The notes under the pieces were generated by a model, which was given only the letters and a program-made list of their open reading frames with translations, was not told where the DNA came from and made no database searches. Shown piece by piece: positions 1 through 64,000 of a stretch of DNA of 64,000 nucleotides. Position numbers and translations under genes: made by a program. The first letter of the stretch is position 1, and the number at the start of each line of letters is the position of its first letter. The stretch covers positions 124,001 to 188,000 of the forward strand of contig JAPEUI010000014.1 of assembly GCA_026025075.1 (NCBI GenBank). The letters are read 5' to 3'. The stretch is from Vezdaea acicularis (taxonomy: Eukaryota).

Positions 1-2
1 CC

Positions 3-311
3 CACCAACTCCGTGAGCGCGGCTGGGTCGTCCCCGCATACACCATGGCCCCGCACACGGATAAGCTCAAGCTGATGCGCGTCGTCGTCCGCGAAGACTT
101 CTCGCAGTCCAGATGCGATTCTCTCGTCTGCGACTTTGCCATCGCGCTGAAGACCCTGGACGACATGGACAAGCACACCGTCGCTGCACACGCCAAACAT
201 GTCAAGCAACACGTTACCAACTCGGGCAAGTCCACGCATAATCACCCACATTATGCGGATGAGGATCACTCGCTCCAGGGCCAGACCGGGAAGACCCACG
301 CCGTGTGCTGA
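3..311 (+). CDS. GAD1: Glutamate decarboxylase, 3' end only (gene starts before the window)
   Basis: Frame from position 3 reads HQLRERGWVVPAYTMAPHTDKLKLMRVVVREDFS...GKTHAVC*. GWxVPAY..M and MRVVVREDFS are the C-terminal signature of PLP-dependent glutamate decarboxylases. Confidence 0.92.
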   Translation, partial: HQLRERGWVVPAYTMAPHTDKLKLMRVVVREDFSQSRCDSLVCDFAIALKTLDDMDKHTVAAHAKHVKQHVTNSGKSTHNHPHYADEDHSLQGQTGKTHAVC

Positions 312-490
312 TGGTGGCATGGTGGACTTTGCATAAAGCATGAACGGCCTCAATGGATGATGTCGATGATGATGATGACTATAAAGCAAGCAAACATGTG
401 GGGGGAATGGACAAGGATAGGGGGCACTCGAGTAGTTACGGCCACGGCTCTAGTACAAATGCATCCCCGGTTTTATGTTTCTGCTTGCAT

Positions 491-1555
491 CTACGCCTGA
501 ATCTCCCCCCTGTCCCACCTCGTCATCACCTCCTCCACGAATCCTCGCAACTCCCCTTTCCTCTCCTCCGCGCACCAACTGCCCCGAATACCCGCCTCAC
601 AGATCCCTCGCCACTCTTGCGCGGACAGCTCAAAGGCGTCTTGCACCGCACAGTAATTCTCCTGTATATACCCCCCAAAATAGGCCGGGTCGTCGCTATT
701 GATACTGAACTGCACCCCCGCCTCCAGAAAGCGACGAATGGGTAACTCAGCCACGCTCGGCACGCACTGTAGCAGCACGTTGGACAGTGGACAGACAGTG
801 ACAAGCGTCTGCTCGCGCGCGACTCGCGCCATGAGCTCCGCATCGTCCGCAAGACGTATCCCATGATCGATGCGCTGCACGCTCAGTTCATCCAGCGCAG
901 CGCGAACGTAGCCCGCAGGCGCCTCCTCGCCGGCGTGTGCGGTGCGCTTGATCTCCTTGCTCGCGGCGATGGCGTAGAGCTCGCTGAAGAGCGGCGGCGG
1001 GAAGGGCAGCTCGTTGCTATCGAGGCCGATGCCAGCGAGCTTGCCGCTCTCGAGGTCGGGCAGGGCCGTGTTGAGGGTTTCGAGCGCGTGTGGGACGGGC
1101 AGGTGGCGCAGGAAGCACATGATGAGCAGGGTGGAGAGGCCGAGCTCGCGCTCGGCGCGCTGGCAGGCGGTTGTGAAGCCGGATATGACGGTCTCGTAGG
1201 CGACGCCGCGGGTGGTGTGGGCTTGTGGGTCGAAGAAAACTTCGGCGTGGCGGACGCCCTGGGCGTGGGCGCGCTGGAAGTAGTCCCAGGCGAGGTCCTC
1301 GAAGTCGGAGGGGGTCAGCAGCACGGATTGCGCGGTGGTGTAGTACGTTAGGAAATCGGAGAGGGAGGAGAATGAGGCGTAGCGCGTAGTGAGCGTTTCG
1401 AGGGAGGTGTACGCTGGGTTGGAGGCGGGGAGGGGGATGTTGTTCTTGCGGGAGAGGTTGAAGAGGAGGGTTGGGGAGAGGGCGCCCTCGAGGTGCATGT
1501 GGTGCTCACATTTTGGGAGGGCGGTCAGGAGAGGGTGGAGGGGAGACTTGCACAT
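491..1555 (-). CDS. AAH1: Adenine deaminase (adenosine/adenine deaminase family), intronless
   Basis: 354-aa ORF with LPKCEHHMHLEG, AEVFFDPQAH, HAGEE, RIDHG, TVCPLSN and INSDDPAYFGGY metal-binding amidohydrolase motifs. Confidence 0.95.
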   Translation of the reverse strand: MCKSPLHPLLTALPKCEHHMHLEGALSPTLLFNLSRKNNIPLPASNPAYTSLETLTTRYASFSSLSDFLTYYTTAQSVLLTPSDFEDLAWDYFQRAHAQGVRHAEVFFDPQAHTTRGVAYETVISGFTTACQRAERELGLSTLLIMCFLRHLPVPHALETLNTALPDLESGKLAGIGLDSNELPFPPPLFSELYAIAASKEIKRTAHAGEEAPAGYVRAALDELSVQRIDHGIRLADDAELMARVAREQTLVTVCPLSNVLLQCVPSVAELPIRRFLEAGVQFSINSDDPAYFGGYIQENYCAVQDAFELSAQEWRGICEAGIRGSWCAEERKGELRGFVEEVMTRWDRGEIQA

Positions 1556-4500
1556 TGTGGATGTGTATCTGGGAGTCCGTGGAGGATTGGTAGAGTTTAG
1601 CTAAGTAGTTTTGTTGCTGTTTGTGTCGACGGCGAGCATGCAGTCGTTCCAAGGGCTCAGGATGAAGCCATTGATAAGCCGACAGCCGCGGTCACGCTAG
1701 TGGAAGTCAAGTCGATCAAAAGAGCGAGGTACCTGCCATGCGATGAGTTCTTTGGACGATGTGTTGACGGTTATTGGAGTCCGCTTACTATCTGGTGAGC
1801 AACATCGTAAGCAAAGAATAGTGGGGCATTTGATAACGGAGCGCGGCTCAAAAAGGAAGCTCGCATCGCGCAGTGGACGATGTCACCTCGTTGGCCACAT
1901 CCGACGGCCCGAAATCGATCCTTGAACTTTCAAGCTGGTTCCTGCATCGTCAAGAGAAGTTCAATCTTCCAAGAGGCTCAGTCATTAGCAAGAGGGCAAC
2001 ATGCAGTCTGATGGATTCCGAATCTGCCAATCAAGAAGCCTCCAAAGGAAATCTCTGCCGATCAGATTTCATCCAGCGATCCTGGAGTTGTATCAGAACT
2101 CATTCCTGGTATCCGATCGATCCTGCAGCTCGGTGCAGTTCCTGGGAATGAGATTTTCGGTAGACCTTAATTGGACGTGTTTCGATCAGAGCAGACGGAG
2201 ATATCTCCTTTGCAGCATCAGGACAAACATCATCCGCAGAAGGAACGGCCTGAGTTAAGGGATCAACGCTGTCATCATTGTTTTGAAAGGGGGTTCCTTG
2301 TCTAAAGAAGGACATACTATCATGAGGGAAGGCGATCCGGGCGATGCACGGTCGAAAGAAGATGACGGCAGTGGCTACGGTACGCGAGAAAACCATAGAT
2401 CCTTTCACACCTAATATTCTTAGGCAAATCTAGGGCAAGACAGGAATCCTTGCAAGGCGATGGGCGGTGGTCCTTGGAACGCCTTCATGGATCGATATGC
2501 CGCCAACAGCTGGCGGTTCAAGAGTTTGAGATATTCCCATTGCTCGGAAGAGAGGGATTTTGGGTCCGAGACAGTTTGGGGGACCGGCGTCGGGAGACCC
2601 ACGGTTGAGAGCCCTTTACACAGTGTTCGAGTACATGAGGAACACGGCACACGCAGCAGCAGGCAAACAAACAGCACCAATCACCCTTTGATACCTCAAA
2701 CCCACACTCTCTGCTTCCTGTGCCCGCTTTCGACCGACCGTGGGACACGCTAGGTCTGCTTCAGAGAGGATATGCGGCTCGTCACTGGAAGATCCATCCC
2801 GTCTCCCGCCCTCAGGGGATGATGCTGGTGATCTGTGGGATCAACGCTTTGTAGATCCTCTATCGGTATTGTTGTGGCACCGTGCATTGGTGGCTCTGCT
2901 CCTATCGGCTTTCGGCACTCACTTTCGAGTTGCAGCTGGTGTATTGCATGCTAAGACGTCTCGTTGAAGCTTGTCGTCGGATCTCGTCCGAGTAGCTCTC
3001 CTGAGTTCGTCGGGTTTTCGAGGGGCACAGGATCGTGACGATCGTTTTTGCAGTGGCGGGGTATAGGGCACACTAAAGAAGGTCGGTTTTTCATAGCTCC
3101 GTCACCATTCGCACTATGATCTAGAACTTCTCTCGTCCTCTCACTCTCCGCTGTGGGCAATGTGCACGACGATTTTTGCCTGCATCTTGATCTCTTCCCG
3201 ATCTATCATGATCGGCGCTTCTGACTTCCGTCTTAGGGTACAGACTCGGCCCGAAAGACTTGGTCACAAGCCGTGGACAAATCCCCCAGCGCACTCCCGA
3301 ATTTATCGTCGAAAACCACACACACCCATCAATACGATTCTCTCATGACTGTTTCCTTGCCATGCTAGTGTAGTCAAGATAGAGTTTTTTTTTTCCAAAC
3401 TCAACTTCGCCACGACTCAACTTGATTCTTCATTGCCGTCCTCCAATGACTTAATCAAATGTGGATATTGGTGGAAATAATTTAAGAAATTAGCCATTGC
3501 TCTTATATGACCTAGTCATATACATGCGCGAATATATTGAAGCAAACAGTTCTAGTCGACGGTAGCTAGGGAAAAGCAAGGCAATTGTAACACCTAAATG
3601 GGAAGACCACTATTCACATTCAGAAAATATCGATAAGCTACCAGCAAGGTCCGGAGATGATTTCTCTTAGGGCATGCTGGCGGCTAGTTCACTTGAATTG
3701 CCTAGGCCCTGTCATCACACGCTTTCGAAGATGCTCTTTCGTTCATGGCGAAGCAGACAAAAAGCTGCTGTGGGCCGAGAACGTCAATCGGCCATCTATC
3801 ACCCAACAAGAAGCTTAGGGGTTTGGAACTGGTGGTGTCTTACCCATAAATCACCGGTGGACGGCTGGGTTTCGAGGACGCCCGTTGCTGTCCGATCTAC
3901 AGCAGAGTCTCATAGCGAGAGATCGACGATGCACGTAAGGAAACTTCCGACATTGTTGCCACATCCCATTTGGCAAGATAGCAGGACGCTAAGGCTAGAG
4001 GAGCGCCGAGTCGGGCAATGGGGAGAGCACCACCGAAGTCTCCTTGGATTCTTCCCTGGATGCTCCGTGGATTCCCTCCTCTCTATCCGCCCTCCCGCTG
4101 TGGCTGCAGCCAGCCTATTGGATCAACCTCTCGAATATCGCCATCAGCAAATCACGGCGCCCATGGTAGCATGCCAAATGGCAGCCCTTGGTCCGGGCGC
4201 AAGTCCCGATATTGGTGCACCTGCTAAAACGTTGGGGCCTTCTGTACCGTCGCGGATGCAGCACGCTATCTGTCGACTTGTGCTCATCAGGTAAGAAGTA
4301 AGTCGACAACCGCATACGGCATCGACCGCCCTGGCGCCATACGCTGAAAGTAAGTGCGCGATAGCCCTCGACGAAGACGCGACACCGATCTTGCGGGGGC
4401 GCGGAGTGCCGTGTGGCCAAGGCGCATCCCACCGGGAAATATCAAGAGGCAGGATGAATAACAGATGTCCTTCGGCGTGACGGTGCGAGCAGCACGGCTG

Positions 4501-5134
4501 ATGAGTGGTCGGTTTCGGTTTTGGTTTCGGTCCTTGCAGCAGGATATCTCCATCGGATGCGAATGTGGATGCGCCGACGGCGACGAGGGCTCAACGATAG
4601 CCGATCCACGAGCCTAAACGGTCACGGTCGTGTAGGCGAGCGGCCATCAACAAGCCACCGCCTGACGCACGCACAGACTTAGCGGACCGTTGGAGATGGC
4701 GCCGCGTGCCATCATCACTTTCCTCTTTGGACGCATCCTACAGACGTCGTGCCATTCCAGGGCATGAAAGGGGGCGGCCAAGCCCTTGCGCGGGGAGGAA
4801 ATGGATACTGGATCGGCAGGGAACGCGCTCATTGGGCGCGGAGTCCGTCGACGGGGCGGATAGACGCGCATCCCCCATGCAGAGCAAAAGGAGCAGTGAA
4901 ATGTGTCGACGATGAAGGGTTCCCTCCCGTCGGACAAACGTGACAGTCCAAAACGCCGGATCCTGAAAGCCTGCGAATCGGGGACTTCGGCGACCTCGGC
5001 GACTTCGGCCAGCTTTGAGACGCCGTGTCAGATGTGAGACCGCAAAGCGCAACAGCGCAAAGCGGTCCGCACACTGAATGACTTGCGCCGTCATCTGTCC
5101 CGGTTGTCGCTGCGGTAGGGCGGGCTGATGATCC

Positions 5135-5188
5135 TGCCTCTGCCTCTGCTGCTGCTGTTGCCGATGCCGTTGCCTTTGCCTCTGCCTC
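5135..5188. repeat. Degenerate TGCCTC/TGCTGC hexamer tandem repeat
   Basis: tgcctc tgcctc tgctgc tgctgt tgccga tgccgt tgcctt tgcctc tgcctc, read directly. Confidence 0.7.
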
Positions 5189-7607
5189 CGGAAGAGCCCC
5201 GTCGCAGTCGCTGGCCCGTCGCCGTGGCCCGTTGCTGCTTGGGAGCCATCGACTAGATTGCCACTAGACCCCAGATCTCCTTACCGATAGCCCCCGTTGC
5301 CTGTCAGAGCTGCAAGAGCCGGACTTCGGTGCTGCAGCGACGGCAGTTCTTCCACCCTTGCCCTCGACATCCGTAACTGGCCAGGGCTTTGCTGCGGTGC
5401 TCTTCGATCGCGCGCTCACCGTCAGGGCATCGCTTGCTGCGTCCCTTCGAGAGTGGACGAAAGCCGCATACGCCATACTCGCCCCTCTCAGCGTGGGATG
5501 AGGGTGAAAGAGGAGGTGAGCTGACACGGGCGATGGCGGCGCCGACGGATGGTGCAACGACCGGCGCGGTCACCGTCTAGGCCCATGATCGTGAACTTCG
5601 TCGACCGCGTGCTCTAATTGACGTCCGCGCCACAGGTTGAGGGCGCGATGATAGGGTTCATGCCCCCCGCCCTCCTTCTCCTTCCCCCAACCATCGATCA
5701 CGCTCGGGTTGACTCGAGAAGCGGTGACCGCACTGCGTGTCCTTTCAAGGTCGACCGTTGCGGCCATGGCCGGTTTCCGCTTTCGGCTGCTCGGGAGGGG
5801 CACAGACCTGACGAAATGACGCCCGCCCGGTATTCCCACTTTCAGTATAGTGGGGGCTGTTGCCGATCGCCTCTTGTGCCGAACGTCAAATGCCTACCAC
5901 CAGAGGCAGTTTAGTGCAGAGTCCAGGCCAGATGCTTCTCGGTTCCAACCTTTCTTCTGCCAGTGACATCTGATGCCATCCCTCGACAGCTTACCGTAGC
6001 TGCTCTCGCCGAGACCGCCCGCGGCCTGGATCGGCCAATCAAACGTCTATAGCTGTTGAAGATGATCTTCACCGTCTATCAATTCCTGACTGGGCTCTTC
6101 TCCTCGCGGCAACGCTCCCGAACGACCCACGGCCGGATAAGGATGAAAGGATGATGCCAGCATACTCGAGGGGGCCCCCTTCTGATCCTTTCTCACCCCC
6201 CAACCTCTCAGAGGTGCTCTCGAAACATGCCACTCTCTGCTTGCTCCGCGGCTCCCTGCATAGGGCACATGGAGGGCAAACCATTCCGGCCAGAAATGCC
6301 CTTCGCGGCTGGTGCTGTCGATCCTCAGAAGCAGGGCCACATCTCACTATGGCCCGGACTCCCTGAGCGACAACACCGTGTCGCCGCAAGGACCTTGTTC
6401 CGCCCATCAGGACGGATATGCTCCAGTACAATGCTTTCCCGCATCTGGCCCTCTTCTTAAACCGGTCTGTGCCCCTCTTCCGTGGACCCGGTCGGAACTC
6501 AGGCAACATTCATCATTGGCTCCCCAAATCAAGGTCAGGCGTCGTCACCGAGCATAGCATCCGGCACCCATCACTTTGGGAATTTTTTCTTGTTCAATCA
6601 TCGTTCTCCCCCCGCCACCGGCGCCAGAGCTATCTCGAGACGAGACGAGACCTTGAACATCTGGGGCTGCTCAGCATTCTGATTTTTCACCCTTGGGCTG
6701 GCGGCAAGAAACAATCCCTCTAATTGCTGCTGCTCTCGCAATCCCACGTTATTGTTCCTGCATCCCGGCAAGCTGCGCGCCTTCCTGCGCATGGCACAAC
6801 GGCAGCAGAGAAGCATATTGAACGCGCTCTAATGTGCACCTCACTATACCAATCCTGGATTGAATCGGCCGATTGCTTATCTCCTAGCGGCTTAGTACCT
6901 CATTGCGGCAAGCTTATATGCTTGAGAAGCACTTTGAAGTTTTGAAAGTGAGGCATCTCTCTTCTGCCACGCCCCTCTGCACACTATACACTCAATTGCA
7001 CCCCTCGTCTTCTCCTTGTCCTGACTTTTCTTTGCACCACCAACTTCCCTTCCTTCCTTCAATCTTTACTTCCCCACCCGTTTGACGAAGGCATCAGAGG
7101 GGTCCAACCACATTTGCAAATCTTGCGCCGAATCTAGGTCTACTCACCTTCCCCACTTCCACTGCGCTGGCGTCTTTAGCCGTTTCACGTCTTTATTGAA
7201 CGTCTTTATCGTGATATGACGATATGGTGGAATTGATTTCGTTTGCGACGTGTGCTTATTCCCGAAACGGAACTTCAGATCCTCCAATTCAAGCGTATCG
7301 TACCAGCGTAGCCCCAATACTTCCAAGCAGGTCAGCGCAGGCGACTTTCCTTCGAGGGGTTGGGGAGAGCTCTCGAGGTCAAGAGGTCGACCCGAACCTG
7401 CCAGTTCGCCCCACTGCTAAGCTTCCTTTCTCATTCTGTGAGTGAAGTAGTGGCATGTTGTACGGCTATCACGACTTGACTGTGGCTGCACCGAGGGAGT
7501 TAATACTCCAGGATCGGCGCCGACTACAGTCTCTGTTCTATCAAAACAGTCCTGCTGCAAGATCAACGGCCTGAAGGGATCAAGGTGCTTACACCCAGTT
7601 AAGCGGC

Positions 7608-10181
7608 ATGGCAGCGCCTTCATCAAAGGCTTACCAGCAACACTCAGCTCCAGCGCACTCGACTCCGTCCTATGATTCATCATCATCAGCATCAAATCCG
7701 TCGCCACAGAGAGTCTTACCGCCAGCCGGCTTGATGAATGCTGGATCAAGTCGACCCGGTGGTGGACCAAACATTCAGCCACCTCCACAACTTCAAATGC
7801 CCCCGGCCCCAATGTCAGGATCAGCTGGTTACGCTCATTCCTGGGGCTCGGCATCGGCCTCTCCAAGAAGTGGACCCCCCGGGCTTCATGATACGATTTC
7901 CTCTGCGGGGATCCCGCCTCCAGGAATTCCTCCACCCCACATGTCAGCAGCGGGCCTTCAGGCACAAAAGCGAGCCTACCGTCAAAGACGGAAGGATCCA
8001 AGCTGCGACGCTTGTAGGGAGCGAAAAGTGAAGGTACGTAAGGCATTGTGCTTAGCTGCAAGGTGTTCGTCGCTGAAAATCTCAGTGTGATGCCACCGAT
8101 ACGACGAGTTGCTCAGAATGCACAAGCCGCAATGTCAAATGTCAATTCACCAAGGAGACAAACCGCCGCATGTCATCGATCAAGTGAGTATATCAGAGCC
8201 TAAGTTCACAGCGGGACACTCATTCTTTCCCGTCAATAGACAGGTCCAAGATCTGGAGAAGCAGCTTGTGCAGGCAAGGCAACAATTGAATTCGTTGCGT
8301 TCGCTTTCCAAGGAAGGGTCGATGGATATCGACGCTGAGATTTCCCATCAGAGCACGCTCAATCTGCCAGACATTGGTTCTCACCCACACAGACATCCGC
8401 GGCCTCCACCCAGTCACGATCTTTCACGAGTTCGCGCAAACCTGCGCAACATTGGTCGTGGAGTATTCAAACCACCGCCTCCGTACAGGCAGCTTGGTCC
8501 TCAACCTTCTTTCTCGCCTCCAAGGCCGGCCTTGTTGCCTAGGGGTCAAGCAGAGCACATCCTCGATCAGTACTATTCAAATGTACATACTGTAATACCA
8601 ATCCTCCACTGGCCCACTTTTTGCAAAGAGGTCGACGAGGTCTATAAGGCTGGCACTCTCCACGGTTTCCCACCAATATGGGGTAGTCTTTTCTTTTCGG
8701 TGCTTGCCTGTGGCACGATTCATACGACGTCTCCTTCGAACAAAAAACTGGACGAGGGCAAGGAATACATTGAAGCAGCGCAGCGGATGGTGGACTTTTA
8801 TGATGACGAGTTTGCCGTGAACAACGTCAGGCAGGCGCTCTTAACCAGTGTGTTCCTCTGCGAGATGAACCTTAAATCGGCAGCGTGGGTTTGGCTTGGC
8901 GCAAGTATTAGAATGGCTCAAGACATTGGTTTGCACTGTGACACGGGGCCTTGGCCGGCGATCGAAAACGAGATGCGAAAGCGCGTCTGGTGGGGAATCT
9001 ATGTATGGGACAGGTCAGCGCTCATTGAGAAATACTGCCCACAAACATCCGCTGACTTGAACAGGCTACTTTCGCTTGAACTCGGAAGGCCTTTGCAGAT
9101 CGATGATGACGATTGCGATGTTGGACTGCCCTGCCCAGTCGACGATAGGTTCATTCATGACAGTGGAATACTCGCCCCAAGCGGCGTTTCACAACCAGGT
9201 AACTTTCTGCTAAGTACAATACATGTCGTCAGATCAATCGGACAGTTAAAGAAGACGCTCAAAGCTCCTGTTCTTACGAGCCAGACTCTTCACACCTTTG
9301 AGACGCACTTCGCGGCTTGCATGGCTACATTTCCCCCCAGTTGTCAACCAAATTCTCCGGATTATTTGGATCCACGGTACCTGTCTCCGGTATTCTACCT
9401 GCAGAATGTGCGCTTGGCTTTACATCGACATAACCTGTCCACCTCCTCTTTGCCAGAAGCACGTTCGACAGCATTGGATCATTGCGTTGCTACCGCCAGA
9501 GATACATTCCGCTTTCTCTCCCGTGCGATGTCTTCACCACAGTCCAGCCCCAACTCCCAGGAAAGACAACGCCCTTGGGAGGATCGGCTTGCCGCTGCCG
9601 CCACGACGCTACTCTGTGCGCACATCTGGAGATGTACTCTCTTTCTCTGCTTCCGTGCTTATTACACAGAGGCACTGGCTTGTATTCGCGCATCGGCCGC
9701 AATCGGCGACAATCGCGCGGTGAACGTCGCGTGTGGCCGGAATCTCGCATCATTCCTCAGAGTCTTAGTTGCAAGACTGCAAAGAGGAGAAGGGAACAAC
9801 CTTGACCGGGACGAAGAAATGATGGCATATGTCTCCGGCGACGTACAAGCCAGCGCGGAGAGCAGCTGGGTCTGGCACGGGAGTGAGACGGGCATGACGC
9901 TCAACAACATTGAGAAATCCTCTTCCCTCTTCCAGTCGTCAGGCGCTAGGTCCGAAGGCGCCAGCCACATGCCCTCTCTGACCGTTCTGACACCAGAGGA
10001 AGCCAACGACTGGGGCGGCTGGGAAAAGCAGAAATGGCTTCTGGAGACTCTGTTGCGCGAGCAGAGGGGAGCGAGTGGACACGTTCGGTCATCCCCAGAT
10101 TCGAGCCCGCCGAGCGTTATGCCGCCGCCCCAGCCCTCAGCACAATCACTGAGCAGGATATCGATTGCAAATATCATTTGA
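7608..10181 (+). CDS. Zn(II)2Cys6 fungal transcription factor with Fungal_trans middle homology region
   Basis: Exons about 7608-8033, 8086-8183, 8240-9013, 9065-10181 (GT-AG introns; the third is a 51-nt in-frame intron hidden in the ORF track). The spliced protein reads [32 protein letters not shown], then [19 protein letters not shown] and [24 protein letters not shown]. Confidence 0.93.
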
Positions 10182-10725
10182 GCCTAATCACGAGTTCTTT
10201 TCGTTCAAATCTCTTTTATGGGGTTGGAGTTCTCGGGTTTCGACTCCTACTTGTTGGTAGAATTACCCACCTAGTAACGCCCTTCAGACGACGGGGACGA
10301 TTATATGACGATCAAATGCAATCCATACCACTTTTTCAAGGCTCCTTGCGTCTAACATCAGGTTTCTCAAGATACTCAACAACGACTCGTAGTCCACGAA
10401 CAAGCACGAATGACATGTGGATGAAGGAGGGGTGTAAAGCGCTTGTGTCCGGTAGTGGCGTTTACTCGCTTTCAGTGAATCATCAAATGAGTGGCTGGCG
10501 GGGTCCAGCGCACAATCTGTTCATTCAACGAAAGCGTATCGCGGGATGGGGTAATACGGTCGACCCTCACGTCTTGGCTCTGCTCTGCATTAGAAACAGG
10601 GGAGCTTCACATGTAAATGTATATATCATTCCGTATCAATATCCATATCCAATCCATACCCTTGAGTAGCCATTTCCCCCATTCTCGTTGGTAATCAGTG
10701 ATCATCTCTTTTACAGTGTCTGCAT

Positions 10726-10739
10726 CCCCCCCCCCCCCC
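10726..10739. repeat. Poly(C)14 homopolymer
   Basis: Read directly in the intergenic sequence. Confidence 0.8.
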
Positions 10740-11561
10740 TTAACTTAGGCGGGAAGAGCTGCGTATTGAAGACAGGGTCTTGTAAAAAGGAGAATATCTC
10801 TTATGTCAAGTGTTACCATCTGCATATGGACAAGGATTTCGGGACCTCACGACATGCCCCACTGTTCATGAGATGAAGCGCTCCTCATTTTATGGAGATT
10901 GATTATGTGAGTTCTCAGAAGAGAAAACGTACTTGGGAAAACTAGAGCTCCCCTAGGTAAAGATCTTCAAAGCTTTTCCCCTTCCAAATGCTTCTTTTCC
11001 ATCTTATCCCTCCTTCTGCCCCTGCACGCAAAGCCGGAATACGAGAGAACTCCGATCCTTCCAACTAAAAACGTTTTCTACTTCTGTGAAAAAGGAAAAA
11101 GAAGTAAAAAGAAAATATAAAGATCATTCTATAGGGCTCAGATCGGATATATTAATGCCAAATTTGGTATCACTTTAGCGCAGAGTGAAGGATATGAATG
11201 AAGCCGTAAAGGGAGTGTTTACCGATCACGATAGTGAGGCCCTGTCGCTTGTCGCTAACCAAGAATATCGGTTGTCATGGCAGCAAGGCCGCGCTTGCCT
11301 CGTTGCCGATCCAAAACAATCCACGGTCGCCCGCCGAGCTTACAACGTCTCTGTACCTACTGAGTCCTTTGCATGTGCTTCTGTACAATTGTTCTTACTA
11401 TCAAATTGATGCTTCTGGAATATCTTACGTACTTGTAAGATAGGTTGTTTGGTGTCATCAGGAGTGCTCCAAGACTACAATCTGGTCCAGGGACAGGTTG
11501 TGCGGCTGCAGGCCGTCGTCACCTTACCTTTGAAACCGACATTCCTCGTCGATCCATTCCA

Positions 11562-13295
11562 ATGGGGTCGAAACGTGGCTCCCAGGAAGAATTTAAGATC
11601 TATCAAGATCCTTCTACGATATCGTCCGTTGCGCCATCGTCCGTTCAAAGCCTCCCAAACAAAGAAGACCAAAGCGGGCGGTCGAGCGTAGGAGGCGATA
11701 AACATGTACCAATCTACGATCGCGCTATCCAGAGTATTGAGATTGACGAAGAGAACACTGAAGGCTTAGATGGGCACTCCAGATCTCGGCCAGGCTCTGC
11801 GCTCCATTCGAGTGGCCCGTCCGGAGATGAAGCGATCTTTGATGGAGGTTCCCGTCACAGCTCCCCTGCAACATCCCACAATTCGGACGAAGACAACGAA
11901 GATGTAGTCTCTGAATTTCCAGAAGAACATCCATTATCGGTTCAATATGGCTCCCCATATACGCCGATCAAGCAACAACGGTCTGCTTTCCGTAATCCGT
12001 CCTCAGTCCAGGCTATGCAACTAGAAAATACACCACCATTCGATCAACCAGCATACTTCTCCTCGCCCCGCTCACCACGCTACAAGCTGACAACACCTTC
12101 CTGCAACGGTACACCTCGATCAACCCGTTCACAGAGCTTGAAACCGAAGCCCCCGCCAAAGAAAAAGGAGTATCCGCTTGTCTTACTCCACGTCACGCTT
12201 CTCCCCATTAATCTGCCGTACCCATTGGAGCTTATGATGGAAGTGCTCCCACCATACATCATCGAAAATTATAATCTGCTGAAAGACAAGGCCAATGATA
12301 CATTGCTAGAGCGGGGAATCCTGTTGCCGCACCCTCGGGAGGACTATGAACTTCTCGAAGAACGCCTTCTCGAGAGTCTAGAGCTCAAGCTACCCAGGAT
12401 CCTCCGATGTGGGCATTTCCACCGGGACGAAGACGAGGAAGCGGACAGTGAAGAGGAGGAAGAATGCAACATTGATGACGATGCGGATATTTGTGTTGAC
12501 TGTGGCAGGCGCGTGCGAGACGGCAAGCTCGGGACAGGCTACGGGCACAGGAGGTGGAATATCAAGATTTTTGCAGCCAATGGCCTTATGCGTGCTGGTG
12601 CCTGGGCCGCTGCGTGGAAAGAGATGGAGCGCGTAGATGTCGAGATCGAGCCCTGGATCCCAGAGGAGCTGCGCAAGGAGATGAAGCTTCGGATGGAGGA
12701 GGAAGCGGAGCATAACCATGCGGCGGAGATGGCAGCCGAAGAGGAGATGAGGAAGGAAGCGGAAAGGGTTCGGTTCAGGGAGATTTATGGCGAAGAAGCA
12801 ATTGACGAAGCAGCAAGGAGAAGGAGAAGCGCAGAGACCGCACGGCCGCCCACCGACGCCTTCGTGGAGACAAAGCCACACGTACAAAGCCCAAGGCGTC
12901 CAGGTCTGGACGAGCTACCCCTGGCAACAGTCCTGCAGAACTACATCTACCTCCTACTCCAAGACAAGCGCAATCTTGCCATTGCAGCCCTCAGCTTTTT
13001 CGTCATCTTCCTCGCCCTCGGACCCACCACTACCGTAACGCCTTCTCTCCACCACCACGTCCCTCAGGTCATGCAGCATCCGCTCAGCGCTGCTCATGTG
13101 CCTGAGGCCATCCAGCACCCACTCAGCGCAGCCCAGGTCCTCACGTCTGCGGCGAAAGAGCAGGTGGCGCAAGCATCAAGCTCCTATCTGCCTGACGTTA
13201 GCGTCTCGGAAGTCCTGTCCTCTGTGCTAGCTAAAGTCACCTCAACACCCGAAGAAGCACAGCCATCGGCTGCTCCAGTGGGTCACAAGGAATAA
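11562..13295 (+). CDS. Conserved fungal hypothetical protein with disordered N-terminus, CxxC, coiled coil and one C-proximal transmembrane segment
   Basis: Long uninterrupted ORF with first ATG at 11562 (MGSKRGSQEEFKIYQD). Ordered core PLVLLHVTLLP...ERGILLPHPREDYELLEERLLESLEL...CGHF...CVDCG...GLMRAGAWAAAWKEMERVDVEI and hydrophobic LAIAALSFFVIFLAL. Function unknown. Confidence 0.8.
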   Translation: MGSKRGSQEEFKIYQDPSTISSVAPSSVQSLPNKEDQSGRSSVGGDKHVPIYDRAIQSIEIDEENTEGLDGHSRSRPGSALHSSGPSGDEAIFDGGSRHSSPATSHNSDEDNEDVVSEFPEEHPLSVQYGSPYTPIKQQRSAFRNPSSVQAMQLENTPPFDQPAYFSSPRSPRYKLTTPSCNGTPRSTRSQSLKPKPPPKKKEYPLVLLHVTLLPINLPYPLELMMEVLPPYIIENYNLLKDKANDTLLERGILLPHPREDYELLEERLLESLELKLPRILRCGHFHRDEDEEADSEEEEECNIDDDADICVDCGRRVRDGKLGTGYGHRRWNIKIFAANGLMRAGAWAAAWKEMERVDVEIEPWIPEELRKEMKLRMEEEAEHNHAAEMAAEEEMRKEAERVRFREIYGEEAIDEAARRRRSAETARPPTDAFVETKPHVQSPRRPGLDELPLATVLQNYIYLLLQDKRNLAIAALSFFVIFLALGPTTTVTPSLHHHVPQVMQHPLSAAHVPEAIQHPLSAAQVLTSAAKEQVAQASSSYLPDVSVSEVLSSVLAKVTSTPEEAQPSAAPVGHKE

Positions 13296-13889
13296 GTATA
13301 TGAAGGTGCTCGTTGAGTTTTTGAGGAACGGCATATATGGCTCTCAAGTAGCGGACTTCCCTTTTGTAATTACGTGGAGAATGTCGCATGTGGATATGGT
13401 GTTTTTCCGTTTCAGTTGGCGAGCAAGCAAGCGGAGATTCCCCTATTTTTGGCGTGAAGCGATCATGTAAAGCCCCCCCCTTGTCTATCCGATTCGAAGG
13501 TTTGAGGGATGAGTATGTATAGCAATGAAATGGAAATAATGAGCACGATCCCCCGGCGTTCCTTCATGACGTTTCTACATCACCCCCCCTTAGTGGATTT
13601 CTTTTCCATTGATGATGGAGGGCGATAAGCGCAAGCGCCATAAGTAGACGGCGGTACTCGCTGATTTTCTTCCGCAACGAAGGAAAGATGCAGGGGTATC
13701 ATGTGCTAGAGACTTTCGGGGAATATTGCGTGTGATGGCATAGGAGGCGCCTGATATTCCTTGGTACTAATGCTATTCTACATGATTCGTAACACTCATG
13801 GGGTAGCCATGCCCTCTTAAACATTCCAACAGGTTATCAAAGAGTTCATTGCGCCCAGGCCACCGTCTCCTCTTTGAAGTGATGCAAAA

Positions 13890-16800
13890 CTAGTACGCTA
13901 CCCGTGTCCGCATATCCTAAGGCAACGTTAGGGAAGGCTTCATTGAGAATAGACCATTCCATTCTTCACTTACCGACACCTTTCGCTCAATCTCCCTTAC
14001 AGACCGATCCAGTTCGCCAGCAATCATCTGCTTTTTGTCGGATGGTAGAAGCGCGAACCGTTCGCACACTGTATCGGAAGTCAGTTTTGATGCTGCGTCC
14101 TTTTACTTTCGAAAAATACGGTTCCTTTAGAAGGCACTCACAATCCCCGTCAATGACACCCTTTACGGGTACATAATAGCTACGGTATGCCAGATGGTCC
14201 CGACCTGCTAATGGTGCATCCTCACTCCTCAGATGTTGCTCCAGCGTCTGGAAAAAATCTACGTCTTCTCTTCCGACAAACGGCACCAGCACGCCCAGCG
14301 TCCCCTGCAGGCCACTCCAAAGCAGGACGTCTCTCCCACCAGCCACAAGTTGCGTCTTCTGCAAACTCGTTGGAATATCTTGAGGGAAGAAATGTATCAT
14401 CAGACTCAACCTATTCGGCGCTCCTTGCAGATACTGTCTCTCGTGCGCGAGATGAGCACCAGATCCCTCTTCGTCGGCTTCCTCCGATGCTTTTGTTGGG
14501 CACCGCAATAGCCAGAGGTTCCCGAATTTGTCGCCGCCGGCCACGGTTTCATAATCAACCATCGTGGTGCATGTTGTCCACCGTGCAAGACTATCATCGG
14601 CAAAGGGAATGAGCATATTCTCCTGAAATTTGTATACGACGAAAGTCACGCTTTCCTGGACGTCCGAAACGATGATGCGGGAGCCTTGTGTTAGCAACCC
14701 AACGATAACGTTAGGTGCCGCTTGCGTTTGTGCTTTGCGAAGGAGTTGGCGCATCCCAAGGTCATAGATACGGAGGTCCTTGCCGACGCCAGCAAGGAGG
14801 CGGCCTTGAAAGGCGAGTAGAGCAAGAGGCGGCTCTTCGACTTTCGTTTTATGGATGAATTCGAGCTCCTTGCCGTCCTCTTGAAAGCGGTAAACGTGAA
14901 TAAAGCCTGCAGAGGAGGATCGCGGCGTAGCAATCATGTCTTTGCCAGTACCAACGACCAGAAAAGTTTCATCTTCCTGACTGGAAAACGGGACGACAGC
15001 GAGGGAAACTGCGGCCTCGTTGTCTTCAAGATCGACTCGTTGAAGAACTTCTTTTGCAGAAATGGGATCGATAATCTGGATACAGGATGCCCAGTGACCC
15101 GTACCGCGAGGATACCCGAAGTCTTCAGGCGGCAGAGATGCGGCATCTCCATTCACCACAGACGGATCAGTCAACAATCGATTTCTTGTAGACTGTGAGA
15201 GGACATTGTTGTCTGCTTCGATAACGTAGAAGAGGGGCTGTTCAGGATGCTTGACAAATCGTCGTGGGGTGTATGCTAAAGGTATCGTTTCTTGGAGTAG
15301 GTTTTCGGTGAGTTTCTCAATTGAGAATATCCTATTTAACACAATAGTTTAGTAAACATTCATCATGAATATATGAAACAGTTGGATGAAACAATGGGAT
15401 GGAGTGTCTTCAGAAGGAACAATTGAAATAAGGATTTTGATCCGCAGAGTGTACAATAGGAACCTCGGTTTAGCGAGTGAATCTTTATCATCATAGACAA
15501 CCTCTAAGGAAGGAGGCCGCAGCACATAAGAGGGTTAAAAAAGAGGAGCTAACCGTAGATTTTGCCCCTGTATGCCAACCATCCCTTCTAAGCACTGTTC
15601 ACTACTAAAATTCCACCCCCACTCTAAGCCTACGTAGCTCAGGGGTGTAAGCATGAAGCCTTTGGTTTGAGGATCAGAGTATCCGAGCCAAGGGCGCGAA
15701 CTAAGAGCCAAAACTGCTGTTTGCCCCTTGACGGATACTCGAAAAAGCTTTGCAGGCTTAGGGCCTAGGAAGCGTGTCCGAGTGTCCGATAACTCCCCTG
15801 TGATTTCATCAAGGACTGTACGCAGGTATACGCCGGAGTAAAGCCCAATGTGGAGGTAGAGTGTTGATCCACCGGAAGAGGAGTCGGCCATAGCCATGAT
15901 TGAAAGCGCTGAAGGTGCAGAGGAAAGCGCTTGGACAGACTTGTTTTCCAGCGTTGAGTCCGGGTCTAAGCTCAGAATTCGCACTGTAGAATCATCGCAA
16001 CCGACCGCCAGGAACGGGCTTCTCACGCGGCCTTCAGGTACCTCTCCTAGGCTGAGACAAGTGACTGTCCCACTCATTTCTTTTCTCTCGTCGTACTCGG
16101 CGAGGGAGCCATCAGAGTCCATTTCGAAATACACGATCTCACCCGAACTTAGCGCAACGGCGACCTGCCGCTGATTTGTTGTAGCTGCAACGATGGAACG
16201 ATGTTGTGGCGCCGGCCATTCATTCACTCGCCCGTTCTTCATATGCCTTATACCCCTAGGATGGACCTGCACTAGACCGTCCTCGCCCAGTTGCTGGACC
16301 GCCAATGTTGGCGCTGACGAGAGAAACCCAGTGTCCGTAACCTCCTCGACGGTCTCTCCTATGCTCAGCACCAGTGTGCCATTCGAAAAAGAAAGAACTA
16401 TGTACGCGTCAAACTCATCGGCTTTAGAGAGTTTGGTGGTCCAAACGGCCGACGGAACACCTGGTAATTCCGATTCAACTATTTCCGAGACTTCAAGCCC
16501 ATGGCGGAGAGTTCTGAAGCTGCTTCGTGCGCCAGTCCCACATATTGAGTAGATTTGAGGTGCGTCATCATCCGTTAGGTTTGCAACCTTGCAGTCCATA
16601 AGTGGATTCATAGAATCTATGCTCTCTACTAGGTTGACGTTTTCCGAAGGCCGCGGGTGAAAGTATACTGGTGTGTATGGCTCAGTTGGATCGGCCGGGA
16701 AGGAATCGCTATTAAACTCGGTTTCGTCTTCATCGTCGGCGAGTTTCTCAAACTGATAGAAATGGTGGTTTCCAGTCTCGCTTGCAACGAACAAGAAGCC

Positions 16801-18026
16801 GCTTTTTAAAATACACAAGCTTGACGCTACCGGCACTGTGTCAAAATACTTGATCTTCAGACGCTTTACTTCTCCTGTGGATTGTCCGTTCTCGTCCTCG
16901 ACCATCTCTAGCGTAACTTTGAACAAGTCGCCGTCTTCGCTTTGCAGCAAAAAGAAAAAGGCTCCCTTCATTTTGTGCATTACACCAGCGGTGATGGTTC
17001 GCTTTCTCTTAGGATCTTCAGTCGCACCCCTTCGACGAGGAATGGCAACCCGGAACGCCTCTTGATTGGAATGTCGGTATGTGATATTATCTTCTCCACA
17101 TACCAAAACCCCACTCGGCCCATCTGCCCCGCCGGGGACTTGGTAAAGGACTGATGCAGTACGGTCAACAGGTTCCGACCACTTCCGAACAACGTGATTG
17201 AGACCTAGATCTAACTCATAGTAAACTAAGAGCTTCTCAATCTCGTCGAAAGCTTCACCAGTTGGATCCTGGTCGGAGTCTCCATAATCAATCTCCAGCG
17301 CTGCGAAGATCGGATTTTCATAACCGACATCTAACGCAGCCATCGCAAAGACCAGGGTTTGAGGTTTGTGCGCCTCCAGAGGAGAGGAGATTGTGAGCTC
17401 CGCCTGAGCATTTCGATTGAGCACATAAACTAGCTTATTTTTCTCCACGGACGCAATGAGACATGCCCGTCCCTTCGGGTCCACCACGAGGTATTGACCT
17501 GGAATGACTCTCCGAACTCCAGATTTGCCAAATGTTTCGAGGTGAAGTCTATTAAACTTATTTTGGGATGGCACATATTCGATAATCGTAATGCGGCCAG
17601 AATCAGACCCTATAATAATGTAATCTACACCAAAGACTCAGCGTGATGTTCTCCAATTGATCTCATCATCCAACGGCGCTGAGCTCGAGACCTGAGCTGG
17701 CCGCACATATGGTCGCACTGCCGGCCAGACTTGACGAATCACTAAGTGAAGCTTTTGGGTGTGTGCAAAGGAGACAGCTAACCTTTATTGCTCCCTGCCA
17801 ACCTGAACGCCGCAAGCGTGCGGATGATACCAAAAAACTCATGAACAAGCGTTGTGGTGACCTTGCCCTGGACGGGATCTGGTCGGTGTAAGGTCAAGCG
17901 CGACCCTGAAGCCGTTACAATTTGCTGTTCCTTGGTACCAGCGAATTGGCCGAGGATAGCTTGAGTAACTGCTGACGATGGCTGAACTGTGAGCGAGTAC
18001 ATGAACATCGACGAAGTGGTCGCCAT
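13890..18026 (-). CDS. RSE1: Pre-mRNA splicing factor Rse1 / SF3B3 (U2 snRNP SF3b subunit)
   Basis: Exons about 18026-17783, 17624-15554, 15331-14142, 14068-13974, 13916-13890. Motifs [64 protein letters not shown], and end DMRTRVAY*. Confidence 0.97.
15405..15499 (-). ncRNA. Intronic box C/D snoRNA, putative guide for 18S rRNA Am541-equivalent (snR41/SNORD62-type)
   Basis: Inside the 222-nt RSE1 intron 2 (15332-15553) the sense strand reads TGTCT-ATGATGA (box C)...CCGA (D'?)...TTTCAATTGTTCCTT-CTGA (box D)-AGACA, with a 5-bp terminal stem. The guide is complementary to the conserved 18S segment AGGAACAAUUGGA. Confidence 0.85.
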
Positions 18027-18337
18027 TTTGAGAGACTTTGTTCGTAGACAAAGTAGATTGGTCCAAAGAGAGAGACAATAATCAGGTGTACGCCCACATT
18101 AAAAGGCTCGACGGGGTACCATAAGCTTCTAGCAAGTGATTACAACCCTTTCCCGGCCTAGCTGCAGGTAGCAAGAGTCTCTAAGCATCTGAGCAAGCTC
18201 CATACTTGCTGCGGGGAGAAGTCATAGTCAAGGAAAAATTAAATCGAGGACAATTCGCTTATGTCATCAACCCTCTAGTCCGCTTCTATGAAGCTCCGAC
18301 TTTAGATTTACAGCTGTAAGATCATGTATCGCAAAGG

Positions 18338-19991
18338 ATGAAGTCATCATATGTCTGCAGAAGATGTCTTCATACATTGAAATCGCAAGCTACCCTAAAG
18401 CTACGGGATCCCAATTTCTCCAAGTGTCAGAGCTTTAGTCCAAAGGCCACGGCCTGGAAGGCCCAACCTCGAAATATTCTTAACTCAAATAGACAGCTCC
18501 ACAGAATAGCGAAGAAATCGTTGTCATCCCTTACTCATCAAGGTCAATACGCAAAGGATGAGCCTGTGGAGTTCCCCTCCCCTGGGGGCTTGGAAAGCAC
18601 ACCAATCCCTCAAGTACAGGGGAAGCCTTTACTTCAGCCAAACAATCTCTTCCATCCCTTCTCAAAGTCACCTTCACCGGTGATTCGAAGAAGGGCAGCT
18701 TTCATCAAGCAGCATGCCTATTGTCCTCATCCGTCACATCATCAAACGCGGCTTCCAACTAGTCCAGACGACCTTGAGGCGAGGAAACCAGCAAGCAAAG
18801 GTCTTCCACCAGCTCTCGTCAAATTCGAATGTCCAGATTGCGGAATACCAGTATCATGCTCCGAGGAGCATTGGGCAGAGGATTACGAGGCTCACTTAGA
18901 AATTTGTGATACTTTAAGAGAGATAAATGAAGACGACCATGATCTACATTCTGGCAGGTTCTTTCCAGAATTTGAATATCCGGGGGAACAGTTAGAGGAA
19001 GCAATGGTGAATATGACGAGTTGGGACACCTATCTTTACTCAAGAGAGTTTCGCGCCATCGACGATGAGAGAAGTCTACGACAAGCTACACGGCTTCTTA
19101 CATATCCAGTCACAATTGGAAGCGTATTGCATGAATTGAGTCCATATAATATCCGCACTGGCGGCCGCTTGACCACTGAAGGCCTGAAAAGCATAAGTGG
19201 TGCGTAGCATAGCTATTTTCTGTACTTATATACTGATGATATCTTACAGCCCTGCGTTACACTCTTCATCCCCCTCGGTCTGGATCTGGTATGGACATCA
19301 AAGGTCTTCGTCCTAACCCACCTCCTGTAAGGATATTCATCTTAGGTGCACGAGCAGAATCCTCGTTGCCCCGTGAAGTCTGGGTCCAGCTCTCTCATAT
19401 GTTCCCTCGGGCGACCTTTCACTTGATATTTATTGGTCCGGAGAGTATGGCGAACCGGGATGCCGAGTTTCCTTTACCGGAACGGACGCCAGAGAACCCG
19501 TTTGGCGCCATCGTCGAGGATCGTGTGAGTCACCAACTGAAGGTTAGCACTTTCGTTGAATATTACCATACCCTCCACCAAGCTGGGATATTCCATCCAT
19601 TCGACCCTTACTTTGATTGCTTCATGCTATTCCATCCAGGACTTGGCCATCCTGCTAGCTCTCATGAGTGGGCGGAAACGATCCCGCAGTTACTAGAGAC
19701 CAAAGTGCCAGTCTTGGTCACTGGTTACACCGAATGGGATATGCAGCGAGATAAGAAGTGGGTCGAGGATACGGTTGGCGGGGAGGTTGACCTACTTATG
19801 GAGCCAGGAGAGAACAGATTCAGGAGCCTGAGGTGGGATCTTAATGACCTTGACCCTCAAGACATAAGCTGTGGCAATTGGGGAGTTTGGGCATTTAGAG
19901 GAAAGAGGTTCGTGATTATTGACCCGAGGTCTGATTGCGTGCTTGCTGACCAAGGTTCAGATACGAGACAACTCGAAAGGACATTGAATAG
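18338..19991 (+). CDS. MSS51: Mitochondrial COX1 translational regulator/assembly factor Mss51
   Basis: Basic N-terminal presequence. FHPFSKSP, zf-Mss51-type CPDCGIPVSCSEEHW, LTYPVTIGSVLHELSPY, IFILGARAESSLP, FHPGLGHP and PGENRFRSLRWDLND. Introns about 19200-19249 and 19908-19960; last exon RYETTRKDIE*. Confidence 0.93.
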
Positions 19992-21290
19992 CGACAATGT
20001 ATCAATCAGCCATTCGGCTTCTGCTGCCTTCATTCAGCTCCTCAATGGATACAGGGGTCGTCAGATGATCAATCTTGGCGGAAGCGCAATTTCAATCCTC
20101 TCGAAGCATCCATCTCTATCTCCACCTGTATGCAAACATGGAACTGTACTCCGCATTTACCCCCACGCGCGTACTCCACTCATCACGTCTTGATAAAACT
20201 TAGTCATGTCTGGATCCATATTGCTTCTTCGAACTAGAACAAAACCAGTAGCGTAACATGTGTCACTTGCAGATACTTCCAACGAGAAGTCAGGTTCTCT
20301 GCGCTCAAGCTTCAAGGGGGCTTCTCTCGAAGGGGTAGCTGAATTGCGCCATCTCCCGTGCAGTCCCCCTCTATTGCACCTCGTTGCGAGGCCCGACCTG
20401 CTCCCTAGTCTTGTGTAATCACCTAGATGTTTATCGATTCCCAATGCGCAGGCCCTAATCAACGTCCCTAATCTCGTGTAACGTCGTGACTGCTTTTTTA
20501 ATCCCTGGCACGCCGGGCGCCCTCCATGACTTGATCCCGATCGGCATCCTTCTACCACGATGCAAAATCAATGAACCATGTCTATCTTAACGTCTTGACC
20601 CCGCATAAGGCGGCAGCAGCCCGTGCCACTGCGCTCGGGTCTCATCTGCTTGCATTTTGCCTTGTCGGAGGCCGTAAAAGGCGCAAAAGTCCTGACGTTC
20701 GTGGCGCCCACTAGCAGCGACGAAGAGGCGGTTATCGGATGGGGTAACGTGGGGCAAGCTGACCCTCTCTCATTGTCACATTTAAGTCGAGGCTATAGCG
20801 GCGGAGGAGTTGTGGGCATAGCGGGGTACGCCACGGAAAAGCTGCTCATGACACTTCCGCCTGTCATTGGCGCACGCCGTTTTCCTTGTCCGCCGATCCA
20901 TTCACTTCTCGGACCTCGAACTGGCTTGCGTCGTCGTTACGAACGAATTCGAATTGCATAATCCCTGAGGGCTATCCGATTGCGGGTGGCCATTCCGAGA
21001 TGGGCTGTTGTACCAAACATGGCGCAGGGTGGGCTTGGTCTCTCAACGCCTGTAGCAGTTGGTTGATACCTGGGCTGGATATATAGGCGTGGGACTTGGT
21101 TTATTAAAGCCTCTCATTATCGTCCTACTTACATTAAAGCCTTGATTCTACATCATCTATCCCTAGTCCCTCTCAGTTTGGAATATAGCTGGCAGGTCCG
21201 GATCGAACGAGCTTCATTGATTTACTCAATCCTCAGACTGGCTTAGACGTGAGATTTTAGAAACATCATCTTGCCACCTAGCCATTCAGT

Positions 21291-22916
21291 ATGTCGAAGA
21301 AACCTATCTTCGTAGCAACCCATCCCAGGGCATGCTCTACTGCTTTCGAGAGGGTAAGTTCGAGGCAACGCACTTTCTGTCCCTTGAAACCCCAAACATA
21401 ATATCTAACAATTCCAACTATCAGGTCTTCATGACCCAACGAGATACTCTTAAATGCGTCCATGAACCATTTGGTGACGCCTTTTACTTCGGACCTGAGC
21501 GCCTCAGCTCCAGATACGAGAAGGATGAAAAAGAACGAGAGGAGAGTGGCTTCAGCCAATCCACGTATAAGACCGTCCTTGAGAGGATTGATAGGGAGTC
21601 TTCCGAGGTTGGGCTCTCTTTTCCCTCTGTCTACCCCATGGAATCCTCAAACTACATACTTCAAAGACTTTCCTCAATTCTCTTTCCCGTGTTGCTGCTG
21701 TACTTTGCATTCTATGCAATCTCATTGCACCTATTAATTCAGACTCTACCACAGTCAAAGACTTGATTGCTCTCCTTAATTCTCTTCCATCCTCCTCTAT
21801 TGATTTCACTCTGCATGCATTGAGCAACAACCCCGCAAACGATCGCTCCTCTTCATTTCCAAGAGGCACAGCCACCGTGCATTCTGATCGCATTTCCAAT
21901 CGCCTTAACGAACCCCGCCGAGGTCTTTCCTACTCCTATTCCCACTTTCATTCCTTATATTATGTCCTCTCCTTAACCATGTATCCAGGGCAAACGCCTC
22001 TTCATAAAGGACATCTGCCATTACCTCCTACCACCCCACGGCAACCCAGCGAGCATCGCCCCCAGTCTTCTCCAGCCAAAAAAGGGGGTTGGTACAGATG
22101 GCCACGCCAACGGTTCGTTCCTTAGCTCCCCGCCGTACCCATATGGCACTGCCCCCGAGCCGGATAACCCCACAGTGATACCATTGGCAATATTGAAAGA
22201 CTTCCATTTCACCTTCCTGATCCGCCACCCGCGCAGCAGCATCCCGAGCTACTACCGTTGCACAATCCCGCCCCTCGACAGCATAACGGGTTTTTACGAC
22301 TTCATGCCAAGTGAAGCAGGCTACGATGAATTGCGTCGCACATTCGACTACCTCCTTAAAACGGGCGTCATTGTCAAGCACAGCGAGACCAACGGAGAAA
22401 CGAAAGGGATCAATCACGCGAAGGAAGGAAGCGTGCAGGTCTGCGTTGTTGACGCGGATGACCTCCTGGATAACCCTAGCGGGATTATTGAGGCGTATTG
22501 CAAGAGCGTAGGGGTGGAGTATAAACCATCCATGCTGAACTGGGACACGGAGCTCGACCATAAGCAGGCAAAAGAGGCTTTCGAAAAGTGGAAGGGATTC
22601 CATGAGGATGCTATCAATTCTACAGAACTGCGACCCCGGACGCACGTGAGTCCCCCCTTTCCATCTTCTTTTGCAGCCTCTCTTTCTCGCTTCTCCTCGA
22701 ATGGGTTGAACTGGACGACATAAGGAGAATGAAAACTGGGTTAAAGATTATGCTGATGGTGGTGAGATCTAGAAGAAGAAAGAGCGGTCTAGGGAGGAGG
22801 AGGACGCAGAGTGGAGACAGAAGTATGGTGAGAAAGGAGCAAAGATTATTAGAGAGACGGTGGATGCGAATGTAGAGGATTATCTATATCTGAAGCAGTT
22901 TGCGCTCAAGGTGTAG
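21291..22916 (+). CDS. P-loop sulfotransferase-like protein (family resembling the N-terminal domain of BCAT-like proteins)
   Basis: Exons about 21291-21353, 21425-21607, 21989-22645, 22773-22916. Spliced MSKKPIFVATHPRACSTAFERVFMTQRDTLKCVHEPFGDAFYFGPE...GKRLFIKDI...FTFLIRHPRSSIPSYY...VVDADDLLDNP...MLNW...WKGFHEDAINST. Confidence 0.85.
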
Positions 22917-23271
22917 GCAGCTCCTTCGAGAGCGGATGGAGAAGCGGCTTCATCAAGTATGTGAAGCCGGCATAAGGAGCGGTTAAAGTGGCTCCAGTGG
23001 ATTTCTTTCCCTCTTTTATATCTTTCGGGGAATTTTTCAAGGAGAAACAAACAAAACAAACTTAGTAACGCGTCATGAATGGTAATTCATTTCCTCGAAT
23101 AGCTAGGTGGCAAACATTCACCCAGCAAGATAAACAGCTCTCTGAAGGACGCCAAATGTAAAGTACAGTTGCCAGCCCAGAAATCCCTAAAGTATGTATT
23201 CTGTTGGTCTCGATCCAGCTTTCAAATCAATTGCCGCAAGTATTAGGGTGAAGAAGGTGACTAGAATCCGT

Positions 23272-24501
23272 CTAAACAGCACTATAACCCCCTCTCGATC
23301 CCGGCCCTTGAAGCGTTTGCGCCACCCTCCTGCCCAAATCCCGAAGGATGTACGGTACGTCTCTGATAGTATCGCCGTGGGGCAGTAAGTCCCATCTTTG
23401 CATAGCGGTATCAGCAATGCACAAACTTGGAGGAATTTGTCGGAAATGTAAGATAGAAGTACTCACCCTCGTGCCCCATACCTATTATAATTCAACCAGC
23501 TCCCGAATATCAAATACGCCGCCGTCCCCATGAATACTACAATGACGATCCATGTGAAAAATCCCCAATGCGCACTGCTACCACTCTCTTCATCCCCGTT
23601 GCTAGCTCCCTCACAAGCATACTTTGTGCGCCATTCGAGACGAAGCTGGTCCATGTTCATCTCTTTGCCGCCGCTGGGTGGGCCGTACCCAATAAATTTT
23701 AGTGATCTATCCTTATTAGCATCCGGGTTATCCTTTTCATCATCGCCGCCCCCTTCGTCGTCATCCTCGGGATCGTCCTCGGGATCATCCTCGTCCCTTT
23801 TGCTTTTCCGGCCTCGACTCCATGCATCGAACCGCACCGTACTTTCCTCCCAGTCTTCCAAACCTGTCCGCCCTTTGTCACAGATAAACTCAATGATCGC
23901 TTGTTGCTTTCGCTTCGTCTTCTTGCCTTCTGCGTCCTCGACGTCTTTCGAGCCGCCATTCATCGTCACTCGTACGCCTTCACGTTCGACATCCTTGTGG
24001 GAGGATGAGCTACTGAAAAGTTCCCATTTGGCGTCCAGCCGACCACCAGCGTCCATTGAATAGTCGCCCGCTATCTCAATCACGCTTTCTAGGGTCGACC
24101 CTCCATTATGCTCGACGTACTCCGTTCCACAGACTAGGAGAATTAGATCTTGTTAGTACTGAAGCTTGGTTCCAAGATTGCCTCGACGTATTGCTGAAAA
24201 TATTCGTATTGGATGAATGGGTTTACTTACCCCAAGTGTTAGTCCTACAAAACTCGTCCTTCTTCAGCCCTTTTGGCCTCTTTAAAGTCCCGCAAATATC
24301 TAATGTGAAGGTCGTGTTATGGACACTGGGATGCTCCTTGACGGTATGACTTATGTTATGGGGGCCTTTGAGAGGCGAGAGGTCGAATTTAACGCCGTTG
24401 GTTCGGATGTCGTTGCAGGCATACGTCGAAGCTGATGTTAGAGTTACATGCAGGAGGATAGGAAGAAGAGGGAGGAAGGTTGGAGGCTCGGACAGCCGCA
24501 T
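23272..24501 (-). CDS. ATG27: Autophagy-related protein 27 (MRH domain, type I membrane protein)
   Basis: Signal peptide, FDLSPLKGPH, FTLDIC, IIEFICD, LRLEWRTKYACE, a TM segment, then YLIFGSWLNYNRYGARGWDLLPHGDTIRD and terminal RGGYSAV. Introns about 24230-24134 and 23466-23396. Confidence 0.93.
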
Positions 24502-24876
24502 GGCGAGGAGTACCAAAGATCTGTTCTTGGTCGTGGATATAAGGTGGTCAGAAAGACCGGCTTTTAAGGAAAGTTACGGGGTCGCGTGGATGATAAACCA
24601 ACTCTGAAGATGTGCTTGAGAAGTTGCGTACAGCTGCGCGGCTTTTCCCGATTCGTGGACAGATTTCGCTCGCCTGATTCGTCACAGGGGTAGCAAGAGA
24701 CATCAGAGAGTTCATGGACAGGTCATTTGATCGAGACAACTTTGCTAAAACATTTTACTTTATTTTCCCTGTGCACTAAGGTACTTGATCGCTATAACAG
24801 AGAAGTTTCGAGCCCATCATTTAGGAAGCGCCATATTCATCCAGCCATTTCCGCCCCCAACACCATACAATCTAAA

Positions 24877-27669
24877 TCATGAATCGTAGAGTTCCATATC
24901 TCGGTCTACGTCCTCCACCTCCGCCATGGCATCCTCTTCATCAATCATGCCATCTTCGTCCTCGAGTTCTGTGTCATGGTGATTCGGAAGGACTGACACT
25001 CTGCCATCATCCATAACCACACGAGCGACTTCACCATCTTTGATCGAGCCTCGAAGCATCAAAACTGCGAGACGATTAAGCACCTCTTTCTCGATGAGGC
25101 GAGATAGAGGTCTTGCACCGTATGCTGGAGAGTAACCAGCGCTGCCAAGATAGTCTCTGACCTCTTCTGTTGTCTGAATACTGACTTGCCGACCATTCTG
25201 CTCCAAACGTTTTTGAATTTCGCCCAGCCGGACATCGACAATCTTACGGATCTCACGCCGAGTGAGTCTGTTGAAGATTACGATACTCGATATACGGTTG
25301 AGAAATTCCGGTAGGAAGTAATTTCGAAGGGCGTTCATAACCATCTCTCGCGTTGTTGGATCGATTCGGCCGTCAGGTGCGTTCTGCCTTGCTAAGTATT
25401 CAGCTCCAAGGTTGGAGGTCATGACGACGATACAATTGCGAGCATCCACCACACGGCCTTGACCATCTGTAATGCGTCCATCGTCCATAAGTTGCAGAAG
25501 GACTGTCAAGACTTCTTTCGCAGCCTTCTCCACTTCATCAAATAGGAGGATAGAGAAAGGGCGACGACGTAGATTTTCGGTAAGCTGACCTCCAGAATCG
25601 TGGCCCACATATCCAGGAGGAGCACCGATCATGCGGCTGAGAGAGTGCCGTTCCTGGTATTCTGACATATCGAACCGGATCATCGCTTTGGGATCATCAA
25701 AGAGGAACTCTGCTAGAGCCTTCGTGAGGAGAGTCTTTCCTGTACCTGATGGTCCGCAGAACAGGAAACTAGGAGGCTGATTCGGATTACTAAGGCCAGA
25801 ACGCTGAAGTCGAATAGCGTTAGAGACTGAGCCGACTGCTTCTTTTTGACCGACGACGATTTTGCTGAGATACTTCTCCATTTGGAGGAGTTTCTCTTTT
25901 TCCGTTGTCCTTAGTCTAGTGACGGGGATTCCGGTCCATCTGGCAACAATTTCGTTTATTTGCTCTGGCCCAACAACATCAGCTAATAAAGCTGCTCCGC
26001 CTTCAGGGCCGTTGCGTGTATAGAGTGCTCGTTCTGCGTCGGCTTTATCAGTCTCGAGCCGCATGATGTATTTGGTAAGCTCCGGGATGGCGCCTGTCTC
26101 AATATCTGACACGGTGGCATAGTCTCTCCTCCGGTCTGCGTCGTCTCTTTTGACTTTTAGCCCATCAAGTTTCAACTTGGCTTCTTGAATGTCCTTAACA
26201 CGTTGCTTTTCGCTCTCATACTTCTCCCGCAGGGGCTTCAGCTCTTCCTCGACATTGGCTGCTTCCTGCTTTGCTTGAGCAAGACGTACTTTTGCCTGGT
26301 CGTCCTTTTCCCGTTCGAGCGCATGAATCTCGATTTGCAATTGACGATGTTGACGTTCAAGTGTATCTAAAGCCTCCGGCTGGGATTCTCTTGTAACTCT
26401 TACGGCGGCTGCTGCTTCGTCAATAAGATCAACAGCTGAGTCAGGTAAGCGTCTGGCTGTTAAGTACCGGCCAGCAAGAGTTGCTGCTGCAACAATAGCG
26501 CCGTCTGATATGTTCACGCCGTGGTGTACTTCGTAACGCTCTTTCAGCCCTCGAAGGATAGAGACTGTCTCTGGTATTGAAGGCTCTTTGACCAAGACTT
26601 GCTGAAATCGGCGCTCGAAAGCTGCATCTTTTTCAATGTATTTCCGGTATTCCGCTAGGGTAGTCGCGCCAATGCAGTGGAGCTGGCCTCGAGCCAACAT
26701 CGGCTTTAGCAAGTTAGCGGCATCCATGCCGCCGTCTCCGCTTGACCCTGCACCCATAAGTAGATGCATCTCATCAACGAATAATACAATTGTTTCCTTG
26801 GAATCTTCAATCTCTTTGAGTACGCCCTTCATTCGCTCTTCAAATTCTCCTCTGAACTTACTTCCAGCGACTAGGGAGCCGACATCGAGGGACAGAAGTT
26901 TGCAGGCTGCAAGGTTCGCGGGAACGTCAGCGTTAATGATTCTAGTCGCAAGACCCTCGACGACTGTGGTCTTTCCCACACCAGGCTCCCCTATGAGAAC
27001 GGGATTGTTCTTTGTTCGTCGTGAAAGGATCCGAACAACCCTTCTAATCTCCTCTTCACGACCAATGACAGGGTCGATCTTCCCCTCTCTGGCTAATGCT
27101 GTCATGTCAATCGTGAATTTCTTGAGGTTTTCGTTCTCTTCTTCAGCATCCGCTGTCTTAGAGTCAACTCGTTTTGTCCCACGGATCGACTGGACCGCAT
27201 CTTGGACGAGTTTAACATTTGGTATATTCGCTTCCGCTAATGGTCTCTGAATCGAAGAGTCCTGAACTAGGGATTGTATGAGGTGATCCACAGCAATGTA
27301 ACTATCTTTTTGTGTTTTTTGTAGCTCATTGGCCGCTCTCAGGAGTTTCGAAAATGAAGGAGCCAGTCCAACGTGTTCTGGAGGGGGATCTTGACTGGGC
27401 AACCTGACCAGGGCCCTTTTTAAAGCTCGGTCGAGTAATTGAGGGTCGCCATGTGCTCTCTCGACAACTTGCCGGAAAAGCGGGGCAGAAGCTGAGGCGT
27501 GAGAGGCATGGCCTGTGGTCTGTTGTTGCTCCTGTGACTCCGGAGGATCGAGTAACGAGACTGCGAGGTGTAGTGGTAGGAGTTGCGATTGTGCGTATTG
27601 GGTCGCTAGGTCATGAGCGTCTGCCAGGGCCTTTTGCGCTTTATCCGTGAATTGCATGTTCGAAGTCAT
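24877..27669 (-). CDS. HSP104: Cytosolic Hsp104/ClpB disaggregase, intronless
   Basis: 930-aa ORF with a Clp N-domain, two AAA+ modules (GEPGVGKT, GPSGTGKT), coiled-coil middle domain, IGAPPGYVG loop and acidic C-terminal tail. No mitochondrial presequence. Confidence 0.97.
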   Translation of the reverse strand: MTSNMQFTDKAQKALADAHDLATQYAQSQLLPLHLAVSLLDPPESQEQQQTTGHASHASASAPLFRQVVERAHGDPQLLDRALKRALVRLPSQDPPPEHVGLAPSFSKLLRAANELQKTQKDSYIAVDHLIQSLVQDSSIQRPLAEANIPNVKLVQDAVQSIRGTKRVDSKTADAEEENENLKKFTIDMTALAREGKIDPVIGREEEIRRVVRILSRRTKNNPVLIGEPGVGKTTVVEGLATRIINADVPANLAACKLLSLDVGSLVAGSKFRGEFEERMKGVLKEIEDSKETIVLFVDEMHLLMGAGSSGDGGMDAANLLKPMLARGQLHCIGATTLAEYRKYIEKDAAFERRFQQVLVKEPSIPETVSILRGLKERYEVHHGVNISDGAIVAAATLAGRYLTARRLPDSAVDLIDEAAAAVRVTRESQPEALDTLERQHRQLQIEIHALEREKDDQAKVRLAQAKQEAANVEEELKPLREKYESEKQRVKDIQEAKLKLDGLKVKRDDADRRRDYATVSDIETGAIPELTKYIMRLETDKADAERALYTRNGPEGGAALLADVVGPEQINEIVARWTGIPVTRLRTTEKEKLLQMEKYLSKIVVGQKEAVGSVSNAIRLQRSGLSNPNQPPSFLFCGPSGTGKTLLTKALAEFLFDDPKAMIRFDMSEYQERHSLSRMIGAPPGYVGHDSGGQLTENLRRRPFSILLFDEVEKAAKEVLTVLLQLMDDGRITDGQGRVVDARNCIVVMTSNLGAEYLARQNAPDGRIDPTTREMVMNALRNYFLPEFLNRISSIVIFNRLTRREIRKIVDVRLGEIQKRLEQNGRQVSIQTTEEVRDYLGSAGYSPAYGARPLSRLIEKEVLNRLAVLMLRGSIKDGEVARVVMDDGRVSVLPNHHDTELEDEDGMIDEEDAMAEVEDVDRDMELYDS

Positions 27670-27792
27670 GGCGGGCAGATTGCTGAAAGGACGACCGCTG
27701 TTGGGATGGTTTTATAGAAGTCGCAAAGAATTCTGTAAGAAGTGAAAGTGCATTGAGAGTAAAATATTCATGGGATGTTAGCTCCTTAGCTG

Positions 27793-27863
27793 AGGGGTTT
27801 TCGCAACTTGAAGCCTCGAGTGACAGTTCGAATCGCCTAGAATGTGCTGGCATAACCTCGAAA
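27793..27863. promoter_or_regulatory. Putative extended heat-shock element array plus STRE upstream of HSP104
   Basis: GAA at 27810, 27830, 27840 and 27860. G at every 10th base from 27810 to 27860 and C at 27807, 27817, 27837, 27847, 27857, matching the CnnG spacing of nGAAnnTTCn arrays. AGGGG at 27793-27797. Confidence 0.6.
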
Positions 27864-28203
27864 ATGACGTTCGTTGCGCTTGATGGCCTTACCCGTCAAC
27901 CGTAACTTGAGTAGGGTAGACTTTAAGCCCCATTAATGCAAGTAGTCCTCTTAGGTCTATTTGGAAAAAAACTAAGAAAATGTACTCAATTCGTTGTAAT
28001 AGGTCAGCATCATCCCACGTAGTGACCCGTTCAGAATAAGGTACGTATATATAATATGTAAACGTACGATCGCAATGCAAAGCAGTCTTATGATAGCAGC
28101 GCTTGACAGCAATACTACCAGGTGCCATGGCGACGTGCAACCTCTACGGATGACCTGGCTACACATGGACTCGCGACGCCAGAGCGTGCCATGTTGCCAA
28201 TCC

Positions 28204-30990
28204 TTAGGAAGTCGTCTTTGCAAATACGTATGAGATCCTGTTAGCCCCCTCCTTAAGGACGCTAGCAAGTACTTCATCGTCAATATCTTCCTCCATAATG
28301 CCCTCGCCACTCCGATTCGACAGGAGGGCAGACACACTGAAGTGCTTGAACTGCATTAATGACTTCATACTGCCGTTGCCTCTGGCCCGGCTAGCAAGCT
28401 CGTCTTCTTTAATCTGTTGTTCCTGAGCCGCCATATCAACTTGACTAGCTGGTATGGGCTTTGGATACATTGGCAGATCGGAGTCATCATCGTCGGTGTC
28501 ACTATCTTCGACCGTAGTGCATACGGGGCTCGGGACGTTGGTGGAAACTGGCGTCACCTGGCAGCTTCCTCTACCACCACACAAGCAGCCCAAGAGATCA
28601 TGGGTCTGGCATTGGCTTGTTGTATCCAGACTAAAGAGATCCATGAGTTCCGCGCGCGAAAAGGTCCCAGACGAGGATTTCTGATCCATCACTGAGTCCG
28701 CCAAACCTTGCTTCGTCACTTGTCTTTGATAAATCTTCTCGTCCATTGCTCCAGCGATCAAGAGCCTATATATCCTGACTGATCTTCGCTGCCCATCTCG
28801 ATGAATGCGAGCCATAGCCTGAATATCGATACTTGGATTCCAGTCCACGTCAAACAGGACAAGACGGGAAGCTCCAATAAGGTTGATACCTACTCCACCT
28901 GCTTTGGCCGAGAGGAGAAATGCGAAGAACCCGTGAGCGGAAGACCGGTTGAACGTATCAACAAGGTCTTGACGTTTTGATACAGGAGTGTTACCATCAA
29001 GTCTAAGGAATGACCATTCGTTAGCGTGGAGGTGTGATTGCAGCATATCGAGGGTGGATGTATAATTCGACACAAGGACCACTTTCTCATCGGTCGTTGA
29101 TCGTAGACGGTGAAGCAGACGATCGAGGACTCTAAGCTTTCCACTACAGAGCCCAGGGGCTGAGTGAATGATATCATGAGGTATCACGGCCGAAAGCGCC
29201 GCCATAACAGCATTTTGCTGATCTTCTGAGTCCTTTTGAGCAAGTAAGGTTGGTGAGTTACATACTTTCTTCAACAGGCCAATGAGCTGCAATGAAGCTT
29301 CTGAGCTGCCAAGAGCCTTTCCGAATATCGGAGAACCTAGGATTGTCCGGTATACATCCGATTGAGCTTGAGTAGGCCTACAAAATATCACTGACTCAGT
29401 CTTTGGGGGTAGAAACTTGGCGATTACATCAGCCGTGCGCCGGAGGATGAATACTCTGGTCAAATCAGCAAGATCTTGATTCCTCTCCTCGCCCTTCTCA
29501 AGCTCCTTCGAAGTGGCTTCCGGTTGCCTGCTCCTGATAATAGGCCCTTCAAAGTCTCTTCTAAATACATTATATTTACCTAGAAGGCCGGGGTTGATGA
29601 GGTCAACCATAAAGTAGAATTCCGAGAGATCGTTCTGGATAGGGGTACCAGATAGGATTATTCTTCGATCGGTAGCTAAAGATGAGATCGCTTGAGCAGA
29701 CTTGTTCTTCGCTGTCTTCAGTCGATGGCCCTCATCCATGATAACGATGTCCACGGAATCCTTAAGCTCATCCTGGACATTTCGAAGTTTTTCATAACCG
29801 ATAATCATAACGCTATTAGACCTACCCTTCGTAAAGTCTCGGATGTTGAAAGTCTTGCCATCAGCAACAAAAACACCAATACGTTCCCTTCCCAGCCACT
29901 TACGGAACTCCTTGCGCCAATTGCTAATCAGAGTTACGGGGCAAACGATCAAGGCCTTCTTGATCACAGGAGGCTCGTCATAAATGGGATTCTGCTTCAA
30001 TAGAGTCCACAGAAGGGCGATAGTTTGAAGCGTCTTCCCAAGCCCCATCTCATCTGCAAGAATCGCGCCATTGCCAACGTAGGGCCGCAAGCCCATAACA
30101 CATTCGTAGAGAAACTTGACACCTACTCGCTGATGCTCACGTAGCGCGTCACAAAGCAGCGGATCGACCACCACGTCTACAATCTGCCTCCCTTTTGGAA
30201 CAGATCTCGGACGTTTCATCACTAGAGCCCCCTCCTGATCTGGGTCATGTCGCGGTGTCGGTTTCGGCCCAGCTTGTTTGGCCAGAACGTTAGTTGTGAT
30301 CATGGGGCTTTTGAAACTTTGCTTGGTAGCGGCGCTATAGGGCGCTCCAACATTCAAAGAGCGTCCCGGTTTCTCAGCCTCTTGAGCTTTCGATTTGATT
30401 GAGTAACGAGGTGCCTTAATAGGAGCTTTAAACTTGGGTTGCGTAATTTGTGCGTCGGGCTTAGCTTTATCGGGGTCCAGGAACGGTCGAGCCGCTAGGA
30501 AGTCGTCTTTTGAGATCATCGAGTCAACTTCGACATCTTTTCCGCCAATCGAGAGGCTGGAGCCAGGCAACAAGGGCTCTGTAAACTTCATCCTGCCCAT
30601 ATCTTTCCCTGATACGTCCCATAAGTGGACGACGCCTCCCCGCACAGAAAGTACGCCATCACCATCCCAAGTTTTGTGTTTTTTTAACGTAAACTTCCGC
30701 CATAAAACCGTGTAGTATCCTTCAATTCCTGTCTCCTGTATCGAATTAGGCTCTTCGAGGCTAGCTACATTCGGGACTCTAAATGGTGGTCTTCGTATGC
30801 CTAGAGAAGGTAGCAAGGGTACGGGCCTTTTGAACTTGGGGGAAACTATGGAGGTGCCCGATGAGTTATCATCGTTATGCTCTTGGTTGATTCGCCGCTT
30901 CTTGAGAGGAGGGTCGTCGGAAGCACCATCATTGTTAGATATGCGCTGTACTTTATTAAATTGTGGTGGCCGGAATGGCCTACTCAACAT
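28204..30990 (-). CDS. RDH54: Rad54-family SNF2 DNA translocase (Rdh54/Tid1/RAD54B)
   Basis: 928 aa. N-terminal WRKFTLKKHKTWDGDGVL (Rdh54-type), GAILADEMGLGKTLQ, DEGH, SGTPIQNDL, LLSAKAGGVGINLIGASRL, QAMARIHRDGQ and THDLLGCLC. Confidence 0.93.
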   Translation of the reverse strand: MLSRPFRPPQFNKVQRISNNDGASDDPPLKKRRINQEHNDDNSSGTSIVSPKFKRPVPLLPSLGIRRPPFRVPNVASLEEPNSIQETGIEGYYTVLWRKFTLKKHKTWDGDGVLSVRGGVVHLWDVSGKDMGRMKFTEPLLPGSSLSIGGKDVEVDSMISKDDFLAARPFLDPDKAKPDAQITQPKFKAPIKAPRYSIKSKAQEAEKPGRSLNVGAPYSAATKQSFKSPMITTNVLAKQAGPKPTPRHDPDQEGALVMKRPRSVPKGRQIVDVVVDPLLCDALREHQRVGVKFLYECVMGLRPYVGNGAILADEMGLGKTLQTIALLWTLLKQNPIYDEPPVIKKALIVCPVTLISNWRKEFRKWLGRERIGVFVADGKTFNIRDFTKGRSNSVMIIGYEKLRNVQDELKDSVDIVIMDEGHRLKTAKNKSAQAISSLATDRRIILSGTPIQNDLSEFYFMVDLINPGLLGKYNVFRRDFEGPIIRSRQPEATSKELEKGEERNQDLADLTRVFILRRTADVIAKFLPPKTESVIFCRPTQAQSDVYRTILGSPIFGKALGSSEASLQLIGLLKKVCNSPTLLAQKDSEDQQNAVMAALSAVIPHDIIHSAPGLCSGKLRVLDRLLHRLRSTTDEKVVLVSNYTSTLDMLQSHLHANEWSFLRLDGNTPVSKRQDLVDTFNRSSAHGFFAFLLSAKAGGVGINLIGASRLVLFDVDWNPSIDIQAMARIHRDGQRRSVRIYRLLIAGAMDEKIYQRQVTKQGLADSVMDQKSSSGTFSRAELMDLFSLDTTSQCQTHDLLGCLCGGRGSCQVTPVSTNVPSPVCTTVEDSDTDDDDSDLPMYPKPIPASQVDMAAQEQQIKEDELASRARGNGSMKSLMQFKHFSVSALLSNRSGEGIMEEDIDDEVLASVLKEGANRISYVFAKTTS

Positions 30991-31035
30991 CTTCCTAGGT
31001 CATCAATGTTAAATGGACATCGGGTGTCATTGGGG

Positions 31036-31075
31036 AACGCGAGTCTGACTAGCGGAAACGCGACTAAATCGCGAA
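31036..31075. promoter_or_regulatory. Cluster of three MCB/SCB-like CGCG elements upstream of RDH54
   Basis: AACGCGAG (31036), AAACGCGAC (31056) and TCGCGAA (31069), 45-85 bp upstream of the RDH54 ATG. Confidence 0.5.
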
Positions 31076-31978
31076 GTCAGATGCCCTGAAAGCCAAAAGC
31101 CAAGCATCGATTTCAATATATACATATGCGTTGTTTGATTTTATGCGATTCATCTTTGGTGCCGTTGCATCATTTCAAGATAAATGCCCGTAAATTTCAA
31201 AGGACTTTGTTACAAAACACCCATCAGAACATGATCTGCGAACAATGGTCAAGATGCGTTATTGATTTCCCCAGGTTTGGGTTACTGAAATTCTTAGATT
31301 ATCCTTCCGGTTTTAGAAAACTTGACCACCACCTCCAAAAAAACCCCTCAATGAATAGGCCCTCTGTGGCATCACAGCTATATTATGCTCCCTTATGACA
31401 AGTAGTTACACTGCCTGGAAGTTTTCTCTTATCAGATATTACGTTCGGTCACCGCCCGTTACTATCCACACCGCACCAAACTCTCCGCTGCCACACCACT
31501 TACATCACCAATTAGAGCTGAAACTTATGCCCCTATATGTTCCCGCGGTGCCTACGCTAGAAGAGCTAGAAATTTTCTGTTCGGGGACTTACCGTGATGG
31601 GCGTCAAGCAGGCGTCTGCCGCCAACCTTAAATTGGCCGCTGACAACGTGGGATTGCAAACATGTGTCCGAGCTTATCACATTAGTGCAAAGTTCAAATA
31701 TGGGGATCCATCGATTATTTGACCTTTCGTTCTGCAGGTCGGCACAAACCCTGCTGCATACTAGGAGGCGCATTGCAGGAACGGGAGAGAACGTAAGGTA
31801 CCATAGATGTACAGAGAAGTTTCGCGCCAACGCCGTTTTCCTAACACCAGGCGTCCCTTACATGCCCCATGAAAACCCTAGATCTCTATGAATTCCCTCG
31901 TCCTGTATCTGCCAATCATTTCTAGGAAATTCATTGAGCCTTGCCCGTCCTAAGACACCCTTGCAATCATTATTAAAA

Positions 31979-34900
31979 TCAATATCTATTCTTCCCAACC
32001 AGGCCGAACGTCCAAGTCGTCACAGCTTCCGTTTTCATCTGCAACCTTGTTAGTGTACGGCCCATAATGCAGATCACACAGGACGAGGAGACTTACCTGC
32101 AGCATATACACCTTAGTCGTCCCACCCACACCTCCAACGGCTCTAACCTGTCCGACCTCCCCGTTTGGACCTACAGTCTCTACCCACACACTCAGCGCGA
32201 TGCCTGTGCGCCCGATACGCTCAAAGCAATTCTCTCCGAGACAAACGTCGAGCAGTGTGACGCCTGGAGCTTTGCCAGTTACTAAGATACGCTTCTCCTC
32301 GCCCGTTGCACCGTAAGTGTTTTCCCTCCAGCCTGGAGGGGGTAGCGTGACGGTGAGGCGGGCGTGGCCTTTGTCTTCCCAATTGGAACCAGCGCCGCGT
32401 TCGTAAAGTCGACATTTCTGATTGGTAACGCTGATAGAGTTCGCTTCGTTGGCCTCGATTGATGTGGTAGGTCTTGAAGAATCGTTCTGGCTGGAGTCGG
32501 AGGAGGAGTATTGACTATTGGAGCCACTTTCCAGTCTCGAACCCACCGTGCTTCTCGAGAAATTGAACCTGTTCTTTCGCCCGAAGTGCTTCAATGCAGA
32601 GAACGCGGTTCCCAATGTATTCACACTACTATCCGTCGGTGCGATGCTGGAAGGTCGATTTGTGCTGGGAGCGCGATAACTACTACGGCTCGATCCCCAA
32701 CCCCAGCTCCACCCTTTTCCTCGCTGCACGGAGTTAGCGCGTTGGAAGGAGCTGCCGTTGCCCTGACTTGTACGACGAGCTTGTTGTAACGCGAGAAAGG
32801 TAGGGTTATTGAGGCGAGACTGGTTGACGAAGTTGTAGAGAGCAAAACATTCGTCACCAGTGCGCGAGCGGAGCATGACGTATTTGCCGGATTTGACCTT
32901 TGACCGTGGAAGTGCAGGAGAACGGATCTCAATATCGAGGCCAATGCTACGCCGAATTGGCACGTAGGGCGTCAAAGCAACGGCGATCAGGGGCTGTTGG
33001 TCTTGGAATGGATCTGAACCCCCGTCACTCAAAGGAGGAGGAGTCTTAGAATGAGCCGCGCTCATTTCGAAAACTTCAATCAAGCCGGGTTTGACAATAA
33101 CACTACACTCATCGGGGTGAAGCTTATACCAGAGACCCTTGCTGTCATCCCATGAAGAGACAGACGCAATAGCTCGTGCTGCTTTGATTGGTACTGAGGG
33201 TACTGCCCTGTATGGCGCTTGAGAAGCTGACTGAGAGGGAGTGATGGTCTCTGGTGGCGAAGCCGTCAGGCCTTGCTGCGAGAGTTTGTTCAATCGTTGA
33301 ATACTGTTCAGAGGTACAAGTGGAGTTGGTACATCGTCATCTTCGAGCTCGTCATCTACTTCTGAGAGTTGCGTGTCATCACCTCCTTCAGACGCGGAGT
33401 CTTCTGATGCAGACGATGAGGATGCCGACGATGGCGCGTACTCATGCTTCAATGGAGAAGATGAACGACGATGCTTTGGAGTTGACTGCGCAGACGCTGG
33501 AGACCCCAGCTTTGGTACTTTTGAAAGTTTGAGAGGTTTCCCCTGCGGAGGCGACGAAGAATGAGGAGGTGGTGGAGGAGCAACATCATCCTTTGGAGAG
33601 CTAGGCTCTTTCTTTTCGAAACCTGGTCTTTTCCTGAGCTTATTTTGAGACCTTTCCTTCGGCGTCACAGGAGTCGCAAGCGAAGATGTGCACTCAAAGT
33701 CCTCTTGAGCAACTGGCTCTGGTGCTGGTGGTAGGCTTTGTCTCCGAGCCTTTGGAATAATAGGCAAATCAAGCGAAGGGACAGATGATGTCCTCCTGTG
33801 GGTGGTTGTGTCCAAGCGAAGAGATGGATGTATATCCGTCGTGATGATAGATTCTTTGGGAGGCGTTTCGATTTCCTTTGTCTGATTGGATAGATTGGAG
33901 TCGTCAATCCCTGAAGATTCATCTGGTGGTATACTTGTACTACGGTCAAAGGTACTAGAGGGTCCATCGGAACCACCGAAAATGTTCTGGCTTAAACGTT
34001 TCAATGATGGTAGCGTACCATCACTAGCCCGAGAGTACTTCCTGGCTCTTTGGCGACGTAAAGGTGTCGTTGGGCTTGCGCCAGACGGCGGTGTTGCCTC
34101 ATTCACAACACTAGGCCTTGAGATATCTTGTAGGTTATTGGTACTTTCGTATGCTGTATTCAGGGGCTCTTGAATACCCTTCTGGTCTTGTCTTGTGGGT
34201 GTCTCAGGCTGGAAGTCTTGAAGAGGTTTTGCTAGCACGACAGCTTGCTCGCCAAAAGGAACTTCAATCTCTCGAGGACTGGGGGTTCTTGAACCATTCG
34301 GTGTTGTTGGTGTTGCGAGCGTCAATGCTGTTTCAGGCGCAGACTTCCGTCGGTCACGCCGAGCGACAAAAGACAGCGATCTCTCTATCCTGGGAGGTAT
34401 AGGCACAAGACCTAGCATCTGGACCCATTCAAAGCCGACTTGCTCATCATCAGTCTGTAAGGACAGCAGTTCCTGCCAGGTTTGGCCGGTGCTATGCGTC
34501 CCACGAATCATGACGATGATTTCACCTTCGAGATCCCCATTTCTCGCAGATATTTCGCTGTGCAAGACAGGAGGGAAAAGCAGCCAACGGTCAACGGCAT
34601 CAACCTCGCAAATAAGCACGTCTCCACCAGCCCCTTGCTCGTGTGCGTTGTCGCGGAACAAAAGCTCTACTCGGCAGTCTAAACGCTGGCCACTGGAATG
34701 CTGCATCTCCAAATTGAAGTAGTCGCGAGCACGAACTCTCCTGGTGCGGTCAATTCTAACATTGTTCGTAGGAGCGAGGCTCTTAAGATCACGGGATCTC
34801 GTCGGGTCAATATTCGAAGCTGCCTCGTCCTCAAGTCTTGCCCGCTCTTCGTTAGAACGTACACGAGCGTCCGCTACAAGAGACTCATAGATCTCGGTCA

Positions 34901-37900
34901 TAGCTTTCGCTGTCAACGATGGTTTGATATGGTTGATGCCCTATTCATTGATCAGCACGTTTACGCGTGTATGCAGATAAGTGAAAACAGAGTATGTTTT
35001 ACGAACCTTGAAAGTCTTAGCAAGGTATTTTAGCCTCACCAAGGGCCGCTTGAGCAAAAACGCAACGTCCACTCGTTCCCCATCTGCGTTGACAATGTCT
35101 CCGTTCTCATCTCTGGGAAGACCGGCTAGCAGTGACTGTTCTTCCGCACTTGGCGTTCTGTGCTTACCCGGTTCACTGTGAAGACGATCATCGGGGTCTG
35201 CAGTAGGGGCAAGATTAACAACAACATCCTGAAAACCCATTCTCCAGGCCTTTAGATAGTCTCCGTAGACCTTCTGAGCACTTTGTGCCCAAAGTAACAA
35301 TCTATCCGAATCGTGAAGGGGTATTCGCTTGTGTAGTGACTTCAACCTTTCCAACGCAATTCCCATGTCCACAATAGGACGAGTGATACTCGGATCATCA
35401 GCGGCACCATGGCCACTAAATAACCCGGCGGCGATTGCAGAATCTGATTTTGAAAGAACACAAGTCAGAAGGACAGGTATCACACCATCAACTAGCGTGC
35501 GAAGCTCCCTCATGTATTTGTTTTCATCTGTCGCTAGTTCCTTTTGAAGGTCGTCCAAAGTCGCCGTGGCGAGCCGGCTGCGATTAGTTCGTATGCTTCT
35601 CGCGGATCGGATAGATTTTCCTGCAGTGTCGGGCAGGGATAAAACCGACACAAGATCTGCATGCGTGGTTAATCGGCGCTTCAAGCTAGTATTCTTGCTT
35701 GGCAATGTAGAAGTCTGTGCAGAATTTTCTGCCTTGATAGTGTTGCTACTTAGCGTCTTTGGAAAGGCCTCAGATTCGGTATTGTCCCTAGCAGTAATCC
35801 CCGATATATCCGATATAGATGGCGCGGCCTCAAGTTGCGTGTGAGCATTGAGAGTATCTACAGATGCTATCGTCGATAATCGATGTCTTCCTGTCTGTGG
35901 AAATGGTCTTCGAGCAGGAATCTCCGGCATGGGCGGGACCGTATTTGGGTCGGATAGATCGATATATGGAGTATCAGGAATCGAAGGCGCAGCTGGGTCT
36001 TCAGCTCGATTATCTTCTCCGAATGATTCTTTGAGTGGTGAAGATTGATGTGTGCGTCTTGTCGGAGATTTCCGCTTGGCACCAGTTCTCTTCAGGCTCG
36101 GTGGGGTCAAAGAAGGGGCGGATTCGACAACATCTGGAGGTTGGACAGGCGATTCAGGAGTAGAACTCTGGGGGGCTGCATCAGGAGTGCGACGTTCTGG
36201 CTCTTCTGAGACATCTCTCGGCGCCTTGGATGAGGAGCTACGATTGCGATGTCTCCGTCTCCTACCACTACCTGTCCAGCTGCCACTGGATTTAATGTTT
36301 GTGGACGAAAGATCCGGATACGGCGCCCTCTCTTCAACGATTGTCTCTATGATCGAGGATTGTCGGGTGAGGTTTTCATGAGTAATTTCGATGACTGGTT
36401 CGGGCGGTATCTCCGGCACCCCATCAACAAACGGATCTGGAGTATCGCTCAGCCAAGCCTCTATCCGATTTCCTTGGTGCTGTGCTGGGGTTTCTGGCGG
36501 TGGAGCGGCCTTTGAAAAAATCCTCTTTCCTTCGTCGAAGACCTCTCGTAGGATGTTTACTTTTGCTATTGGGCTGAATTTTCGTATAGGATACTCTGAT
36601 TTGTCAGGGGCCAGGCCTTTTGTGTAGCTTGACTTTCTACCTTTTCGAGACTCTTCAGCAGATTTGGCAGCTTTGAGCGCAGCAGCAGATGGTGGAGAGA
36701 ACGATCGTCGCTTTGACCGACTGCCCCTACTTGTTCCCGATCCATTATGCCTTGATGGTGTTGTGTGTATAGAAGGCTCTTCTCGTTCACTCCTATCTCC
36801 GCTATGGGACCCATAGGATCTTTGACGTCTCTCTGTAGATCGATGTAGTTCGTCTCTAGGACTCGAGCCGCGGACACGAATGCCATCGTCCTCTATTGGC
36901 TTCCTTGAAGGTGTCAAAAGATCAGACTCCAGCCGCGTTCGACGTGTAGTAGACTCCCGACGATCTGGTTTAATTCGAATGCCATCATCGTTGGGTGAGA
37001 TCTCTGGCGGAGTCCTTGATCTCTCGTCACGATGTTTTCGACGAGACGTGTTACTGCGAATAGGGGTAACTCGAATGCCATCATCAAATGGGAGTTGCTT
37101 CGAAGGAGTATTCTTGTCGTCCCGTTCAGGTTTTGTGCGTTCTGACGAATTATCCCTAATTGGAGTGACACGAATGCCATCGGTCGGTTGGGGACTGCCC
37201 GAGCCATATCGTTTCTTTCCCATACCAGACATACCATCGCCTCTAGGAGCATCACCACGTTTCCTCCAGTGCCCATCACTGACAACGCGTTTAACAGGTC
37301 TCCTCGGAGTTGTTTCGGCCTCATTTTTAGGTTGGTCTTTGGCCTTACGTGCCTCTTGATTCGCTCTCCGTTCCTCTTCCCTCCGCTTGCCCTCTTCTAT
37401 TTTTGCATTACGCTCATCTTCTCTTGCTTGACGTTCTTCTTCTCTTATTCTTCGTGCCACTTCTTTAGCTTTTCGGGCCTCTTCTTTGACTCTTCGCTCC
37501 TCTTCTTCTCGTTGACGAGCCTCTTCCCTAGCCTTGATCTTCGCGTCCTTCCTCGTCCTCGTCTTCATAATCCCGTCGAACTTCTCATCCTCTCCATCCT
37601 TGGAGTCAGCATCCACCTCGCTCACTACTGGCGTCGCTTCAGGTGGGAACAGTGCGGGTTGCTCGATCACACCTCCACCTTGAGCTTGCCATTGTCGTAC
37701 ACGATCTCGGACTGTGTTTGTATCTTGTTGCGCAATAGGTTTGCCTAAGTCCACGGTTTGTCGTTTTGCCTTCGTGCGCTCCCGCACAAGCTCAGCTTTC
37801 ACGGCAGCTCGATCATTGACCGGATCGTTCGATTTCCGCCGTCGAGGCGTCGGACGACCGAGCAAGGCTTCGGCGATTAAGAGTCCGGTCTTAGTCGGGG

Positions 37901-37958
37901 TTGAGGTGTCGCGACGTGCCGATGGCCGTCTTGGAGGTGTAGAGGGGTTCGGAGCCAT
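31979..37958 (-). CDS. Large (~1951 aa) conserved fungal protein with a disordered N-half, a DH-like helical domain and PH-like domains
   Basis: The two long ORFs join through GT-AG introns 35006-34941 and 32096-32039. DH-like ELATDENKYMRELRTLVDGVIPVLL...FLLKRPLVRLKYLAK; PH-like DRWLLFPP and KCRLYER..NWEDKGHARLTV. Confidence 0.8.
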
Positions 37959-38947
37959 TGCCTAGGGCCGTCAAAACGTTAGAGCAGGATTTCGAATGGA
38001 AGGAATGTGCGGTCGCATGGAAGCCACGGGCTAAGATGTCGACAAGAATGTTATCGAGCTCACCTCGCCAACTGGCATATCCGAGTCGCTCATGCGCTCG
38101 TCCTTTTCTACGTGAAGGTCTCATGCGACCGCCATTGAGATATGGATAGGACGCAGAATATTCCACAATTGAGCGACAAGAATTTAGCCCTTAAATAACG
38201 ATCGAGTCTTGAAGCTTTGTGAGCATCTAGTATATGAAGATCTGTTAGAGAACGCTTGGGCCAGTTAGAGGTGTTGCTCAAGTGGCGCTTCCATAGCAAC
38301 GGGGCTCACATGCGAAAGCGAGCCGAATGTCAACACACCACCCTATCCGGCCAAGACCCTCGTCAGAGGATGTTTGAATATCCTCAATTGAGCTCTTGAG
38401 CTTAGTCAGAGCATACGAGGGGACTATCAAAGCGATTCACTTTACGCAACGGCTTATATGTACTGGTTCTTAATGTTTAGGTGCTTGAGACGATTTGTTT
38501 TGACGGAAATCAAACTTTCTGACACCAACAGGCACCATCCTGGTCGCGGCCCCGGCTGGGACAAAACTCTGGACAACAGCGCATGTGCGATCTCCCAAAA
38601 CATTTCAGTATGGATTTAAACCCCCAACGGCTAATAACATGTCAAAATGGGGGCGCTTTGTAGTGTGATGATATAGTGTAATGACCGCCAACATAGCTAT
38701 CGTAGGACAATCCAAACCTTTTTTTCTATCCCAAACCCCAAAGGACCCTCCTGTCTAGACTCATGATCTGCACCGGGAGCACTGCTGTCTAACGATAACT
38801 CGTCATGGCTGCACGTCTCTAAGACCTAACAATCCTCTAATTCCGTAGCAAACATTATGCAGCAGGAGCGAGAGCCATGATAAATGTGGACCTGGACCTG
38901 TCAGGTCCCAACATAGCCGCCTCTAGTCTAATGATGTGATTTCTGGC

Positions 38948-39893
38948 TCAATTCGACTTCTTAGCAGAACCATTTGCATGTAGCGTTTTTGATGCCTTGT
39001 CTAACGCCTTGAATGCCTTCGCGCATGCAGTTATACTGTTATATATTAAGACTAGATTAGAAGTCAGCGTCGGCCATCCTCCGGAAGTCGAAATCTGTTC
39101 CCAACTTACTACAAGGAATCACGACCCAGATGAAGTTGATGGCAACGTAGTACCCCCAGAAGTAGTATGCTTCCGGTCGGGAATATGTTAAACCTTTGTA
39201 ATAATGATCAAAAAGCGCTGTCCCGTAGTATAGAACGTCGCCGTACAGCTGCCCTAACGAGACAATGATCTGTATTGGATGGCGCAATGGGTGGTCCGTT
39301 GTGATGAGTGCTATCAGGGCGAAGGAGAGGGGGCCCCAGCATATCTATAAGGACTCGCTTGTTAGGAGCCTCCTTGTAGAACAGCTTGACTATGAGCTTA
39401 CGGCAGTGATTGATTCCATGCATAGCACGAATGGATCGGAAGTCAGGTATCGCGAGTCAGATAGTGAGTATTCCTTCCACATCTGCCCGAAGAGATTCTG
39501 CGATGGTCCCATAGTCTGGTGATTCAATGCAAAGTATCCTAACCAGATTAGCTACTAGCAAAGCCCTTTCAATTGTGAAGCGCAAACCTTCGAAGAACAA
39601 ATGAATGAACCCGCCTGTCTTGTCAGCCAAATCCTGAGATTGTTATGAGGTAGTAGACAGGGCGTCTCACATAGTGTGAACCACAAGATAGTTGCCTTGT
39701 CTGCACCCCTTAATCCAGAGTGTAGACGAGTCACAATTGCAAGTGTCACAGCAAATATCAACACGCATCCGCCGGCAAAGGAGGCCAAGAGCGTCGGCAC
39801 ATCGTATTCGTTCGCAAGGTAGCCAACGATCTCTACCTCGAGAGGATAATACGGGTGAAGAGGCTCCTTTAAGCTACTTGCTTTAGCCATCAT
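38948..39893 (-). CDS. Emopamil-binding protein family sterol Delta8-Delta7 isomerase
   Basis: Five exons. Spliced LHPYYP...WFTLCGFIHLFFEGYF...QMWKEYSLSDSRYLTSDPFVLCMESITA...RHPIQIIVSLGQLYGDVLYY...YFWGYYVAINFIWVVIP, ending in dilysine-type KKSN*. Confidence 0.93.
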
Positions 39894-40879
39894 GACGGCT
39901 GATATAGTATGGAAATAGAAGAGGCCGAGCAGTGGAGGAGACGAGGAACGTAGCGCAAAAGTATGGGCGGAAACGACGCGTCCTTTCTTTGCACGTGGCG
40001 CGATGGATTTCGGAGAGTTCCGGAGCTGCGGCGCGACCTGCGCTGCAAGGGTGCATCATTCAGGCACACACACAACCCCCACGTTCAACCTTAAATTCTG
40101 CAGAATTTCCTCATTCCGTTTCCTTCCACTACCTAATCACTAAGCATCTCCGGTCGCGTGGCTTCTCCATTTTCTGATAGGAGGAGTACTATTCTATCTT
40201 ACTCTATCTTGATCAATTTCTATTCATACAATTGAAAGCAGCATATGCTGTGCCACGAGGGCTATGCATCGCGCTGATTCCGGAAATGTCTACACGTGTC
40301 GGAACAATGTTCGTTCATCATGCCAGCATATGCCCTACGTTTCATCTGGAGTTCACATTTAGAATATTTATGCAAGCTATGGCTTTTGGACCACTGTTAG
40401 TATAAGACTAGGTGATCGAAAGGCGGTTTGCCAAGACCGTGGCCGAACATGCTGGGAGAAATTTCAAAGTTTACCATCAGAAGCAAAGACTTCAAGGACG
40501 TGAGCATACAACAACGAGAGCTTCTCCTGTGTTCAAGGTGTCTTCTCCCGTGTAGAAACATGAAGCGTTTGCGGGAAACTCACAAAACTTGACAGCATCA
40601 ACCATGGGCGAGCCTATCACCAATCAGAAGACGAAAGCAGGAAAGTGAATTGATTAGATACTGCTCTAGCTGCGATGCATAAACTTTTTCACACCTTTGA
40701 GCTTCCGTATTCGAGCGATGATTCCGCCAAGGATGGCAATTCTCCGCTGAGGCGATTGGCTTTACCAACGAGGTGTCACACAGCCTTATTGTGCAACGAA
40801 CAATCAGTTAACATGTTCTTGGAAAGTTGCATCTGTGCTGTTCCAGGCTCAACTGACTCTATAAGAGAGAGGGAGACAG

Positions 40880-41007
40880 ATATATATATATATATATCAT
40901 ATACGTCCTGAACTTAGGATCTGGGATTGCCCTTCCGAGACGGGAAAGGGAGCGGGGCCACTCTAGAGGGAGCAGCGAGGGAGTAGCGAGGGAGCAGGGG
41001 GGAGCAT
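40880..41007. repeat. (AT)9 microsatellite and three copies of GAGGGAG(C/T)AG(C/G)
   Basis: atatatatatatatatat at 40880-40897; gagggagcagc gagggagtagc gagggagcagg from 40966. Confidence 0.75.
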
Positions 41008-41349
41008 GTCGGGGCAGTTCAACGGCGCAGCAATGGTGGCCTGAAATAGCTCCATCGACATCGGCTTGAGCTACCCTTATTATTGCTCAGCTTCGCCTGC
41101 TACCTGGACATCGCCGCTTCTTATCGAACATCGGTCACCAAAAGTCATACTGCCTGTACACGTTTTGCCTATTTTAGCCTAACCACAAAAAACCATTGCC
41201 GCATTAAGCACCACGTCACCTGTAAGGCTCCGCTAATGATCTATTCAGTGCTAGATAAAAAGGCTGCAACTCTCTGAAACAGAGAGTCCAAATCAGTTCT
41301 CTCAAACTATTAGCTATCGGAAGTTGGCATAAATTGTCAGTAAGCTAAG

Positions 41350-41840
41350 ATGTCCTATGATTCCGAGAAAAGCCGCATGTGGGACGCCAAAAATGATTAC
41401 GAGAGGGACTGGCGGAGACGAGTCTTGGAAGCTCGAGGCAACCCGAGAGCAAAGTATGACCCTAAGTCTAGGTGTCTTAAACTACGACGCAACTAACAAT
41501 GCTTACTAGCGACCCAGACTACCTCCCACCTGCACAGGGTGCCCCGGACTTCGATGAGAATGACCTTCTACATCATCCGCCGCGCGATCCCAATTGTCAA
41601 CATCTAGAGAATTTAGCAAATCATGTCAATTGGAGGAGGTGTGGTGTACATGTCTTCAGCTGGTCAAAATTGACGCACTGGACCTGTGGCAATAACTTCA
41701 GAGATAGTACCACCTACGTGTGCAAGAACGCGATGTGTAGATTCTCGTGGGAAGAGTCGACGAATCGTACTGACTGTGGCAAACACGGTTCGGGACCCCA
41801 TCAGTACGGCATTGATGGACAGGGAAAATGGGATAGTTAG
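41350..41840 (+). CDS. Small two-exon Cys/His/Trp-rich protein (~144 aa) with no recognised family
   Basis: ATG at 41350. Intron 41454-41509 (GTATGA...ACTAAC...TAG) joins MSYDSEKSRMWDAKNDYERDWRRRVLEARGNPRAN in frame to DPDYLPP...GKWDS*. Confidence 0.6.
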
Positions 41841-42612
41841 GCACTCTGGTGATGATTCTGGGCTAACGACCAGGATTGAGGATTTTTTCGTGAAATGACT
41901 AGGGTAGATAGCTTTTATGGACAGTGAATACGTAGTATTCAGGTATAATGACTAGAATGAATGATCAAGAGATGATTACCATTTATCTCCGTATATCATG
42001 CATGACTTCATATAATTAGCGACTGCATCCAAGTCGCGTATGTACGCCACGCATAGATACATGCATGAGACATCAAGGAAATAATTTGCAGTAGAATTTT
42101 CTGATAACTGATGTGGTGGTGGCTGATACAAGTTGAGCATGTGATGGCTCTCGGAAATTGGGCTTCCTCTTATGTTTCGCTTCCACTTCTAGAATAAGTT
42201 ACGTTAGAATATAAATTCAATACTTTTGACTTGCAAGGGTGGAGGAGAGAAAAGGAAAGAAGATGAGAGGAGAGAGAGGAGAAAAGGAGGACGACGAAGC
42301 GGGAGAGAAAAGAAAGAAAGGAAGATGAAGGGAGAGAGGGAAACGTAGACGAACGGGTAGGGCAGTGGGAAGGTGATGAATGAGCAGGAGAGCATAGACA
42401 GGATGGCGTTTGCAGGAAGTCACTAGCATGAGGGCCTAGGCAGGTGTTGGATTGGCAGGGCGGCTTTAGAAGCATGGCATCGAGCTTACACTTTTCAAGC
42501 CCACTTAATACTTTGCAAAGCGCGAAACAATTCGCTCACTACACAACAGTCATCCAGAGTTTCATAGGTGGTAAAACGCAATTTCAAGTCAAATATGCTT
42601 TTTTACTAGTTG

Positions 42613-45600
42613 TTATAGAGCAGGATCCTCGAACCAAGCTTCCATATCCACATGAATTCGCAACTCCTTATCCACCATAACGCCATAGACGGACTTCAAC
42701 TCTCCATCATCCATCACACCCCTCAGATGTGTGAAGGCTAGCATCATGTATTCCTTCGCCCATGGACAGTTCCTCATGCCTCGATAAAAGACTGCTTTCG
42801 CGCTCTTTCCATCTAAACGCTCAACAGCGAACAGCAGGTACATTTTCCACAGCGCTGCGGACTTTCTTCCCACATCGCTTTCAACAGCTCGCTCGAAAAC
42901 GCCTTTCATGCTATGAATGTTCCCACCCATACCCGGGGCCCTAGTCAGCTCGTTGTAAATGCTAAATACCCACCCGATAATCGACTCTGCCTTTCTATGG
43001 AGCACAACATCGCGAACGATGGAGCGGACGCGGTCGTCAACACGGAAACGGGATTCATTCCATGCATATAGTGTCATGAAGATTGTGTTGTTTGGGAAGA
43101 GTTGGAGAGAATCTGTCAGTGCGTTACGGAACTGTGCGGGGCGGTAAGAGTGAGATGTCGTGAAGTGGTGGTAGAGCAATCGAGCGCGGGATTGGTGAAG
43201 AAACTCTAGAGTGGATGAGTTGGTAAGACCTCTTGATGAAAGCGTGTCCAAGCAGGTTTGATAAGCTGAAAGGGCAGGACTGATGTCGAGATTAGATTGG
43301 ATATATTCTAGCATTGAGAGTAGATCAGCATATGCTAGAGCTTGCAGTGTGTACCCGAAGGATATCATAGCCTCGAAGCCGGATTGAAGGTGCTAGCATG
43401 ATTAGTACATGTTTTTTGGGTGAGCTTTCATTACAAAGGCATACCTCTCGGGCTTTCATTGTTAATTGCCCCCTAACGCCACTCCTCCAAGGCTCAAGAG
43501 CCTGTGCTTGCTCATTCTTCAGCGTTTGTAGCTGATTTAGGCCGCCTTGAACACAGAGAAGACGCAGGAATGCTTCCTCTACCTCGCGTCGATCGAAATA
43601 GCTCCAGATCCATGTTTTCCACAAAAGTATAGTGTTCAATCTCTCAGCACTGGTGAAAGAACTGCTCATGCCTAATGCACCCTTGAAGATTTTCTCGGCA
43701 AATTCCGGGCCTCTAAATTCGTATTCGACAATTGCATGTGCATTCCATAGGCGTAAAGACGACGTATCATTTTTCAGTAGTGCTTTGCTTGTTCGATGAA
43801 CGGTCCTGAGAAGGAGTCAGCCGAAGGCAAGAATAATCATGAAAACCGGGCCTACCTTGGTATTATATTGTCAATGTCGCTCTGCGAGGCAAGCTCAAGC
43901 TCAAACGCGATGAAGTACTCTGCAAACTCAATCCCGCCTACCTTCGCGTCAACGAGGCTCTTGAAAGCGCGGTGTATCCAGATATAATCAAGTCCCGAAA
44001 GCGAACATTTTCGAGCCTCGAAAGCGGAAAACCAAGTCTTTTTGCTGCTGTGTACTGTGTCCAATGATGAGAGGAAGTTCTGGAATTTATATCGGAAGGG
44101 GTCTTTAGTGTTTGATGTCCCCTCAGACTCCAAGATAGGGTTAGTGGAGGGAGATTGCGCCCCGAGAAGATCCAAAATTCTTGCTTCAGCTTTTTGAAGA
44201 AGGTCGTTCCTCATGAAAGAGTCTGTCCACCATCCAATTTCGCTATTGGTATGGGCAGCTGACCGAAGTGGTGGCAAATGGCAAAAGCATAGCAGGCCAT
44301 TGAGTAGAATACTGTGAGAGTTGTCCTCGCTGAGCACAAATAGCCATTCCCTTATATCGGAGAATAACACGACACGAAATGGATCGTCTTCAGCAACGTC
44401 GTCCCCTGTTCGTGCAGGGAAGCCAGATTTTATCGCCTGTTTCCTCTCAGTATTTTCCCAGCTCTTCATCAGATTCTTGGTGTCTGGGCTATCCAGGGCC
44501 TCGTCTGTAATGGGATCAGGGACTGGAGAAAACACTCCTCTTGCGACATGGGAAGCCCACCCTGTTGCTTCGGGCTCACCAATGCGACTGACCTCGCTCT
44601 CCCAAAACTCCTCAAATGATGCCAGCCAGGAAAGACCATCATCATTTCGGTGGCCAAACATACGGTGCTGTGGATGCATAAAGAAATGAATCTCTAGCAA
44701 TGCTTGCCAGATCGCAAGAGCGTGCTCATAAAAGCCCGACTCCTGCATATACAGTGTCGCACGGACTAAAATGTATACTAAAAAGTACTCTATCTCCTCT
44801 TTTGAATCAATTGCGGATGAACTAGATTCTAGTATCGTGTGAATCACCTTCAGGCATTCAAGATAAACTCGTTTCATGTTCTCGTACTTAAAGTCAGTGA
44901 AGTTTGTCTGCTCGTAATCAAGATATTTTGTCCACAAAAGAATCGAAGATGGATGATCTCGTAATACCGCTCTCCATTTGTCTTGAAGCTTCTTTGACCT
45001 TTACGTTATGTTAGTGTGCTGGACTTTGTGACATGAAGTTATTATAGCAAGGCAAACATCAAGAGACCGACTTACCCCCATACTTTATTCCCCTCATCCA
45101 TCATCCCTGCAATGAGTTTTACTCTGTTGAGCGCTGTCTGGCCAGCCAACTCAAGAGATTTCTCATACATAGAAAGTTTTATATCAGCTATGCTCAACCT
45201 TTCCGCATTACTGACTTTTCTCCTTTCGGACTGGTCCCCAACACCAAGCAACAGGTCTTGATGTTCAATCAAAGCGAGCCATGCTTCGGTATCGGTTGGA
45301 TCTTCTTCAACAGCACGGGACAATTCGGTATTACGCCGCCGAAGAGCACTGGGTTCATCTGCTGTCTCGGAGATCTCGTTATCGGAACTAGACGGGCTCG
45401 AGGCATATGCAAAACCCAATTCTTCAGGGTGTTCATTCCCTTTCGATTTGCCATTGATAGACCTGTAGTGCCAATCTCCTGCCTCGGAAGACCCGCTGAA
45501 ACTTGTACTCCGATGATCGCGTATTGACTTGATAAACCCGTCAGTTCGTAAAGATATGAAATCTTGGGAGGTGTCAAGGGGTGATGGCTTTGTTAGATTG

Positions 45601-46208
45601 GGCTGCAGTCGAAGCCTTTTAACACTTTGTTTCTCTAGGTGGCGAAAGGGATCCCCTCCCCTTCCAGAGGATGAGTCTCGATGTATGTCACCTATTACAA
45701 GTAACGTGTCCGTACTAGCTGCCCTATCAATTTTTTCGTATCGTGAGAGACCAAGCACGTTACCATAACCTGAACGATGATATGCTGGAACACTGTATCT
45801 GTGCACAGACCCATACTTGATATTTTCCTCATCACCCTGCTTGTCGACCAGAAAGGGGGTTGTCTTGCCATCCCAATCCACAATGCTTCTCTCCGGCGAT
45901 CTCTCATTGCCATGGAGTCCGCCCCTTCTCTCCGACACATGGCGACGATGATCGCAGGGCGCCGTATCCTTGTAGCGCTGCTCGTTACCATCGTATCTTC
46001 CGCAGTCATGGCGTCGGCCCCTCTTTCTATAAGTGGAAGTGCCTTCTTCAATCGAGACTTCGGGTTTTCCGATTACTGTGGGAGGTAACTTTGGGCGAAA
46101 GCTCGTGAACTTAGGTACTGGAGTCTCTCGTGCCTAGTTTCTGAGGGCTGAGCGACCTTTCATGTCAAAAGAGCTTAGATCTTCTCAACTTACTGGCTTG
46201 TTATCCAT
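42613..46208 (-). CDS. NRDE2: NRDE-2 / Nrl1-like HAT/TPR-repeat nuclear RNA-processing factor
   Basis: Micro first exon MDNKP, intron about 46193-46134, then VPKFTSFRPK. D..GDEENIKYGSVHRYSVPAYHRSGYG, LWTKYLD, GFYEHALAIWQALLE, FEEFWESEVSRIGE, DDPFRVVLFSDI, FYRGMRNCPWAK, and ELRIH near the C-terminus. Several internal introns. Confidence 0.88.
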
Positions 46209-46687
46209 TCTAAGGCTGATATACTGCAAGTGCGCAATGTTGCTTCCGACACGAACTGACCCATCTCCAGTGAATCCCCCTCCAGCAATGAGGAATCAAA
46301 CCCCACCTACAAACCCCATGAGCAATCTTGTGATGCACGTTTCAGAACCCATACATACTTATGATCTATCGAAGAATTAGGAGCCAAACTGAAGGATTTT
46401 TTAGTCTGACTCCATACCAATATGCTTCTAGCCATGCGCTTTGGTCTAGATATCGGTTGAGGTTGGCAAGTGTTCCCGCACGGCTCGCGAAAAATTACCC
46501 ATCAGAGAAAAGTGTAAGCAGATTATTTTAGCTTCTGCGTTACTACAAACTCACATCACTATCTTGCGTTAGAGCATTGACGAAGAAGCAGAAATGTCAA
46601 AAGAGGTGCGGGTCGGGTGAGGGTCTGCTACATCTAACACTTGGAAAACAGATACACGCAATTTATGCTCTAGATAAAGTGATAGCT

Positions 46688-49600
46688 ATGGTTTCCTCAC
46701 TTTCCCAGCAGCTCTCCAAACTGACATCAGACACTACCAACTCACTGAATCTCAAAGCGCAGAAAGCGGCTCATGCTAAGTCTCTTATTTGGGAAGCAAA
46801 AGATGCAGCTTTCCAGGATTTCGATACGATTTATGCAGTCTGCTATGAAGGGTTTCAGGAATTATGTCTACTTGACCCTCGATTTGCAGCCTTTGGCCGT
46901 ACTATTTTCAGTGAACATAGTAAGACTCAAGATAGGGATCAGATGACCGCAGAAGAAAACAACGACCTTGACCGCGTTCTGAATGACTTTCTTGAGCTGG
47001 TGGGAGCAAGATTGTTACTTACACCAGCACTAAAAGCGGTTGAATGGACGGTCAGGCGTTTTAGGTGAGTTATCATTTAAGATAGCCCTCATAGACAACC
47101 GCTCACCCCGTTCCTATCTCATAGGGTCCATGAATTCAACGTCACCTCTGTAATCTTAATGTTCTTGCCGTACCACACCACCAACATTTTCCTAGTGCTC
47201 CTCTCAATATTACCTGAAGATGTCCCCTCAGCGTTGAAGTTCTTACACCCATACATTCGGTCTCTTACAAATCCGCCTCGACATGCCATTGTCCACGCAG
47301 CGACAAACGATATTCGCTTCTTTGCAACGCTGAATCATCATGTGATTAAGATTAGTGAAGTAGGGCATGAGTACCATGGACTGCTGTCGTTCTGGGCTGG
47401 AGTGGCGACGGAAGCCGTCGCAAGGATGCTTGATCATGCAAGATCTGGTAGAGAAAGGTTGGAAAAGACACGAGAGCAAGACGTAGTGATGAGGATCTTG
47501 CCAACACTTAGCCAGGGTCTGTCGATGAAACGTGTCCCAGAACTGAGGGTCGGTTGTTATATGATTGTCACAGTACTGGCTTCAAGATCTTTCCTCAGTG
47601 ACACTCTTAGCATGAGCTTGATGGAGGCTGTAGTAAGCTGTTGGACCCAAGAAACGATTACTCCCGGTATCATCTGCCTAGCGGTTCTGGCGCAAACCCG
47701 AGAGAAAGCCGCTCTATCTCCAGCGTTAATGAAAGCGCTGATTAATATGGACAACCTAGTTCCTCAGCTGGTCTTGCTCCGAGAAAAACTCAGAGTTGAC
47801 AAGCTAGCCTTGAGTCTTGTGAGGGGCCTTCTCGAGCAAACGGAAGACATGAACGCCAGCCTGAATCTTTCAATCTTGCGGGAGATATTGGATGCTACGT
47901 TGCTGACAAGTCCTCAGGAGAGAACAAGCCTTGGCTTAATCTTTTCTGCAGTGAGAGATGCAGATATCCGATTTGGTGAATCGGAATCCAACTCAGCTTT
48001 TGCTGCATACGCCGACTTATTGGGTTACCTCTTATCATCTGAATCGCTGAAGGAAAGCGTTCACGCAGCCTCCCGTGCAACAAACATTGATATGGATTCT
48101 CTGGAAATCAGGTTTAGACGATCCCTTCGTCCAGCACTAGAGAACAAAATAGAGGGTGAAGACATTGCGATGGACCGTCTAGGATCTATAGCCGATGACC
48201 CGGAGCAGCTCTTCGAAGCTGCACTTATGGAAATCCCGGCGAGTACAGTTGACGAAGTATCTTTCCTGGCTACGACTAAATCTCATGTCTATGCTAGCTT
48301 ATTGCAGACTTTCATATTGGCAGTCGCGGCTGGAAAGAGCGAGATTTACGAACACTTACCAATTTTACGAAGGGTTCATGCTTTTGATGAGCCACTATAT
48401 TTCTCCTTCTTCGTTTGCGTATGGTGCGGCCCTTACCCTTCATCCGTCCGATCTTCAGCTCTTCGAATCATCACAAAATATTTCAATACTATAGGAGAAC
48501 CTCTTAAAGATGTTCAAGCCTTGCTTCCATTCATCCTTGTTGCGCTCGCAGATCCAGAGTTGAAAGTGCGGCAAGAAGCCTCAGAGCTGGCTGCAACTTT
48601 GAACAATTGTTACAAGAAAATAGCCAAATCTAGAAAGAAATGTGACGATGATAGCTTATGGGCCAAAGAAGAGCTTTATGGTCCTCTCAATTCAACAAAG
48701 ACTCTAGTGTGGCTCCCAAGTCTAAAAGATGTCGCGAGTATTCTAGAATTTGTGATTGTCAAAAATCTCGAAGAGTGTATTTTGAGCGGCGCCCATATAT
48801 GTCGAGTGATCGAGAATTGCCTCAGAAAGTCCACCCAGGAAGTCGCAGAGGAGAAACCCATGATAGTCCATATCAAGACTGCAGTTCGAACTGCTCTATT
48901 TTTGTCTCTATCCAGCCACGCTTTCAATTGCTCAATATATCTTGTCAAGATAAAAATCCTGAAGCTATTAAATAGGATAGATAGAGTCGGTGATATTTAC
49001 CGCACTGATACTCTTCTTCCATTACTGGTGAGCTGGGCGGACTTATCTGAGGAGGAAGTGCAGGCATGCTGTTCAGCAGAAACACTTAAAGAAGAAGAGG
49101 TAGACTCTGAGATGGTTGGAATATTGTCACCAAATCGCAAGGACGGACTTCTAGCTCTACAAAAGATTCTTGCAGATCCTCGGGTGTCTACTAGGGTATC
49201 ACTCGTTAAAGCTCTGTTCAAACGCTTGCGGAAGATGTGGAGTCGTATGCGGAACGAAAATCAGACCGAGACAGCCTTATTTCTACTTGATACTGCCATG
49301 GCGCAGACCGACACTGGGACAGAGTCTGATATTGTGCAAAGCGATGCGAATGAACTAATTCGACACATTTCTCTCAGTACGGAGATTCTCCGCGCGTTTC
49401 TGGACCGGCTCTTGGACCTGTCGAGACAAAATCACGAACCGCCTATGAAGAAGCGGCGAATATCTCATGCGGGTGAGGGCAACCCTAAAATGACTGGCAC
49501 CAACGACTTGGAGTCTACGTTACAGAGAGCCACATTTATCCTGGAAATAGTTGAAGCGTCTCATCCTCAGCACCACCAATCGCTCTTGGGCATCCTCTTT

Positions 49601-52525
49601 CAGGTTCTGGGTGAGATGCAGAGTTTCAAAGCTCGTATAGGCTCTGACCTGGCGTATATGCAGACTCTGATCTTGAGTAGCTTGCTAGCTATTGTTGATA
49701 CATCCCGAGGAGCAAGACCAGCTCCGCTAGATCAGGCCTCGGTGCGTGTAGATATCCTTGTAGACTGTATCAGATCTACGAACAACACGCCTGTCCAAAA
49801 CACCGCACTGCTCATCGCTGCTAGCTTAGCAGAAATTACGCCAGACTTGGTCCTGCACAGCATTATGCCGCTGTTTACTTTTATGAGCTCGACATTGCTA
49901 AGGAATAACGATGATTATTCTGTTCATGTTGTGGATACTGTAAGAATTCCCATCTTTGATTAAATCAAGTTTCTAAGTCAGATTTACAGGCCATTGACTT
50001 GATCATTCCTCCCTTGGTAGGATCACTTCGTCGGCAAAAGAGAGACCCAGTCCTAGGATCGTCTGAGCTGCTCCTGAGCTTTGTCGCAGCGTTTGAGCAC
50101 ATGCCTCCGAACCGACGTCGTCGCCTCTTTATCAAACTTGTCGAAACACTTGGGCCAGCCGACTTCATGTTTGCTCTACTTGCCATGCTTGCAGATAGAT
50201 ATTCGCACGATTCTAAAGTCGTAGACTTCGCTGTTGAGTTAAGTCTTCACTTCGACCCGGAGGTACAACTTGAGGTAGGTTACACGCCGTTATTATGTGA
50301 GAGCGTCAAATATTGACATGCTTTCTAGTCCGCCAGTAAATACTTCGAACTCGTTCAAGATTTACTAGCTCCAGAGCAATTCATTTCAAAACGCTTGCTT
50401 AGCCACGATCGCATCGATGAGAAAAGCAATGGACAAATTGCTTGTAGCTTACTTGTGCTTTTGCAGCGATTATTGGCGAATGAAACCCTTGTCTCTGGAG
50501 TTCGAAGATGTCTGAAACTAGACGACACGCGTGCTGCACGCATTCTAGAGGTGTTCTCGAAGTTCTTAGCAAAGGTTGTTAAGGTTGCGAATGATTCTTG
50601 GAAGGATAGTAAGAGTACGCTACATTTTTATATATCTAAAAGACCTCTGTCCTAACCTTACAGTTTCCGTTTTGCTCGGAGCCGTACTTAGCAGATTACT
50701 GAACCTCCTCTCCACCACCGATTTCCTTAAATGTTTGGAGGAGATGCTGAGTAGCGCGGACGCAACAGTTAGTATTGTATAGAGAGCCTCATATTTATTG
50801 CTACTGACTCCTGAAGCTCTCTCGAAAATTGCTGCAAGCCTTCGACTCGCGAGTCGGTATAGAGCAGAATACACAAGCAACGACCATAAGTGCAATCTTA
50901 GGATTTCTTCCAACCCTGAGTAGGTTTGTAACGGAGTCCGAAGACATTGGTTTGAGGCACTTGGCAGTGACCTGTATAAATAGAGTTTCAGAGAAATATG
51001 GAAGGAGAAATATTGATGCGGTTCGGAAAGCTGCTGAAATAATATCTGGTGCTAGCTGTTTGGGCCACGAGAAGAGGAGGCTTAAGATCATTGGCCTCAT
51101 CACTCTAGCTGATATGACAGAGGTGCTGCAGTCAGAAATCATACCTATCTTGCCCGAGGCTATAGCTAGAGCACTGCAGCACATGGAGGAAAGCCTGGAA
51201 CAGAGCTCCTTTCACGCTAACCTTCATGTGGCAGCCCTAACATTCGTTGCTGCTCTCCTGAAGAACGTACCTTGGATGGTATCGGGTCAATTGGTTGACA
51301 GAATCCTCCTATTATCTCACCGTTCAGCTGAAAGCAACATAGCCAATCAGTCGGATATGGCAGATGAGGTCCATGGGAATAGATCTCAAACGCTCAAATT
51401 GCTCGCCTTAAGGGTGGATGCAAAGGCTGGACTCTTAGCAGTGGAACGGACGTGGCGGCACGCTACCAACGCTGGGCCAAAGGTAACACCGCTTTGAATG
51501 CCAGAATAAATTGATTCTGAATGCTAATTTATGATTATGCAGGCGCTAATCGAGCAGCTTTTTTTCTTTGATCGTGTCCTGGCAAAGCAGCCCAAAGCAA
51601 CAATAGTCAGCAACTCACAATTGATATCGAAGATTGTGCCGATGGCGCTTGACACTCGTCGATTAGGATTCATTGAAGAAATTGACACGATCGAGGCAAC
51701 AGTCCACGACGTAATCATAAGACTAATATACAAAATGAATGACGCTAATTTTAGGCCAATGTTTGAACATATCATGGGATGGGCCTTAGCCGTATCACAG
51801 AGCCATCCAGAAGATCGCGTTCTTAAGCTGATAAATCTTTTCAATTTCCTACAGACTTTGTTTGATAGCCTAAGGGTATGGTGTTTTCCCACGAATTCAT
51901 GGTTTTGGCATGCTAAAGTGCATGATTTAGTCTCTCGTTACGAGCTATGCTAGCTACATCCTGGATGTTGTCGTGGATGTCTTGTCAGAGAAAACCTCAA
52001 CCACTGAGAACTCTAAAACGCTATGGATTGCAACAGCAAGAATGCTTCGTGTCTCTTTTGAGCATGACCAAGATGGTGAAAATCTACTAAGACGTCCCTT
52101 CGCTTTCGCTTACTAACGATCAAACAGAGTTCTGGCAGTCGCCTGCTCACTTCGACAAAGTTGCTCCAATTTTGCTGTCACAGCTAGAACGGACAGAACC
52201 GCTTCCAGCTGTTGACGAGATCATCCCTGCCATCACTCAACTAGCGGTTGCAGCCGACTCTGCGGAGCATCGCAAAGAAATAAACGCAGCCATCATGAAA
52301 TATATGCGATCGAATGATGCACAAGTGCGACTAACAGCCATCAAGTGCGAGATTTCGCTCACAGCTCGATTGGGTGAAGAATGGCTGGAGCTGCTGCCTG
52401 AAATGCTGCCATTTATCAGCGAACTACAAGAGGATGATGACGAGTTAGTGGAGAGAGAGACCATGAAATGGATCGTGAAAATCGAGGCTATCCTAGGCGA
52501 GAGCTTGAACTCCATGTTGCAGTGA
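46688..52525 (+). CDS. UTP10: U3 snoRNP/SSU processome HEAT-repeat protein Utp10 (HEATR1)
   Basis: MVSSLSQQL, QDFDTIYAVCYEGFQELCLLDPRF, KAVEWTVRRFRVHEFN, LPYH, HSIMPLFTFM, KMNDANFRPMF and LGEEWLELLPEMLPFISELQEDDDE..E...LGESLNSMLQ*. About eight short GT-AG introns. Confidence 0.95.
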
Positions 52526-52897
52526 TTCTCACTCCAGGTTGACTGTTAGGGAGATCTGGTGAATATTTGCCAGCAAATTTGGTTAAAAGCATTTTGCAGG
52601 ATGGAAGAGGACGTGGTATAGCGTGTAGATTAAAACAGCGAGAATCAGTGGATTATGGATCCTGTGTCCTTCCAATTAGTCAGAGTAATGTTGTTCTAGA
52701 ATTAAATGAAACTTGAAGATTAAATGTGCCGATACTACCATGGTCTCTGGGTTGTAGAATATTATGGGCGCACGGAATTTTCCACGAGGGTGTGGTGACC
52801 AAAACCGCGTTCGAAAGCGAAACTCGCGAACTTCAGGATTCACTTTCCCCGTACATCATTCTCTTTGGTAGAGATATGCTCTCAGCTCTGCAATATC

Positions 52898-54950
52898 ATG
52901 TCAACCGCTGTGAGAAGAGGCCAGCAATCGCTGAAGCTTGACCTGGCAAGAAGTGACTCTCAAGAAGCTCCTCCAATCGCTGCGTTATTTCTGATCTACT
53001 TTGATGTGAGAGCTGGGTATGGATTTCAACTCCCCCAAGTAAGATAATGTTCTGATATTGTGGGAGCTAGATATACGCTTGGATGGCGAAAGGCAATTCC
53101 AGGAGGTGGGAGGTCAAGAAAATGCAGCGGCATGCCTAATGTCTAATTGCTACAATAGTGAAGTTAGAGGGCGCCGTGGAGTTCAAGTCGCTGCCTTCCG
53201 GCTTACATCACGTTAAGGAGGACCTGGTGTAAGTGGCAGCGGTCTATCATACAGTCAGAGACTTATACCAGATTGTAGGTATTTTGTACATGAACAATAT
53301 GTGGGCGTTAGCGCATTCATCAATAAACCGATTCCAGAATCCGAACGCAATGCGCTTATGTTGGCCGTTGGTGTCCTGGTACCGCTAAGCTATGGAAGAC
53401 TTGGTCGCGGCTGGCGACATGCAGACAATTTGCGATCCTTAGCGCGGTGAGCCCGTTCTTCTGTTTCCTGCGAGCTACTCTCTAATTCGGATCGTATTAG
53501 GCAAGTTGTTACAGACACTGCAGACACTACCGGTCTAGAAGATTACTGGGAGTTATGCCAGCTGAGGGATGGGCAGTCACTTTCAAACGATGGGTCACCT
53601 CTAGAATCACCATCAAGTCTGAAGATTAAGCCGTCTCGACAGGACAACTCCTCATTGAAACAGCATGGCCGGCATAGGTCGATCTCTGACGCCGGTCTAC
53701 TTGTTCCAGTGGGGCAGCTTCTTTCCTCTCATCACCCGGCACTCTCATTATCCTCCTTTCTAGATACCTTTGGCCCCTTGATTTTTCCTCTACATCGTGC
53801 AGCGCTACTCAGGAAGCGCATCTTGTTAGTCGGCCAGGCCCCAGTTGAACTGGCTTGTAATTATGGTAGGATCCTTCACGCTCAGAACTAGGCTTACATA
53901 CGTGCTAAAACTTGCGAAGTATATGACCTCTCCATCCTTTCAAATATACCACTTTCGGTAAATGAATTACTCTCTCCTTCTTCGCCGTCTGCGCGAATAC
54001 GACCACTTTTTGCCATAGGCGTTCATGACATACCATTCCTCATTGATAAAGCGGAGGCTCCAACGCACGGCCAGGATACCCCCTCGTCGATTGAAGACGG
54101 GCTGTCGATGGTGCTTGGCGACGGATGGGTTGCTTGCACCACTGATGGCGTGCTAGGACTCAAAAGGGAACTATACGACGTTCTCGTAACGCTACCACCT
54201 AAGTACACAAAAGATGCCTCTAAAAAGGCATGGCCTGAGATCATTTCTTCCAGTGGTACCGAAATGAGAGCTACACAACGGGATCTTCGGCGTTACAGAG
54301 TACTTCGAGAAAGATTGATGCGGTATCAAAATGACGATGCGCTCGAGGATGATATCATGGGCGAGTCTACTGACGACATCACTGCCCTACTGAAACAAGG
54401 CCTTCCTGAATCCGTTGACGACGTGTTGTCGACAATCAATGATAAAGTTATTGAACCTCAGTCCTGGGCCGCCCTTGCCTACTCCTCATTTATGTGGTGG
54501 GCTTCTGCTGGCGAGGCACGGCAAGACATGGTTGAGGAAGAGGAGCAAGACCAAGCTCTGTTTGAGAACCCGTATGACGATTGTTCAAGCGCGATGACCC
54601 CTTCATCTCGACCGCGAAGTCGGTCAAGTTTCACTGCAATGACACAAGTAGCCGGGGAGGCGGCGAGTGAGATGGTGATCATTGCTTATTTCCATCGGCT
54701 CACTACCCTAATCCTGACAACTCTCGCCGATCTCGTTGATTCGACCAGCGTTGAAGAGGATGTAGTGGCCGAAGGGGAAAGCGATGCGCTTTTTGTTAGT
54801 AGCGAGGATATGGCCAAGATGGGACTTGATGTCTGGAGCGAGAGTGATAGGGTATTTGTGGAGCAGATAATTGGGGATTATTTTGGACGTATGGCAGAGG
54901 TTCAAGGCGGTTCCGTAGAGTGTTGCGGTGTAAAGGTTGCCGGGCCATGA
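52898..54950 (+). CDS. DENN-related protein (DUF4484 / DENND11-Anr2-like)
   Basis: Six exons. Spliced PPIAALFLIYFDVRAGYTLGW...LEGAVEFKSLPSGLHHVKEDLVYFVHEQYVGVSAF...GRLGRGWRH...HPALSL..FLDTFGPLIFPLHRAALLRKRIL...GWVACTTD...LAYSSFMWWASAGE. Confidence 0.85.
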
Positions 54951-55023
54951 TCGAGAGTGATGACTTACAATCAGGCAAGAAATGCATCTACCACACCTAT
55001 TGCTTAACAACAAGGTGGATCCA

Positions 55024-56793
55024 TCAAGCGAATTTCGTCATGAAGCCCTTTCTCTCCAAGTTCTGTACTACCTCCCAGAATAGTTCCTCACCCTTCCTGT
55101 CTCTTCTTTGGTCCCCATGCGACTTCATCTCTTCCTGTACATCCTGAAGCACATAGCCAATTTTCTCCCAGTCGCCCATTTCATCTAGCGCCGTTATGAC
55201 TGCGCGAAGGGCCCGCCAACTAGGCGTCTTGCCTTCCTTAGCCATCCGCCCCAAAAACGCCATCATCTTATTAGCGTCGTGCGCCCGTGCGTATCCCTCG
55301 ATCATCCGGTCGTAGAACATAATATCAATGACTCCACCATGCATTTGAATGAAATCCCACAGTCCGTCAATCGCTGCGAGTTCGGGTGGGCTTCTTGAGA
55401 AGTGATGTGTGAGTAGCATAGTGTAAATATGTGAGGATGGTTTAATACTCCTAGAAACCATATGGTCTAATACTGCGCGAGTAGCAGGAATATTTCGGTG
55501 GAGCCTGAGAAGAGAATTAATTATCGTCCCATAAGACCATACATTTGGTGGCACGCCACTATCTTCCATTTGTCCGAGAACATTATCAACGAGCAATTGC
55601 TGCTCCTTTGTTGACGAGGAAGAGTCTGAGACCTTAGACTTGCGGAATATATCGTTAAGGAAAATGGTGAATGTCGCGATGTCAGGTTTGGTGTTACTCC
55701 GCACCATCTCCTTTAGTATCTTCGAAGTGTGATCTTCAAGCCCCCTTTTTACGTAATGGGATAGTAGTTGGTTATAGGTGATGATATCTGGATTGATACC
55801 GTGGAAGGCGGCAAAATCTAGGACCCGTCGGGCATCGTCCGCCTTATCCCATCTTATTAAATGGGCCACTGCTGCATTGAATGGCGCAATTGTTGGCATA
55901 CATATCGATTCTGAACCCTGTGCTGCCTCCATATCGGTTAAAAATACACTAGATTCTCCCTTCTTAATCGTTTGATTAGGTGCTGGTAACGAATCGAGCC
56001 ACTCATGGACCATTTCCGTCAGCGCGTCCATACCACCTGCAAAGTTACGTGCCCCGAAAATTGCACTAATTCGTGTGGTCCAGCAACGAATGTTTGGACT
56101 GACGCCGCTAGCTCGCATTTTATTCCATAGCTCTTCGACAGAAGCAATATCTTTCGCTTTTCGGAAGCCATTGAGTAGTATATTCCAGACTTCAGGCTCA
56201 GGGGTGAGACCGTGGGAATGCATATCGTTCCATACATTAATAGCTAGAGCAGTCTCCTTGAGGTCAATGAAAGCTGCCATGAAGCGCCTATGCATATGTA
56301 GGTAAAAATGCTCGCTGTTCATGCCCAAAGCCTTACTTTTCCCATACCAAATCCGAGCTTCATTCCAAAGTTGCAGTAGAGCGTGCCGATCTTGTTTCTC
56401 AATAGCCGAATTAAGCCGAGTTTGTAAAGGAACCTGTTCGCGACCAGACGACCTGTTCATAAGGGGAGGTTGCGAGGAACTAGACGCGCGAGGAAGGTAA
56501 ACCGCCGTATTAGATTCACCTCCTCTGACTGCTCTGAAGAAGCCCAAAAGGGTTTCCTCTCTGTGAGCATTGCTTGATGGCTTCTTAGTGTCCGCAAGTC
56601 GGGGTGACATAGGCTGATGGACACTTGGAACAATATCCGCGATTTCCTCCAATGTTTGGGACTCTCGCTGTCGAATTGCATTTTGGGTGAAGAAGCGCAC
56701 ACCAGCTTGTGAATGGCAGTGAACATCAATGCCTCTCCTCAAGGAAGCGCTGAGCGACGTCTTACGTCGTGCGAAAAATAAGTGCTCTGTCAT
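55024..56793 (-). CDS. Pentatricopeptide-repeat (PPR) protein, probably mitochondrial
   Basis: Repeated ~35-aa units (VWNILLNGF...GVSPNIRCWTTRI, GINPDIITYNQLL, KPDIATFTIFL, PPNVWSYGTIINSL, FYDRMIEGYAR) and an Arg-rich N-terminus. First ATG at 56793; start uncertain. Confidence 0.88.
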   Translation of the reverse strand: MTEHLFFARRKTSLSASLRRGIDVHCHSQAGVRFFTQNAIRQRESQTLEEIADIVPSVHQPMSPRLADTKKPSSNAHREETLLGFFRAVRGGESNTAVYLPRASSSSQPPLMNRSSGREQVPLQTRLNSAIEKQDRHALLQLWNEARIWYGKSKALGMNSEHFYLHMHRRFMAAFIDLKETALAINVWNDMHSHGLTPEPEVWNILLNGFRKAKDIASVEELWNKMRASGVSPNIRCWTTRISAIFGARNFAGGMDALTEMVHEWLDSLPAPNQTIKKGESSVFLTDMEAAQGSESICMPTIAPFNAAVAHLIRWDKADDARRVLDFAAFHGINPDIITYNQLLSHYVKRGLEDHTSKILKEMVRSNTKPDIATFTIFLNDIFRKSKVSDSSSSTKEQQLLVDNVLGQMEDSGVPPNVWSYGTIINSLLRLHRNIPATRAVLDHMVSRSIKPSSHIYTMLLTHHFSRSPPELAAIDGLWDFIQMHGGVIDIMFYDRMIEGYARAHDANKMMAFLGRMAKEGKTPSWRALRAVITALDEMGDWEKIGYVLQDVQEEMKSHGDQRRDRKGEELFWEVVQNLERKGFMTKFA

Positions 56794-57013
56794 GATCCAT
56801 GGGTTGGTAGATTTGGCGTGGTCGTAGCATAATTCTATGGGTGGAAAGTGGACGTTACTCCAGGGAAAAACGTTTTTCCGACCACGGTTAGAGCCCAAGT
56901 GAAGTCTGCATCGTTGCAATAAAATACTGTTGAGCAGTAACGACCATTTCTGCGGTCAATTGTGCTGGTCGAAGTGGTGCTGGCCACCTATACGTTCTCT
57001 GGGCCAACCAATC

Positions 57014-58645
57014 ATGACGACATTAATTTCACGAAAGCCCTATACGGACGACGAACTGATTAAGCTTTATCCACCAGAGCTTCAATTGCAGCAAGTCCAA
57101 ATTCTTCTGCGGCATGGCGAGCGAAGCCCAGTATCTGCGCGATTTCAAAGTGCCGGGTTATCGCCATACTGGCCGTATTGTAATGATGCCAAGCGGATGG
57201 TCAATATTGTCAAGGTTAACATGAGAGGAAAGGACTGGGATGAGCTACACTGGAGACGGCGTTTAGAAACATTTGGAGAGGATGATGAGCCAGTGATTGC
57301 TTCTAACGCTAGGAAAGGCCCAGATGGAATCTGTGACCTGGGACAGCTTACTGATGAAGGCCGGGATTCAACTCTTGCTCTTGGAAAACGCCTCAGGCAT
57401 CTCTATGTGGACAGGCTTGGCTTTATGCCAAAAGTCATAAATGATGCTGATTTAATGTACATTCGTTCGACACCTATACCCAGAGCATTGGAATCCGTCC
57501 AGCAAGCGTTCTCGGGTCTATACCCTGCCTCAAGTCGGGCAGCCAACTTCCCCGCCATGACTATCATCACGAGGACTGTGGCTGATGAGACTCTTTTCCC
57601 TAATGATGGAGCTTGCAGGAGGTTTGGCCAGTTGAGTAGAGCTTTTGCTGAGCGCACTGCAGAAAGATGGAATGAGACCGACGAAATGAACTATCTCAAT
57701 AAGCTCATATCAAAATGGATGCCGCCACACTCAAGGCGCGTTGCGGTGGATTCACACCCTCGTCTGTCAGGCATAATGGATACGATAAATGCTACACTAG
57801 GTCATGGACCCCTAACGCGGCTTCCAAAAGAGTTCTATGATCCAAAGGCCCTCGAGATCATCAATCGTATAAGCACTGAAGAATGGTTCTCCGGCTTCAA
57901 GGAGAGTGAAGAGTATAGGACTTTGGGTATTGGCCCTCTTTTGGGAGACATAGTATCACGAATGACGGCCAACGCCCTGAAAAGCGGTAATGACGGTATG
58001 CTCGAGGTAGGTGGGGAGGACGGTGAACTCGGTGAAGGAAGAGGAGGCGAGAGAGAAATTAAACTTGGGCTATCTGGTTGCCACGACACAACCCTTGCTG
58101 CTATCATGGCTAGTCTAGGCACTTTCGAAGGAGAGAATACAAGATGGCCAAACTTTACGAGTCACATAGCATTCGAGCTGTTCATACGTAGGGGTACTTC
58201 GAGCAGCTACACTGACCCTAACTTGAAAGATGCTGTTCGATCTAGTACCGCGGCTCCAAAAGTCAACGCTCAGCAGAAAGGTTTGTGGGACTCACTTGTC
58301 AGCGGAATCTTTGGGAGCCCCAGTAATCTTACAGAGCGTCCGCCTGCTCGAAAAATGGTAGGAGAGATGTCTGTTGATGAAAAGGCTCAGCTTGAAAACT
58401 ATTTCGTTAGGTTACGGTATAATGATAAAGTTATCACGGTCCCCGGATGTAAGTCTAAAGGGATGCATTTTGAAGGAAACGAAAGCTTCTGCACTCTTGT
58501 CGCGTTCAAGGGAATCGTGGACAAGTTTACCCCAAGGCATTGGAAGCAGGCGTGCAGAGAGAACCTGGAAAAACCGGCATTTCCTCAAGTGGAAAATCAA
58601 CTGGGTGCTGATGTCAAAGAGCGGGTGATTGTAAATAACAAATGA
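57014..58645 (+). CDS. Histidine acid phosphatase (branch 2, ACP6-like), intronless
   Basis: RHGERSP catalytic motif, GQLTDEG, LGKRLRHLY, RSTPIPRALES and the acid/base SGCHDTT. ATG at 57014 (MTTLISRKPY). Confidence 0.92.
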   Translation: MTTLISRKPYTDDELIKLYPPELQLQQVQILLRHGERSPVSARFQSAGLSPYWPYCNDAKRMVNIVKVNMRGKDWDELHWRRRLETFGEDDEPVIASNARKGPDGICDLGQLTDEGRDSTLALGKRLRHLYVDRLGFMPKVINDADLMYIRSTPIPRALESVQQAFSGLYPASSRAANFPAMTIITRTVADETLFPNDGACRRFGQLSRAFAERTAERWNETDEMNYLNKLISKWMPPHSRRVAVDSHPRLSGIMDTINATLGHGPLTRLPKEFYDPKALEIINRISTEEWFSGFKESEEYRTLGIGPLLGDIVSRMTANALKSGNDGMLEVGGEDGELGEGRGGEREIKLGLSGCHDTTLAAIMASLGTFEGENTRWPNFTSHIAFELFIRRGTSSSYTDPNLKDAVRSSTAAPKVNAQQKGLWDSLVSGIFGSPSNLTERPPARKMVGEMSVDEKAQLENYFVRLRYNDKVITVPGCKSKGMHFEGNESFCTLVAFKGIVDKFTPRHWKQACRENLEKPAFPQVENQLGADVKERVIVNNK

Positions 58646-58978
58646 GCTGTTGTAAAAATATCAAGAGATAATTTGAATTCGAGAGATCTACTGTAGTAAA
58701 GCTTTTATGTGGTGATGCCTATGGTTCTGGCACGTACAAAGCCTAGAGAAGATACCATCGTTCTAGTTATAGCTTTGGGAAATCGCTTCGTATTGATATC
58801 CTTGAATATGACATGACAGAACTGCTCAGATTCGCAGAAAAAGGGGAAATTCCTGTTGTGTTGCGTTGGAACAATTCCGTCACAGAGTCTAGCGACACCA
58901 ATGACGGCTTGTTTACTTTTGTGACTTCGCGCTTAAAATTCCTACAACGGCATTTCTCCAAAATCTAATCAAAGTAGC

Positions 58979-60706
58979 ATGGAATTTACGCAGACCTTCA
59001 AATGTGAGTATCATTGCCATTAACACATGGGTAATGAAGCTTGGCCTCTAACTTGGTGCATACAGCTTCTTCTTTCTCTCTTCCTTCGCCCGATGGCCGA
59101 ATTATAGCAACAATAGCACCGCCAAAGCTCGTTCTCCGTTCTGCTTCGTCCCTTGAGATCATCCGTACCATAGATATAGGTTTAGACTTTGCTTCCCGCA
59201 TCAACTTCCTAAGATGGTTCGTTAGCGCCAAGAGGGATAGTCAACCCTCCAATCTCTCTGATGGTACCTTGCGCACGACGGATTTGGCTTTGAGGGTGCT
59301 TGTAGCAGATGAGGATACGGTCAAAGTATGGGATGTATACAGTCCGAACTTTAAAGCTACAATCGAGGGTGCAAGTAGTGGTATTGGTAAAGTTGCAAAT
59401 GTTGAATTTGGCCAGTCTGCGGACGAGATACTTGTGTTCTCAGAATGCAATGTCAAGTTGATCGTATGGTCATTAAGTACAGGCAGGAGCATTCAGATAC
59501 GGGATCCAAAGTTCAGTACAAAGGGTTTCGGATACCGACCGCGAACGGGTCATCTGGCTTTACTGACACGGCCTGCGTCTCATGATATCGTCACCGTTCA
59601 CAAACCTAGAACCTATGAGGTTATTAACTCTATCGCAACACCTACCCTTGATGCCCAAGGCCTTAGATGGAGCCCTGATGGCCGTTGGTTTGCAGTCATC
59701 GAGTCTGCATCGAGCGGGTATAAGGCGTCAATTTACACAGCAGATGGGAACCTATATAAGTCATACTCGGGTGCACAGAATGAGGGTCCCAAGGGTCTGG
59801 GCATTAGAATCATGGAATGGTGCCCAACTGGGAAAAGCCTAGCCATCGGAGACTATGATTCAAAAATAACTTTCTTGAATAACAAGACAGTAAGTGTTCT
59901 CTGCTTGTGAGCGGGCGACTTGATCTAATGGTAAGTAGTTTGCCCCTACTATGACGCTCGGCCATCCCACAACTCTGAAGCTTCCCCGAACCTGTATCTA
60001 CCAGGAACAAGTCGACAGCAATGGCCGTCATACATACGCCAAAGCTACTCAAGACCTGAGCCCGCCGTTGAGCAGCGCTTCCTCAAGCCCTGATAACCAG
60101 TTTCTCGGCATATCGCACCTCGCCTTTTCCGCGAAAGGAGACTACTTGGCTTCTATCAACGCCCAGACTAACACCACAGTTTGGCTATGGTCACTTATAA
60201 GGCCGTCACCTGTGGCAGTTCTCGTCCATCATTGTCCTGTGAAGAATGTCTTCTGGCACCCCACAGTCCCCGATCTGCTACTTGTTCAATGCACCGCCGA
60301 CGAACCACTCATCTATCTTTGGCAACCATCATGGGCTGAGCCGCGAGTAGTTTGTGTGCCTATTCCCAAACCGATTGCAGGTAAACACCAAGTGTCTTGG
60401 ATATATAGCTCGGCCTCTATGTCCAAGCCACTTGACTTCGACTCTGAACCTGCGCCACTTGAGGAGATGACATCGCAGGCGAGATACCCAATGGCCATGT
60501 ACGGCGATACGCAAAAGTTTGTTGTGGGCTATGTGGTGGATGAAGAAGGGCGGTGGCAGGACGATCTGGCTTCTGCACTAGGCAGAAAAGAGGAGGATGT
60601 ATTTGAGGCAGATGAGGAATTGAGTGAGAAGGTTGAGGCAAGCTGGGTGGAAGATCAGGTGGACGACACTTTCCGCTATCGTCATCGGATCCCTGTATCC
60701 TCCTGA
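58979..60706 (+). CDS. WDR8: WD40 protein WRAP73/Wdr8 homolog (spindle pole body/MTOC)
   Basis: Exon 1 MEFTQTFK joins across intron about 59004-59064 to SSSFSLPSPDG, then DEILVFSE..VKLIVWSL, I..PKF, DAQGLRWSPDGRW, IYTADG, LGIR..EWCPTG..LAIGDYD. Second intron about 59890-59938. Confidence 0.8.
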
Positions 60707-60863
60707 AATCCGGTTGTGACTAAGAAACTTGGCGTATTTGATATAGATTTTCGCTTCACAGCCTAGGCATTTTGAGCAGTAGTTTGGATATTGAAAGAAT
60801 TAATTATGTTCATGTTCGTGCGCTAAATGCATCAAAATCTACCCATGCTACATGCAACAAAGA

Positions 60864-63800
60864 CTATAGCTCCTCGTGCCTTCCCTTCTCCTTTTCTTTC
60901 GCTGCTTCTTCAGCTTTCACCTTCTCCAGTGCTTCCATAATCTGTTCTTGGGTCGGCACTTCGCCTGGCTTGAAATTCAAGTACGGAGCGTCTTTTGCCT
61001 CTTTTGCCATCTTCTCGGCCCAATTCGACTCGCCACCTTTGGAACCCTCTTCGGCCGTCGGCTTTGATGTCGGCTTTGATGTCGGCTTTGAAGTTGACTT
61101 CTTGCTTTTCGCTTTCTTAGGTCTCGGTGAACCCTTGGGTTTCTTGGGTTTTGGGCCCCCTTTAGTTTTTCTCGAAACCAGGTCGATGGCAACAGCATTT
61201 AGTTCTTTCGCCTTGGTCTCGATCTCACGTACAAGGAGTACTGGGTCCTCAAAAGCAGAGAGCTTTTCCTGCGCGGTTTCTTTCTCGCTTAGCCAAGCTT
61301 GAATTCGCTCGTATAGCTCTGTGATAGCCGTGACGTCCTCCTGCGTGAACGGGGGGATTTCTGGAGCTTTGGACGGCTTCGCTGGCTCTATTGTGCTGCC
61401 TGAAGTGGGGTCCTCTAACTCTGCAAACTCGTCCACCTCGTCTGAAGCGGACGAGGATGTAGCAGTAGCGACCGTTGAGGGCTCAGCAGCAAGGGATGAA
61501 GATAGTGACGCCGCCTGCTCAACCTGGGCCTTGATTACATCAATGAGGCTCTTTGTTTGGTCAAGAGCCTCCTGTAAGAGTTTTATTTGTCCTGGCCGCT
61601 TGATTGTCTCTTGCTGCCGGCTCTCTACTGGAGTGATGATAGCTTGTAGCTCTTCCAATTTTGTTTTCAGTTCCTCCCTATTTGCGTCGGCGCCAGCACC
61701 GTAAAGCCAATCACTCATTCCGCTTAGAAGGGAGTTCAATCGCGTCCGCTCATCTTCTGTTGAAGCCTTTACAAACGATTCGGTGTCTACAGTGTCGCGA
61801 TACCGATAGATATAACCCTCTAGGGAGTTCCGTGTGTCCTCTCGTAGGGCGCGCGACCTATCTGATTCATCGAGAGCAGCTAGGCGGTCTTTCATGCGCT
61901 GAAGAGCTCCCGGGGAAGGAACTTCGAGACCCTCAGCAATGGTAGTGAAGTCGATGTAAATGATCTCTCTCCGCTTCTTACCCTCTTTCGATTTCTTACT
62001 AGCGGCACTGGGCGAAGCAGTAACTTCAGTGGTCGTGCTGGAAGCTATTGACGTGGAGGTTGAAGCCTCAGCTTCCTCCACTGAGATTGATGCTGCTTCT
62101 TCCACTTCTTCCCCGTTCTCCAAGGGTTCTTGTGCTGACTTCCTTGATCCGAAACCAAAGAATCCCTTTACCTCATCGACAACGCCTCCTTTTTTGTCCA
62201 CGTCCGCGACAACATCGCAGCTGACGCTCCCACGGATAACTTCGGGTAGACCATCCATGGGGCTAAGCCGGATTGTGAACTCGGTAGAGATATTCGCAGG
62301 TAAACAGCCATATTTCTCAGTTAGCTGCGCTACGGAGGCACTAAGATTTTTTGTCTCGACCCTAGCTATTGGTATCTCTACTTGTATAGTGCCCGTGCCT
62401 TCGCTTTGCGTACTTCTGGTGTTTTTGTTAATCTGACCGTTAAGACTCTCAGACACGTAGATATCCTGTTTGAAACTAATCGAAAAATCCTCTTTGTGCT
62501 TGATTGAGACCGACTTTACTGTGCCCAGCAGCGACGTGGGGGTGAACAACTTCTGCGGCTTCTTGTCCCATTGTGCCTTTACTGCAAACCCTGCAGCCTC
62601 TCCAATTCTGATATCTTTGACTCTAAAGCTTGGGCTTAAGCTCGCACCCTGAAAAGCCGCACCAAACACTGCTGCTTCATCAGCGTTGACATTACTCCGG
62701 ATTTTTGCTGAGCCAGCTAGAGCCTCCAGCTTTTTCTGAACGAACGGCGTCCGTGCTGCTCCACCGTGAAGGATTATCGAGTCCAGATCCTCGATAGTAA
62801 GCTTGGCGGCATCCAAGGCATCCTCCACAGGTGCTGTGACCCTGTCGACGTATGAAGCTGTGAGTTTTTCGAACTTAGCCCGGTTGACTTTATACCTGAA
62901 GTCGAGATCCTCGAACAAACTTTCGAAGCTCGCTACAGTTTCGGAGTTTGCGCTAAGGACCTGCCGCACTCTCTCTGCCTCCTTCCACAATTTAGCGGAT
63001 GAGCGGCCATTCCTCTTGACCATTGTTGTGCCGTCCTTCCCGAGGTCAAGCGCTTTGAATTTAGGTGATGCCACAAAGCCAAGGATTATGTCGTCGATGA
63101 GTACCCCATTGAGCGCGTCGCCTCCCAATGTCTGATCCCACCCAGTGCCAAGCACGCTGACTTCCTGAATGGTTTTGTTGAACCGACCTACGTCTTTTAC
63201 AGTCTTCCCCTGAAACCTAAGCACTGTTGCTGTTGTAGACCCCGCCCCCATATCGAAAACAAGATGGTATTCCGGCTTTCCTCCTTCCGCGGGGTTGGGG
63301 AATGTTCTTGACGTCGCATAGTTGATACCAACAGCAAGCCCATCCGAGACTAGAGAGAGTGTTCTAAGACCGGCCAAGTCCGCAGCAAGCTCCACCGCAC
63401 GCCTCTCATCAGACGTGAAGAACGCTGGCACGGTTACTACTGCATCGCTTATGGAACTTCCTCCAGCCATTGCTTCTGCATTGGCTTTAATACTCTTTAG
63501 TTCCATAGCTAGTAATTCTTCAACAGAAAAAGCTTCCTGCTGTTCACTAAATGCCTGGCTCTTAAAACCTATCGTAGCTCGTTCCTCACCGATAGTCGTT
63601 TCTAATGCAGGGTGCCGCAGCTTATATTCGTCGATAATGTCTCGTCCTCCTAACAAATCTGTCCTCCGCTTTCCTAATAGTGGCTTAAGGTTTGGGTAAA
63701 CATCGGCGGGAAACCGCGCCGCAAGAGCGAGAGCGTCGGAGCCATAGACTCGTTCGGGAAAAGATGTCGAGCCAGGCTTGGCGTTATTCGAAGGCTTGAA

Positions 63801-64000
63801 AGCAACGGCGGAAGCCTCTTTACGCTTCGAATCTTTGGTAAGAACAATCTCGAGGGGTATCCCTGGTTTGACGAGGGCTGCTTTTATATATTCAGTGCCT
63901 AGGTCAATCCCGAGGACAGCGGAGACTGCAGAGGTCGTTGTAGCGAAGAATACTAGGACACAAAAAGCCAGTGACAAGGTGTAGAGCGATCTTCGTCGGC
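60864..64000 (-). CDS. LHS1: ER lumenal Hsp70-family nucleotide exchange factor Lhs1/HYOU1; the start probably lies just beyond the window
   Basis: Signal peptide, VLGIDLGTEYIKAALVKPGIPLEIVLTKDSKRKE, FDMGAGSTTAT, ILHGGAARTPFVQ, VNADEAAVFGA and C-terminal HEEL retention signal. The frame is open to the window edge with no ATG before the signal peptide. Confidence 0.95.
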   Translation of the reverse strand, partial: RRRSLYTLSLAFCVLVFFATTTSAVSAVLGIDLGTEYIKAALVKPGIPLEIVLTKDSKRKEASAVAFKPSNNAKPGSTSFPERVYGSDALALAARFPADVYPNLKPLLGKRRTDLLGGRDIIDEYKLRHPALETTIGEERATIGFKSQAFSEQQEAFSVEELLAMELKSIKANAEAMAGGSSISDAVVTVPAFFTSDERRAVELAADLAGLRTLSLVSDGLAVGINYATSRTFPNPAEGGKPEYHLVFDMGAGSTTATVLRFQGKTVKDVGRFNKTIQEVSVLGTGWDQTLGGDALNGVLIDDIILGFVASPKFKALDLGKDGTTMVKRNGRSSAKLWKEAERVRQVLSANSETVASFESLFEDLDFRYKVNRAKFEKLTASYVDRVTAPVEDALDAAKLTIEDLDSIILHGGAARTPFVQKKLEALAGSAKIRSNVNADEAAVFGAAFQGASLSPSFRVKDIRIGEAAGFAVKAQWDKKPQKLFTPTSLLGTVKSVSIKHKEDFSISFKQDIYVSESLNGQINKNTRSTQSEGTGTIQVEIPIARVETKNLSASVAQLTEKYGCLPANISTEFTIRLSPMDGLPEVIRGSVSCDVVADVDKKGGVVDEVKGFFGFGSRKSAQEPLENGEEVEEAASISVEEAEASTSTSIASSTTTEVTASPSAASKKSKEGKKRREIIYIDFTTIAEGLEVPSPGALQRMKDRLAALDESDRSRALREDTRNSLEGYIYRYRDTVDTESFVKASTEDERTRLNSLLSGMSDWLYGAGADANREELKTKLEELQAIITPVESRQQETIKRPGQIKLLQEALDQTKSLIDVIKAQVEQAASLSSSLAAEPSTVATATSSSASDEVDEFAELEDPTSGSTIEPAKPSKAPEIPPFTQEDVTAITELYERIQAWLSEKETAQEKLSAFEDPVLLVREIETKAKELNAVAIDLVSRKTKGGPKPKKPKGSPRPKKAKSKKSTSKPTSKPTSKPTAEEGSKGGESNWAEKMAKEAKDAPYLNFKPGEVPTQEQIMEALEKVKAEEAAKEKEKGRHEEL

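Follow-up and report, generated by a model that had tools for sequence, protein, structure and literature searches.

Intron 2 of the RSE1/SF3B3 gene of Vezdaea acicularis very probably carries a functional box C/D snoRNA, a guide of the A541 type and an orthologue of CD13 of Neurospora crassa (Nc CD13). It was identified in a 64,000-nt stretch of DNA, referred to below as the window, and it is supported by its sequence architecture, by homology to a cloned snoRNA, by a conserved intron position and by selective constraint. The snoRNA family, its 18S rRNA target and its intronic habit have already been published, and the V. acicularis snoRNA is a new member. The features identified are summarized in Table 1.

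Table 1. Features of the RSE1/SF3B3 gene and of the snoRNA located in its second intron (positions in the window)
Feature	Position	Strand	Size, basis or remark
RSE1/SF3B3 (SF3b subunit 3) gene	13890..18026	minus	reading frames, Pfam, PDB matches
RSE1 start codon (ATG)	18026	minus	
RSE1 stop codon (TAG)	13892-13890	minus	
RSE1 intron 1	17782-17625	minus	158 nt
RSE1 intron 2 (host intron)	15332..15553	minus	222 nt; reading frames join across both sides
Intron 2, 5′ splice site (GTTAGC)	15553-15548	minus	
Intron 2, CTAAAC	15352-15347	minus	branch-site-like
Intron 2, 3′ splice site (AG)	15333-15332	minus	intron ends AATAG
RSE1 intron 3	14141-14069	minus	73 nt
RSE1 intron 4	13973-13917	minus	57 nt
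Box C/D snoRNA	15405..15499	minus	95 nt including terminal stem; sequence reading, family alignment, X5 constraint
Terminal stem, 5′ half (TGTCT)	15495..15499	minus	pairs with AGACA at 15409-15405
Box C (AUGAUGA)	15488..15494	minus	sequence reading; same in the X5 contig
Candidate D′ box (CCGA)	15465..15468	minus	CCGA, CCTA or CTGA in aligned relatives; uncertain
Alternative D′ candidate (CCTA)	15460-15457	minus	uncertain
C′-like box (UGCGGA)	15441..15446	minus	conserved across 65 aligned sequences
D-guide	15414..15428	minus	15 nt, antisense to 18S GAGGAACAAUUGGAG; hand pairing; same in X5
Box D (CUGA)	15410..15413	minus	sequence reading
Terminal stem, 3′ half (AGACA)	15405..15409	minus	pairs with TGTCT

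The protein encoded by the host gene contains the first and second beta-propellers of the RSE1/DDB1/CPSF1 type and a CPSF_A domain (Pfam). Its top match among solved structures in the PDB was the SF3b subunit of Chaetomium thermophilum (E = 0), and it also matched human SF3B3 (2e-256) and yeast Rse1 (7.6e-64), whereas the match to DDB1 was much weaker (approx. 1e-27). This ranking, with SF3b subunit/SF3B3 far ahead of DDB1, identifies the host, on the basis of its predicted protein, as the SF3B3/Rse1 orthologue. The host named in an earlier note on this DNA, i.e. RSE1/SF3B3, is thus borne out by the domain composition and by the matches to the Chaetomium and human proteins.

Intron 2 interrupts an arginine codon (...QGQNL(R) / IFSIEKL). 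Its proposed length of 222 nt was confirmed by the GT and AG borders and by the reading frames that join across it. It is the longest intron of RSE1 (the others have 158, 73 and 57 nt), which is explained by the presence of the snoRNA; the statement of the earlier note that most introns here have 50-70 nt holds, in this gene, for two of the three other introns, intron 1 being the exception. Box C is located 59 nt from the 5′ splice site, and the end of box D lies 78 nt from the 3′ splice site, close to the 80 nt estimated previously, and about 60 nt from the CTAAAC motif. An additional ATGATGA is present within intron 2, at positions 15372-15366. A candidate snoRNA in intron 1 was also considered and rejected: GATGATGA and CTGA are separated there by only 21 nt in the window, and this CTGA is a branch-site motif, which in relatives precedes the 3′ splice site by 12-20 nt. 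Intron 1 also holds a conserved block.

Inspection of the 95-nt unit placed every element described in the earlier note (box C, box D and the TGTCT/AGACA stem) at its expected position on the minus strand. The 5-bp stem directly flanks boxes C and D, which are 74 nt apart, and the interior ends with UUUCAAUUGUUCCUU, abutting box D. The exact 16-mer CAATTGTTCCTTCTGA, comprising guide and box D, is present a single time in the window; with up to 2 mismatches allowed, chance alone would give 0.02 matches. In the fold predicted with ViennaRNA, the terminal stem is accompanied by no more than two small hairpins, and the stability of this fold does not exceed that of shuffled sequences (z = +1.47). 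Such low predicted stability would suit a guide RNA with open antisense regions.

The guide pairs with GAGGAACAAUUGGAG over 15 consecutive positions (12 Watson-Crick and 3 G-U pairs). This duplex was drawn by hand against (i) the duplex published for Nc CD13, in which the guide pairs with 18S 3′-GGUUAACAAGGAG-5′ (Liu et al. 2009, Additional file 4, PMC2780460), and (ii) a printed probe for yeast 18S, which gives the wider context TACCTTAACGAGGAACAATTGGAGGGCAAGTC (PMC8044721). The hand pairing agrees with the earlier assignment by the D+5 rule: counted upstream from box D, guide base 5 (15418) opposes the first A after GAGG, in the context GAGGAACAAUUGG. Judging from the N. crassa and yeast 18S sequences, this residue would be the equivalent of yeast A541 and N. 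crassa A538. The corresponding human position is presumably Am590.

The closest characterized relative, Nc CD13 (GenBank EU780937), is an 84-nt intronic box C/D snoRNA obtained from a cDNA library, which starts with AUGAUGAUAAA and ends with CCAAUUGUUCCUUCUGA (Liu et al. 2009, Additional file 1, PMC2780460). Table 1 of that paper predicts 18S-Am538 as the target of its D guide, and gives as its homologues snR41-I of S. pombe, yeast snR41, plant snR41Y and human U62A/B. The window snoRNA is identical to Nc CD13 in the 16 nt that form guide and box D (CAAUUGUUCCUUCUGA) and in the 11 nt of the 5′ end (AUGAUGAUAAA); the two also have in common a UUCCUA motif, the intronic location and the predicted target A in 18S rRNA. 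They differ in (i) length (the 84-nt cDNA versus 95 nt in the window including the stem), with diverged interiors, (ii) the C′ box (UGAUGA in Nc CD13, UGCGGA in the window) and (iii) the first guide base past the shared core, which is C in Nc CD13 and U in the window, where it forms a G-U pair. The host gene of Nc CD13 is not named in the main text or in the seven supplements of the paper by Liu et al. (2009, PMC2780460). Among the metagenome loci described below, those with CD13-like interiors (L014, L062, L064, L086, L091, L104 and L116) are located in RSE1.

Yeast snR41 guides both 18S Am541 (95% modified) and Gm1126 (Yang et al. 2016, PMC5199042), and the guide for the N. crassa G1122 site is a separate snoRNA, CD9 (PMC2780460). 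Since the two functions of yeast snR41 are divided between CD13 and CD9 in N. crassa, the window RNA represents the A541 half. Human U62 is the functional counterpart of the CD13 family, which amounts to the A541-type half of yeast snR41. The designation snR41-type guide, used in the earlier note, can be retained for this half, as the guide matches that of Nc CD13, whose target is 18S-Am538; it does not extend to Gm1126. Yeast snR41 is a double guide produced from the polycistronic cluster snR41-snR70-snR51 (PMC3596301), an origin that the earlier note had given correctly, in contrast to the window snoRNA, an A541 guide placed in an intron of a protein gene; the 18S target A of both is equivalent.

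An Rfam search (snR41, SNORD62 and fungal models), suggested previously as a check, did not detect the unit: no model matched in the whole window at the gathering score, or in positions 15200-15700 at E values up to 10. For this reason the snoRNA was assigned to the fungal CD13 family only, and not to Rfam snR41 or SNORD62. Rfam also revealed no sequence similarity between the window and human SNORD62A/B. The human host gene of SNORD62A/B differs from SF3B3. The homology of SNORD62A/B (U62) to Nc CD13 is that given by Liu et al. (2009, PMC2780460).

Metagenome contigs were scanned for the pattern TGATGA-N40-70-CAATTGTTCCTNCTGA with 3-kb flanks, which yielded at least 118 loci, 80 of them with long flanks. 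RSE1 neighbours were then identified by tblastn with two large RSE1 exons. RSE1 exons lie beside the match, on the same strand, at 76 of the 118 listed loci; in 74 of these the exons are found on both sides, and in two (L044 and L108) only the downstream exon is present. At 72 of the 74 two-exon loci among the matches listed, a GT..AG intron occupies the codon position of intron 2 of the window. Hosting by a spliceosomal gene, claimed in the earlier note, therefore holds for RSE1, but it is not peculiar to this genome. The sequence of locus L044 is identical to that of L078 from 83 nt before the snoRNA onward and unrelated upstream; L044 was treated as a chimeric or rearranged contig.

After the removal of duplicates, 64 of the introns from the listed matches were measured. 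The median intron length in these relatives is 186 nt (126-211; 222 nt in the window), the distance from the 5′ splice site to box C is 40 nt (25-63; 59 nt in the window), that from box D to the 3′ splice site 65 nt (35-78; 78 nt in the window), and that from box D to the last CTRA motif, containing the putative branch A, 54 nt (approx. 60 nt in the window). In N. crassa, 45 of the 55 box C/D snoRNAs are intronic, with one per intron, and how far they lie from the 3′ splice site is important for their processing (Liu et al., PMC2780460); the narrow spacing between box D and the splice site found here fits this role.

The RSE1 exon next to the intron shows 44-94% identity to the window protein among the matches listed. 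When exons were compared with solved structures, that of L001 (57% identity to the window) scored 838 bits with the Chaetomium protein versus 633 with the human one, and that of L066 scored 1040 versus 714 bits. The exon of L029, which belongs to an intron-rich group, gave 178 bits with Chaetomium and 176 with human. Because these two scores are nearly equal, they suggest, though not as a taxonomic assignment, that the intron-rich group may lie outside the Ascomycota.

Since the search pattern itself requires box C, the guide and box D, their conservation among the metagenome loci does not count as independent evidence. The features that do not depend on the pattern are the host gene and intron position, the C′-like box, the terminal stems and a relative found without the pattern. 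In the family alignment, the snoRNAs of relatives such as L082 and L084 align with that of the window over the whole length. In the C′-like box, whose bases the pattern left free, every one of the 65 aligned sequences has the T and G at 15446-15445, and at least 90% have the G at 15442; most relatives carry UGAGGA where the window has UGCGGA. Of the 65 unique sequences, 66% can form a terminal stem with 4 or more contiguous pairs, versus 30% for 5′ and 3′ flanks taken from different loci, and 42% versus 11% can form 5 or more; in about a third of the relatives the stem falls short of 4 contiguous pairs. The stem signal is weak when one fixed register is imposed on all sequences (41.9% of cells paired versus 37.0% in shuffles, 2 of 500 of which reached the observed value), as lineages differ in their register; slid registers give similar scores.

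Selective constraint was assessed with an 18-kb contig, X5, which was found by shared words and not by the pattern, and which spans the whole 701-nt test stretch. X5 differs from the window by 36 substitutions over the 701 nt, distributed as follows: 3/247 in exon 2, 9/54 in the 5′ intron flank (plus one indel), 5/95 in the snoRNA, 12/73 in the 3′ intron flank and 7/231 in exon 3. In this single relative the snoRNA has thus accumulated fewer changes than the intron flanks (5/95 versus 21/127; Fisher p = 0.011). The five changes are located at snoRNA positions 5, 45, 47, 66 and 69, and box C, box D, the guide, the C′-like box and positions 13-44 are free of changes. Position 5 belongs to the innermost pair of the stem, which is lost through its change, and a change just outside the snoRNA, at 15500, creates a new outer G-C pair. 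The comparison of orthologous introns, for which the earlier note had called, found the same intron in 72 of the 74 two-exon loci given above and unaltered boxes and guide in X5. The differences of contig X6 from the window are those of X5, so X6 provides no second independent comparison. A distant X9 contig is about 79% alike in exon 3, followed by 101 unalignable letters of the intron; it retains the 21 nt of guide and box D with one change. Another X9 contig is 97% alike.

The 42 loci outside RSE1 among the matches listed were sorted with a profile built from the RSE1-hosted set. Fifteen of them reach no more than 22.8 bits; the majority are placed inside long open reading frames, several with Pfam domains of bacterial type, and the fifteen look like chance matches. 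The other 27 score at least 25.4 bits and, to judge from their sequences, look like the same snoRNA in other contexts. In several cases the copy is found downstream of a reading frame for an amino-acid permease; a Nop10 exon adjoins one copy, another precedes the C-terminal exon of RTG2, and the remainder are in sequence without a recognised gene. The RSE1-hosted share of the family-like matches listed is therefore roughly 76/103, and the existence of copies beyond RSE1 implies that the snoRNA family has moved in some lineages.

From these sequence features we infer that the RNA is expressed and processed in V. acicularis, and that it directs methylation there. The snoRNA would be transcribed within the RSE1/SF3B3 pre-mRNA, and Snu13, Nop56, Nop58 and Nop1/fibrillarin would assemble on the box C/D kink-turn closed by TGTCT/AGACA. 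Once the intron has been spliced out and debranched, exonucleases would trim it and leave the protected particle of 95 nt. The 15-nt D-guide would then pair with 18S GAGGAACAAUUGGAG in the nucleolus, and fibrillarin would 2′-O-methylate the A opposite guide base 5, i.e. the first A after GAGG. This is the textbook route for intronic box C/D snoRNAs, and on it the production of the snoRNA would depend on splicing of its host.

Other explanations of the conserved block were weighed against a functional guide. A fortuitous combination of short motifs within a long, AT-rich intron might be argued from the shortness of boxes C and D, from the stray ATGATGA at 15372-15366 and from the GATGATGA...CTGA pair of intron 1. 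It is effectively refuted by the RSE1-hosted loci with whole-length similarity in the same intron, by the constraint in X5 above that of the flanking intron, by the family alignment and by the 16-mer, which is exact in Nc CD13 and, even with up to 2 mismatches allowed, has a chance expectation of 0.02. A decaying or inactive relic, with the methylation guided by another genomic copy, would be in line with the approximately 27 of 42 listed non-RSE1 loci that resemble the same snoRNA, which indicate that the family moves or duplicates. The window copy, however, has its boxes, stem and guide all intact, and the changes in X5 are three-fold fewer in the snoRNA than in the flanking intron, with none in the functional elements, which makes a relic very unlikely.

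Another view is that the block acts mainly in cis on the RSE1 pre-mRNA, as a structured element or through an intron snoRNP that tunes splicing, and that its complementarity to rRNA is secondary. This would agree with the occurrence in the same RSE1 intron of 76 listed loci, at RSE1 identities down to about 44-50%, and with the conserved block in intron 1 of RSE1; yet Nc CD13, a cloned snoRNA that acts in trans, has an identical guide, and family-like copies outside RSE1 show that the RNA is independent of the RSE1 host. We consider a predominantly cis-acting role just as improbable as a relic, and favour a functional A541-type guide.

Conserved pairs of a snoRNA and its host are known in fungi: RPL7/snR59 and NOG2/snR191 keep their intron position (Lim et al. 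2021, PMC8476143). The snoRNA of RSE1 resembles them in being kept at one intron position of one gene in many fungi, but RPL7 and NOG2 act in ribosome biogenesis, whereas RSE1 is a component of the spliceosome. S. pombe prp12 (SF3B3) is absent from the PomBase list of genes with intronic ncRNAs (PMC8476143, Table S8). In human, introns of SF3B3 carry the box C/D snoRNAs SNORD111A/B, which target 28S G3923 (PMC6124571); here the host gene is orthologous and the guides are different. The table of the A. fumigatus cDNA screen contains no guide for the A541-type site, and the main text of the fungal snoRNAome study makes no mention of snR41, host genes or RSE1. Full-text literature searches, the N. 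crassa and A. fumigatus papers and the main text of the fungal snoRNAome study yielded no statement that RSE1 hosts the guide.

The same arginine codon is split throughout, and the intron-rich RSE1 group is equidistant from ascomycete and human SF3B3. On this basis one may envisage that the A541-type guide has been locked in one SF3B3 intron since before the split of the major fungal lineages, and that the linkage has been kept by a coupling of spliceosome and ribosome or by feedback of the intronic snoRNP, although we regard this as unlikely. If it were true, the linkage would couple the supply of spliceosomes to ribosome modification or, alternatively, assembly of the snoRNP on the intron would feed back on splicing of the SF3b transcript; the presence of box C/D snoRNAs in human SF3B3 would then be more than coincidence.

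With regard to annotation, the finding adds one real snoRNA gene missed by the Rfam library. Beyond this genome, the guide occupies the same RSE1/SF3B3 intron in many fungi, as seen in a pattern-first scan, which gives no presence fraction. It represents a further long-lived pairing of a snoRNA with its host, in this case a spliceosome gene instead of a ribosome-biogenesis gene, and makes a simple model in which to ask if such pairings persist through selection or by inheritance alone.

In several relatives, the guide snoRNA shows a second complementarity to 18S rRNA. The motif UCGUUAA, located between box C and the D′-like box, is common to a subset of the relatives among the matches listed. 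Its 18S complement, UUAACGA, is situated directly 5′ of the target of the D-guide, the 15-nt antisense element preceding box D (according to the yeast probe sequence, PMC8044721). Motifs of this type are carried by metagenome loci (L008, L015, L037, L045, L059, L082, L084, L096, L101 and L112), including the variant UCGUUGA in L082 and L112, and also by loci outside RSE1 (L011, L047, L060, L067, L075, L087 and L100). The window contains CUCGCUAAA at this position, which forms 7 of 8 pairs with 18S (one A-C mismatch) and shares 3 nt of 18S with the D-guide target. As judged from base complementarity, the D′-side element may provide additional pairing that aids the same methylation.

Two further sequence features of the RSE1 introns are listed below.

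Sequence features within introns 1 and 2 of RSE1 (window coordinates)
Feature	Position	Strand	Location
Conserved block	17705-17745	minus	intron 1 (17782-17625)
Second ATGATGA	15366-15372	minus	intron 2, approximately 30 nt downstream of the snoRNA

The intron 1 block lies approximately 35 nt downstream of the 5′ splice site in the window, where it reads CTTCACTTAGTGATTCGTCAAGTCTGG..GCAG; in the relatives its form is TTAGTGATTC(T)TGAAGYATGG..GGCAGCTCG. Among the matches listed, most RSE1 relatives with upstream flank contain it, and it extends to groups of only 54-68% protein identity (L021, L025, L057, L074 and L066). Within the RSE1 relatives compared, it was not found in the intron-rich group, L001 or L076. 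The block includes the adjacent stop triplets TAG TGA. It could act as a stop cassette in transcripts that retain the intron, regulate splicing or serve as a site of protein binding. The second ATGATGA is interpreted as a chance motif. No box D was found between it and the splice site, and one of its bases is changed in X5, a contig of a close relative, in which the adjoining position 15374 also differs.

According to PMC6124571, the introns of human SF3B3, the orthologue of the fungal host RSE1, likewise carry snoRNAs: SNORD111A and SNORD111B, which target 28S G3923, are located in two of them.

Contigs L044 and L078 match at 100% identity, starting 83 nt before the snoRNA. At the expected place of RSE1 exon 2, however, L044 contains unrelated sequence, so this contig is probably chimeric or rearranged.

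Family-like copies of the guide snoRNA also occur outside RSE1 among the matches listed (L031, L040, L047, L060, L067, L075 and L100; L114; L022; L051 and L063), and the snoRNAs of L012, L024 and L098 resemble the L114 copy. Several of the non-RSE1 copies are located downstream of an amino-acid permease reading frame, one adjoins a Nop10 exon and another is placed upstream of an RTG2 C-terminal exon. The snoRNA of L051 and L063, near which RSE1 was not found, is nearly identical to that of the RSE1-hosted L021. The occurrence of copies in non-RSE1 contexts therefore indicates that the guide snoRNA has moved or been duplicated in some lineages.
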